Assembly (NCBI GenBank): GCA_000934665.2
Contig: JYFJ02000610.1
Coordinates: 62,001 to 118,736 of the forward strand
Length of the DNA: 56,736 bases
Direction of reading: 5' to 3'
Origin: Catajapyx aquilonaris
Lineage: Eukaryota
The position numbers and the translations under genes are program-made. The number at the start of each line of letters is the position of its first letter. Within the stretch, counting starts at the first letter, position 1. This document shows positions 1 through 56,736 of this stretch, in pieces. The notes under the pieces are model-generated. The model did not search any database. It was not told the origin of the DNA and worked only from the letters and a program-made list of their open reading frames with translations.

Positions 1-205
1 AAACTATCCTATAGGATTGTTTTTCACTGATTAATGGCATTAATGCTTTGCCTGCTTTGCTACTTTGCCATTAATCAGTGAAAAACTATCCTATAGGATA
101 GTTTTTCACTGATTAATGGCAAAGCAGTAACCTTCCTCAATATGAATGCTATTAATCAGGGAAAAACTATCCCATAGGATAGTTTTTCCCCTGATTAATG
201 GCAAG
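1..205. repeat. Short tandem/inverted palindromic repeat units
   Basis: AAAAACTATCCTATAGGATAGTTTTT palindromes flanked by GCCATTAATCAG/CTGATTAATGGC, repeated three times. Confidence 0.75.
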
Positions 206-2179
206 AGCAGGTTTTTGAGGGGAGATATTCGGTTTTGTGTGATCGATACTTGAAACGTTGCACTCTGGCCAACAGCTGGCGCCATTTCTGCTGCACAAGT
301 CTTCCTCCCAGCGCGAAAATTGACTTTTCTAAAAGTACCGACTTGTTGTAACGACTCAGGCAATAAAAAAACTGGGGGGGTCTGGGAAACTAACCAGGAG
401 AGAAAAGCTGACCCTAGAGTTTGGGGTGGATGGAAATGGATGCCTTTTGCTTCGTTCGATCCAACAAGCTCCCTCTACCAGAATCTCATATTGCCAAAAA
501 GGTACCTCCGGCACCAAATCTGCCAAAAAATTTGGATCGATTTCTATGAATTTTTGTTTCATCCATGACCTGTGGTTTATTGACTTCCACCATATTATTC
601 AGTGCTATAAAAGGGGGTGTGGAGTTAGGAAGTGGAGGAGATGATAGTATCGACAGGGTATGATTTATGAAAAGCCTTATAAAACAGATTTGCAAAGTAT
701 TCGTACAGGTAAGAAAATATTTAATAAATGAAATTATAAGTAGCCCTAACATATAAAAATGTAAAAAAAAGTATTTAAAAATTTATTATTTAAATGTACC
801 GTACGGTTGATGATAATATCGACAGTGCTCTAATTTATGTAGTGTTTTATAAAACAGCTAAAAATGCAAAAGTTGTGCAGGTAAGAAATATTTAACTAAT
901 TAAATATAAATAATCAATATTGGATGAACATATGAAAATGTAAGAAGCGCATTTTAAAATAATTGAAGAGGAATTGAACAGGTAAAAAAAATCGTTAATA
1001 TTGATGAACCTGCAAAAATCGTGCGTCATGCTCACCGTGCATAAAAATTCATTTGGCCCACAATCTTCGGTTGTTTATAATTAAATTACTAATACTAATT
1101 ATTAAACCACAGAATTGAACACTTTTATCAATTTTCTGCTATAAATAATTTAACCTACTTTTTCAATCTATTTTCATATGTAAACAACCTATTAGCGGTC
1201 CATACTACCGTATAATACATAAAAAATGACATGCTAATTTTAAAATTACTGCTAATAAATATTTACTCTCCACATTTATCCAGTTAACTGTAAAGCGTAG
1301 TGGCTAAATTCTCTCTCTACACTATACCCAAAATTCACTTGCACCATGTAGAGGCTTAGGGTACATTAGGCCTGAAAATCCTCCTAGAATTGAAAACACG
1401 TGATCTCAAGCTCAAAGTGAGCCTCTCAATGGCCCTGCTTTCCCTAGACGACCCCCATAAAATCAAGTCTTCAACGTCTCTCATGAAAAGTTCAAACCTG
1501 GATATTATATTACCCTCAAAAAATTCCGACCTAGTTTTCCTTTTACCCTATATAATCCCTATAGGTTTTTCCAACCATTTATGTTACCTTCTGCATAGTT
1601 ATGCTCTTTTGTCTCTACTTCGAATTGCCTAGATAGCTGCCTTAAAACAGAAGTCAGACCATAGTATCATGGGGGGGGGGGGGGGGGGAAGGAGTAAAAT
1701 TTAAACGGAANTAAAGGAGGCCTGTGACATTATTTCACTTCTTGCTCATTATAACTTCCTAGTGTATAGAGAACACTCCTGCGTCTAGATTACCTTTCTG
1801 ACAGAATTACACCTTCATTGTGCTCGGGGAAAATAAAATGCACAAAAGCCTCCGGACTTAAATGACCACCCTGGAGATCTCGGGTTCAGATTTCGGTTAT
1901 AATTGGACCCGGTTCTTGTGGCGACAACAAAACATTCTGTGGTGGAATAAACTCGACCTGGTTTGTAACTAGCGAATAAAAAGTCAATTGTTTTTTTTTA
2001 AAATTATGAATAATCTGACAAATACTAGGTGTAGGACACATTTTTAATATTTTTAGTATTTTACTAGAAAAAGCCTCTGTATGATCGCATTTTTATATGG
2101 CGCAGGCGTAGAAACAGTTCAGGGGTTTTCTAGGCCTGTGGCCTGAGGTGGACACCGTATTTTTGTTCGCTTCGATTAT

Positions 2180-2420
2180 TTTTGTATTACGATTATTTAT
2201 TATGTATTGTAATTTTTGTATTATTTATTTTGTATTTTATTTATGTATTTTCATTTTTATTTTTATTTGATATTTTATTTATGTATTTTTATTTTTATTT
2301 TTATTTGATATTTTATTTTTATTTTTATTTTTATTTTTATTTATGTATTTTTATTTGTATTTTTATTTGATATTTTATTTTTGTACTATATATTTTTAAT
2401 TTGATATTTTATTTGTATTT
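2180..2420. repeat. AT-rich low-complexity (TTTTAT)n
   Basis: Degenerate hexamer repeat read directly. Confidence 0.85.
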
Positions 2421-4929
2421 AAATATTTTTAGTAGTCTATACATTTTAGTTGAATAGAGGATTCATACATGAATATTAAATCATACATTGCAGCAGGCAG
2501 ACATTTTGAGTCCAACTTGTACAAGGTTTTCCAGCCGTCAGTACAGTACCTTACGGAGCATGTTATTACTTAAGGCACATTACCCAAACTGGAATATATA
2601 GGTAAAAAAAAAGAATATGCTCATCAAGCTTGCCGTGCAGGTTGACGCAGACAAAACGCTTGCGGGTCTACTGCAGCACGTTTCGTCTTTCATGTTAGCG
2701 AAATTAAATAGGAGAATAATGGAGCACGTCTTCATGCGAAATTCCTATCCTGTTTAGAGTTTAAAATATAAATAAACCTGGCTTGAAAATGTCATTTTGA
2801 TATGGAACTGTAAGTACATATTACAGTACAGATTATAAAATGACATGACCTATAAATGCAACAGTGTTCATTATCTGTTTTAATTTAATTTAATAGTGTA
2901 AGTATGGGTACAACCTGTAATACTTGAGCGATATTAACCGTTATATACATTAATTATTTTGTGTTTAATATTCAAATATTTAATGAGCAAATGGGGAACT
3001 TACACAATAGCTAAAATCTAATAATTGAGCAGAGAAACCATTGTTTCAAATGAAAATATGTAATTTCTATAACTCATATCATCACATTGTTAATGTGATG
3101 CTATATTTAAGTTATACTTAACACATTATATATATAGTATTTTGTTTGATTTATCATGATGTATCACAGTATCAATTAATTATACCGAAGCAGGTTGGCA
3201 GGTTTTCTGTGGTTTCCATTGCCCCCTCCAGGACAATTCCGGGGTCGGTTCCGTAAAAATAGGCCACAGCCGCTTCCTTCCATCCCTATCCCTGGTCCCA
3301 TCCAATGGTGGTAATCCACCCCCCTAAGGGAGCCAAAGGCTGTAGCAAGGGGTATGATAAATAAAAATATCAATTAATTATTGAAAAATTTCCCACATTA
3401 ACTATGATCTTTTAAAATCAGTTTTAATAGAAAAATTGACATCTTAAAAACTATTATTTATCCTAATCATTTGAATTAAAATTCAGAATTTAAAAACCAC
3501 TAAACGAACCATTTTAAAAACTACTATATATTATACCTAGTCCCATCGGGTTCAATTAGTTCCGACTACTTTATCCTGGTCTTGTAGCAACTCTTCGCAC
3601 AGGCCCCACGGTGAGTGTGTGTGTGCGTGTGTGTGAAGGGTTGCTTCAAGCCCAGGATAAAGTGGCCAGAACTAATTGAACCCGATAGTACATGAGAAAT
3701 AATCTCCACAGTTATTACTTTTCACTGCCATTAATGTCACAACAATGAATCAACAATTGGAGATCCAGATTCCAGTGTTACCCAGCCCAACTCAGGTGCC
3801 CTATACCTGTACGAACATTACCCCCAAATGACCCCTACCCAGCATTTTTTGGTTCCTCTTTTGATCCTCAGTATGGCCCAAAGCCTAAGTCATCTTAAAA
3901 GCACGGAAAAAAAATTCAGAGATGTTCCAGACTGAAGATTCTGAGGGTAAGAAGCAGAGGCTACACAGGCCGTCGGATTCCCATTACGATAGCGAAGGGG
4001 GGAAGGGGGGGGGGCTACAGGTCAGTTAGTCTGGATTGGGGGGAGTGAGGAATTGAGCTGATTTGGCATGTTTTCCTGCCCAACTGGATGTGGGAACAAA
4101 GAAGCCAAAAGCTCTCTCCTTCCCCCCCTTCCCCCTCCTCTTATTTCTTAGTCTCCCAGCTCCTTGGGTTTTCTTTTCCAGTCTGTTTTCCTTCCTGTTC
4201 CATCCAGAAGGAGGAAAAATCTGGAAGAGGATTTTTTCTTCTCTCTCTCTCTCTATCTCTAGGATAGGATGAGTGGATTCCCTTTTTTGTGAGTTTCGAT
4301 GGGCTTACAAGGGGGGCAAGAGGAGCGATGTGAGGCCAACAGGTGCAGGAGAGATGAGGGAGGGACTCCAGAGTAATCTTCTTTCGCTTCCCAAGCCTGC
4401 CTTGAAGGGATAAAACGCGGCCAATAGACTTTGAGTTTTTAATTTTTATGTGGGTCACTAGAGGGTGAAAAACTGATGCTATTCTGAGAGAGACTCGAAG
4501 GTGAGAGTGGAACCTACAAAAAGTCTACTCGCTTTGTCTATGATATGTTTCATCCTGGCATAACCCAATGCAACCCATCGAACACATTTGATCTCTGTCC
4601 GTATATTGGGGGACCTAGAGCTAGAAGGAGGCTCGAAGGTAGAAGTTGGACCTGGAGAGAGGCTAGAAGGTAGAAGTGGGACCTGGAGAGAGGCTAGAAG
4701 GTGGAAGTAGAACCTAGAAGAAGTCTACTTGCTTTGTCTACATGTTTCATCCTGGCATGATGCAGCCCAACGAACACGCTTTGAATAATGATGCTGCTAT
4801 TGTCAATAGAGAGATCAGTTATACTATGAGCCTCAAGATGTAAGTACAAGAATACTGTAGCCTACTGCCATCTTGCGTTATTCAAAGCATGTTTGTTGGG
4901 TTGCATCATGCCAGGATGAAACAAAGCTG

Positions 4930-5371
4930 GTACTATCGGTCTCAATATCGGTCACTTTATCCTGGTCTTGAAGCAACCATTCACACACACACTCTCTGCG
5001 GCCTATTAGGTGCGAGGACGTGATAAAGACAACGTTTCAAAGCGAGTGTAAACTAACCTAACCTAACCTAACCTAACCTAACCTACCTTAACTAACCTAC
5101 CCTGAGAGAAATGGACTCGTGAGACCCTGAAAATCGGAATTGTGGGGACATGTCCCCCCCTATAACGGTAACTTTCTGGTGTGTGAAGATGTGGGGACCC
5201 AAAATGTCCCCACAAGGGACAGTAGTCCCCACAGTTACAGTAAAAACACATACAGTACTTCCGGTCCCACAGCTTATTGAAGACAAGAACACCTCCTCAC
5301 CGTGGGGCCTGTGCGAAGGGTTGCTTCAAGACCAGGATAAAGTGGCCGAAACTAATTGAGACCGATAGTAC
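4930..5371. mobile_element. MITE (TIR GTACTATCGG...CCGATAGTAC) carrying a nested TTAGG-containing element; empty copies at ~3538-3691 and ~6118-6234
   Basis: ~50 bp imperfect TIRs (actttatcctggtcttgaagcaacc / ggttgcttcaagaccaggataaagt) are shared by three copies. Confidence 0.75.
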
Positions 5372-8300
5372 CTTATGCTGAAAACGTGCAGTACAAACAC
5401 GACCAACTCTTAATTAATGGTCTATGGTCCATTGTGTACTCTGTGAAGCCCCCTATTCTTAAGAGTCGTTTTAATAGCTAGAGTCCGGACAGTCCAAGCT
5501 AGCCACTGCGGCCCCCTTAATGCCAGAGCCCAGTGGGATCCTCATTAAAGCCATTTGATCCGGGAGCTTGATCAAAGCCGGATTAAATGGCCAGTCACTG
5601 AAGAAGAGACGACCTCGCGTCTCATCCACTCATCTCAGACTCGACTAATTTCTTGTCAGACTAAAGCTTGCATCATGACCTCTCTGAAGAGTAAGGAGAG
5701 AACTCTGAGGATGGGAAGGAGGGTTTTGGTTATCCCAACACCCAACCGACTGATTACTCCTGCGCAAATGCCCTGCCATCCGATTACCGCTATACAATTA
5801 GGACATACCTATGAATTATAATGAAACAGGAGCTAGAGATTTGGTGGGTGCTAGACTACAACAGTCGAATTGGGAACTGTGGCTCTGTAAATTAACTTCA
5901 TTGTAATGAATAGAAATGTAAGGGGATTTGACTTTGTGGGGAGAGGTGGGGTTTCCAGTAGGCGAACACGCCTTTGGCCCAAAGTGAGACGAAGAAGAGT
6001 TATTGTCGAGTTTCTAGGCCAGGAATGCGACTTGGATTAATCAGACTGGAGGAAATTGAGTTTCCTGTTGGAAATATCTACTAGAAATCATTTATGGGTT
6101 AAGTCAAGCAAGTTGGAACTATGGGGCTCAAATTGTTCTGGCCACTTTACCCGGGTCTTGAAGCAACCCTTCACACAGGCTCCACGGTGACTGGTGTGTG
6201 CTTCAAGACCAGGATAAAGTGGCACGACCGATAGGTGGGGATGTGCTCATATAAACACCATTCTTAACAGCCTACAGAAAAATTAACGGAATTAAATTAG
6301 GAAGTAACAATCGCTGCTCTGGCTGCTTTGAGAAGTAGCTATAATATAACTGTTGGTGATGCTGGTATTAGCTGCGTGATGAACATGATGGGACATGATG
6401 GGGACATTGTATTTCGATTCCTGTGACCAAGGATGACCTCGGAGGTGAAGTCCAATGTGCGAAAAATCTTCCCCGTTAAAAACTACCCCTAATGATCACC
6501 CTGGGGCATACATGGAGGCCTCCGTATTGATTTGAATCGGGAACATACGTTGTGAAATATGTATTAGATATCAAAAATATTTGAAAATAATAACAACGTG
6601 AAGCAGTTGAAACTACAGCTTCAACTCTTTAAAATCTGCAAATTGTTTGTACAAAACAAGAATATAAAAATACGTACATATTTTTTATTCTGTTTGTAAA
6701 AGCAATCGTGACCAGTCCGCCTCCATTATTTTGTCTCCTCAGATCCCGACGAGCATACGAGTGTCCTTCAAGCACCCTGAATATGGACCAGTCCTCAACA
6801 AATCACCATTATTTTCCCCAGGGCACGCGTTTTTGGAATTTTAAGGAGGCTATACACTGTAGCAGAACTGCTACTGGAATAGGGCAAGTTTCCAAAAAAA
6901 AATGTTTTTTTCCCCCCTTCGTCTTCCTTCCCCATCTCTCCCCCATCATTTGGTCCAGATCTAGGGGAAGGAGGAGGAAAAAAAAACTATGGCAACAGAT
7001 TGAAACGAGCTGGCCAATTTAGTGTTGCCTACCAAAATGGTTGTAATCGATAAGAGCATTAGTGATTCTATCCGAGACTATCCTTTGGGGTCTTAAGCCG
7101 ATTTGAAAGCAATCGTTATGCGGTTAATATTCATGCCGCAAGATAATTTTACTGTAGTATAATTTGCAGTGTAGGTCTAGGCCAAGGCTTGTGTTAAATA
7201 TTCATGGAGACCAGAAGGTTCCAATAAAGACGTTAGTGTGAGAATTTCTTATGTTACAAGATTTTTTTAAATGAATTCTAGAAATATGTAGGCTCAACGA
7301 ACATTGTGTGAATTGTAATGAAAATTAGCACATAAGTTAATCTTGATATTTTCTAGTCTTTTTTAAAGTTAATCCTATATAAGGGCTCTTATGGGCTCTC
7401 AGACCACTGTGGTTCATTAACATCATCCTCTCCAAAGGCATAAGAGGATTAGGTCATTCATGCCCTTAAATATATCAAGGAATCCTATTACACGTGATCT
7501 CCCTACCACAACATCAGTTGAGTTCATGTAAAGACTAAGGATTGAAAGGACCAGAAAATCTACATATTTGCTCAAACAATCGACAATCTATTATATTTTT
7601 TAACATTTTCGTCGGGTTTGCGTTAGGCTTCTGATTGGCCCGCCGTATATTGTTAGCGCGGTACTTCCGATTGGCCACCGTCCTGCGCCTGCGCAATGGG
7701 GAAGGGGGCACAGTTGCTTGCTGACTTGCGGCGAGTAAACATCACGGAGCGTCTCCCCAGACACCTCAACCCTTCCCGCTCCTCTACCGGCCTAGGGTTT
7801 GCTAGGCCCGCGCCGTAGAAAAATTGAGGGTATTTCTAAAGCAGCTATTATTTTTTTAAACAATAGTAAATTCTTAGTAGTACCACTATCTGTGTACTGT
7901 TCCCACACATTTTGTCTGGAATTTCTTTCAACCTTCTTATGACTTTCTTAACAATGAAAGAAGGTTGGTGGAAACTTTCAATTGTGAATGTCCCCTTCTC
8001 GGTTCTTTTATACTTTTTTTTAAAGAAATTCTACCGTCTTTCCGCTCTGAAACCGTTCTGTCACGCCCTGAAGCGTAGCTCCAAAAAACGTAGCTCATGC
8101 CTAAGAAAAAGACTATCAAAAACTGGATACCTGAGGCCAACAATTCAACAGGAAAAAAAAATTCCATAAAAGAGATGAGTTTTATTCCTAAACTTCTCCC
8201 CTCCCAATTCCACCAGTTACTTATGCTCTCCCTAAGATCGATCCTAGGACAGTTCCCTCTAAAGATAAATCCTGTGGCAGAAGCACCCCCCATTTCCAAG

Positions 8301-8809
8301 ATAAGTCAGCACTTGGGACCCACCCTTTCTTTGTCTCCCTTTTTGGCGCCAAGCCGCCATCTTTATCCCTAGATGGCGCTTCCCTTTCCTTGTCTAGTCC
8401 CCTTGTGTTTCTAGGACCAGCTTAGACTTTTTACAAAAAAGAAACCTGGTTCTCTCGACATCCTCAGGTCACGGCTCCTTGCCCATGAATCCTAGGAATG
8501 AAGTTCAAGGAAGCCCGCATGCAAAGGGAGGGGTTTTTCCTATTAACTAAAAGAGGGAGCGAAGCTATAAAAATGCTTCAGTGGAACGCGATCTATTCTG
8601 GATATCACTAGACTGGAAAATCCATCTCAGATATGAGCTTTTCTGGCCTCAAAAAATTCCAAAATAGTACATGCGGGTAAGGAATCAGTAATGGTCTAAC
8701 TTGTAAGAAAAATACATTGACCATTTAATTTAAACAAATATTATGTATTAGCAGTTATTTAATTACGTTACAAACTGACGTTCTAATAAAATCAGTTATT
8801 TTGTAACCG

Positions 8810-9050
8810 AAGCTAATCGGAAGGTCCTGGGTTCGAATCCCGGGGCCGTGGTTTTCTGAGGTTTTCCACGCCCCCCCCCCCCCNNNNNNNNNCCCCCCCA
8901 GGATAATTCCGGGATCGCTTCTGTATAATAGGCCACAGCCGCTTCCTTCCTTCCCTATCCTTGGCCCCATCCCATGGTGGTATTCCACCCCTTTAATGGA
9001 GAGCCGATTCTCCCGATGGGGTATAAATAAATAAATAAAATAAAATAATA
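8810..9050 (+). mobile_element. tRNA-derived SINE copy (5'-truncated relative at ~3187-3365)
   Basis: B box GGTTCGAATCC, body shared with 52958-53226, and an (AAAT)n tail. Confidence 0.7.
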
Positions 9051-9645
9051 ATTAGTTATTTGTAGCTATTGAAGTTGGCGTTTTTGGCCGTTTTCGACCG
9101 TTATTAGACGTTACAGGCGCCAGATCCGGTATAAAATGGATAAACAAGCAAAGATTGTTTGTTTGTCAATTTCATAACTTACCTGGCGCCAATAACGGCC
9201 AATAACGGTCAAAAACTGCCAAAACCGCCAATTTCAATTGATGCATTTTATGTCACTTAAGTTAGTTACTTATTTACTGTTATAAGCTGGCGTTATAATA
9301 GGCCTAATCAGTTATTTGTAGCAATTGAAATTGGCGTTTTTGGCCGGTTTTGGCTGCTACTAGACGTTACTGGCGCCAGATCCGGTATGAAATGGACAAA
9401 CAAGCAAAGTTTGTTTGTTTCTTTGTACATCTTATACCGGATTTGGCCCCAATAACGGTCAAAACCTGCCAATTTCATGCATTTTGTTACTCTTAACAAT
9501 AAGTTACTTTAGTACGTTACAAGCCGATGTTATAATAAGTTATTTGTAGCAATTGAAATTGGCGTTTTAGCCGTTATTAGCCGTTATTAGCCGTTATTAG
9601 CGCCAGATCCGGTATAAAATGGACAAAAACACAAACAAACTTTGC
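9050..9645. repeat. ~250-bp unit tandem repeat, about 2.5 copies
   Basis: AGTTATTTGTAGC.ATTGAA.TTGGCGTTTT...GCGCCAGATCCGGTAT recurs at ~9054, ~9310 and ~9538. Confidence 0.8.
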
Positions 9646-10109
9646 CTTTTATATCATATAAATTTATTTAGTGGTTATAATTGCTTATTTATACAGGGAG
9701 TTCCAGTTCGTGGGTAACTTTTTGATAACTAATATCACCCTATAGCAGTTATTTTTTGAGCTTGAGATGCCCCTAACCATGTGACCCATTCTTCCCCATT
9801 CTTCAGGATCGAATGTAGCAGGTGCTAAAGAATGAAGCATACGGTTAGGGGCACAAAAAGCTACAAAAAATAACTGATATCGGGCCATATCAGTTATCAA
9901 AAATAAAAAGTGACCCTCCACGAACATGGGTGTATCCTAAACGTGGGTCTACCTACCCATTTCTTCCCAAAACTATCTCGATTTTCTATCTAACCTAGTG
10001 TGAATGACCCCTGAGATTTATTTATTTGTTAATTAATAATTTCCATATCTATATGTGGCCTATAGTGCCCTAGTCGTGCGCATGGGAGAAACTGATGAAT
10101 TGTTCCCTA

Positions 10110-10201
10110 TACAGGGTGTTTCAACTTTTTTCGTCCGAACAGTTATCGGAATAAAATATTTTCCGATAACTGTTCGGACAAAAAAGTTGAAACACCCTGT
10201 A
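10110..10201. mobile_element. Tc1/mariner-type hairpin MITE
   Basis: Near-perfect palindrome TA|CAGGGTGTTTCAAC...GTTGAAACACCCTG|TA. A related end lies at ~56522. Confidence 0.75.
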
Positions 10202-10633
10202 TAATAATATTCATTTTAAAAAGCCAATTTCGATTGTTTATCTAACCTATGTGAATGACCCTTCCCACCATATAAAATCCCATAGCAGGCCTCATCATCC
10301 CCCAAAATTATTTTTTTTTCCCGCCTAAAATTTACAAGCGCGACTAAAAGCGCGTTCCTCTCTCGTCCCGCCCTTGCGTACTGTACATTTACAGCTAAAT
10401 GGGTAATGATGGAGGAAAGGCAATCAGTGTCACGGACTCGTTAATTAATGCTCCGGAATCCACCGCGCCAAGCATTATTTTCTTCTCATAAAGTGAGCAA
10501 AGCAAGGTGTTTGAATGGAAGCGGACGCCATCTGTCGGAGGAATTGTGAAGGAGAATTCCGGCCGGTAGATGTCACCGGTGTTTGGGATTGGAATTTCGG
10601 ACACGGCCAAGCCCCCGGTGTGTGGTGTTGAAG

Positions 10634-13600
10634 ATGGCGACGTTCGACGGATCCTCTTTCCCGTCCCAGGGAAGCGAGATGTCGGCGGATACGTGCGAGG
10701 CGAAGCTGGAGAGAGCACAGGTGTACAAGCAGGAGGGGAATGACCAGTACGCGGCTGGGGAGCACCAGAAGGCGGTGCGGTCATACCACAAGTGAGTTGG
10801 GTACATGGCGTGGTTAGGGTCAGCTAATAATGAGTGTGTCTTTTTCCAGGGCGTTGCTGTACCTGAAGGGAATCAGGTCTGATACTTTCGATGCCAGGGG
10901 GACCTTGCTGGGCGTGCTTGGAGGCTGCGGGGAGCCAAGGGTTCAGAAGAGTACGGTGATGGCAGCGGAGTCGGTCGAGGCGGATTGCTACAATAATCTG
11001 GCCGGTGAGGAATTGGCCAGGTGGTGGCTACACCGTGCTGGTGTGTCACGGGTTTGGCTGCGACTGCAACAGGCCTATGCTTCTCTCCATCTGGCCCACC
11101 CACAGACTAGATATCTAAAGGCCGGTATCCACGTACAAGTTTTCTCGCATACGAGGAGCCAACTGCGCATGCCCAGATCCGAGGAACGAGGAAAAGTCGA
11201 AAATTTGCAACTGTAATCCCCATTTCGAGGGACAAGAGGGGCCCTGAGGCGACAAAGAGTCCGCCTCGACGTACAAGATTTCTCGCGTAAGAGGAACTTG
11301 CACGTCGATACCGGCCTTAAGGACTGGCCACTCCCTCTTATCGTGTTGGGAGGCTAAAGGGGAGGTAATGCGGTACAGAACCACAGGTGGAGCTGAGCAG
11401 GCCCAGACCAAAGCGAAGCACTTCTCCCCGATGCCATCGATCGAAACACCTATCCGCACGTTCTTATTTAAACCAATGAGCTGCTGTGGCCTGAGCGTGT
11501 TCTCTTCGAACGATGTGATGTGCTTCTCTTCGGTCTGGGCCCTATGGTTCTGTAATGTATTACCTCCCCGTTAGCCTCCCAGCACGATAATGGGGGGAGT
11601 GACAAGTCCTTATTATTACTAGTCCGTGGTCCCACCTTTGCATCTTCTTACAGCCATAGTTGCTTTGGCTTCTCAATAAACCAAACCTATACTTCTGTGG
11701 GTCATCCAAATTTATCGCACTCTAATGGAGTTAGGGGGTTGAGCGCAGGCCCAGCAACTTACACTTTAGCCTAATGGGGATGGCCATGCTCCTAACGAGT
11801 CCTTTGCCACCCAGAATTTAGCGCTGCGGTCGGGCACTGTACCAAATCGCATTAGAACAGACGACTTCTGAACTGTTCTGAACCTACCTACACTGCCTAT
11901 TCCCATTCAGCCCCAGTCTGGAGATTCGCGCACCAGCCACCTGAATGCGATTTGGAACTCAGAAGTTGTCCGCCCAAGTGCGATTTCGTACAGTGCCCGA
12001 TTGGAGCTCCAAATCCAGGGTGGTGAAGGACTCGTGAAGAGCATGGGCATCCCCATAAGGCTAGGGTGGGAGTTTCCGGGGCTGATTAGAAACATGAGCA
12101 TTCATGGCATTCCATTTTGGTGCGTTGTTGCGCAATGGAGGGGAAGTCTGCCAGGGTGGAAACACTGGGGATTGAGAGCGGAGGACCTTTCCCTCCAGCT
12201 GTGAGGTGGCGATGGGAGTGGGGGACATGCGCAGAAGAAGGGAGTGACATAATATGACGCCAAATGCGAGAGAAGCTGGTCTGCCATTGGCTCCCAATGT
12301 CTCGCCACAATGCGCATATCAATGATGTAATTGCGCCGTTAGCATAAGACACATGAAGCAGTAGTTAGGCGAATTGTAACTATGTTATTATTGCTGGTTT
12401 TCACATGGTTGGAGGGTAAATGGTTTCTTGAAGTTGTTTTGCAGTGCTCCCAGTGCACACCATAAAGAAACAGGTTGGGTATGAGGTATGAGCCTGCCCC
12501 TCCTACCTAAATAAATGCTGAAGCCATTGTTTTGCTTATCACAGAGACAAAGTCCAGCCTGTGCATGGTGTAAACATCCCTGTTGTGACAGCCAGGTCTC
12601 CTTTTTTTTTTTTTGTCTGAGTCTAGAGTGCTGGCTTCTCCCAGCAAATGGCAGGGTCCCCTTACAATGGCTAGGCATGCTTTATACATGGGTTGAGTCA
12701 ACAGTCATGCTGTGTATTTTACAATTCAAAAATGGTAATACATACGGAGATGACCTTTGCTACGTTTTAAAGTTCCTGCAATTACAGTTTGACCTGGAAT
12801 ATAGATGTTGCCCATATCACAATGCGGGCCAGGAAACAAAAGGGATCATGACCCCCCACGGCACCACCCTAAGACAGTCTGAGACTGACGCACTTGGAGC
12901 TGTTGAACACTGCATGCAGGACACTCAGTGTTGAATGACACAGGAGCTTGCTTTCGAGTGTGGGACAAGTCAGAGCATTACGCTTAGGACTCAGAAAGAT
13001 CTCAGGAAGTTGTGGTCCTCACTGTTTCCTCAGCATCCTTGAGGTGTGAAAGTGGCACTGCTTTGCCCTCACCGAAAAACATTTGGATTGTGGCAATTGA
13101 TGACACATGGCTCCGATCATAGCGCTCTGACTTGTGGCACACTCAAAATCAGGCTCTTGTGTTGTCCATTGCGGAGTTTCCTGCATGCATTGTTCTACAG
13201 CTCCAAGCGCGTCAGGTTCAGGTTGTCTTGGGTGGTTTTGGGTGGGAGGTGTTGAGTAGATTTGGGGGAAGCCCTGCAAGGTGCAATAGGGAAGTCAAGG
13301 TAGTTCATTTTATTTTTGCAGGAATTTTTTGTGGACAGAGAAAATGTTGATGGTGAGCTTGGCATTAGTTGGCCTTACTAACACTTACTCTCTTGTGATT
13401 CCAGCCTGCTTCCTGCTCCTGCCAGAGCAGGACCTTCACAAGGTGTTAAAGTACTGTGAATTGGTGATCGAGAAGAAGCCCAACAACGCCAAGGCCTGGT
13501 TCCGCATGGGACAGGCTCACTATCGCCTGACAAACGTGGGAAAGGCAAGTGACTGCTTCCAGAGGGCAAACACATTGCTTGAGGGGAAGGATCCCAATGT

Positions 13601-13697
13601 GGTCAGGTTCTTGGCTTTGTGCAACAAGAACGTGGAAGAGGATCGTCAGAGGGAGAAGACGCTCTACAAGGACATGTTTGCCAAGATGAGCCTGTGA
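10634..13697 (+). CDS. TTC9: Tetratricopeptide repeat protein, TTC9/TTC9C-like (201 aa); exons 10634-10791, 10850-11004, 13405-13697
   Basis: The spliced ORF reads AQVYKQEGNDQY...KAVRSYHKALLYLKG...DCYNNLAACFL...PNNAKAWFRMGQAHY...EKTLYKDMF, matching the TTC9 TPR pattern. Introns are GT-AG and phase-consistent. AATAAA lies near 13871. Confidence 0.88.
11119..11611. mobile_element. Two adjacent MITEs in TTC9 intron 2 (~11119-11317 PIF/Harbinger-like; ~11320-11611)
   Basis: TIR pairs AGGCCGGTATC...GATACCGGCCT and GGGAGGCTAAAGGGGAGGTAAT...ATTACCTCCCCGTTAGCCTCCC. Confidence 0.7.
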
Positions 13698-14323
13698 TTT
13701 GGCAGCTGAACAAGCAGCAAGATGGATCTGACTTAGTCCCAGATTTTTTCAAGTGTATACGGATATTTGTTCAAGTGTATGCGGATTTGCTAAAGCAAAC
13801 TTTCTTGTTCCAATTTTTGTACTTTTATGAGTTGTGGCTTTTTTTTTAGTTCTTCAAGGAGACTGTTTGCAATAAATAAGTTCCTAATTATGGTGCATTT
13901 CATCTGTCAGTCCCGAGGTTGTATGGGAGAACTTTGCTTGAAGATTTTAACTTTCTGTTTGGTCAACTACGGTGGACTGAGCGATATAAGAGGCTTCAAA
14001 GGGTTGTGGAAATCAATATCCTACAACTGCGGTTTCCTATTTCCGAATGTATGGCCATATATGGAGGTATGGCGAGGCCAGCCTTTTCTGTGGGCTATAG
14101 CCAAGGGTTGTTCATAGCTGAGGCTGTTATATCGGGAGTCAAACTGTATATCTAATAGCGAAACAAGGCTGAAAGTAATGTTAATTATCTTGTGTCATGT
14201 TCACAAAAACACCTGACACCAGAATACAATCATATCCTAATTGGAATTTATTTCATAATGTGAATATACGCTATACAGTTTGTGCACCTGTGTACACTCT
14301 GCGACACTCATCACCAGAGCAGG

Positions 14324-15456
14324 TCAGAGTGAGATGGGACACTTCGGAAATCCTGTGATGCAATCACTCCCCTTCCTCCCTTCCCTCATGGCCATAAGTC
14401 CATCTGACACGGTGTGACCTTCCAACCAAAAGGCCAGCACCAACCCAACCAGGTACGACAGGAGGGACTTGACCACACTCCTCTGCACCGACGTCCTCTG
14501 GCTGGACTCGCACAGAAGACGTAACGCACAATCCGGACTCTCTGACTGATGCATGAAGATGGTCAGGGCATCCAGGGCTATCTGGACAATGTCGTTCACA
14601 TGGTCACCCAGTTCACCCCATCCAGGTAGCTCAGTCGAACGTCTGAAAAGGTCATAGCAGTCAGCTGTTGATGGGGTGCGCCTCCCCCCCCCCTCCCCCC
14701 CAACATGCATTTTTTTTTTTTGTAGATACCAGTATGACCCCCATTTAACTGGGGTCCCAACCACCTTCAAACACTGATAAGCCACCCATTTCCTTCTAGA
14801 CCTCCTATCGAAGCAGACATGCCTCACATCATCATCTACCGCAAGTGGTCCTCCTGGTTGAGCCCAGCTGACATTCAGTACATCATCGAAGGACTGACCG
14901 AAGATGAGAAGGTCATACTGTGCGACCGACTTGGAGGACAGTGGTTGCCCATAGCCTCGGACAACCAATACCTACTGGAGTTCCAGGGCAACCAAAGACT
15001 CTGCACTATTGGAAAGATGCTGACCCTCCTGGAACAATTGGGGTATTGTCTGTCCTCATCGTGCGCGTACTCCGAAGGATTTCAACGGAAATTTTGTGCT
15101 TTGTGGACAATGTGGAAGCCACTGGATACACAGCAGGTATGGTCATGTGTCACCATATGTGTATATGAAATGATTTGGGTTTATTGTTTGCAGCCTGCAT
15201 TTCGATCGAGTGTAATACACACCACAACTAACGGCTCTTCACAGGTGAGTACATGTCCAGTATTGTTAACAAGTTGCTAACAATACTATTTTCAGCCTGT
15301 GACCAATTTTACGGCCTAGTGGATTTTACTAAATTTTAATCGTACTCCCTACCTTGTAAATTGCAAGTTGTTGAAACCAGCATCGTCAGTCGGTAGGGCC
15401 AGAAGATGTCTGAAGTACACCACGATGACCAGTCCTGAATATGTGACCCTTCGCAT
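14324..15456 (-). CDS. Small putatively secreted Cys-motif protein (DM4/DM12-like, ~140 aa); exons 15456-15353, 14642-14324
   Basis: Exon 1 MRRVTYSGLVIVVYFRHLLALPTDD... is signal-peptide-like and ends AG|GTAGG in phase 2. It joins the acceptor CTTTTCAG|A at 14642. The last exon has PDCALRLLCE...DCITGFPKC. A minus-strand AATAAA lies near 14250. The family label comes from motif resemblance only. Confidence 0.55.
14819..15319 (+). CDS. GFRP-like small protein (GTP cyclohydrolase I feedback regulator-like fold, ~130 aa); exons 14819-15136, 15194-15244, 15296-15319
   Basis: The MPHIII start and ...MLTLLEQLGYCLSS...LWTMWK resemble the GFRP pattern (MPYLLI...VLDKLERRGFRVLS...VWCLHK). There are two short phase-0 GT-AG introns. 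Confidence 0.55.
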
Positions 15457-15734
15457 CTTTTGTACCGGTACTGCAATAAAATGACAACACAAAAGTCGTG
15501 TCCTTCCTCCCAGATTTTTTTACCTGTTCTACAAAGATCTGAATTGCTGCACACTGATTCAGTAATTACGGTATGGTCTGGTGGACAATGCATAAGAAGA
15601 TTATGATATCGCAGGTAAGGAGGTTGAGGTCTGTTGATTTTTCCACTAACCGGAAACGGAGGACGTCGAACCCTCTTCCTTCTTTTAGACGCCTAGATAC
15701 ATTTGAAACCGTATTTTATTTGCCACTGTACATG

Positions 15735-17190
15735 CTAAGTAAAATCAGGATCTATGATGTCTATGAGGCAATGAGGAAACAGTAGCTCACAGCTCATCTT
15801 GGAGTTCAGCTTGATCCTTCGTGCTGCTTGTTCAGCTTCCTTGGCCGTGAAACCCAGGATCCATCTGTAATATGAGGATGGTCAAACGGGGGTCAAAGTG
15901 TACTGGACCGTATGTACCGTAGGAGCTGCATCAGCAGTGGTGGAGGTGATGCTGTGAATCTCTGAGCACGACATAAAACACGACCTCCACAGTCTGGATG
16001 GGTGTATTTCTGCTGAAGAGCGTTGGTCACCAGATAGGTCAACTCCTCCAGAGGTTTTTTGGGTGAATCCCAATGTGCTTTGGCTGTGGCTGTGGGTGTA
16101 CCGCCTGTACCGCCTGTCGTGGTCATCATCGCTCCTTTCTTAGCCTGCAGCTTGGTGATGAATTTCTGAAATATCACATGTAGGTGTAGGCGGTGTACGT
16201 GTACGTGCACCTGTACGTGTAGGTGCACCTGTACATGTACGTACGTGGTGCACCGTGTGGTGACGTGTATAGGTGTACTGTACGTGTAGGTGTACGTGTT
16301 CGTGTAGGTGCACCTGTACGTGTAGGTGCACGTATACATGGTGTACGTGTACGTGGTGCACCGTGTGGTGACGTGTTGGTGTACTGTACGTGTTGGTGTA
16401 CGTGCACCTGTACGTGTACGTGGTGCACCGTGTGGTGACGTGTTGGTGTACGTGTTCGTATAGGTGATCAGGTCTTGACTAAGGTCTGGGGACGGAAGTC
16501 TGTGGTTTTACTGTAGCTGTGGGGACCAGTTCCAATTGTGGGGACATTTGTCGGTCCCCACAGTCTCACACACGCGAAGTGTACCATTACAGTGGGGACA
16601 TGTGTAAATTAGTGGGGACATGTCCCCACTATTTTCATTTGTAGGGTTTCACAAAAGTCAATTTTTCTCAGCCTGGGTTACTTAGGGTAGGGTAGGTTAG
16701 GTAGGGTAGGTTAGGTTAGGTTAGGTTAGGTTAGATCAGTTTACACTCGCAGTGAAAAGTGATCAATGTCCGTCCCCACGCCTTAGTCAAGACAAGAGTG
16801 TGTGCACCTGTACGTGTACGTGGTGTACCGTGTGGTGACGTGTAGGTGTACGTGTTCGTGTAGGTGCACCTGTACGTGTAGGTGGTGCATCGTCTGGTGA
16901 ACACCACACCTTAATCATCCCACACTTACCTTGATCAGGTCAATTAGGCAGACAGCAAAGGTCAGAAAAGCTAGTCCAATCAGTGCTGCATCCATTGTCG
17001 GAAACTTCTTGTCACCTCGAGCCATCCCAGCCTCCCTCATCTCTGCAACACACTCATGTGAATCAACAGTTGTGACACTTACAGTCAACTTACCCAAAGA
17101 CATGAATCTCTCTGAGAAATCCAGTTCAGGCTTGGACGTTTGAGGTGCTCCGATAAACAGAAGAGTGACAACCAACAAGAGTCGATCCAT
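15735..17190 (-). CDS. Signal peptide + hydrophobic helix + Cys-motif protein (DM4/DM12-like, ~212 aa); exons 17190-16930, 16165-15918, 15864-15735
   Basis: MDRLLLVVTLLFIGA is a likely signal peptide and AALIGLAFLTFAVCLIDLI a hydrophobic helix. HPDCGGRVLC...SCELLFPHC has cysteine spacing like the neighbouring gene. Splice sites are phase-consistent GT-AG. Confidence 0.65.
16180..16885. repeat. GTAC/GTGCAC-rich minisatellite interrupted by a TIR element (16472-16793) containing (TTAGG)n
   Basis: TIRs GTCTTGACTAAGG...CCTTAGTCAAGAC and a TTAGG run at ~16682-16734. The whole block lies within an intron. Confidence 0.8.
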
Positions 17191-17934
17191 GGCACTATTG
17201 ATGGTTGGAACCCGCCACCTTGGAGGACAATAAACCGACTAAAGAGGAAACAGTGAAAGTCAGCGCCACGTGTTGGTAGAGACTCCCTAATTTTTGTGAT
17301 GGCATGAGAAGATGTCACGGTGTCTGCCACTTGTCATGGGCTGAAGACCATGACCATTGCTTCCTGATTTGAATTTTCCGTGTTGTTTCCCACATTTTTA
17401 TGCAGCAGGATGTCATTAGCAGTCACGTACATTGTTGCGTCAAAAGGAGTCTCATTACTAATTGAACAAGGTAGATAACGATGTTCTTACGAAAATGCTA
17501 CTTGGCTATTGATATGACAAGGGTCCAAATGGGGGGGCTTAAAGGGTTATCTTGTTCCGCAACAGTAGATAAGACGTATCTAGGCTGGGTTGGTCAGCCT
17601 GTAATTTGATGATTGTTTCATGCAAAGGGGACGGTGAATTATTAAGTGCGACATGGGTCATTTGTTGGTATCTGATCAATATGGCATCCTCTGGGTATAC
17701 TGCCCATCACCAACTTACGATACTGGTAACCCCTGTACCATTCGCCTGCACATTACAACATATTGAATCAGGAATAATAAATCAAACAATAACGCAATTG
17801 TTATCGTACTTATATGTGGAAATATTTTATTTAATATACAATAATATCGATAATAGTGGGAGTCAAATTTGTGAACAAACTGTGAACAAAATAGTGCCTT
17901 CTATTGAGTAACATTGTTCCATTGAATAGCTAAA

Positions 17935-18103
17935 TACAGTCCCGATCATAAAGTCGGAGACGGCAGCTCTCCTCTCTGCCAATACAGTAGTTATAAATAC
18001 ACGAACATATGCCTAAAAGCAGCTATAACTCGGTCCAAAAATAGTCCATTAATTTAAGTCGGATACCCGCATCAGTGTCTCCAACTTTATGCTCGGGACT
18101 GTA
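17935..18103. mobile_element. Tc1/mariner-like MITE just 3' of the first IR
   Basis: TA|CAGTCCCGATCATAAAGTCGGAGAC...GTCTCCAACTTTATGCTCGGGACTG|TA. Confidence 0.72.
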
Positions 18104-18138
18104 CGTCGATACTATCGTAATTATAACCGTTTGATAAC

Positions 18139-20145
18139 TCACTGATAATAGTTAACCAACATATTCCCATACATTTTCTTCATTCTGGATCGACATCGAA
18201 AAATCTCACCCAAAAATAGTAAGATGCTGAGTACCATAAAGCCACAATGCATCACCAGAGGACCTTTCAACTGACTCACTTTAAGAGCCATTGACAATTT
18301 ATATGACAAATTCTTAGCACGAGCATTTTTTAACTCCATAACTGAACAAGCATGTTGAAAATCTTTTGAAAATTTTTCCAACAATCCACTCTGAACTAAG
18401 TAATATTGTTGTCTCTTCACAATATTGTTCAGTAGTGAGTACTTGTTGACAGATGTCCCTCCAATAATTGTGATTGAAGTGTCATCAACAGCCACTTCAA
18501 TTGGTATACTCCCTTCAAGATCCATTTTCATGTAACCCACAGCATACAGGATATCAGGAAAAGAAAAGCAACTAAAATCTTCCTCAATCGCACGTGTAAG
18601 ACAAGCAAACATATCTTTCCCATCCTGCATTCCTTCAGCCATTGTATGATGAAAATCCAATTCAGAAGATTCAGTCACCATCTTGATATAAGGAGCCATA
18701 AAATCTATAGCACCCCATTGCCAATTGGGCCATGTACCCATTTCCTTAATATCATTAGGAAGTACTTCCATATCAGGTGATACCAAAAATCCAAAAAATT
18801 TTGCTTCATACCCACAGATAATTACTTCAGCAAATAACCACCAGAAACATATTAGAACTCTGAGGGAATCGCCAGTTGGTATTAAGTTAGGATTTTCTTC
18901 AATTAGAGCTGAGAATATATATCGAGCAGAATAGAGCACAATAGATTCAGGCGGATTTTCATCATCAGGAAATGGATATGTCATAGTGTACTGACACTTC
19001 AGAAGGAATAGAAACACTAGGGATGTCATAAAAGCTGTGATCATAATACTACACCACATAGTGTCAGTGTATGGCTTGAAGATGGCGATCCATGAGAACA
19101 AAGGACGTGGTAGTCTTCTGGCGTATGTTATTGTTGTGATGTAGAAACAATTGGGGATGTCCACCACACTTAAGGTCTTGTCTGATCCAAATCCTCCTCC
19201 AATCACAGCTTCCTTTCTAGCCACTGCTCCTATCATACCTGTCCAGTTACCATCAGGTAGTTGGACATCCTGATCCTGTCCGGGTATTTCAGGAGGTGCA
19301 TCTAGATGCCAGTCAAAGTTCATGTGCTCACCCATTAGTAGGAAGATCATCAGAAAGGGTATGACAGGCAGACCTTCTTCGATCAGGAAGCGAAGTTCAT
19401 CAGGAGATGTTTCGATGAAGACAGAGATGTTCAGATGTCGTCCATGTAGGTTGTCCGAATAGTCAGGGTATAGGACTAGGTCATGTGGGGTCACACCGGT
19501 GTTTAGGTGGTAATCTCCACGGTCAACAATCTTCGGGTTTCCGTTGTCGCAATAGTGACAGTTGCTGATGATTTCGATGCCTTTTGACGGTTGGTCGTAC
19601 ACTGCTCCTAGTTGATGCAGAAACTCGTACTCGGGTTCCATCATCGCAGTTTTGATGTCCGAATCGGGGCTGAAGTACAGGAACTTGTCCCATCTAGGGT
19701 TCATCCTGACCACTGTCGCTGTGTGTTTCAGTACCGGATCAAAATGACCATCGTGGTACATCATGACGAAGAGGATGCAGTTGGCGATGAACTTTGATGT
19801 TGGTCGTTCCAACCAGGAGAACCAGTACTCGAAGGCATTGTCCGCACCGGTGAATGGCGGTGGAGGTACGACCGAATCGGACCAACGTATGGGTACGACA
19901 GTGCTACCGGATTCGCTGATGTGTTGAAGCATCACCGAAAATTCAATCGGTAATATTTTGTAATCATGGGACACCACCACCACACAATCCTCTTCGTCTG
20001 ATTGAATCTTCTCAACCAATCCAGCCAACATTTGTTCAGGTTCGTTGATACGGATGGAGTGTGACAACGAAGGTGCTGTAGCCATGCTGTCAGTTATGGC
20101 CAAAATGATAACAATGGGCAACAATCCCCTGAATGTCCCACCCAT
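18139..20145 (-). CDS. Divergent ionotropic receptor (IR/iGluR-like), intronless, 668 aa
   Basis: Signal peptide, S1 motif PDGNWTGMIGAV, IFKPY..MW before M1, pore loop, M2/M3 region LRVLICFWWLF...YEAKFFGFL, and C-terminal TM after LKVSQLKG. Confidence 0.92.
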   Translation of the reverse strand: MGGTFRGLLPIVIILAITDSMATAPSLSHSIRINEPEQMLAGLVEKIQSDEEDCVVVVSHDYKILPIEFSVMLQHISESGSTVVPIRWSDSVVPPPPFTGADNAFEYWFSWLERPTSKFIANCILFVMMYHDGHFDPVLKHTATVVRMNPRWDKFLYFSPDSDIKTAMMEPEYEFLHQLGAVYDQPSKGIEIISNCHYCDNGNPKIVDRGDYHLNTGVTPHDLVLYPDYSDNLHGRHLNISVFIETSPDELRFLIEEGLPVIPFLMIFLLMGEHMNFDWHLDAPPEIPGQDQDVQLPDGNWTGMIGAVARKEAVIGGGFGSDKTLSVVDIPNCFYITTITYARRLPRPLFSWIAIFKPYTDTMWCSIMITAFMTSLVFLFLLKCQYTMTYPFPDDENPPESIVLYSARYIFSALIEENPNLIPTGDSLRVLICFWWLFAEVIICGYEAKFFGFLVSPDMEVLPNDIKEMGTWPNWQWGAIDFMAPYIKMVTESSELDFHHTMAEGMQDGKDMFACLTRAIEEDFSCFSFPDILYAVGYMKMDLEGSIPIEVAVDDTSITIIGGTSVNKYSLLNNIVKRQQYYLVQSGLLEKFSKDFQHACSVMELKNARAKNLSYKLSMALKVSQLKGPLVMHCGFMVLSILLFLGEIFRCRSRMKKMYGNMLVNYYQ

Positions 20146-21400
20146 CTTACTGTCACCAAGTATGACAAGTTGTGAGTCTTACAGGCTGACCCTATACGTC
20201 TTGCCAAATCCTCAAGCCTATTTTGAACTATGAAATTCATAGAAGCCGCCCACTTCAGCTCGTCTTACAAGGAAAATGTCCAATTTCTGGTCATTACTGA
20301 GAGCTATTTGACTATGTAAGACGTAATAAAGGTCATATTGCTTTACTGCACTTTTGTCTATGAGATTAGGTCATCAGTTACACAATGCTATTATTTTGGT
20401 GTATGTAAAAAATTTTTTTAAGATGTTCACAGTTTTTTAAAATTGTTTATTTATTTACGTTATACGTTATTACGCGATAGGGTCATTTATGGGGGTGGAA
20501 TACCACCATCCTTCAATTTTTTTTGTATTTTTGTATTTTTACATTACCTTAGGATTATTACAGTGTAATTTTTTTTACTGGCATAGCCCGAGAGTGGCAC
20601 TGATGTCACAATGGCAACAATGACTTGCACTAGTTACGGCAATAAACTTATTTAACAATTAAAGGCAATGTCAGTGCCATTTCCTGGCGTAATAAATCAT
20701 ATTTACCATTTTTCATTACAGTAACAATTTATTATCATAAACAAGGACGTGTCAAGACTTGTCCAAATAAAATGGCCAGTCAGAATTGACAATAATGACA
20801 TCATTTACATAAAACACATAAATAAAAACCACAGCGTAAATATTCACATAAATTTTGTGACATTTATTATTATTATTATTTACCCCATGATAGGGCTGAG
20901 CCATTTTAGAGGGGAAGGGGAGGTTCCCAAGGGAGGGCGCTGAAATACATCAGACCTTTTCTCCTGGCCCTGGCCAGAGTAGGGAGTGCAATTCTGCCCT
21001 GGCATGTCGGGTGAAAATCGAATTTTTTTGACATTTTCTCCGCCACATAATTTATTTTATAAACATATTAAACATTGTATATTTAACTACATACATAATT
21101 TACAACAATGCATATGTAAATGCAGATTTAAATTTGTATGAATTGTATCAAACCCGAACTTATTTTTTAAAAACTATATGTCATTTCAATGCCATGGGCG
21201 TACCTCACATGCTCAAGAAGTATGGACACTATCATTATTGTCACAATTTCCCAATAATAAGAACCACAGATATGGATATGAAGGGAGCCCGATAACTCTG
21301 ACACTGTGTACATTCCTTTCGCAATGTCACAGGTTAAATTGAGCAAACATGAGTAAAGTGTAGGTTTCAACCATATGTGGAAATCACGCATGTATCACCA

Positions 21401-21435
21401 TATAAAGAGACCTCGTTGACCGAATTTGTTCAGTC
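21401..21435 (+). promoter_or_regulatory. TATA box and initiator of the second IR
   Basis: TATAAAGA at 21401 and arthropod Inr TCAGTC at ~21430, canonical spacing, just upstream of the ATG. Confidence 0.6.
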
Positions 21436-21446
21436 AGCTTACAACC

Positions 21447-23444
21447 ATGCTGTGCGTTCTGTTCATCTTGTATGTGGCTACAGCCGTTGCCCAAAACACC
21501 TCAACTTTGACCTTAACGTATCAGCATCCTGAAAAATACAAGGTGTTAGTGCCCCTTCTGAAGACAGCAATCCACAACGAACGGTCATGGTCGAGGTCAG
21601 AGTGTATGCTGGTGATTGGACATGACCACGCCGTACTTCCAGGACTGTTGAACGACTGGCTGAACGAAGTTTCATCATCAGGAGGTGTCGCCCTACCAAT
21701 CAAATGGGACCCAACAACACCTGACCCCCAACCTAACTCAGGTCATAATAATATCTTCGAATACTGGTTCTCCTGGTTAGAACGTCCTACAAGTCGAAAG
21801 CTCTTCAACTGTCTCGACGTGGTGTTGATCAACCACAACAATGAGAACTTCCTCCGGATGATCAAGTACATCGCCAGTATTGTTAGTATGGACCCTAGAG
21901 AGAACAGACTGATATTCTTCAATCCGGATGGTGATGTACAAAGTGCTATGATGGACCACATACCCGAATATGAGTTTCTATACAAGATGGGACTAGTGTA
22001 TGAGGAAGATTCAGGTGACCTGAAGATTCTGAACAAGTGTCACTTTTGTAATGGAGGTAAGCCGACTATTGAAGATAGAGGGACATACTCTCTGAAGCAT
22101 GGTTTGACACCCCAGAAACTCAAGCTGTTTCCGGATTACTCTACTAATATGGAAGGTGCACACTTAAATATTTCATTTGTCGTTGAGACCAACCCAGAGG
22201 ATGTTAAGTACATGTTTGAGAACAACCTCCCCATTTTCCCATACGTATTCATGTTCTGGGATGCTGGATTGTTGTACAACTTTGATTGGCATTTCGAGTC
22301 ACCTCCTGAGGTTGAAGGTGTTGATGATGAGACCAGATTACCAGATGGAAATTGGACCGGTTTGGTAGGTACCTTACAACAACGACATTCCTCAATGGCC
22401 GCATGTTACTGCACTAGCTCCAGACTCCTGGTGGCAGATATCCCAACCTGTTTCATCAATGCACCAATCACATTTGTACGACGTGTTCCTCGTCCTTTGT
22501 TCACCTGGACCTCCATTTTTAAGCCATTTACCAACGACATGTGGTCAGCTATACTTGGATCAGCACTGGTAACCACACTAATCTTCCTAGCCATCCTCAA
22601 GTTGCAATACCCTCTGAAGTACCCATTTCCTGAAGAGCTTCAGAAACCCAAATCAGATGTCCTCTACTCCTTCAGATTCATTTTCTCAGCCCTAATTGAA
22701 GAAAATCCTAACCTAATTCCAACTCCATCATCCCTCCGTGTCCTCTTGTGCTTCTGGTGGTTGTTCTCAGATCTGATTGTTTGTGGATATGAAGCCAAAT
22801 TCTTCGGGTTTCTAGTGTCTCCTCAACTTGAGGAACTTCCAAACACCTTCAAAGATATGGCTCATTGGGGCAAGAAATGGGAATGGGGATCTATGGATCT
22901 GATTGCACCTCAGATCAAATCAGCTATCGAACCATCAGAATTGGCATACCACAAGATCATCATTGAAAAGATGCAGGATGGTAAGGATATGACAAGGTGT
23001 GTCAGAAGAGCAATCAAAGAAGACTTCAGTTGTGTATCAGTAGCAGCATTGTTATACGCTGTTGCTTATCAACGTATGGACTTAGATGGTAATCTTCCTG
23101 TAGAAGTCTCATCTGATCAGTCTGTGAACGTGTACGCCGGTATGGCAACTATGAAGTACGCTATAATTGGTCCAGCTATTAAGCGATATGCTCAAAGATG
23201 GGTTTCAGCCGCTATGGAAATGAGATATATGGATTACTTTACATTTTCAATTGTAATAATGAGTTTGAAGGACGCACGTAATGACAAACTTTCTTACAAG
23301 TTGTCGATGGAACTTAAGATTGACCAACTGAAGGGTCCTTTGGTTATGCTAATTGGTTTCTTGGTAATTGCTATGATTGCTTTTGTGGGGGAATTAATTC
23401 ACTTTCGCACGGCAAAGAAGAAGCTTCAGGAGTTGGACGAGTAG
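21447..23444 (+). CDS. Divergent ionotropic receptor, intronless, 665 aa (ATG at 21447, not TTG at 21426)
   Basis: Same architecture (PDGNWTGLVG, FKPFTNDMW, YEAKFFGFL, LKIDQLKG). Paralog of the flanking IRs. Confidence 0.92.
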   Translation: MLCVLFILYVATAVAQNTSTLTLTYQHPEKYKVLVPLLKTAIHNERSWSRSECMLVIGHDHAVLPGLLNDWLNEVSSSGGVALPIKWDPTTPDPQPNSGHNNIFEYWFSWLERPTSRKLFNCLDVVLINHNNENFLRMIKYIASIVSMDPRENRLIFFNPDGDVQSAMMDHIPEYEFLYKMGLVYEEDSGDLKILNKCHFCNGGKPTIEDRGTYSLKHGLTPQKLKLFPDYSTNMEGAHLNISFVVETNPEDVKYMFENNLPIFPYVFMFWDAGLLYNFDWHFESPPEVEGVDDETRLPDGNWTGLVGTLQQRHSSMAACYCTSSRLLVADIPTCFINAPITFVRRVPRPLFTWTSIFKPFTNDMWSAILGSALVTTLIFLAILKLQYPLKYPFPEELQKPKSDVLYSFRFIFSALIEENPNLIPTPSSLRVLLCFWWLFSDLIVCGYEAKFFGFLVSPQLEELPNTFKDMAHWGKKWEWGSMDLIAPQIKSAIEPSELAYHKIIIEKMQDGKDMTRCVRRAIKEDFSCVSVAALLYAVAYQRMDLDGNLPVEVSSDQSVNVYAGMATMKYAIIGPAIKRYAQRWVSAAMEMRYMDYFTFSIVIMSLKDARNDKLSYKLSMELKIDQLKGPLVMLIGFLVIAMIAFVGELIHFRTAKKKLQELDE

Positions 23445-23841
23445 TTATACTCAATTAAATAGTTTTCAGTCGATATTAGAACACTGCTCACTGTGTGTAA
23501 TTGCTTATTGTTGTCTCAGTTAACCGTAGTATTTTGGGCGCTTCAATGTACCTGTGTCAGTGCAATAATTGGTAGCCTACACAGAGTTGACTTGTCCATA
23601 TTTAAAAATTTAAGTAAATATTAGTAGGCACTGGCCATTAGCCTGAAGTACTATATTATTGTAATGTGTTATTATTGTCGTATTGTATTACTTTAAGGTA
23701 TTATTATTGTACCCTAGTATTACCGGTACCTTATTATCTGTTATTGTATTGTAATATTTTATTATGTTGCATTATTTTTAAATCATTGCATTATTATTGG
23801 TATAATTATTATTGCAGCATTGTGTTAGTACAGTACACTTA

Positions 23842-24175
23842 CTATATAGCTGCGGCACCCGGCGTTGCCCGGGAAGAAATGAATGAAGGGAAAACACCTG
23901 CCAGTACCCCCGTCAACTGTCTGTCTTTCTGTGTGTCCGGCCACCAATGCCATCTGTGGTCCTGCTACTCCAACACCTTCAACCTCTCCCGCCTGTATAA
24001 CGGCAACCGTCATTTGCCTGCCATCTGTAGTCAACCCCCAACACCTCCATCCTCTCCCGGCCTGGGGGTGGATCACAGATGGCAGGCAAATGACGATTGG
24101 CAGGCGGACAGACAGACAAAGAGGCAGACACAGAGACAGACAGACAGACTCACAAACAGCTTTATTTATATAGAT
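23842..24175 (+). mobile_element. Non-autonomous Helitron/Helentron-like repeat; second copy at ~52155-52620 with an internal duplication
   Basis: Starts TATAGCTGCGGCACCCGGCGTTGCCCGGG and ends with (CAGA)n plus TTTATTTATATAG. The two copies are nearly identical. The class is inferred from structure. Confidence 0.6.
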
Positions 24176-24857
24176 TGTATTGTAATATTTTCATTGCATT
24201 ATTATTGGTATAATTATTGTAGCATTGTGTTAGTACAGTACACTTACTATACTATGTATGTATGTTGCACACACCTTCTGGCCTCACAAATAAAATATTT
24301 CAATATTGGCAATCACCCAACTAGCAGCGTTATTATTTACCTTGTAACATTTCAGAACACCTTGTGGGCTGTACGTATACACTTATGTCGTGAGTAAACT
24401 ATTCATAATGTTCATAATAATAGTGCACTCAACTATGTTCAGCTTGTTCCTTATCGCTCTTCCGTGTGTGGTTAGAAAAATGTTCCTTGCAGGGCATATC
24501 CTTTCAGCTTATTATATGCACAAAATAATATTCCATAAGCCACATAATGTCACTATTTCTTGCGATATTTAAGTCTCACAGTTTTGCTGAACTTTCCACA
24601 AATTGGGCACTGCATATGGAGGAATTTGCATAATATTTCGGAGTGCATTTTACTGATCAGATGGTCAACCTGCAATAGCAGCGATGCATAGATGACCACC
24701 GTCCACTAGAGCTGGAAGAAAATGGGTGGTCTAACAGTACTTGAAATAATAATAATAATAATTATTATTATTATTATTATTACAGTAACTTTGCTTGAAA
24801 CTAATCTGAGCAATTACAAGCTACTAATAGTGTAATTAATTAATTAATTAATTAATG

Positions 24858-25395
24858 GGGAGGTGTGGTGGCCGAGATGGCAACGTCTCGGCTTGCTGAG
24901 TGAAAGACCCCAGGTTCGATCCCCGCCTGGGAGTTCCCTTTCGTCTGCGTCAGGTCATCACGGAGTACAATAAATTTTAAAAAATAAAAATAAATTAAAT
25001 AATTGCTATTAATTCCTGACAATATTTTTATTTATTTATATTACCCCGTGATAACCCGATTAGGGTTTATAGGGGAGTGGATTACCACCATTTTAGAGAC
25101 AATTTTCAATTTTACTTCAATCTCCGTGCAAGGACTTTTCGGGATATAGGGTAGGAAAAGGGATTGTTGGGGAGGGGACACTTGTGCTGGTGCATTGTCC
25201 TAGCCTTTGGGCCATGTGCAGTCCCCCAGGAGGTTAGGCAGTCCCCCAGGAGGTTAGGTTGCCAGACACCTCCTTGGTGCAGGTCAGAGACCCTCCCGAC
25301 GCAGGTGAAAGGAAGTTCCCCAGGCGGGGATCGAACCTGGGGCCTTTCACTCAGCAAGCCGAGACGTTACCATCTCGTCCACCACACCTCCCCAA
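24858..25395. mobile_element. Inverted pair of a second tRNA-derived SINE family (~24858-24950 +; ~25140-25393 -)
   Basis: A box TGGCCGAGATGG and B box GGTTCGATCCC occur in both orientations. Confidence 0.65.
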
Positions 25396-26316
25396 TTCCT
25401 GACAATATGCAAAATGGTACGAGCTGGCAATAGCACGGAGATTAGTACTCTAATTAATTTATACCGCTACTGATCTCACCTAATTGATTTAATTCTAACT
25501 CATTAAAATTGCCATCGTTGCTCATATTTTTACCTTAATTGAATACCGTACAGTTGTAAGAGAGTATAAAATAGACTTACCGTTGCAACAGTCACTATCG
25601 TCACTATCATCACTACTATAAACTCAACAGAGGACAGTTCCTGCTTCTCCCACTTCAAGAGCTGCTGTTGTCCTCTCACGACAGCGATTTCCTTTTTATG
25701 GGACAATTTCCTCATTTTTTATTAGGCCTAATGGTGTATACACCCCTCTCTTATCGAGGGGACATCGCTTCTGGATTGGGCCCTCCACACACAGCTTATC
25801 AGTTAAATAGCAGGTTGCAACAATCAAGTAAACATGTCAATAACTAAGCTCAGTATAATTAGTGTCAAAATTTCTAAGTAGTAATTAGCATTTCTCACAT
25901 ACAAGGAAACCACTAAAACCAACCTTATCAACAAAGCAAGAACCACTTATCTCTCCATTTAATCCGGCTTGTTGTTACATGCTATTTCCTCCAGCAATTG
26001 TCAAATCAAAAAAGCAACTTATTAATTTTTCAAAATCTGGGTTTCGCAACCAGGTAGACAAGTTGGATGCAATGCATTATTTGATCAGCCTAATAACCAT
26101 CACTTACTGCCTACTAGAAAACAATCCAAGATAAGACTTAAGAGGTCTCTGTCGCAATCGAGCATTTTGGTTGTTTGTGAGATTCGCCAATGGCCAATAG
26201 GCTCTTCAAATATGTATGAATTCGCCTCGAAACAGTCCACTAATAAAAGGCACTTGGTTGTTCAATATTGTTTAGTTGTGTTGCGAGCAGGTCCAACAGA
26301 GTTCTAAAGACACACC

Positions 26317-28311
26317 ATGAAGGTTTTATTGTTGATCATCCTGTCCATACGTGTCACGATAAGTGTGGTGCCTGTGACCATCAAGGATTCGCAAAAACTG
26401 TCTGCACTATCATCATTCTTAAAACTAGCTCACAGCGAAAACCAAGAGTGCCTGCTGGTTCTAGGTCATGACTACACTATCCTTCCTTTAGAACTATCCA
26501 ATTTCCTCAAAGAAGTGTCCGGTCCTTTGAAGCGTCCCATATTACCGATCCGATGGAACCCAACCATACCTGAACCTCCGATCAACAATGGTAAGGACAA
26601 CAACTTTGAGTACTTCTTCTCCTGGCTGGAACGGAAAACGACAAAGGTGCTTGGTAACTGTCTGTTCATCGTGCTGATCAGTCATGATAATACTAACTTC
26701 AGAACCATTCTGAAGTATATGGCAAGTGTGGTGAAGATAGACACTCGTCGTGATCGGATCGCATATTTCAATCCAGATGCTGACCTATCTACGGCTTTGA
26801 TGGACACTGTTAATGATGTGGAGTTTGTGTACAAGATGGGGTTGGTATGGGACGAATCATCGAGGTCAATACAGATTAGGAACAAGTGTCACTTTTGTCA
26901 AGATGGATTCGCTAAGATCATGGAACGTGGGGTGTACCAAGAGGAACATGGTACGACCCCTGCTGACCTGGAGATCTACCCTGATTACACCCTGAACTGC
27001 TACAAAAGACACTACAACGTATCCTTCGTGATGGAAACAGGACCTGAGGATATCCGGTACTTCTTCGAGAACTACCTTCCGGTGTTTCCATACTGCTTCA
27101 TGTACCTGGATGCAGGTGACCACATGAACTTCGATTGGGAGTTCATCACACCTCCTGAAGTTGAAGGTGTTGAAGAAGAAACCCGGTTACCTGATGGCAA
27201 CTGGACCGGATTGGTTGGCGGCCTGCAACAAAGGAATGCTGAACTTACAGCATGTTACTGCACACCTGAACGTTTTGAAGTAGTGGATGTCCCCAGCTGT
27301 TTCATCAACGCACCAATAACATTTGTCATCAGGATGCCCAAACCACTGTTTTCATGGTCAGCAGTCTTCAAGCCATTCACCCCTGACATGTGGACAGCCG
27401 TCATATTCTCCGCTATTGTAACCACCATATTTTTCCTAGCCATCCTCAAGCTTCAGTATCCTATGGGACACCCTTTTCCTGAAGACCAACAGCCTCCTAG
27501 ATCTAACATCCTGTACTCCTTCCGGTTCATCTTCTCTGCCTTGATAGAGGAGAACCCTAATTTGATCCCAACACCTTCGTCACTCCGAGTATTGTTGTGT
27601 TTCTGGTGGCTCTTTGCTGATCTGATTGTCTGTGGGTACGAGGCCAAGTTCTTTGGCTTCCTGGTGTCTCCTGACCTGGAAGATCTTCCAGAAGATTTCA
27701 AGGCAATGTCCACCTGGAAAGGATGGGAATGGGGTGCTATGGATTTGATTGGAAAGCAGATGATGGCAGGTTTGGAACCATCGGAATTGGATTACCATAA
27801 GATCATATTGGCCCAAATGCAGGATGGGAAGGATATGACCGCATGTGTGAAGAGAACCATCAATGAAGACTTCAGCTGCATATCCGTCGCATCTCTTCTG
27901 TACGCTGTTGCATATCAGCGGATGGACTTGGATGGTGAGCTACCTGTCCAGGTGTCTGATGACCGCTCTTTAAATATGAATGCCGGAATTGCTGTGGTTA
28001 AATACTCGCTTATAGGTCCATCTATCCATAAGTATGTCCAGCGATGGTTTCAAGTAGGTATGGAGTTGATGTATTTCCATTACTTCAAAATGTCCATTGC
28101 TTTTGCGAGTTTGAAGGATGCCAGAGCTGAGAGACTGTCCTATAAGTTATCTATGGAGCTCAAGATTGACCAATTGAAAGGTCCATTGGCCATCTACATT
28201 GGGTTCATCTGTCTGTGCATCATATCATTTGTGTGTGAATTAGTTCACTTTCGCATGAAAAAGGAGAAGCGTCTGAATGATTCAGGCTCTGTAAAGATGA
28301 TTGAGCAGTAA
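26317..28311 (+). CDS. Divergent ionotropic receptor, intronless, 664 aa
   Basis: Same architecture, closest to the 21447 paralog. Retains the S1 arginine (TPERF). Confidence 0.92.
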   Translation: MKVLLLIILSIRVTISVVPVTIKDSQKLSALSSFLKLAHSENQECLLVLGHDYTILPLELSNFLKEVSGPLKRPILPIRWNPTIPEPPINNGKDNNFEYFFSWLERKTTKVLGNCLFIVLISHDNTNFRTILKYMASVVKIDTRRDRIAYFNPDADLSTALMDTVNDVEFVYKMGLVWDESSRSIQIRNKCHFCQDGFAKIMERGVYQEEHGTTPADLEIYPDYTLNCYKRHYNVSFVMETGPEDIRYFFENYLPVFPYCFMYLDAGDHMNFDWEFITPPEVEGVEEETRLPDGNWTGLVGGLQQRNAELTACYCTPERFEVVDVPSCFINAPITFVIRMPKPLFSWSAVFKPFTPDMWTAVIFSAIVTTIFFLAILKLQYPMGHPFPEDQQPPRSNILYSFRFIFSALIEENPNLIPTPSSLRVLLCFWWLFADLIVCGYEAKFFGFLVSPDLEDLPEDFKAMSTWKGWEWGAMDLIGKQMMAGLEPSELDYHKIILAQMQDGKDMTACVKRTINEDFSCISVASLLYAVAYQRMDLDGELPVQVSDDRSLNMNAGIAVVKYSLIGPSIHKYVQRWFQVGMELMYFHYFKMSIAFASLKDARAERLSYKLSMELKIDQLKGPLAIYIGFICLCIISFVCELVHFRMKKEKRLNDSGSVKMIEQ

Positions 28312-28477
28312 CGTCTGATCATATTGTCTTGTAGTGTGTATAGTGCTGTTTGTCGTAATGATCTGTGTGTGAAGTAGTACCGAGTTCACTAATAGTAAAT
28401 CTTGTCACATTGTATGTGATTTCATTGTTCAATTCAATATCATCATTGTCAGAAAATCTCTGCACTTACAACGTACA

Positions 28478-28920
28478 TAAGAGGCGCAAACATTCGATTC
28501 GCGCGTCTCTCTGTTTGGGGTGTTGCCAAGGCTGGCGGCCATTTTGAAACGGGGGCAACGCCAACGAGGTATAAATAGGGTACATGCAGATCGTAATAGT
28601 CCGCCATCTTTGATGGTTTTGGTCACCATGGCACTACACGGTAAGAACACGCGCGAATTTGCATATTTTTGCCGTACTTACGGAATTAATACGTAGAAAA
28701 TTGCAAGGAGCTCATACGGCAAAAATATTCAAATTGGCGCGTGTTCTTTCCGTGAATGGTCGCCAAAACCATCGAAGATGGCGGACCTTTACATCTTGCC
28801 TGTACCCTATTTATACCTCGTTGGCGTTGCCCCCGTTTCAAAATGGCCGCCAGCCATGGGAACGGTCCCAAACAGAGAGACGCGGACATCAAAGGCGCCG
28901 AAAGAAGTTTGCGCCTCTTA
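28478..28920. mobile_element. Foldback/TIR element upstream of PPO; related copy downstream at ~32430-32748
   Basis: TAAGAGGCGCAAA...TTTGCGCCTCTTA termini with long internal inverted arms. Confidence 0.75.
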
Positions 28921-29269
28921 TACGTATAGTATATGCTCCCTGATCCCGTACTGTACACATGTTATCTGTTCCTGTTTGATTGTAAACATGAAAAAAATAC
29001 AATAAAGGAAATAAATACCACAACAATGTCTTTAGTGGGGAAAACTTCGGATGCGGTAAAATCAGTTCCGGTGTTATCAAGGTAAGAGTTCCGTGAACTA
29101 TACCGGATACATATCCTGACCTATTACTAAGAACTGATAGATTGTGTTTTCTATATAGTTTGAAGGTAGCCGCTACTTCCTTCCTGGAATAATATTATTT
29201 AAAGCCATTCACATCCGTTCAGGTACACATACTGACACCGTACACCAGTACAGTCACTCAGCGACAACA

Positions 29270-32200
29270 ATGGTCAGCACAGCAGACAGACAGCAGGTGG
29301 TTCTGGGGATGCTGGAGAGGGTAGGAGAACCTCTCTTCTTCCCAAAGGACGATGGACGACTGGCATTCAATGTCCCCAACGAGCTTCTTGTAAGTACCAG
29401 TACCGGTCAACATCTCCGTTATTTCATCACATGTTTATCCACAGGTCGAGCGATTCCACGATATGGCACCAGGCATCCAACGCGAGTTGGGTCAGCAACA
29501 GCCAACAATGACCTACGACTTGGTACGTCGCCAACTGCCGGACCTGAAAGACATCTACGACATCCCAACGAACGCTCCGTGGTCCATATTCATCCCGAAG
29601 CATCGCCGTGCCGCGTACCGTCTGGTGGACCTCCTAGTCGGTATGTCCTGTACTCGATCTAATGGACACAATTTTAATAACAATGCAATGTCCCAAAAGG
29701 TGAACCGGACTTCAACGGGTTCGCCTCACTCTTGGGTGCCTGCCGAGACCGGATCAACTGTACGATGTTCGTGTACGCCTTGTGCGCCGCTACTTTGCGA
29801 CGTCCCGAACTCCGTGGTGTCCGACTGCCCCCGATCTGGGAGATCCTTCCGGACCACTTTCTGGACGCTGCAACCATAACCCGATGCCAACGTGAAGCAG
29901 GTCTGCCTTCCAGGTCCAGGACTTCCATCGTGATTCCCCCGCAGTTCACCAGCACCGACCTGAACCCCGAACAACGTGTGGCCTACTGGAGGGAGGACCT
30001 TGGTCTGAACGCACACCACTGGCACTGGCATCTTGTGTACCCTCTCAATGCACTGGATCGTGATCGGAAAGGAGAGCTGTTCTACTACATGCATCAGCAA
30101 ATCATTGCACGGTGAGATCTTGTTTAGACATGTCTGAACCTGTTCATGTTTAGACATGTTTTAGACATGTTCAGACTTGAAACTTGCTTAGACTTGTTCA
30201 GACTTGTTTATAAGGCACTTTTAGACCTGCCTAGACTTGTTTAAACTTGCTCAGACTTGTTTTGACTCGTTCAGACTCGTTCAGACCTGTTTTGACTCGT
30301 TCAGACTCGTTCAGACCTGTTTTGACTCGTTCAGACTCGTTCAGACCTGTTTATAAACAAGTCTGAACGAGTATGAGCCTGAACATGTCCATGAACATGT
30401 TCAGACTCGTTCAAACCTGTTTAGACTTGTTCAGACTCGTTCAGATTCGTTCAGACTTGTTTAGACCTGCTCAGACTGGTTTAGACCTGCTCAGACTTGT
30501 TTAGACCTGCTCAGACTGGTTTAGACCTGCTCAGACTAGTTTAGACCTGCTCAGACTAGTTTAGACCTGCTCAGACTAGTTCAGACTTATTCAGACTCGT
30601 TTAGACCGGTTTGGACATGGTCAGACTTGTTCAGACATGTTAGGAGGCTGGACGGCACAGTCTGTATGATACGGATGTTTTCTTTACATGTTGTCAGGTA
30701 TGACACGGAGCGACTGTGCACTGGACTGTACCGTGTACGTACCTTTCAAAACCTGAACGAACCAGTGGGAGAAGGTTACTTCCCCAAACTGACCCGTGAA
30801 AACTCAGGATTTGTTTGGGGTACCAGAGCGGACAATCAACGCATATCGGTATGTCCTGTCTGCTCGGTATACTTTCAGGTCTGTTTACAACTGGTTCTAT
30901 TTTAGGACGTAGTGAGGCCTGATTTTGACTACATCTTTACACTGGATGACATCCGTCGTTGGAGGGACCGCATCTACGAAGCGATACATCTTGGGTATGC
31001 GACTAGGGAATCGGGCGAACGTGTACCGCTGACTGAAGAACGTGGGATCGACGTACTTGGAGACATTGTCGAGGCCTCGGATCTAAATATCAACCCCAGT
31101 CTGTACGGGGACATGCACAACATGGGTCACATGGCGTTGGCCTTCTGCCACGATCCTGATGGACGTCACAGGGTACGTACCACTGATGTCCTAAAGACGA
31201 GACAATGCACTAACAGTGTTGTTACAGGAGCATATGGGCGTCATGGGTGACAACACTGCAACTCTACGTGACCCCGTGTTCTTCCGATGGCACAAGATGG
31301 TTGATGACGTCTTTCACGAGCACAAACGACGGTTGAGACCATACAACAACGAACAAGTAAGACATCAATTTCGACCGTACGGAGTATGACATGTATTAAT
31401 CTGTTGTATATACGCAGTTGGGATTCCCTGGTATCGAAGTGACCAGCCTGGAAGTACGGACACCGAACCGTCCTCCGAATGAGATGGTCACATTTTGGGA
31501 ACAACGTGAACTGGACGTGACACGAGGCTTGGACATGCGTCCGCTCGGTCGTGCAGGTCCGGTCAACGTCCGATTCACTCACATGCAACACGAACCTTTC
31601 ACATACCAGATCAACGTAAGTGACCTAGCTGGTTCTTTGCGGTATTCTCAGGTTAATGTCCCATTTGCAGGTACGTAACAACGGTCGTCAGACTGTAGAA
31701 GGTACCGTCCGCATATACATCTCTGTTCAACGTGGCGACAACGGACAACGTCTTCGTCTGCAGGAGCAACGTTTGATGTACCTCGAGCTTGACAAGTTCC
31801 AACAACGTCGTAAGTGCATTCGATGCGTGACCATACCAGACCACTAACAACCACTTTTTCAGTCCAACCCGGCAACAATGCAATAACCCGTCGATCAGAC
31901 CAGTCATCGTTGACCATCCCATTCGAGCAGACCTTCCGTGAAATCCGTGCCGGTGTACCATCCAATGCAACCCCCCTAGAGCCCGGTATGGGACTGACCC
32001 CTGAGCGAGAGTGGTGCTCCTGCGGATGGCCTGACCACCTCCTGATTCCCCGAGGCACCGAGAACGGCATGAACTTTGACCTGTTCGCCATGGTGTCCGA
32101 CTACCGGGATGACCAGGTCCAACTTCGCAACCGAGGCTCCACCTGCCGTGCAGCCGCCAGCTACTGCGGTCTCCGTGACGATCTGTACCCCGACCGACGA

Positions 32201-32329
32201 CCCATGGGTTACCCGTTCGACAGACCCGTACCGTCCGGTATCAACACCATCAGGGACTACGGACTGGGGAACATGCGTGTCACCGAAGTACGAATCCAGC
32301 ATGAGAATCGCACCGTCTCCCGCGTCTAA
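29270..32329 (+). CDS. PPO: Prophenoloxidase (hemocyanin superfamily, 692 aa); exons 29270-29389, 29445-29640, 29700-30111, 30698-30848, 30906-31172, 31228-31356, 31418-31615, 31671-31809, 31863-32329
   Basis: CuA AHHWHWH...FYYMHQQ, CuB MHNMGH...FFRWHK, motifs CSCGWPDHLLIPRG and YPDRRPMGYPFDR. No signal peptide, with a PPO-type N-terminus (LERVGEPLFFPK). The exon sum of 2079 nt is in frame. Confidence 0.9.
30115..30640. repeat. 10/20-bp unit minisatellite in PPO intron 3
   Basis: TTCAGACTCG/TTTAGACCTG variants in tandem, with a short inverted patch at ~30355-30395. Confidence 0.9.
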
Positions 32330-33309
32330 AGTAGCGAAATATATAAATAAAGTAAAATTTTAAGCGTGACAGCAACCCTCTCCCACTGTCACGGGCTGTC
32401 ACCCCCTATGTCACACCCCGTAACCCCCAGAGTCGCAAACTTCTGTCGGCGCCTTTGAGGCTTTGATGTTCGCGTCTCTCTGTTTGGGGCCGTTGCCAAG
32501 GCTGGCGGCCATTTTGAAGTGTGGGTAACGCCAACGAGGTATAAATAGGGTACAGTCAAAAATAAGGTCCGCCATCTTTGATGGTTTTGGCGGCCATGGC
32601 AACTACACGGCCAGAATCAAATATGTCGGACCCTATTTTTGCCTGTACCCTATTTATACCTCCTTGGCGTTGCCCACACTTCAAAATGGCCGCCAGCCTT
32701 GGCAGCGCCCCAAACAGAGAGCCCCAAATCGAATTTTTGCGCCTCTTGAATAAATAAAGTAAATTTTTAAACGTGACAGCAACCCTCTCCCTATGTCACG
32801 GTCTGTCACCCACCATGTCACACCCCGGCCACGCCCCTGTCATACGCTTTTGCTGTTATAACTAGCCATATTATTAATAAACTATACGTTTTAACCTGTT
32901 TTAACCCCACTTGATGTGCCGTACATTTTTATTCTTAAACTTTTTTTATTAACACAACCCTGGCCCACTCCCTGTGCGCAGACACAACCCTCCTCGGCCT
33001 ACTCTCCGCTCTGGTGGCATCGCTTTCTGGTCAATCGATGGTGAGCTCCGTTCCCTTTCGCCCTTCGACCTTCGACCTGACCCCCGCTCGGCCAAAGCAG
33101 GTAAGACCCACGCTCTCTCTCCAGGCGTCACTCCACCCCCAGTGCACGACCCCAGGGCGGCCCACGGCCTGCCCCACAGCCACCCCCCCGAGGCTAGGCC
33201 TAGCCGGCCAACCGACGCCGCTTTGTCCGGGGAGGGCCTGTTTCTAAAGGCACCTTCTGTGGGTTTCAGATCTGAGGTGTGCAGAGCCAGGTTCAAAGCG
33301 GTACCCAAG

Positions 33310-34647
33310 ATGGCAGGAGAACAGCAACAGTTCTGCCTGAAATGGAACGACTTCCAGTCCAACATGGTGACTTCCTTCAAGCACCTCAGGGACGAGCGGA
33401 GCTTCACCGATGTCACCCTGGCCTGTGAGGGACAGACGTGCAAGGCGCACAAGATGGTGCTGTCCGCATGCAGCCCGTACTTCAAGGTATGCAGGTTGCG
33501 GAGGATGGTTTTTAGACTTTCTCATTGGCTGCGTCTGTCCGTGGACAGGTATCAGGGGCTATAGGCCCATACACACAGACGGTTGACGGTTTTGGTCGTG
33601 TTGATGCCGCGGACCAATCATGACTCATGTAAACTAGCTCAACGCTTGTGTTGCGCTTGTGTTGCGCGGCGTCGACGCGACCAAAGACCAAATCCGTCAA
33701 CCGCCTGTGTATGGGCCTTACTGTAAGAGATAGCGGAAAACGGTTTCCGGATTCGGCATGGGACCGTAAATAGATTTACGGTCAACTTCTGGTTGTCCGG
33801 GTTCACTCCGCCAAGGTCAATTTACAGACGGGTATCCTTGGGTGCATGGCAGAAATAGATTGTCAGCCTCAAGCCATAGTGCGTTTACATGAGAACGATT
33901 TGACGAACGAAGTCTTTGCCGAGCAATAACATCGCCGAGTAACCAGTATTGTTTTAGGTGAAAGTAACAATAGATTTTTGCCTCCAACATTACTGGTTAC
34001 TCAGAGTTATCGCCCGGCGATAGCATCGCGCGATCAAATCGCAGACATGTAAACGCCGCTTTACATGCGAGCGATTTATCAGCATCAGACAGTCCCGGTA
34101 AAGTTGGAGACACTTCTGTGACCTTGATCCGACTGAAATTAATGGATTCTATTTGGGCCGAGTTAGCTGCTTTAGGCATGTGTTCGTGTGTTTTTTACCA
34201 TATATTTTATACCGTATTGTCGGGAATGGCAGAGCCCCCTGCTGGAGGGGAGGGCCTGCTGTCTCCCAACTTTATGGTCGGGGCTGTACATCGCCAAGCA
34301 AAAGTAACTATTGGTCTCATTGCTGATAAATCGCATGCATGTAAATCCAGCTTCATTCCCTGCTGCCCAATGAGAAAAAGTCTACTCTAATCGTGCTAGC
34401 TTGATTTTCCAATCATGTTTAACACACACTGTTTGCACAGGCCCTGTTGGAGGAGAACCCCTCGAAGCACCCGATCATTATTCTGAAGGACGTACCGTTC
34501 AACCACCTGCAGTCCATCCTGGAGTTCATGTACGCAGGAGAGGTCAACGTGGCTCAGGAGGAACTAGCCTCGTTCCTGAAGACTGCGGAGCGGCTGAAGG
34601 TCAAGGGACTGGCCGAGGCCCCACAGGCCATTAAGCGAGAGGGATAA
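33310..34647 (+). CDS. lolal: BTB-only protein Longitudinals lacking-like (Batman), 127 aa; exons 33310-33486, 34441-34647; 5' UTR intron 33101-33269
   Basis: QQFCLKWNDFQSNMVTSFKHLRDERSFTDVTLACEGQTCKAHKMVLSACSPYFKALLEENPSKHPIIILKD...KVKGLAE...IKREG* matches Lolal in sequence and length. Confidence 0.96.
33563..33718. mobile_element. PIF/Harbinger-like MITE in the lolal intron
   Basis: GGCCCATACAC...GTGTATGGGCC TIRs with TA-rich flanks. Confidence 0.7.
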
Positions 34648-34832
34648 CTCCGTTGCATCTTTTCTTTCCCTTTTTTTTTTCAGATGTCAGTTCAGGGAAA
34701 TTAAGGGCGACGATTACATAAAGTGAGACTTTGCGTTTGGTCTTATTTGTTTTTAATAAGTGAAGACGAAACATCAGCATTTTTTTTTTTGAAACGATAG
34801 TGTTAGTCCGATAAGTGTTTGTTTTTTTTGCG

Positions 34833-37800
34833 ATGAGGCGGTCGAGGAAAAGACGGTCGAGTGAAGATGAGTACGGTGGTGGCCCGGATTTCAGTTTTGA
34901 GTTGTTCCGATCAGACTTGAATCGGATGTTTTTCCGGGATCGGGATGTCATCCGGGCTGACACACCCGAGTATGAGAACTTCTGGACTTTCCTGCACAAG
35001 TATCTGGAGATGGAGAAGAAGAGTGAGGGGAGACGGGGTGGAGGAGGGTCCAGCCACCACTCTAAAGGTTAATTTCAGTTGACAAATTCTTTTTTCCTTT
35101 TTAAAAAGTGTCGCGTGAGTTTGGGGTCAAGTGTGGATGTGGTAGGAAATAAAATCATGGAAAATTGTGCCCTGTTGTTGTTTTTTGTCATGGCCAAATC
35201 TCTATCACGTAATTGACGGAAACTGATGTACCACGTACGTGCAGCTGTAAAATACCTGGCAATACCGATTAATGTTGATTAACTATGCATAAATCACATA
35301 TTGCAGCCTTAAAACTGGACATGTTTTCATTAAGTTCGGAAAATCTGTCATGTGAATCGGACTCGAGTGACGTCCGATAGTCGACGACAGTGCATGATTT
35401 ATTATCGGTTTTAGTTTACATTTCAAGTAGCGGGGTATTTCCTAGTGAAACATTTGGTTACGCTACTGAAACCTCGTCGATTTTGAAAATTAATTGCTGT
35501 TTTATTTTTCCCTGAATTTAAAATGTATAATTCTTTAAAAGGTATTCACATTCGCAGCAATTACTGTCTGACTGGAATTGAAGCTTTGCAAATAAAACTG
35601 AGAGTTTGGTTCATATTTTGTTTTTATGTGATTAGCGTCCCAGATCCTGCAAAGTTAACATTAGTTTCCACGTACACGTTGCACCTGGCACTGACACTGG
35701 TTGTTAACGCAGGTGGTTCCGGCACCCTGAACATTCCGCACACGTATGACAAGCGACACTGCATCAACTTTTCCCTTTCGACGGGAAGCAACGAGGAGCT
35801 ACTGAGCCGACTACCACCGAAAGACGAAGGGGAGAGGAAAATTCCGTTGCAGAAACTGGAGTCGTTCAAGCACATCCTCGCTGTGTACCTGGATTTTTTG
35901 CAGAAGGAGAAGTTCGCAAAGTTGTCGAAACTCAGGAGGAGTCAAGCCAACCTTCCCATCGCTCAATTCAGGTTAGTATGGGTCAGGTTATGCGACTGGT
36001 TGAGTCAGATTGTTAATCCGCAGGGATGAGATTGTGACCGCTGTGAGTACGAAGCGGGTCGTGATAATAGCTGGCGACACGGGTTGTGGAAAGTCGACTC
36101 AAGTGCCGCAGTACCTCCTCAGAGCTGGGTTCAAGCGGATTGGTAAGTCGGTGACAATTTGTTTGACGTAAGCTACTAATGCAACAAAATGCTTCCGAAG
36201 CTTGCACTCAGCCGAGGCGGATCGCCTGCATTGCCCTGACCAAGCGAGTGGCCTACGAGACCCTCAACGAGTTTGGCTCTGAGATTGGCTACCAGATTCG
36301 GTTTGAGAGACGGAAGACCCAGCACACCAGGATGCTCTTTCTGACGGAAGGACTTCTTTTGAGACAGGTTATTCGGACACTACTGGATCCCATAACAGAT
36401 TTGGTTACGTCATTTTTATTATCAGGTGTCGAGCGACTCGATGCTGTCGAACTATGATGTGGTGGTCCTTGATGAGGTTCATGAGCGCCACCTTCATGGC
36501 GATTTCCTCCTGGGCATCATGAAGTGCTTGGTTCGCCAGAGGGAGGACGTCCGAATCGTTCTCATGTCCGCCACCATTAACATCCCCCTTTTTCAAAATT
36601 ATTTTGGCGGACAGGCACCCGTATTACAGGCAAGTATCGCTCTGTGTCAGACTCGGGCTACACTCATCGCTGCATTTTTAGGTACCTGGCCGGCTGTTCC
36701 CCATCCGCGTTCAGTACCGCCCAATCTCAGCAGTGGAGCTGTCGAGCAAATCTGGCCGAATCAACCCTGCCCCATACGTGCGCATAATGCAGTTAGTGGA
36801 CTCCAAGTACCCACAGGACGAGCGGGGAGACCTTCTGGTATTTTTGAGTGGTGCCACGGAGATCTCCATTGTAGTGGAAGCGGCCAAGGAGTACGCGAAA
36901 CACACAGGCCGCTGGGTGATTCTTCCCCTGCATTCCACCCTGTCCGTCCAGGAGCAGGATCGGGTGTTTGACTACCCCCCAGAAGGTGTTAGGAAATGTG
37001 TTGTAGCCACCAATATTGCTGAGACTTCCGTCACAATAGATGGAGTCAGATTTGTTGCTGATTCTGGGAAGATGAAGGAGATGACCTACGACCCTGAGTC
37101 GAGGATGCAGAGACTAAAGGAGTTTTGGGTCAGCCAAGCAAGTGCGGAACAGAGGAAGGGAAGGGCAGGTCGCACAGGTCCCGGAGTATGCTTTAGGCTG
37201 TACTCCGAAGCAGACTACCAGGCAATGAACGCGTACTCGATGGCCGAGATCCACCGAGTACCTCTGGACTCTCTAGTTCTCCAAATGCTGTCCATGGGTC
37301 TTCCTGACGCACGCAAGTTCCCTTTCATCGAGTCGCCTGGAGAGGGTGGGGACGGAGTCGAGAAGGCCCTGGCATCCCTGAAGGAGCAAGTGTGCATTAC
37401 CATGGAGGACGCAGGGGAAACGCAAGGACTGACCCCATTGGGAAGAGCATTGGCTCGACTGCCTGTTGACGTTGGGGTTGGGAAGATGCTGGTCATGGGC
37501 TCCATCTTCAGACAAGGAGAAGCTGTCATGGCCGTTGCGGCTGCTCTCAGTGTGCAGACGCCATTCACCAACAGGGCGTACAGAGACACTGACTGCATGG
37601 TAAGTGCACGTAACTTCATTCATGAATACCGTCTAATGTCACCCTGGCATTTCAGGCTGCAAGGAAATCCCTGGAGTCTGATCACGGCGATCCGATCACT
37701 TTGTTCAATGCTTTCCAAGGCTGGCTGCAGGTGAAGGCCGACCCCAGAGGAAACTCCAGGAGATGGTGTCGTCACAGGGGACTTGAAGAGCAGAGATTCT

Positions 37801-40400
37801 ATGAGACTACTAAACTGCGGCAACAGTTCAAGGAGCTGCTTCAGGATGCGGGGTTGCTCGAGTGCGGCAAGAGCCCTGACGAGATGAGCAGTTCGGAGAG
37901 GACTCGAAGGCACGGAGAAATGAAGAGACTTCGCCACTTGAAGCGGGAGTATCATCAGGCGGCACCTAGAAAGAAACGAATTCTTGATATGCATGGGGAC
38001 GATGATGATGTTGAAGGTGGGTTTGTCGTTTGTGTTTTTACAGCCATACTGGACATGTATGCCTCCACAGGTGAAGAGGAAAAGGACGAGATTGATATCA
38101 AGGACGTGGAGTTCCGCATGAAGAACGACAGCGGACAAGTGGAAGAACTTTTGTCCCGGACGGCCACTTTCACCTACCAGGACATCATGCTGATCAAGAT
38201 TATTCTGTGCAGCGGGCTGTATCCGCAGTTCGCCATAGCCGATGCACATAATTCATACAAGGTATGACCATTACATTACCAGGCTATGAAGTTAGTTAAC
38301 AATATGTCAATTTCAGAGCGATGCTGACCAGCTGTTCCACACTAGGGCCAAATCCTTCGTGGTGCTTCACCCGTTATCATCCTTTGCCAATGACCCAGAG
38401 GTTCTCTGCCTGCGAGACACTGACATTGTGCAAAGCCCTGGTTTTGGAAAGCTGCCGGTTAGCAGCAAGCACCAGCTGTTATGTTACCTGTGAGTTGTGT
38501 ACTTACGAGCACGTTTCAAAAGTACCAAGCATTATTTTCTGTCTCCGTAGATCACTGTTGGAGACCACGAAGCCGTACCTGATGAGCTCATTCCGCATGC
38601 CGGCTGCCCAAACATTGCTGCTGTTCTGTCAGTCCATCGACACTAACGAAAGATTCTCCAGGTTGGTCGTCTGGTTTTTGTTTACGAGGAAATGTACTCA
38701 GGTTGTCTCTTAAATACTGTTGAAATAGGATGGTGTGTGACTCGTGGATAGAACTGCAGTTTCCAAATGAGGAGTCGGGCGAGACACTGCTGGTAAAGAG
38801 CATCCGACTTAGGGAGTTGTGGGAGGACCTCATTGCCGCCCGATTGAAAGGTCAGTCGCTGAGTACGCAGCCGTCAAGCAGTATGTTACAACAGTATGTT
38901 TTCCCCCCAGGCACGAGTGACAAGGAGGGAGAAGCAGACGCCTCTCCTGCCCTCGACAAGACCATGCGGGACCTTGACCGCAAGTTGGCCCGCGACATGG
39001 TTGACTTCCTTCACACCGAAGTCTGCTACACAATCCAGCGCCTTCTACCTGCTGACATCAAGAATTTGTATGTGGGACCCATCGAAACATACTCTCTGGA
39101 CAAGCCAGGTCCGAGCGACACCAAGGACGAACCTCCAGAGGGGGAAGCGACAGCTGACGACAACCCTTTCGAGCCTGGAAGGAAGCCTGTGCCACACCAA
39201 ATCAAAGGAGGGCTTCGAATGACTGACTTCCTTACGTACAACTGGTTAGTGTCATGCGAGATCATACGAGAATTTTTAACATGTCAATAATTTGTTTTCG
39301 AAGTTTGGTGGACAAAGGCGACGTGGGTCACTCCGAGTACCTCCACTCCGCATGGACTTGCCCTCACTGCGAAATTAGTTTGTATGTGACCGGCCTCGAG
39401 AGGGTGAGGCACCAGACTGTCTGCAAGGCGCTGCTTATGGAAGGTCTGTACCCGCAATATTTTCATAGTTGTCACGGAGGGTTTATGAGCTCTCATGGGC
39501 TAGTCAATCCGCCTTAAAACCATCTGACCCTGTCCATAGTTGTCCACAAGACATATCGGGTTGTTCCGACGGGTACACGTGGAGTTTGCCATTAAAGGTG
39601 CAAACGCAAAAGCAATTTGAGTCCACGCCAACAATTTCGGAAGGTCCTCCACCCGTGTCCTTCCAGACACATTTCTCAAGACGTGCTCATTGCCAAATCA
39701 GTAAGGCGTACCGTTGGTCCGTTGCGCTTGACTTTTTGGCTGCATTGTCGTCAACATATGGCTGAATATTATCCGCAGTTTCATGTGCGTCTGCATGTGA
39801 CTGCTGCCTTCGTCTATTAATAATCCTCCTTGGAATAGTTGCCTTTCGCCAAACAAACTCTGCGAAATTCACATACGGTTTTTTTCCATGCGAAATGACG
39901 TCACTTGAGGAGAAATCAGCTGATTACAGTGTTGCCACAGGTTGCAAAATGTGCAAGGTCACGAGCCTTTGAGACGCAGAGGAAAGGATATCGACCTCGA
40001 ACCACGATCGATGGTCTGCAAGAGAGTGTCGCAGATCTACGCAGTTCATATCTTTGTTGGAATAAATAGAGAGGGTCGTAGTCCTAGGTTGTTACCCCAG
40101 AGGTGTTGCCATATGTAGACAAAGGGAGTGACGTAAAAAAAAGCACGAGGTGTCTTGCTGCATGGGTGACGTCAGGAGGAAATGCGTCAGGTTCTTGCAA
40201 TTTCTGAAAATAAATGAACATATGTGTAGTTATGTATGCACCCACTGATGTACCGCTGCCTTTCAGATGAGGATACCGGACCGGCCGAAGAGAAGAAGCC
40301 GGGGAAGGCGTACTACTGCGATGCTTGCGACAAGGAGTTGTACTTGACCCCGATTGACATACTGCGACACAAGAAGGAACATATGACTAGCGACAAGTAG
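34833..40400 (+). CDS. DHX34: DEAH-box RNA helicase DHX34 (~1155 aa, 14 exons: 34833-35067, 35713-35971, 36024-36142, 36201-36367, 36426-36629, 36682-37599, 37656-38016, 38071-38261, 38317-38489, 38551-38661, 38729-38850, 38911-39244, 39304-39443, 40267-40400)
   Basis: Motifs [33 protein letters not shown] and [15 protein letters not shown]34-type features are [17 protein letters not shown] and the C-terminal CxxC...H...H motif ([23 protein letters not shown]). The exon sum of 3468 nt is in frame. Confidence 0.93.
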
Positions 40401-41420
40401 TGGTCTGCACCGTTGCATGCATTGTTTTCTAGAGCGAATGATTTGTGTATCCCGTATAATAAAGAGGATTGGTAATTTGAGGATGTGTTGAGCGGTTTGA
40501 TTTCAGTTGCACAGTTCGTCAGTACCAAGCACGAAACGCCCTGGAACATCCTATGGATATCTACATATCCACTGAATCTCCGCTGGATATTTCGATGTCC
40601 ATAGGATGTGACTGTGCTACTTGGGAAAGGTACTGGTATGTCAAAAATTCATTGGTGGACACTGGACAGAAAAAAGGCTGTACAAAACTAGTAAATAAAA
40701 TTGATAACAATTTGATTTAGTTATGTATAAATAATTTTGTGAAATTCTCTGTGTGAATAAGAGGCCTATGTATTTTAATATGTGGCAGGTCTTGCACGAT
40801 GCGATGATACATAAAGTCATACGATTAGAGCAGTTCAATTAGTTGCTGGGTTTAGATTGTTGTTGCTGAGTATTCCAACAATAGCTCATTTTTTAATTGT
40901 TCTGCAGTTATTTTCCTATTTAAAAATGGAACAAAGTGTACCGTCATGTGCACACACTTATTACATGTTAACACCAAGCCGTTTCTCTGATGCAACTGTT
41001 AATTTTTAATAAGCAAGCCCAATATATGGGCCACATTTTAACCATATTATTAATTAAAAATAGGCGTTAATTTAACCGTATAATGCATCGACGTTCCATC
41101 CCTTATTACTCCCTTCAGAACGAACGCCCATGACCCATACACATATCATCCTGTAGCTAAAAAATTCCGCCATCATTTAATCACACCATTTTCGAAAACT
41201 AAACCGACGCCAGAGCAGCACAGCCCATTTTCCAAAAAATAAATTTCGTCATACAGTCGCCGCCATCTTGCCATCCACTAAATCAATTTAACCAATTTTA
41301 AAGCATAAAACCCCGCCAGCCGAACGTTACTTGTTAAAGTAGTAACAATGAAGTTAATCACTATTTAAAACAATTGAATTTAGTAAACAAATTTCCCCTG
41401 GTTTCCCCCAACGACGGTGG

Positions 41421-41518
41421 TGACGTCACGGTTTCCAGACGCTTCCGACCAATCAGAGCCGCGTTCGATATCTGCCAGCCAATGGGAAGGCTACGCGTTG
41501 GAAGGTCGGGATAAAAAG
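41421..41518 (+). promoter_or_regulatory. Polyubiquitin promoter elements
   Basis: CRE TGACGTCA (41421), imperfect HSE TTCcaGACgcTTC (~41433), two CCAAT boxes and TATA-like GATAAAAA (~41510). A 5' UTR intron follows at ~41673-41816. Confidence 0.55.
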
Positions 41519-41671
41519 GGAAGGGAAAGGGTGGGGAGGATTCAATAGCAGTTGAGGCGTCGAGGAGAGTGGTCGTGTGTCTGCGAGAGAGAGACGAGAG
41601 TAGAGAGAGAGAGGCTATAAAGGCGAGGCTAGAGACTGCATTGTTCGACTATTGTCCGCTGTGAAATTTAA

Positions 41672-43968
<2,297 letters not shown>

Positions 43969-44667
43969 GCAGCCTACAGCCCTTGGGGACCACAAGTGGG
44001 AGAGCTCGCCCAACTGCTATCATTTGGTGAACCCCACAGCAAAACATTGAAAAAAATAGAAAAAATTCCAGCACAGGTCCTATAACTTCTTTCTGGAGCA
44101 ACTCTTTTTTCCTGGCATTTAAGTGTGTTAACTCCCACCCTCCTGCCAGCCTCTCCTCCCAATCAACACAACAACCACCCTTGTTAATTTTCCCCTCCTC
44201 CCACTCCATAAATGTAAAACACCCCTTTTTTGCACTTGTTTTTTTGAGAGAAGCGTTTTTTTACGAGTACGAGGATGGTTTCCACCCGATGTAAGCTCCA
44301 AGTGTTGAAAGAGAAAAATACAGTTGCTTGATTATTTGAAAAACCCAACTTAGTTGTTTTTTGAGATTTGGTTTCAGTTGGGGATGGGACTGGTTGCAGG
44401 TTAGGTCATTTCAGGTTACGTCGCTGGTGATGGTGTGACTTATTGCAGGTGAGGTCGCTGGTGACTGACTGCAGACAGGTGTGGGCCAGAAAGCATAAGG
44501 CCTGGACAGTCCAAGCTGAATATTTGAAATTTTTAAAGTAGTTTAACATGCAAATATTTTTAAAATAATAGCTTTCTATGTAAAAAAATCTATGAAGATC
44601 TATGAACAACATTGTGGGACTATGGACTGCTTGTTCGAGAAATCATGGTAAGGACTTCGGTAGAAAC

Positions 44668-45101
44668 TTAATATTTGTTTTAAATTTTTAGAATATAGTT
44701 TTAAACATTACAATTTTTTAAAATAATAGTGAACATGATCTATGAAGATCTATGAAAAATTTGGGAGTGCGACTGGGCCTGGAAGAGTAATGATTCAACA
44801 ATATGAAGCTGAATATTTTATTTAAAAATTTTAAAATATAGTGTTAACATGAAAATAGTTTCCAAATAATAGTGTACAATGGATATCTATGGAAAACTAG
44901 AGTTCATGCCACTACAGTACTGTAGTAAGCACTTATTGTTAGTTCAATCTGCCGCCACTAGATGGGATCACTGCCTTGACTAGCTCCTAGTGTTTCCCTG
45001 GCTCACCGCTAGATGTCTCCTGGCCCAACTCCTTGTCATCTTTTTACCGATTGATTTAGTGGCAGTTAATGGAGCAAGGGGCAGCCAGTTAGAAGCGCCT
45101 C
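44668..45101 (+). repeat. Dispersed ~430-bp direct repeat, second copy at ~50845-51281
   Basis: Shared blocks such as GAGTGCGACTGGGCCTGGAAGAGTAATGATTCAACAATATGAAGCTG and GCAGCCAGTTAGAAGCGCCTCTTTC. Confidence 0.85.
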
Positions 45102-45129
45102 TTTCGCTCATTTCCCGGTGTAGACTTGA

Positions 45130-45752
45130 GTCGATGGGTCACTCGAAATTGAGTATGAAGCCTATTTTGGTCACGCTGACTCCGAATCCGAAAACAGTTT
45201 CTTGCTATCACTTGCGGTTTAGCTGTCAACAGACGGACAGACGGACAAAGGAGTTCTATAAATAAATAAAAATCTATAATACTGTTTCTCATTGGTCAGC
45301 GGGGAATGAGGCTGGAAACAATATATTTCCAAGTAACCCAAGAACACCTCCCTGTAGATTTGACCTTGGCGGATAGAGGGAATCCGAAAAACCGGAAGTG
45401 GCCTGTCACCGAAAGTTACGTATGATTGTATGAAGCATATTTAGGGTCCGCTGAATTCGAATCCGAAGACCGTTTGTCGATATTCTTACGGTTTAGGCTC
45501 TGACAGCTGTCCACGGACGGACGGACGGACATTTCGATCCGGGGAAAAAATGTACAATATAAAATTCTAAATTCATTTCCCTTTACAGTAGCTCGAACTA
45601 ACAGATGACGCTAGAGGCGACGTCATTAAGCTCATCCCTGGATGGGTTGACATGACATGCGACACACATCTCCGTCATCTCCTCGTCTCACGTCCAGCTC
45701 ACTGAGGTTCATTCCAAACAGGAAGCAGGCGCCACGATTAAAACCCCACCCA
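45130..45752. mobile_element. DINE/Helentron-like repeat fragments with (GGAC)n; inverted relatives at ~51830-52141 and ~53265-53480
   Basis: Reverse-complement matches (CTCATTGGTCAGCGGGGAATGAGGCTG; GAAGCAGGCGCCACGATTAAAACCCC) and GTCC microsatellites. Confidence 0.6.
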
Positions 45753-46610
45753 AACAAGATTGGCAAATCACGTGAGCGTGATTAGAGTACACTTTTTCAT
45801 GTTTACATTTTACTGCTATTGTCTCTAACGTCCGTCACGGTACTGGGACTGAAAGTGAATCAACCCAACTGACTTTCGGCCAAAAGTGGACGTACCCTTT
45901 TCCCCCCTCCCCCTTCCTACCCCAGACCGCCCCTTTCCCCTTTAAACAACATATTCCAGCAAACCCATCTGTTATACATTTTTTCATCCATCGAAAATAG
46001 TCTTATAGCACGGCTCTGTCCGTCCGTCCGTCCGTCTGTGGACAGGTGTAATGATAAGAGGAGGGAGGGCCGGAGGGGGGAAATGGCGATCTGGGGGAGG
46101 GGGCGGTGCTGTGGGGGGACTGGACCAGGAGGAAAGGAACTGCCTAGCGAGGATGGGGCGGTCATCAGGGGTAGGTGGTGGTGGGGGGAAGGGGCGGTGG
46201 GGGGAGGGGGCGGATAGAGTGAACCCGGAACCCAAAAATCGAAAGAAAGTCCTGTAGTCCGGCTCTGTCTGTTGGTTCATGAGGATAGGTGAACAGGTAG
46301 GCCTATGTTACTAATATGGATATTCTGCAGCTTTGCTTTTTATTGCTCAAGAAACTGTAAATCTTTGTGAAACATTTTAACAAAAATTTTAACCACCGTG
46401 TTATAGTTTCCAATGTAGCCTACATTCAGGCTGCAACAGTTTTAGTACAAATACAATTATATTGGCTATCATTGTGCAAATTGAAATGAAAGTGAGTATC
46501 GATACAATACGTATCGGATTTTTTATATCGGTATATCAGAGTATCGATATAAGACTTTGCAGCAGTTGGGCGAGCTCTCCCACTTGTGGTCCCCAAGGGC
46601 TGTAGGCTGC

Positions 46611-48640
46611 CTACTTGCCGCCACGCAGGCGCAGCACCAGGTGGAGCGTCGACTCCTTCTGGGTGTTGTAGTCGCTCAGGGTACGGCTGTCCTGCAGCTG
46701 CTCGCCGGCGATGCTCAAGCTCTGCTGATCTGGCGGGATCCCTACGTTGTTCTGGATCTTGGCCTTCACGTTCTCGATGGTGTCTGAAGGGTCGGACTCC
46801 AGTTGGAAGGTCAGGGTCGCCGCCGCCGTCGTCATCGTCACCATGATCTGCGTACCACCTGACATGCAATAAATTTTTAGAATGTGTCCAACAATGTTTC
46901 TAGGATGTTTAAAGGGACATTCCACTCAAAATACAAGTTGGCCCCCAAAAATCGGGCAAAAAATCCTGATTCCGAATGTGCAATCGGTTTTTTCCTACGC
47001 CCAACGGTAACACGGAAAATAATATATCTTATACACACGTCGTCTGCTAAGAAGGGCGATACAACAGCATCTCGCGGCAAACCGGAGAAGTAGAGAATGT
47101 GCCGCGCCCAGGGTCACCTACATGAGTGCCTCCCCCACCTAGACAGTTAGACAGTTAGGGTGGGGGAGGCAACCATGTAGGGGACCCTGGCCGCGCCAGG
47201 ATGCTTTCTCTAGTTCCGCCCCGTTCCACTCTGGTGGCGGCCACCGCCCCGCGCGCGGTTTTCGAACGACACACTTCCAGCTTTCACACTGGCCTTACCG
47301 TTCGTCTCTAAGAAAAGCTGCTTATACCCTCGGAATCAGAATTTTTTGCCCGATTTTTAGAACGAAACTTGTATTTTGAGTGCAGTGTCCCTTTAAATGA
47401 AGGCGAGAGAACAATCTGAACTGGTCTCGGCACAAGAAGGGAGCGTGACTCAACCTGACCCGACTCAGAATGAAAGTCATGTCAAGTGTTGCAGGTGCAT
47501 CATTCTTTGTTGGCATATTATACCCACTAATTTCACTCCATAACCCGTGTAACCAAGAGTATATAATGTAACTTATCAAAGTTTGCCTCTAAAAATCGGG
47601 CAAAAAAAAACCTGAATCCGATGGTGCAATTCGTTTTTCGCTACGCGGAACGGTAATCCGAGGGTGAGGTGTCAAAGTGTGTCGTCTGCTAATGAGCGGC
47701 GTCGCCACGCGGGGAACAGGGGAACTGGTGGGCTGCACCGCTCTGGGATGAGCCTAAGCGCGGGGGCAGATGGGAGCAGCTATCCAGTTCCCAAGGTCCC
47801 GAGGGCGTCGCTGGCGGACGGCCAGCTTCTGGCGCACTATTTGAATTTCCCCACTTTGACCCCTCGCCCTCGCCCTCGCCCTCGCCCTCGCCCTGGGATT
47901 GCCGTTCCGCGTAGCGAAAAACTGATTGCACCTTCGGATTCCAGGATTTTCTGCCAGATTTTTAGACCCAAACTTGTTTTTTTTTTTAGTGGAGTGTCCC
48001 TGGCCTATTTCTGCTGCAAAGAGGACCGACGCCAGGGGGGTGGTCCTCCTCCTGGAAATTTGCCCACTCTGGGGATCTTTAACGTGCACTCGCGCAATGT
48101 CACAAGCACACGGGACCGACGGCTTTAATTCCCCTCCGAAGGAAGACGCACTCTCACTTTTCTACCACCTGGAGAAAAGTCACCGACCTCGGTCGTCCGG
48201 GTTCGAACCCACAACTTTGGGTCTAGAGGCGAGCGCGCTAACCACCAGACCACCAGCGCCGGCTACCCGTGTAACCTGTGTAGACTGCCCCTCTACTCAC
48301 AAAGACGAATAATTCCCCCTATAATAATCGTCCTATTTTTTCACTCTCTGTCTGGAATGCTCCAGTGAGTGGGAGAGGGAGGTCGGGGGCCTTGGTGAGT
48401 GCTGCCACCTTCTGGTGACTCCACTAACTCATCAGGGCAGGAGATTTTGCCCATTTTTGGCTACGGGGTGCACTAGTAACATTGAAATCAAGAGGGCATG
48501 CTCTCAATCAAGCAGGTCCCACAATCTGTGGTTACACAGCAGTGGATAGGCTACTCACCTGCAGGCAGTCCCAGGGACAGGAAGAAGAATAAGAAGGTCA
48601 CGATGGTCATCCAGGTCAAGCCAGGAAAGATCTTCGTCAT
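46611..48640 (-). CDS. Putative signal-peptide-bearing divergent ubiquitin-like protein (109 aa); exons 48640-48559, 46858-46611
   Basis: Exon 1 is [34 protein letters not shown] (phase 1). The exon 2 acceptor gcatgtcag|GT GGT is also phase 1 and leads to TQIMV...[13 protein letters not shown]...[11 protein letters not shown]. There are no stops or frameshifts. A minus-strand AATAAA lies at ~46339-46344. Confidence 0.65.
46913..47392. mobile_element. Kolobok-like non-autonomous TIR element; related degenerate copy at ~47580-48000
   Basis: TTAA|AGGGACA...TGTCCCT|TTAA with ~60-bp imperfect TIRs. Confidence 0.72.
48020..48262 (-). mobile_element. tRNA-derived SINE-like element
   Basis: The minus strand reads TGGTCTGGTGGTTAGCGCGCTCGCC...GGGTTCGAACCC, followed by a non-tRNA body. 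Confidence 0.55.
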
Positions 48641-50474
48641 GATTGCTCAGCAAGTTCAGAAGGGGGCAGGACGAAGGGTTATTCTTTTTAGAATTCGATT
48701 GTTTCAGGAGAATGCGTGCGATCAGACTCGAGTCAGAAGATGCAGTGAGTGGAGGTATTGAAGGTTCAACGTTCGTTGGCTGGGGGAGGGTTGCGAAATA
48801 ACATGCAACCAGGCCTCAAATGGAACAGATGCTCGAAAAACAGATGTGCTGATTCACTTATTCTATTTTCAGAATCAATCAGACCCCTTCATTTACTGGC
48901 CATGGAAATGGAATTGCAAGGGACTAATTTCACTAATTTTGCGATGCTTATTTTGTGGGGGGGGGGAAAATCAATGGATGATCATCGATGGAGTGCAGGG
49001 TGTGCCATCAGATGACATTTCACATAAACGGTTCAAGTTTTGCCCAAGAGGTGGGCACAGCTAACTTTTGATAACAGCTAACTTGCTCAGTAAAACCATG
49101 GACATCGCTAAATCACTAATGCTAAAATAGTTCTAGCTGTTTATCAGAAGCGCTTTAGCGCCACCCACGGTTTGCTAACCGAATTAGCTGTTAGCGGAAG
49201 TTAGTGGTACTAAAATCCCGTTAGCTTGCCCAGCGCTGCCCAAGACTACAGGGAGGCACGACCATCACCAAGAAGAAGCGAAGGACCACTTCCATTACAT
49301 CTGGGGCACATCTCTCAGTATCTTCAGGAGAACTATGAGATGATTATCGTGACAAATTGAGTGACTCCAACCAGTTTATACCAGTCGGTGAGGTGCGCCT
49401 CTCATTACCTGGAAAGCTGGAATTATATATATATATAGCCAAGAGCTAATGATATAGCCTACTGTATGTTCGTTCCCATCACTTTATTTCAGAGAGATGT
49501 CACATTCTCACATCAAATGGAATAACCATTCCACGTGTGCACCAGACAAGATGCACTTGCTCGTTGCATTTTTTTTATTTGAATTCGGCGTGCCATTATG
49601 TATCTAGACAAATTGAGGATAATGGCATAAAAGTAGTAAACTATTCTCTTCAAAGATGTTGGCTAATAGACGTGTGTACCTGCTGTGCACTGACAGCTGC
49701 TTCTCCTCCACATTCCAGCAGGCAAGTTACTGCATACGTTGCCCATATTTCTCATTGTAGATCAAATGCGCAGTTGTTATTTGGTCATTAATGCAATAAG
49801 GCGCGGATCCAGGGGGGGGGGGNNNNNCCCCCCCCCCCCCCGACGCCCAGGTGCACTTCTGAAAAACGCCGAATATTGAATCGGTTGCAATATGGAATTC
49901 AAATTGTTGGAATAACTTTTTCAAAATCATCCTTCTGATGATCTGACTCAACCCTGAGGATGATCGACATTATGCATACGGATCGGGCTCAACCCCCGGG
50001 TTAAGGTGGATATGAACCTACAGGTCACTATCTAACAACTCCATGAAAGTTACACACGTCATAGTTTAAGAGGTCTTCTTCCCAATGGCACCAAAAAAAC
50101 TACCCCTTCCCATGCAAATTAGCTCACAGGGTGACTCGGAAGTTTCCAATTAACATTGAGGCTTATGGGGAATAAAAACTTTCCTGGAAAGCATCTTAGA
50201 TATCTAAGACCTTTAAATTAAAATGATGAAAATATGAGGAATAATGTATAGAGAGTAATTCTGAAAAGAAAATGACACCTTGCCATGGTATTTAAATTGT
50301 TATCGACGAAAAACTCTCCAATGACATTACATTGCCTCAGGCGAGGAAGCCAGTGGCAACACCGCGTTTGCAGTAGCGAGATACGGTTGCATACGACAGC
50401 TAAATATGGGTGCAAGTGAGATGGTTATGACCATGGCTGTAGAAGACTCAGGTTAGGTCACTCCCCACCCACCC

Positions 50475-50773
50475 CCTGCCGAGGGATTACGCACCGGGTG
50501 CTCACCTGAGACCGCCACGAGACATTTCCCAGAGCATTTATGTGGCGACCCTACCGGACTAAGGCTGAACTTTACAGGTTCGAAAGGGGAGGTGGGGAGG
50601 GCTACATGCTGGTCCAACATGGCCGCCGGCGGCCATGTTGGGCCCCCAATGTAGCGCTTCCCTTTCGTACCTATAAAGTTCAGCCTTAGTCCGGTAGGGT
50701 CGCCACATAATTGCTCTGGGAAATGTCTTGTGGCGGTCTCAGGTGAGCACCCGGTGCGTAATCCCTCGGCAGG
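50475..50773. mobile_element. Foldback MITE with ~100-bp near-perfect inverted arms
   Basis: CCTGCCGAGGGATTACGCACCGGGTGCTCACCTGAGACCGCC... is mirrored at the other end. Confidence 0.85.
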
Positions 50774-52639
50774 TGATAAGCCCAGAAGATAGGGGTAGTG
50801 TCCGTGGGCTGCTACCAGCATAACTATTACTACTGTCAAGAATCAATATTTGTTTTAAATTTTTAAAATATGGTTTTAAAAATTACAATATTTTTTTTAA
50901 ATAATAGTCTACATGATCTATGAAGGTCTATGAAAAATTTGAGAGTGCGACTGGGCCTGGAAGAGTAATGATTCAACAATATGAAGCTGAATATTGATTT
51001 AAAATTTTTAAAATATAGTTTTAACATGAAAATAGTTTCCAAATAATAGTATACAATGGATATCTATGGAAAACTGGAGTTCATGCCACTACAGTACTGT
51101 ATTAAGCATTTAGTTCAATATTCCACCACTAGATGGCATCACTGCCTTGACTGGCCCCTAGTGTTTCCCGGGCTCACCGCTAGATGTCGCCTGGCCAACT
51201 CCTTGTCACTTCCATTTTTTTTACTGATTGATTTACTAGCAGTTAATGAAGCAAGTGGCAGCCAGTTAGAAGCGCCTCTTTCACCACATACGGTATAAAA
51301 TGAGGGGGATTTGGACCCCGATTATTTCCAGCCTATGGCATATTCAAATAAGGCGAAAAACTCATTCCGTCTCCCCTATTCTCCTCAGGGATTGGCTGAC
51401 CTGTGAAACGAACAAATTTCTCTGGAAATATTGAAAAAAAAAGTCTTTCTTCTGTTCTATTCAAGAGGCTTAGAAAATGCCAATTTCTAAGTATATGAAA
51501 AAAAGCCGTATCTGCATCAGTGCAGATGCGGCTTTTTTGCTTAGCATATCTTAAACCTAATTAATCCACGTCTTGGTCCAAGTGTTGATCTAGTTTGTGG
51601 AGTTTCCTTCCACTAGTTATACCTCGTTAACAGCTAGATATTTCAATCTATATTCTTGGTGGCAGAAACCCCCCGTCTTATCCTTGGGACTGGTGTCGTC
51701 ATTAGGTATTCAGGGTTTCCACTCGACAGATTCGCGCAATCTTCGCCTTCACGCACATTCCGCCAACTTGAGCTACGTGATAACCAACCCCTCCCTTGGC
51801 TTTAATTAGAACCCATTTTTGTAAGGTGCGGGGGGTTTTAATCGTGGCGCCTGCTTCCGGTTTGGAATGAACCTAAGTGAGCTGGACGGGAGACAAGGAG
51901 ACGACGGAGATGTGTCGCATGTCATGTCAATCCAACCAGGAATGAGCTACCATTATTAGGGTTGACGTCGCATCTAGCGACATCTGTTAGTTCGAACCTA
52001 TTGTATAGCAAAATAAATTTAGAATTTTACCTTTTAGATTATTATTTTTTTCTCGTCGAAATGTCCGTCTGTCCGTCCGTGGACAGCTATCAGAGCCTAA
52101 ACCGCAAGAGATAGCAACAAACTGTTTTCGGATTCGGATTCACTATATATTATACTATAGCTGCAGCGCCCGGCGCGGCGTTGCCCGGGAAGAAATGAAT
52201 GAAGGGAAAACACCTGCCAGTACCCCCGTCAACTGTCTGTCTTTCTGTGTGTCCGGACACCAATGCCATCTGTGGTCCTGCTACTACAACACCTTGAACC
52301 TCTCCCGCCTGTATAACGGCAACCCTCATTTGCCTCCATCTGTAGTCAACCTCCAACACCTCCTTCCTCTCCCGGCCTGGGGGTGGAGCACAGATGGCAG
52401 GCAAATGACGGTTGGCAGGCGGACAGACAGACAGAGAGGCAGACAGAGAGACTCACAAACGGCTTTATTGATATAGCCTGCCATCTGTAGTCAACCCCCA
52501 ACACCTCCATACTCTCCCGGCCTGGGGATGGAACACAGATGGCAGGCAAATGACGGTTGGCAGGCGGACAGACAGACAGAGAGGCAGGCAGACAGACAGA
52601 CTCACAAACGGCTTTATTTATATTATATTACATTATATT

Positions 52640-53226
52640 TTTTGTTACCCCGTGATGGGGCGGAGCATTTTAGGGGGGTGGCATACCACCGTCAGTTTTC
52701 TTCGATTTTTCAGCCTCTTACTTCGCACCTGGTGGGTCCATGGATGGGGAAGGAAGGACGCGGCTGTGGCCTATTTTTACGAAAACGACCCCGGAATTAT
52801 CCTGGGGGGACCGTGGGAAACTACAGAAAACCACGATCAGGGTCGCCGACCCCGGGATTCGAACCGAGGACCTCCCAATTAGCAGGCGGACTTCATATCC
52901 ACTACACCGACATGCTTCGGTCGATTCACTATATCCGCCAAGGTCAACTCTACAGGAGGGACCGAAATAGGTTGGTGCAGTGGATAGAGAGCCCGACTGC
53001 TAATCTGGAGGTCCTGGGTTCGATTCCCGGGGCCGGCGATCCTGACCGTGGTTTTCTGTGATTTTCCACGGTCCCCCCAGGATAATTTCGGGGTCGCTTC
53101 CGTATATAGGCCAAAGCCGACCCCTTCCTTCCCTATCCTTGGCCCCATCCAATGGTGGGATTCCACCCCCCTAATGGACGAGCGCCGATTCTCCCAATGG
53201 GTAATCTAGATAAAATAAAATAAAAT
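52640..53226. mobile_element. Head-to-head pair of tRNA-derived SINEs (~52640-52920 -; ~52958-53226 +)
   Basis: A box TGGTGCAGTGG, B box GGTTCGATTCC, shared body and (TAAAA)n tail. Confidence 0.75.
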
Positions 53227-53929
53227 GAATAGAATCTACAGGAAGGTGTATTTGGGTTACTTAAAATATATTGTTGCCAGCCTCATTCCCCGCTGACCAA
53301 TGAGAAACAGTATAATAGAATTTTTAAATAGAACTCCTTCGTCTGTCCGTCTGTTGACATGTATCAGAGTCTAAACCGCAAGAGATAGCAAGAAACGGTT
53401 TTCGGATTCGGATTCAGCGCGACCAAAATAGGCTACGTACTCGATTTCCGGTGATCCATCACTTCCGGTTTTCCGCGAAGGTCAAGTTTACACCGGGAAA
53501 TAAGACCATGTCATTGTGTGTCCAGTTAGAATCGCATCGTGTCGTATCGTATAACAGTTTCTGTCTCATTTCCCACTGCCCAATGAGAAAAAGGATACTC
53601 GAATCACGCTCGCTTTGCCAATTTTGTTTTTAAAATATGTACTTAATATGCCAAATGGGATCATTTATAATTTGATTTTAAAACAATGCAATAGTACTTA
53701 TTGTAATAAATATAGTCCCACAGTAGACTAATTAATGACAGTTTAATGATAGGGAAATTTTGCATTCAACTTTAAGAACTTTGTTATCACATCATAGTGG
53801 GGCAATAGTATTTATCTTGCCCACCAAACCTAGCTAATTAGTAATTACAGTCCCGGGTAATTAGGTAAAATTGTTAATAAATAAAAATAGTTAAATTAAT
53901 AATACTTTAAACAAGGATACGCTCTAAAT

Positions 53930-54645
53930 TGGTTAATTACTTTAAATTATTTTATTTAAATTATTTTAAAATTTATTTAAATGCCATATTTAATCCTTTT
54001 AAATTTATTTTAAAATTGATTTAAATTCCACATAGGTATTTTTAATATTTTATCATTTATTAAAAAATTTATTTAAATATTTAAAAATTATTTAAAAATT
54101 TATTTAAATATTAAAAATTTATTTAAATATTAAAAATTTATTTAAATATTAAAAATTTATTTAAATATTAAAAATTTATTTAAAAATTTATTTAAATATT
54201 AAAAATTTATTTAAAAATTTATTTAAATATTAAAAATTTATTTAAAAATTTATTTAAATATTAAAAATTTATTTACATCTTAAAAATTTATTCAAAAATT
54301 TATTTAAATACATGTACTTTGTTTTCATATTTATTTCAATTTTCAATTTTTAGATTTAAATTTATTTAAATGCTTTATTTTTAGATTTACTTCAATTTTC
54401 CATTTTAAAATTTAAATTTATTTAAATGTTTAATTTTTGATTTATTTAAATGTTCAATTTTTAGATTATTTTATTTAAATGCTCAATTTTTAGATTTATT
54501 TAAATGCTCAATTTTTAGATTTATTTCAATTTTCAGTTTATTTAAACTTTATTTTTAGATTTATTTCAATATTCAATATTCAATATTATTTAAATACTTT
54601 ATATTCATTTGAATTTTCCATTTTAAAATTTAAATCTATTTAAAT
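53930..54645. repeat. AT-rich minisatellite (TTAAAAATTTATTTAAATA unit and variants)
   Basis: Direct tandem repeats read from the sequence. Confidence 0.9.
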
Positions 54646-55609
54646 ACTTACTTGGAGTAGTGGCAGTAGGCATTTGACCACCAGTATAATCCGGCAGATG
54701 TCGCATCTCTCGCCCTCTTTCACTCCAGCGCCATCTACACCTCCAATTAAATTCAACGCAATGGAAATACGAACTAAGGAAATCCTAACCTTGTTGGTTC
54801 TAAGCTTTTCTTCCCTCCCCCCCTCCGCCCCTTCTTCCCTCGCCTGTCTCCCTTATCCTTTATAATCAGGTCTTCTCCTCCTTCCCCCACCTCCTTCTCC
54901 GCTTTTAATTTGCTAAGATCCCAGAGGAAATAAAGCCCCATGGTAGGGAAACACCTCGGATGGATCCTTTTGTGTTTCCGGAGAGTCTGAATAGGAACCG
55001 GAGCCGCTTTCACCCAACACCCACCCCAATCGGTTGCTTCTTCTTCGCCTTCTTCTTCTTCTCCTCCTCCTCCAGATCCGGGCATCCGTAAGGAGACTGG
55101 ATTTCTGCACCCCCGTATCCATGGAAAAGCTCATCCGTTACCTAATTGAAATCCAACCATCCACCTCTTCTATATGGGGAATTAAAATCCGGGACACACG
55201 ATGCTACTGCTAATGCAAGGCAGGATAGTTCTAGGTCCTATCTTTTTTTAAATGTAAAGAAACGGGTATAAAATGGGTATTTACAATCAACGCCATCTGG
55301 GGTGTAGTGTGGGAACTGGCATTTGTCGACAGCACCATCCTTGTAACTGACAGATCAGCCAGCGCCATCCTGTGGTGTATTTTTGAAACCTCAAGTTAAT
55401 CACCAACCACGCTATAGTTAGGAGTTTCGCCAGGAGATGGCGTGTGTCATTGTCTTGAGGCGGACCTGGGTGGAGGCTACCTGCTTTGTAACTAGCCTAA
55501 GTGGAGGCTATCTAAATAAAGAGGTTGTATGCATCCGGTATTTTCTAGGACCACTAATAGGCTACGACCCAGAGCGACCATTTGAGGTGTAATAAACAAA
55601 CAAACAAAT

Positions 55610-56500
55610 ATTTGCGGGGTAATTAATTGATTAATTTGGGGGTAATTAATTGATTAATTAATTTGATGGGTAATTAATTGATTTGAAGAGCAAGAAATTA
55701 ATAAATAAATTTGAGGGGCAGTAAATTAATTAATCTAGGGGGTAATTGATTTATTAACTTATTACCCCTCGAGTCAATTAATTAATTAATTAATTAATTG
55801 TCCTGGAACCGAATTAATTTCGTGAGGAAGTGATTAATTTCAAGGGCAATAAATTAATTAATTTGAGGGGGTAGTTAACTAATATTAATTCATGTGTGGG
55901 GAAATTAATTGATTAATTTGAAGGTCAATAAATAAATAAATTTGAGGGGGTAGTTAACTAATTCATTCATTTGTGGGGCAATAAATTAATTAATTCGAGT
56001 TGTAATTAATTAACTTATTGCCCCTCAAATTAATTAATTAATTGTCATTGAAACTAATTAATTTGAGGGGCAATAAGTTAATGAATTAATTATCTTATAT
56101 ATTGATTGCCCTTCAAATTAATTTCCCCCAATTAACTAATGAATTAATTACCGCCCAAACCAATTTATTAATTACCCCCAATTAACTAATGAATTAATTA
56201 CCGCCCAAACCAATCAATTACTTACCCCAAATCAACTAATTAATTACCCTCAAATTAATTAGTTTCAAGGACAACTAATTAATTAATTTGAGGGGTAATA
56301 AATTGGCTTATATATTATTTAATTGTCCTTGAAACCAGTTCATTTGAGGGTAATTAATTAATTAGTTAATATGAGGGGAAATTAATTTGAATTTGCAATA
56401 AATAAATTTGAGGGGTAATTAATTAACTAACTTATTATCTTTCAAATTAATTCATTTCAATGGCAATTAATTAATTAATTTGAGGGAAAAATAAATAAAT
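55610..56500. repeat. AT-rich degenerate repeat (TTAATTAA / TTTGAGGGG) in both orientations
   Basis: Recurring motif read from the sequence. Confidence 0.8.
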
Positions 56501-56736
56501 ACATAAGTAAATAAAATACTATACAGGGTGATCAAACTTTTTTGTCGTTTTAGTTATTGACTAATTCGGCCTAAGCTGCTTATATTGTAGCCCGTTACCT
56601 GGCAACCCCGTCCGGCGGGCCAATTCAAACATCGGCACATGGAGAGCGCTTCCATTGTTGCCACTGTTTACAAATCGAGTGAGTGAGTGCGCAGGCAGAA
56701 GAGACCCGTCGCTGGGCAGTCCGCGTCACTCACTCG

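Follow-up and report, generated by a model that had tools for sequence, protein, structure and literature searches.

The genes lolal and DHX34 lie head to tail on the forward strand of a 56,736-nt stretch of Catajapyx aquilonaris DNA (the window), and the question raised by this locus is how two genes in such close succession are transcribed. Recomputed coordinates confirmed that 185 nt separate the lolal stop (34647) from the DHX34 ATG (34833). A preliminary description of the window proposed that one promoter makes both mRNAs, with lolal ending inside the first DHX34 intron. The coordinates of the features discussed here are collected in Table 1.

Both lolal and DHX34 are real, intact, single-copy genes. 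Joining 33486 to 34441 gives lolal an open frame of 127 aa, the length of a short BTB-only protein, with PF00651 recognized on both exons. Exon 3 is 79-90% identical to 93 matches of 126-234 aa, the named ones being lolal, and the next BTB exon in the genome reaches 68%. The spliced lolal leader contains an upstream ATG (33038) that opens a 22-codon frame. DHX34 consists of 14 coding exons and 13 introns and encodes, without an internal stop, a full-length DEAH helicase of 1155 aa that includes the N-terminal motif. Identity is 62-68% to the 120 listed proteins for exon 6, and 53-57% over ~1150 aa for the best 8 homologues. Exon 1 was matched at E<1e-3 by 75 of 120 DHX34 homologues, with no match in 20 shuffles, which rules out a false exon; no second exon 1 or 2 was found elsewhere in the genome. 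A gene tree (quick method, 37 rows) gave a loose placement (support 84) beside a springtail, outside the winged insects. A BTB-helicase fusion was rejected, since the AGs in the gap past the last in-frame stop never put lolal exon 2 in frame with DHX34; no fusion was seen among the 120 listed of 1345 DHX34 matches or among the 93 lolal matches. A weak donor at 35067 was also rejected. It has 7/9 consensus matches, as do 8 others among 15, and real donors of both gene models have 7-8/9. An in-frame stop directly follows this donor.

Table 1. Features of the lolal-DHX34 locus (positions within the window)
Feature	Positions	Strand	Remarks
lolal non-coding exon 1	33004..33100	+	Contig joint 33100^33270, 94 letters on the short side
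lolal exon 2	33270..33486	+	ATG 33310; first half of BTB domain
lolal intron 2	33487..34440	+	954 nt, full of inverted-repeat elements
lolal exon 3, coding part	34441..34647	+	TAA stop 34645-34647
Probable lolal 3' UTR	34648..35602	+	At least 955 nt; unspliced cover, no differing letter
Pyrimidine/T tract ending in CAG	34658..34683	+	Acceptor-like; use not seen in the RNA contig
6-codon short frame	34684..34704	+	In lolal's frame; weak start context
Initiator-like word TCAGTT	34687..34692	+	Chance in 185 nt 0.22
DHX34 coding exon 1	34833..35067	+	78 codons + 1 base; conserved N-terminal exon
DHX34 intron 1	35068..35712	+	645 nt; most other introns 52-67 nt
First AATAAA	35148..35153	+	GT/T-rich sequence behind; contig runs past
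Second AATAAA, probable lolal poly(A) signal	35591..35596	+	CA 35612-35613, then T/GT-rich stretch
DHX34 coding exons 2-14	35713..40400	+	10 of 13 introns are joints in the RNA assembly (not 1, 2, 4)

RNA evidence came from contigs of one run of unrecorded kind, which was taken as spliced RNA because 12 introns of lolal and DHX34 were skipped in the assembly. Contigs of this sort show no start, end, strand or single molecule and drop rare forms; the 5' limit of lolal exon 1 is the beginning of a contig and not a mapped start. One contig of 1476 nt consists of lolal exons 1 and 2 followed by 34441-35602 unspliced, the three exons adding up to its full length. With both lolal joints in place it crosses the gap, position 34684, DHX34 exon 1, the donor 35067 and the first AATAAA, and it stops 6 nt past the second AATAAA, 110 nt before the end of intron 1. 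It therefore holds lolal and only the first 78 of the 1155 DHX34 codons, followed by a stop. Since the contig runs unspliced to 35602, past the AATAAA at 35591, lolal probably ends inside DHX34 intron 1. The preliminary description had foreseen this, and the AATAAA with a GT-rich downstream element that it pointed to at 35148 is present, but the contig passes it, and the probable end lies 440 nt beyond the one proposed. The signal used by lolal is probably the one at 35591, which the preliminary description does not mention, the contig stop being a hint. The transcribed regions of the two genes appear to overlap on one strand, and the continuous cover from lolal exon 1 to 35602 may represent one molecule. 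Among the 8 of 43 pieces listed, no joint into 34684 or across DHX34 intron 1 was present, nor across introns 2 and 4, and no DHX34 5' end was seen; exon 2 (35713-35971) is uncovered.

The 185-nt gap itself was as described in several respects. A sequence scan found no AATAAA or ATTAAA there, only the two weak poly(A) variants CATAAA (34717) and AATAAG (34755), and the 6-codon uORF from ATG 34684 is present. The strong acceptor claimed for the gap was found as a tract, with 20/20 pyrimidines before the CAG ending at 34683 and a 41-nt AG-free zone, but it does not resemble the acceptors normally used here. The 15 acceptors of the lolal and DHX34 models have 9-14/20 pyrimidines and the best candidates before 15 other BTB exons 11-15/20 (15 of 20 loci scored, the 5 missed by the motif search being dropped), which makes the tract unlike 30 local acceptors or acceptor candidates. 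It exceeds chance: only 6 sites on both strands of the window have at least 19/20 pyrimidines, and the gap contains 2 of the 8 runs of at least 9 T present in the window. At another locus of the genome an acceptor has at least 17/20, above the local norm. Of 26 other lolal loci, which lack DHX34, 5 also have tracts of 18-20/20 past the stop. The statement that no local donor is available is correct for the gap and for lolal exon 3, where the best site has 6/9 matches, but fails near the 3' end of lolal intron 2, where donor-like sites at 34303 and 34340 each have 7/9. No structured element was found in the U-rich gap when compared with shuffles (z -1.15).

Our favored interpretation, held tentatively and with slightly less than even confidence, is a separate DHX34 start inside the last lolal exon, giving two genes with their own starts that overlap on one strand. 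Under this model, lolal would be transcribed from ~33000, spliced twice and polyadenylated at ~35610 in DHX34 intron 1, and its 3' UTR would include the DHX34 leader and first coding exon, untranslated there. A second promoter in the last lolal exon, most likely near 34689, would drive DHX34, whose pre-mRNA would lose intron 1 together with both AATAAA signals. The T tracts of the gap would then act as promoter or U-rich UTR sequence and not as a used acceptor. Under every model, any pre-mRNA that reaches 35067 should either be spliced there or be cleaved in the intron. Cleavage of RNA started at DHX34 would give a 79-aa stub, and RNA started at lolal would, if spliced there, carry two frames, with ~4 kb following the lolal stop.

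Sequence signs (a CpG-rich patch, an initiator-like word and T runs) lean weakly toward a start of DHX34's own. Regions near gene starts in this genome exceed gene bodies in CpG observed/expected. The ratio is 1.04 for 34648-36142 (72 seen, 69.0 expected), compared with 0.57 for lolal exons 2-3 and the end of intron 2 and 0.76 for the rest of DHX34; because the interval was picked after the profile was viewed, the p-values of 0.004-0.014 and 2e-6 are overstated. All 6 control genes are lower when measured equally far from their start codons (0.28-0.75, pooled 0.54; start codons partly estimated), and the frame behind a Sec1-family gene in the same genome has 0.29. NCG codons make up 15 of 36 in DHX34 exons 1-3 and 40 of 203 later (p 0.009). 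Non-coding bases alone gave p 0.09, and a second codon measure gave no signal (11/30 vs 70/157, p 0.55). Two control genes stay level between start and body (0.73 to 0.75; 0.58 to 0.58), and lolal intron 2 is also CpG-rich (1.02). A start at the initiator-like word would omit ATG 34684 and leave an ATG-free DHX34 leader of 144 nt, and nine ATGs precede the DHX34 ATG on lolal RNA. Against a separate start, neither the word (p 0.22) nor the ATG-free leader (p 0.17) reaches significance, the window has few sites as acceptor-like as this one with its AG-free zone, and a promoter lying in an exon that is itself transcribed has to tolerate polymerases running through it. The word is missing from the lolal and polyubiquitin start regions, and none of DRE, motif 1, motif 6, motif 7 or E-box occurs between 32700 and 35100.

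Another possible explanation, which we consider doubtful, is a single promoter with a shared leader: lolal exon 1 would be joined to 33270 in lolal mRNA and, skipping the lolal coding region, to 34684 in DHX34 mRNA; in a variant, the donor at 34303 or 34340 would be used behind an intronic start. The donor 33100 is strong (8/9) and used, and competition with 33270 and 34441 may demand an acceptor-like site as extreme and rare as this one. In the joined leader, both upstream ATGs are in weak contexts, a purine stands at -3 of the DHX34 ATG, and lolal contigs of copepods keep an acceptor ~130 nt past the stop, before a second gene. However, neither the proposed joint 33100^34684 nor 33486^34684 is among the contig joints listed, with the reservation that contigs drop rare forms, and the site at 34683 is unspliced in the only contig covering it. 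The joint would also put an ATG exactly at the junction, opening a 27-codon upstream frame, and a local promoter accounts better for the CpG-rich patch. One promoter for both mRNAs is not supported so far. Resolution of an operon by spliced-leader trans-splicing at 34684, also raised in the preliminary description, is very improbable. The gap length and the orphan pyrimidine-rich TTTCAG resemble operon spacing, and copepod lolal sits in an apparent leader-resolved unit. Here, the lolal contig begins without foreign 5' letters, its leader being encoded in the genome as an exon and spliced in cis, no loose contig ends were seen at 34684 among the 6 listed of 18, and the copepod leader has 0 matches in the genome at up to 2 mismatches, where a different leader may exist. 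The lolal RNA seems to end downstream of 34684, whereas in operons it would end upstream of such a site, and no canonical poly(A) signal precedes the acceptor. The passages of PMC7986045 on spliced-leader groups name copepods and amphipods and not hexapods.

A dicistronic mRNA would require no new promoter or junction: most RNA would be cleaved in intron 1 and yield lolal only, some would be spliced 35067^35713 and so contain the two frames, with translation of DHX34 relying on internal entry or on re-initiation within the gap. The short lolal frame and the short, U-rich gap without excess structure are in keeping with this, and FlyBase release 6.04 has 159 such pairs in Drosophila, 69 with one gene also monocistronic (dicistronic-gene passages of PMC4528330). 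Leaky scanning is excluded because the nine ATGs before the DHX34 start include that of lolal, which is in a strong context. Re-initiation after 127 codons is poor. The ~4 kb behind the first stop would be expected to attract NMD by 3' UTR length, and no contig joins lolal to DHX34 exon 2, which, lacking cover, provides no test. We judge this reading unlikely. Somewhat less likely still is an ordinary tandem pair, in which lolal ends in the gap at CATAAA or AATAAG, DHX34 starts nearby, and the contig merges lolal mRNA with DHX34 RNA that keeps intron 1 or is cut in it. A contig over two genes proves no single transcript, and the weak hexamers exist. On the other hand, the contig prefers the unspliced path through intron 1 and stops just past a canonical signal, and a working poly(A) site in that intron needs a user, lolal being without an earlier canonical signal. 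Weighing these readings, we favor a start of DHX34's own over the shared leader exon and the translated dicistronic mRNA.

The pair was found neither in 26 other lolal loci nor in five insect annotations. In a tblastn search with 120 DHX34 proteins and an N-terminal profile, and with the window as positive control, DHX34 was not found in any of 80 metagenome loci (best E 0.17). The 26 lolal loci among the 80 (L035 and L036, which are not lolal, and the partial L037 are omitted) represent few lineages, several being near-identical; the flank behind the stop is at least 500 nt in 25, at least 1 kb in 18 and at least 2 kb in 9. The lolal and DHX34 accessions are non-adjacent in Ceratina calcarata, two Hylaeus species, Andrena cerasifolii and Timema californicum, the nearest being 529 numbers apart, with accession order a proxy for position only. 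Judged by these sequences, the pairing seems to be confined to one lineage. In copepod contigs, a leader-capped lolal is followed by other genes, namely EF-hand and RS-rich genes preceded by an acceptor. No literature on lolal and DHX34 together was found in a search that most subscription papers fell outside. The portion of PMC5026256 available to us does not mention lolal's neighbors, and that of PMC8972054 states that overlapping gene pairs were excluded.

For annotation, the position of the first DHX34 coding exon within the assembled lolal 3' UTR means that pipelines would truncate DHX34 or misassign reads. If the signal at 35591 is used, one stretch of pre-mRNA is cleaved as lolal and spliced as DHX34, which would make the locus a clean natural experiment on how the identity of the promoter or first exon directs RNA to splicing or to 3'-end formation. 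A more far-reaching, improbable scenario is that the lolal promoter also drives DHX34 and one RNA decision sets the output. Splicing of the leader to 34684 with removal of intron 1 would give DHX34 mRNA, and cleavage at 35610 would give lolal mRNA. RNA spliced as lolal and lacking intron 1 would be a two-frame NMD target, stabilized and yielding some DHX34 when NMD is weak. In this scenario, lolal would repeatedly head two-gene units whose second member changes; copepods would resolve them by trans-splicing of a leader, and this hexapod by splicing lolal exon 1 in cis. The preliminary description's suggestion that RNA with lolal ahead of the DHX34 introns could be an NMD substrate depends on exon junctions, which have no apparent role in Drosophila NMD, according to the part of PMC2689706 available; the 4-kb 3' UTR could be the trigger instead.

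Several known systems resemble this locus in part. In the sections consulted, Longman et al. (2013, PMC3783168) describe a DHX34 mRNA with upstream frames that reacts when NMD is lost in human cells and in zebrafish; that loop works through upstream frames and exon skipping within DHX34, with no upstream protein gene and no arthropod tested. If the read-through form is NMD-sensitive, this feedback would be extended to an arthropod by a new route. In vertebrate PCF11, polyadenylation in intron 1 acts as an attenuator (PMC6458999, in the part available), and there, as here, a poly(A) signal in a long first intron competes with splicing; in DHX34, the site looks like the regular 3' end of another gene lying upstream, and a regulatory role is putative. 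The strong-donor non-coding exon and the acceptor-like site before the second gene recall the FlyBase pairs labeled 'shares 5' exon(s)', such as Ip259 and RpS27A (PMC4528330), except that no defining junction was seen here. The FlyBase dicistronic pairs, as presented in the passages cited above, share the short upstream frame, the short gap and a contig that spans the first frame and enters the second, but the contig as seen is a lolal mRNA and not a two-protein mRNA. Neither lolal nor two CG numbers were found in the 12 supplement files of PMC4528330 that were searched. A further likeness is to the same-strand overlaps of Drosophila melanogaster and the FlyBase 'Complex/atypical overlap' sets (Crosby et al. 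2015, PMC4528330), which also involve head-to-tail genes on one strand of a compact arthropod genome; a 3' UTR over the next gene's 5' UTR is too common there to flag (section 8). The apparent overlap here reaches farther than the 5' UTR: it takes in all of the first coding exon as well as 535 nt of intron 1.

The sequence was re-read around lolal and DHX34, and every landmark of the preliminary description held: lolal stop, DHX34 ATG, the 185-nt gap, the CAG, the 6-codon frame and AATAAA 35148. A motif search of the gap found neither AATAAA nor ATTAAA. The lolal protein is BTB-only, 127 aa long and encoded once in the 285.6-Mb assembly. The DHX34 gene model, with 14 exons and 13 introns, is free of stops over 1155 aa; named homologues align along its entire length, and a quick tree placed it loosely among wingless hexapods (support 84). 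Judged by homology, 34833-35067 is a genuine DHX34 coding exon: 75 of 120 listed homologues match it in their N-terminal region, compared to 0/20 for the shuffled control, and no second copy was found in a genome search. In the springtail Orchesella cincta, the DHX34 entry (P0011) does not begin until the end of the region that exon 2 covers, and it may lack the first exon as well.

Positions of features in the window
Feature	Position	Strand	Basis or remark
lolal stop	34645-34647	+	sequence
acceptor-like CAG	ends 34683	+	sequence
6-codon frame	from 34684	+	sequence
DHX34 ATG	34833	+	sequence
first AATAAA	35148	+	sequence
second AATAAA	35591	+	CA and a T/GT-rich stretch come behind it
intronless frame, ~670 aa	18139-20178	-	one of three related frames
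intronless frame, ~670 aa	21420-23444	+	one of three related frames
intronless frame, ~670 aa	26308-28311	+	one of three related frames

A single run of unrecorded kind, placed on 32850-41550, was read as a spliced-RNA assembly because 12 joints coincide with predicted introns there. Its 1476-nt contig has joints 33100^33270 and 33486^34441 and then continues unbroken from 34441 to 35602 with zero differing letters, the three pieces summing to exactly 1476 nt. The contig passes unspliced over the acceptor-like site, DHX34 exon 1, its donor at 35067 and the first AATAAA, and it ends 6 nt past the second. Read most simply, this is a lolal mRNA whose 3' UTR, ~960 nt long, ends within DHX34 intron 1, bearing in mind that contigs of one run do not show start, end, strand or a single molecule, and drop rare forms. 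The run has no cover on DHX34 exon 2 and, therefore, entry to and exit from exon 1 lie outside its view. The proposal that lolal is polyadenylated in this intron is thus partly supported and partly corrected: the contig does run into intron 1, but stops after the signal at 35591 and not 35148. Elsewhere in these transcripts, the spliced lolal leader holds a 22-codon upstream frame with a weak start context (33038-33275), DHX34 intron 5 (36630-36681) has a GC donor that a contig joint fits, and the 54-nt intron 7 (38017-38070), spliced in the contig, is stop-free and in frame, so retention would add 18 residues.

In this genome, CpG observed/expected tends to drop between a gene's start and its body. 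It reaches 1.04 at 34648-36142. The lolal coding exons plus the last part of intron 2 have 0.57, the remainder of DHX34 0.76, six control genes at equal distance from the start codon 0.28-0.75, and a frame behind a Sec1-family gene 0.29. A second, local promoter would produce such a profile. We treat it as a lean rather than proof since the interval was picked after the profile was seen, non-coding bases taken by themselves fall short of significance (p 0.09), one of the two codon measures gives no signal and 2 control genes lack the drop. Initiator-like TCAGTT lies at 34687, and a start there would leave an ATG-free leader, directly past the ATG at 34684, but neither the word (p 0.22) nor the ATG-free leader (p 0.17) is significant. 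CpG depletion marks gene bodies across the window and in loci L110-L113 (down to 0.05-0.4), against values of ~1 at several gene starts, a pattern suggestive of gene-body methylation in Catajapyx aquilonaris.

The acceptor-like site was also called strong in the preliminary description. It is present and rare, with 6 comparable sites in the window on both strands, but it is unlike local acceptors and was read through in the contig. Its tract has pyrimidines at 20/20 positions vs 9-14 at 15 modelled acceptors, and the best candidates ahead of 15 other BTB exons have 11-15 of 20. Among 26 other lolal loci, 5 have tracts of 18-20/20 behind the stop, and an AG-ending T-run lies in the 3' UTR of the neighbouring TPR gene (13839-13849). 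The tract is thus genuine yet no proof of splicing. In favour of a used acceptor, that of the frame behind the Sec1-family gene also has at least 17/20.

Copepod contigs L022:426-1460, L024:471-1497 and L025:432-1459 carry lolal followed 190-210 nt on by a same-strand EF-hand gene, with a branch-like CTAAT, pyrimidine tract and TTTCAG all conserved in the gap. An RS-rich gene follows lolal on the same strand in L018 (149 nt) and L017 (447 nt), and L037 was grouped by eye with such contigs. L022 and L018 encode lolal proteins identical to entries labelled Neocalanus flemingeri and Calanus glacialis, respectively. Identical 5' sequence opens 11 of 80 metagenome loci, both lolal and other BTB transcripts and including L018, L022 and L025, as a spliced leader would. 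These units look like leader-resolved operons or dicistronic units, with the proviso that contigs are no proof of single transcripts; according to a 2021 paper, copepods had no reported operons (PMC7986045).

For lolal and DHX34, two separate starts with overlapping units are the likeliest arrangement, at close to an even chance: lolal would be cleaved in DHX34 intron 1, and DHX34 would splice that intron out. A shared leader exon, spliced to 34684 for DHX34, would use the pyrimidine-rich site that the contig leaves unspliced, and is rather unlikely. We consider a translated dicistronic mRNA improbable; nine ATGs upstream of the DHX34 start speak against it. Alternatively, the assembly may have merged two ordinary tandem genes into the contig, which seems somewhat less probable still. 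Trans-splicing at 34684, raised in the preliminary description, found no support and is very improbable: the lolal leader comes from an exon in the genome, which lacks the copepod leader.

Under every model except the merge, donor 35067 and the poly(A) signals would compete on each transcript that reaches them. A wrong choice at 35067 would yield a DHX34 stub of 79 aa or a lolal RNA with ~4 kb past its stop. The latter is a plausible NMD target through 3' UTR length rather than junctions, since in Drosophila the exon junction complex is described as playing no evident part in NMD (PMC2689706). NMD feedback on DHX34 mRNA is described for human cells and zebrafish (PMC3783168). One shared promoter combined with NMD-coupled control of DHX34, as originally envisaged, is quite unlikely.

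Several other features were seen in the window. Intron 2 of lolal holds several inverted-repeat elements (33560-34350); for the one at 34055-34350, a first look gave 327 genome candidates, and the 40 scored were 76-85% identical, self aside. Just upstream of lolal, at 32343-32827, a 78-nt direct repeat (91% alike) surrounds a 260-nt inverted-repeat element and takes in the AATAAA behind the hemocyanin/phenoloxidase-family gene; an insertion seems to have duplicated this poly(A) signal. The ~670-aa frames, with CpG observed/expected about 0.5, are probably divergent ionotropic receptors; a domain scan of one of them found a ligand-gated ion channel domain. At 10679-15480, the TPR gene has a 2.4-kb intron and, ~1 kb on, frame 14738-15280, in which no Pfam family was found, lies behind an AG-ending T12 run (14710-14725). 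An intron at about 42278-42362 interrupts the repeat array of the polyubiquitin gene (41825-43968), and the minus strand carries a decayed ubiquitin-like copy at 46426-46899.

The synteny check in other arthropods did not find the pair. DHX34 sequence occurs in 0 of the 80 metagenome loci, 26 of which are lolal (25 with at least 500 nt past the stop), and the two genes' accessions, whose order is a proxy, are non-adjacent in four bees and one stick insect. No BTB-helicase fusion was present among the DHX34 and lolal matches listed, and none of the papers in the collection searched names both genes. As far as these loci and insects show, the pair is lineage-restricted. FlyBase, as described in PMC4528330, holds 159 dicistronic pairs and 130 genes with a common promoter and 5' exons, and leaves overlap of a 3' UTR with the next gene's 5' UTR unflagged. 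The lolal-DHX34 locus resembles these last overlaps, but its overlap appears deeper.

Follow-up and report, generated by a model that had tools for sequence, protein, structure and literature searches.

A locus in the genome of Catajapyx aquilonaris raises the question of whether a fragment of a polyubiquitin gene, copied next to its parent in inverted orientation, has become part of a new gene for a secreted ubiquitin-like protein or has been left to drift. Ubiquitin is among the most constrained proteins known, and a copy that has escaped this constraint reveals how the sequence changes once selection stops. We analysed the locus within a window of 56 736 nt, which is the whole stretch of DNA under study (contig JYFJ02000610.1). 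According to the original prediction, the copy is spliced to a short upstream exon that encodes a signal peptide, and the two form a young functional gene. All the features that it named are present, namely the change of ATG to ACG, the acceptor, the 82-nt exon, the consensus donor, the phase 1, the 109-codon frame and an AATAAA (267 nt past the stop). As a structure, the proposed model is sound; as a gene, the locus is a well-defined candidate and not an established new gene.

Origin and extent of the inverted copy

The parental polyubiquitin gene (Table 1) lies in gene-dense surroundings with plus-strand genes. The neighbouring open reading frames (ORFs) comprise three ionotropic-receptor-like genes, a hemocyanin-domain exon, a BTB exon and a DEAH-type helicase. 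All nine parental units have identical translations, with synonymous-site differences of 0.35–0.67, i.e. the synonymous sites among them are nearly saturated. The 3′ end of the internal intron of this gene reads taaatatttatcgcatttcag|GTGGT, and the intron tail, ...tttatcgcatttcag|GTGGT, matches the form in which it had been described.

Table 1. Features of the parental gene, its inverted copy and the sequence upstream of the copy (positions in the window)
Feature	Position	Strand	Description
Parental polyubiquitin coding region	41825–43971	+	Two units, intron, then seven units; protein ends in GGQ
Parental internal intron	42276–42361	+	86 nt, phase 1, within the Gly75 codon between units 2 and 3
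Source segment of the inverted copy	43729–44018	+	End of unit 8, unit 9, stop and first 50 nt of the 3′UTR
Inverted copy of the polyubiquitin 3′ end	46889–46561	−	329 nt, bounded by self-comparison
Parental intron tail with acceptor AG	46859–46889	−	24/31 bases identical to 42331–42361
Ubiquitin-derived exon	46611–46858	−	GT GGT, one diverged unit, AAG, TAG; PF00240, 74.3 bits
Parental 3′UTR piece in the copy	46561–46610	−	50 nt identical to 43969–44018; homology ends abruptly after it
AATAAA	46339–46344	−	267 nt beyond the stop; not of parental origin
Candidate first coding exon (exon 1)	48559–48640	−	82 nt, ATG at 48640 to CAG|GT, phase 1
Splice donor CAG|GTGAGT	48553–48561	−	Perfect 9-mer consensus
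Putative intron	46859–48558	−	1700 nt, mostly inserted repeats
Inverted-repeat (MITE-like) element	46908–47397		103-nt arms, inside the putative intron
Inverted-repeat (MITE-like) element	about 47579–47982		Inside the putative intron
tRNA-like stretch	about 48190–48260		Boxes recognised by eye

The source segment aligns with 46859–46561 at 85.6% identity over 299 nt, and the two form a tail-to-tail inverted repeat with 2.5 kb between the arms. Homology of the copy to its parent breaks off abruptly at both ends. The copy is nearest to unit 9 (pS of 0.158, as against 0.44–0.63 for the other eight units), which means that the intron tail in the copy is joined directly to the last unit. This affinity, the intron tail and the 50 identical bases of 3′UTR together bear out the proposed birth of the copy from the adjacent polyubiquitin gene. 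The longest identical run of copy and parent, which includes the 3′UTR piece, is 55 nt long and ends at 44018. The acceptor of the copy (...ttattgcatgtcag|GTGGT, with the exon beginning at 46858 on the minus strand) had been taken as homologous to that of the polyubiquitin internal intron, and the two tails indeed agree at 24 of 31 bases. At the Met1 position of its unit, the copy has ACG where the parental unit has ATG. The extra C-terminal codon, CAG (Gln) in the parent, has become AAG (Lys), and the frame closes with TAG at 46613–46611.

The copy has none of the parental promoter, first coding exon, start codon and 3′ processing/poly(A) region. The AATAAA past its stop is weak evidence of a replacement for the last of these, since the window contains 154 copies of this hexamer on the two strands. 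In the two-exon model, part of the parental gene would be united with recruited flanking sequence in one open frame, as in chimeric young genes that arise by partial duplication. The missing promoter and start codon, combined with a neutral substitution pattern, are those of a duplicated pseudogene fragment, although the disabling stops or frameshifts that also characterize pseudogenes are absent (none in 82 codons).

At the DNA level, the duplicated segment, which started within the internal intron and extended 50 nt beyond the stop, was placed tail-to-tail 2.5 kb downstream of the parent; the six intervening units may have been lost through unequal recombination or slippage.

Divergence of the copy from ubiquitin

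Over codons 15–76, the copy and unit 9 differ by 13 non-synonymous and seven synonymous substitutions (dN of 0.098, dS of 0.178, dN/dS of 0.55; binomial p = 0.29 against the neutral expectation), a test that rests on 20 substitutions and has little power. As all nine parental units are identical in protein sequence, every amino-acid replacement must have occurred on the branch of the copy; part of the synonymous changes belongs to the branch of the parent, so the ratio for the branch of the copy is closer to 1. Neutral simulation of codons 17–61 led to the same picture: 12 replacements were observed and 12.8 expected, the mean BLOSUM62 score was −0.17 as compared to −0.46 in the simulations (p = 0.27), and three hydrophobic residues were lost where 1.7 losses were expected. 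In short, no constraint is detectable on the ubiquitin part of the copy, whose dN/dS is indistinguishable from neutral.

Divergence is by far highest in the first 16 codons, which also hold the indels. A net in-frame insertion of 9 nt lies within the first 20 codons, where an ACG/GCG trinucleotide run, which may have grown by slippage, lengthens the first hairpin. An intact frame over 82 codons, with all indels (+9 nt in total) in frame, speaks against the view of the copy as a relic. However, the frame stayed open in 34–41% of neutral simulations, which makes its intactness weak evidence.

Functional ubiquitin is distinguished by its invariant sequence, which includes the L8/I44/V70 patch, residues R42, K48 and K63, and the C-terminal LRLRGG. 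When its nucleotides are aligned with those of unit 9, the copy shows, among other changes, V17S, F45I and I61T, two of which (V17S and I61T) turn positions of the hydrophobic core polar, as well as K6T, K11A, R42S, I44S and K48E; position 8 is also altered, and K63, V70 and LRLRGG are kept. Judged by the latter five replacements and by the ACG at its start, the copy is not expected to act as a functional, conjugatable ubiquitin, and the strong purifying selection that characterizes such a ubiquitin is not seen.

Homology of the copy to canonical ubiquitin (PF00240) is nonetheless clear. The copy scores 74.3 bits, well above the cut-off of 25.4 (gathering score), with its residues 16–78 on profile positions 10–72, and it retains a 16-residue stretch and the whole C-terminal stretch of 15 residues. 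Unlike canonical ubiquitin, it has about 25 positions replaced or inserted and has lost the start codon, and a parental unit reaches 116.1 bits on the same profile. Single-sequence AlphaFold2 modelling, whose confidence values are a soft indicator only, gave the copy a mean pLDDT of 61.7 and a pTM of 0.51, as compared to 84.4 and 0.72 for the parental unit; strands were missing from the model of the copy where the third and fifth strands of ubiquitin belong.

A protein search with the 81-residue product of exon 2 returned only ordinary ubiquitins among the 120 matches listed (7985 of the 8000 scored candidates passed), and the best identity among these matches was 81%, with partial coverage. 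When the diverged first 40 residues were used as the query, the search produced one candidate and no scored match in a collection that probably lacks the proteins of this genome. Exact look-ups in the same collection found none of the exon-2 product, the 104-residue ORF and two neighbouring receptor ORFs (0 of 4). As the receptor ORFs are missing too, the missing product of the copy is uninformative. A neighbouring receptor ORF used as a query had no match among 5777 candidates at 1e-20, a cut-off that was too strict. Metagenomes were scanned for the diverged N-terminus and for exon 1, each as a back-translated pattern, and neither was matched.

In-frame ATGs occupy unit positions 4 and 7 of the copy. 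The first of them, three codons into the unit, could serve for initiation if the copy were transcribed from some other start, such as a non-coding 5′ exon or a promoter within a repeat, and the product would be a cytosolic, shortened ubiquitin-like protein with a Gly-Gly-Lys end. Retention of LRLRGG followed by one removable residue, like the GGQ end of the parent, agrees with such a product. Constraint on the protein, however, is equally absent in this case, and the loss of R42, I44 and K48, which have roles in the ubiquitin machinery, argues against its use by that machinery, so we regard translation from an internal ATG as very unlikely.

Divergence of the copy from unit 9 is uneven: codons 17–61 differ at 19 of 135 sites, and the remainder of the homologous stretch, which begins at codon 62, at only two of 101 (Fisher p = 0.0009). 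This unevenness qualifies the description of the gene as young, as only the 3′ end is near-identical and divergence in the middle of the unit amounts to about 14% (dS of about 0.18). The pattern is most simply explained if the duplication is older (dS of about 0.2 or more) and the closely spaced inverted arms have recently undergone gene conversion at the 3′ end, whereby the last 101 nt of the copy would have been re-homogenised with the parent. Alternatively, selection for complementarity with the parent could have kept the 3′ end nearly identical.

The inverted copy might also act as RNA, if read-through transcripts of the strongly expressed parent folded back on it and gave rise to endogenous siRNAs that target the 3′ end of the polyubiquitin gene. 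In Drosophila, endo-siRNAs are known to come from hairpin-RNA loci (PMC10317233, PMC10292708). The arrangement seen here resembles them in being an inverted repeat related to a protein-coding gene with a long perfect match, given the tail-to-tail orientation at 2.5 kb, the 299-nt arms with 85.6% identity, the perfect stretch of 55 nt and the two differences in the last 101 nt; the predicted duplex energy of −542 kcal/mol would be trivial for any inverted repeat. Unlike those loci, its arms belong to different transcription units and its would-be target is a housekeeping gene, as opposed to the selfish-gene targets described in PMC10317233. Moreover, co-transcription of the arms is only presumed, the parental transcript most likely terminates well before 46.5 kb, and gene conversion alone accounts for the identity of the arms. 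A role as hairpin RNA appears highly improbable.

Candidate first exon and the two-exon model

The peptide encoded by exon 1 has 27 residues, with a single Lys, a hydrophobic core and a small-residue end. Its highest 12-residue Kyte–Doolittle mean is 2.45, which is a heuristic assessment of a signal peptide only. The ATG has A at −3 and is preceded, 9 nt upstream, by an in-frame TGA; no TATA box was seen on reading the sequence upstream of the exon. When the two exons are joined by their coordinates, the resulting 330 nt contain an open frame of 109 codons, and charged residues are absent from positions 4–47 of the predicted 109-residue product. An ATG-opened frame ahead of the donor at 48559 exists in phase 1 only, which is the phase required by the acceptor.

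The donor is unusual as well. Perfect [CA]AG|GT[AG]AGT sites number four on the two strands of the window, including the one at 48559(−), as compared to 1.7 expected. Within the actual 3.1 kb that precede the acceptor, exon 1 is the sole candidate for a phase-1 ATG exon with a donor of at least 7/9. Of 3000 simulated 3-kb stretches, 0.8% yielded an ATG-opened phase-1 exon when the donor had to be perfect, 12% when a match of at least 8/9 was enough and 64% when at least 7/9 was accepted. Exons that were also signal-peptide-like, by criteria chosen after exon 1 had been seen, occurred with a perfect donor in 0 of 3000 stretches, with a donor of at least 8/9 in 0.1% and with one of at least 7/9 in 1.5%. 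Across the whole window, in any phase and on either strand, exon 1 alone passes these criteria with a donor of at least 8/9. The chance estimates for exon 1 thus extend from 0.8% to below 0.1%, subject to the caveat that the candidate was itself picked from a very large scan. The claim of a coherent two-exon structure with a notable donor is upheld by these figures.

Exon 1 is the one feature of the locus that does not look neutral, and it is hard to dismiss as a product of chance. However, part of its hydrophobic core comes from an imperfect (TTC)n run, a kind of repeat that yields hydrophobic peptides cheaply. Using rough values of our own for the prior chance that a given 3 kb contains a real first coding exon and for the frequencies of perfect donors and signal peptides in real exons, we estimate, without a formal computation, that exon 1 is about as likely to be a real exon as not.

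A different role for the 48559 site would be that of a recursive splice site within an intron of an unseen minus-strand gene, with no relation to the ubiquitin fragment. Such ratchet points are juxtaposed acceptor and donor sites in long introns of Drosophila (PMC8605326). The donor at 48559 has CAG directly before it and a pyrimidine-rich run 15–38 nt upstream. The 11 nt that precede the CAG are only about half pyrimidine, though, and no minus-strand host gene is visible in the window, where the neighbours are densely packed plus-strand genes, so that a ratchet point at this site is barely credible.

Returning to the two-exon model, in its functional form it holds that exon 1 supplies the start codon and a cleavable signal peptide, that the inherited acceptor is used, and that a ubiquitin-fold domain of about 80 residues is secreted. 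Apart from the matching phase 1 and the donor (one of four perfect sites in the window, in the sole phase-1 candidate within 3.1 kb), the stop just 5′ of the ATG and the A at −3 are in line with this proposal. Signal peptides are cleaved after small residues at −3 and −1, a rule that the Ala-Gly-Gly preceding the ubiquitin unit fits. Replacements are concentrated on the residues through which ubiquitin interacts, as if that function had been shed. Against the model stand the undetectable constraint on the protein, the polar core positions 17 and 61 with the lower fold confidence, the cheap hydrophobicity of the TTC repeat, the failure to see a TATA box and the lack of a match to the diverged N-terminus in the protein collection, although this collection seems to be without the proteins of the genome. 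We consider a functional gene of this kind unlikely, but worth keeping in view.

Secreted ubiquitin-domain proteins do exist in cyst nematodes, in the form of the ubiquitin extension proteins Hs-UBI1 and relatives (PMC4802876, citing Tytgat et al. 2004), so that the precedent invoked for a signal peptide followed by ubiquitin is in print. Like these proteins, the putative product of the locus would consist of a predicted signal peptide and a single ubiquitin domain; unlike them, it would have originated independently, from the host's own polyubiquitin. The nematode proteins reportedly bear a C-terminal extension peptide after Gly-Gly, and their ubiquitin domain is well conserved. The copy, in contrast, has one residue (Lys) after Gly-Gly and no C-terminal extension, and is without I44, K48 and R42. 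Our literature search found no clear precedent for a secreted ubiquitin-domain protein in arthropods, which does not prove that there is none. It is doubtful that we are dealing with a ubiquitin-fold protein that an arthropod has built for secretion from a fragment of its own polyubiquitin, shedding the interaction surface (I44, R42, K48, K6 and K11), at an early stage of a path parallel to that of cyst nematodes. If the two-exon transcript exists, however, the locus would represent a dated gene birth by partial duplication and capture of a signal-peptide exon, and would provide an arthropod counterpart to the nematode proteins.

Fate of the copy and make-up of its upstream flank

The claim that the gene is functional is not sustained: purifying selection is lacking, core and interface residues have been lost, fold confidence is below that of the parental unit, and the intact frame is weak evidence. 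On balance, the copy is probably a partial inverted duplicate that drifts without selection at the protein level, which would make it a relic or, at best, a chimeric proto-gene that evolves neutrally. Most likely it is a non-functional relic, the lack of function being suggested by its substitution pattern. After the duplication, the very strong purifying selection on ubiquitin would have been lifted, and amino-acid changes would have accumulated at the neutral rate. If the exon-like sequence upstream is used, we would be looking at a chimeric proto-gene under neutral evolution rather than at an established gene whose product is secreted. What a relic explains less well, besides the open frame, is exon 1, with its perfect donor in the one phase that restores the frame, its A at −3 and its signal-peptide-like layout. 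In addition, the same substitution pattern would be seen if a gene had been put together only recently, when the copy had already drifted.

Partial duplicates, and chimeric young genes formed from them, are known in Drosophila, e.g. an X-linked testis chimeric gene (PMC1463047), and such genes have been reviewed (PMC3449122). The locus resembles the cases described there in that part of a gene was copied at the DNA level beside its parent with a piece of intron retained, and in that the flank offers a possible new first exon and poly(A) signal. It differs from them in that the copy is inverted, seven units have apparently collapsed to one, selection has left no signal and the transcript is putative.

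The upstream flank of the copy would have been filled by transposable elements, in line with the inverted-repeat elements found in the putative intron. ARAGORN predicted no tRNA in 44000–50000, including the tRNA-like stretch, and Rfam gave only sub-threshold matches to miRNA families, on the palindrome 47107–47191. Within the window, the region of exon 1 itself is not repetitive. Among 284 downstream AG sites tested as alternative acceptors for exon 1, none led to a convincing coding exon.

Exon 1 also bears a weak, unexplained resemblance to a ubiquitin unit. Descent from a decayed unit was rejected as its source: an upstream extension of the similarity was not significant (28 of 300 controls were as good), nor was the alignment of the whole exon (195/1918) or that of the donor end (1328/1630). 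The resemblance is confined to bases 20–39 of exon 1, where 16 of 19 positions agree with bases 20–39 of unit 2, counted from the ATG in both (34 of 2000 shuffles did as well), and to an in-register identity with the ubiquitin unit of 24/45, a value exceeded by four and tied by two of the 1928 ATGs compared in the window.

Polyubiquitin units and the start of the candidate exon

The intron of the plus-strand polyubiquitin gene listed in the table is 86 nt long and is a phase-1 intron that lies within the Gly75 codon. All nine units encode the same protein; because their synonymous sites nevertheless differ by 35–67% among units, concerted evolution has recently been slight among them.

The first 39 nt (48602–48640, minus strand) of the candidate first exon, the ATG-opened, signal-peptide-like stretch upstream of the inverted ubiquitin copy, are similar, in matching register, to the beginning of a ubiquitin unit. 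Bases 20–39 of this exon show 16/19 identities with the unit; the likeness, though suggestive, is not significant outside these bases. About 1.1 kb upstream of this exon, at about 49.8 kb, there is a run of 15 Ns, probably an assembly gap.

Features of the window
Feature	Position	Strand	Remarks
AATAAA-rich tandem arrays	2196–2413; 53951–54565	−; −	
ATG-opened frame	16930–17190	−	ahead of a perfect donor site
Ionotropic-receptor-like paralogues (three)	18139–20145; 21426–23444; 26317–28311	−; +; +	single-exon; Lig_chan domain
Hemocyanin/phenoloxidase-type gene exons	29.2–32.4 kb	+	Hemocyanin_M; upstream of polyubiquitin
BTB-domain gene exon(s)	about 33.4 kb	+	upstream of polyubiquitin
DEAH-type helicase exons	36.4–39.3 kb	+	upstream of polyubiquitin
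Polyubiquitin gene	41825–43971	+	nine units; an intron between second and third
Dispersed repeat copies	44513–45750; 50845–53460		either side of the locus; 69–89% identical
Inverted-repeat (MITE-like) elements, related	46908–47397; about 47579–47982		arms 65–103 nt

Other genes in the window

The three receptor-like paralogues (664–672 residues) resemble arthropod ionotropic receptors, and the atlas clusters that they match are for the most part from Arthropoda. Since no relatives were found at E ≤ 1e-20 among 5777 candidates, they may represent a lineage-specific expansion. A further one of the window's four perfect donors follows the ATG-opened frame at 16930–17190, which begins with a typical signal-peptide-like sequence. 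This frame, for which Pfam gave no hit, probably represents the opening exon of a genuine gene for a secreted protein.

Repeats and AATAAA motifs

The first of the two MITE-like elements in the putative intron contains an 88%-complementary palindrome (47100–47198). In Rfam, either strand of this palindrome gave hits to miRNA families, all of them sub-threshold. A piece related to the dispersed repeats, as judged from shared ORF text, is found near 23.7–24.4 kb. AATAAA occurs 154 times in the window (about 57 expected), and much of this excess comes from the two tandem arrays.
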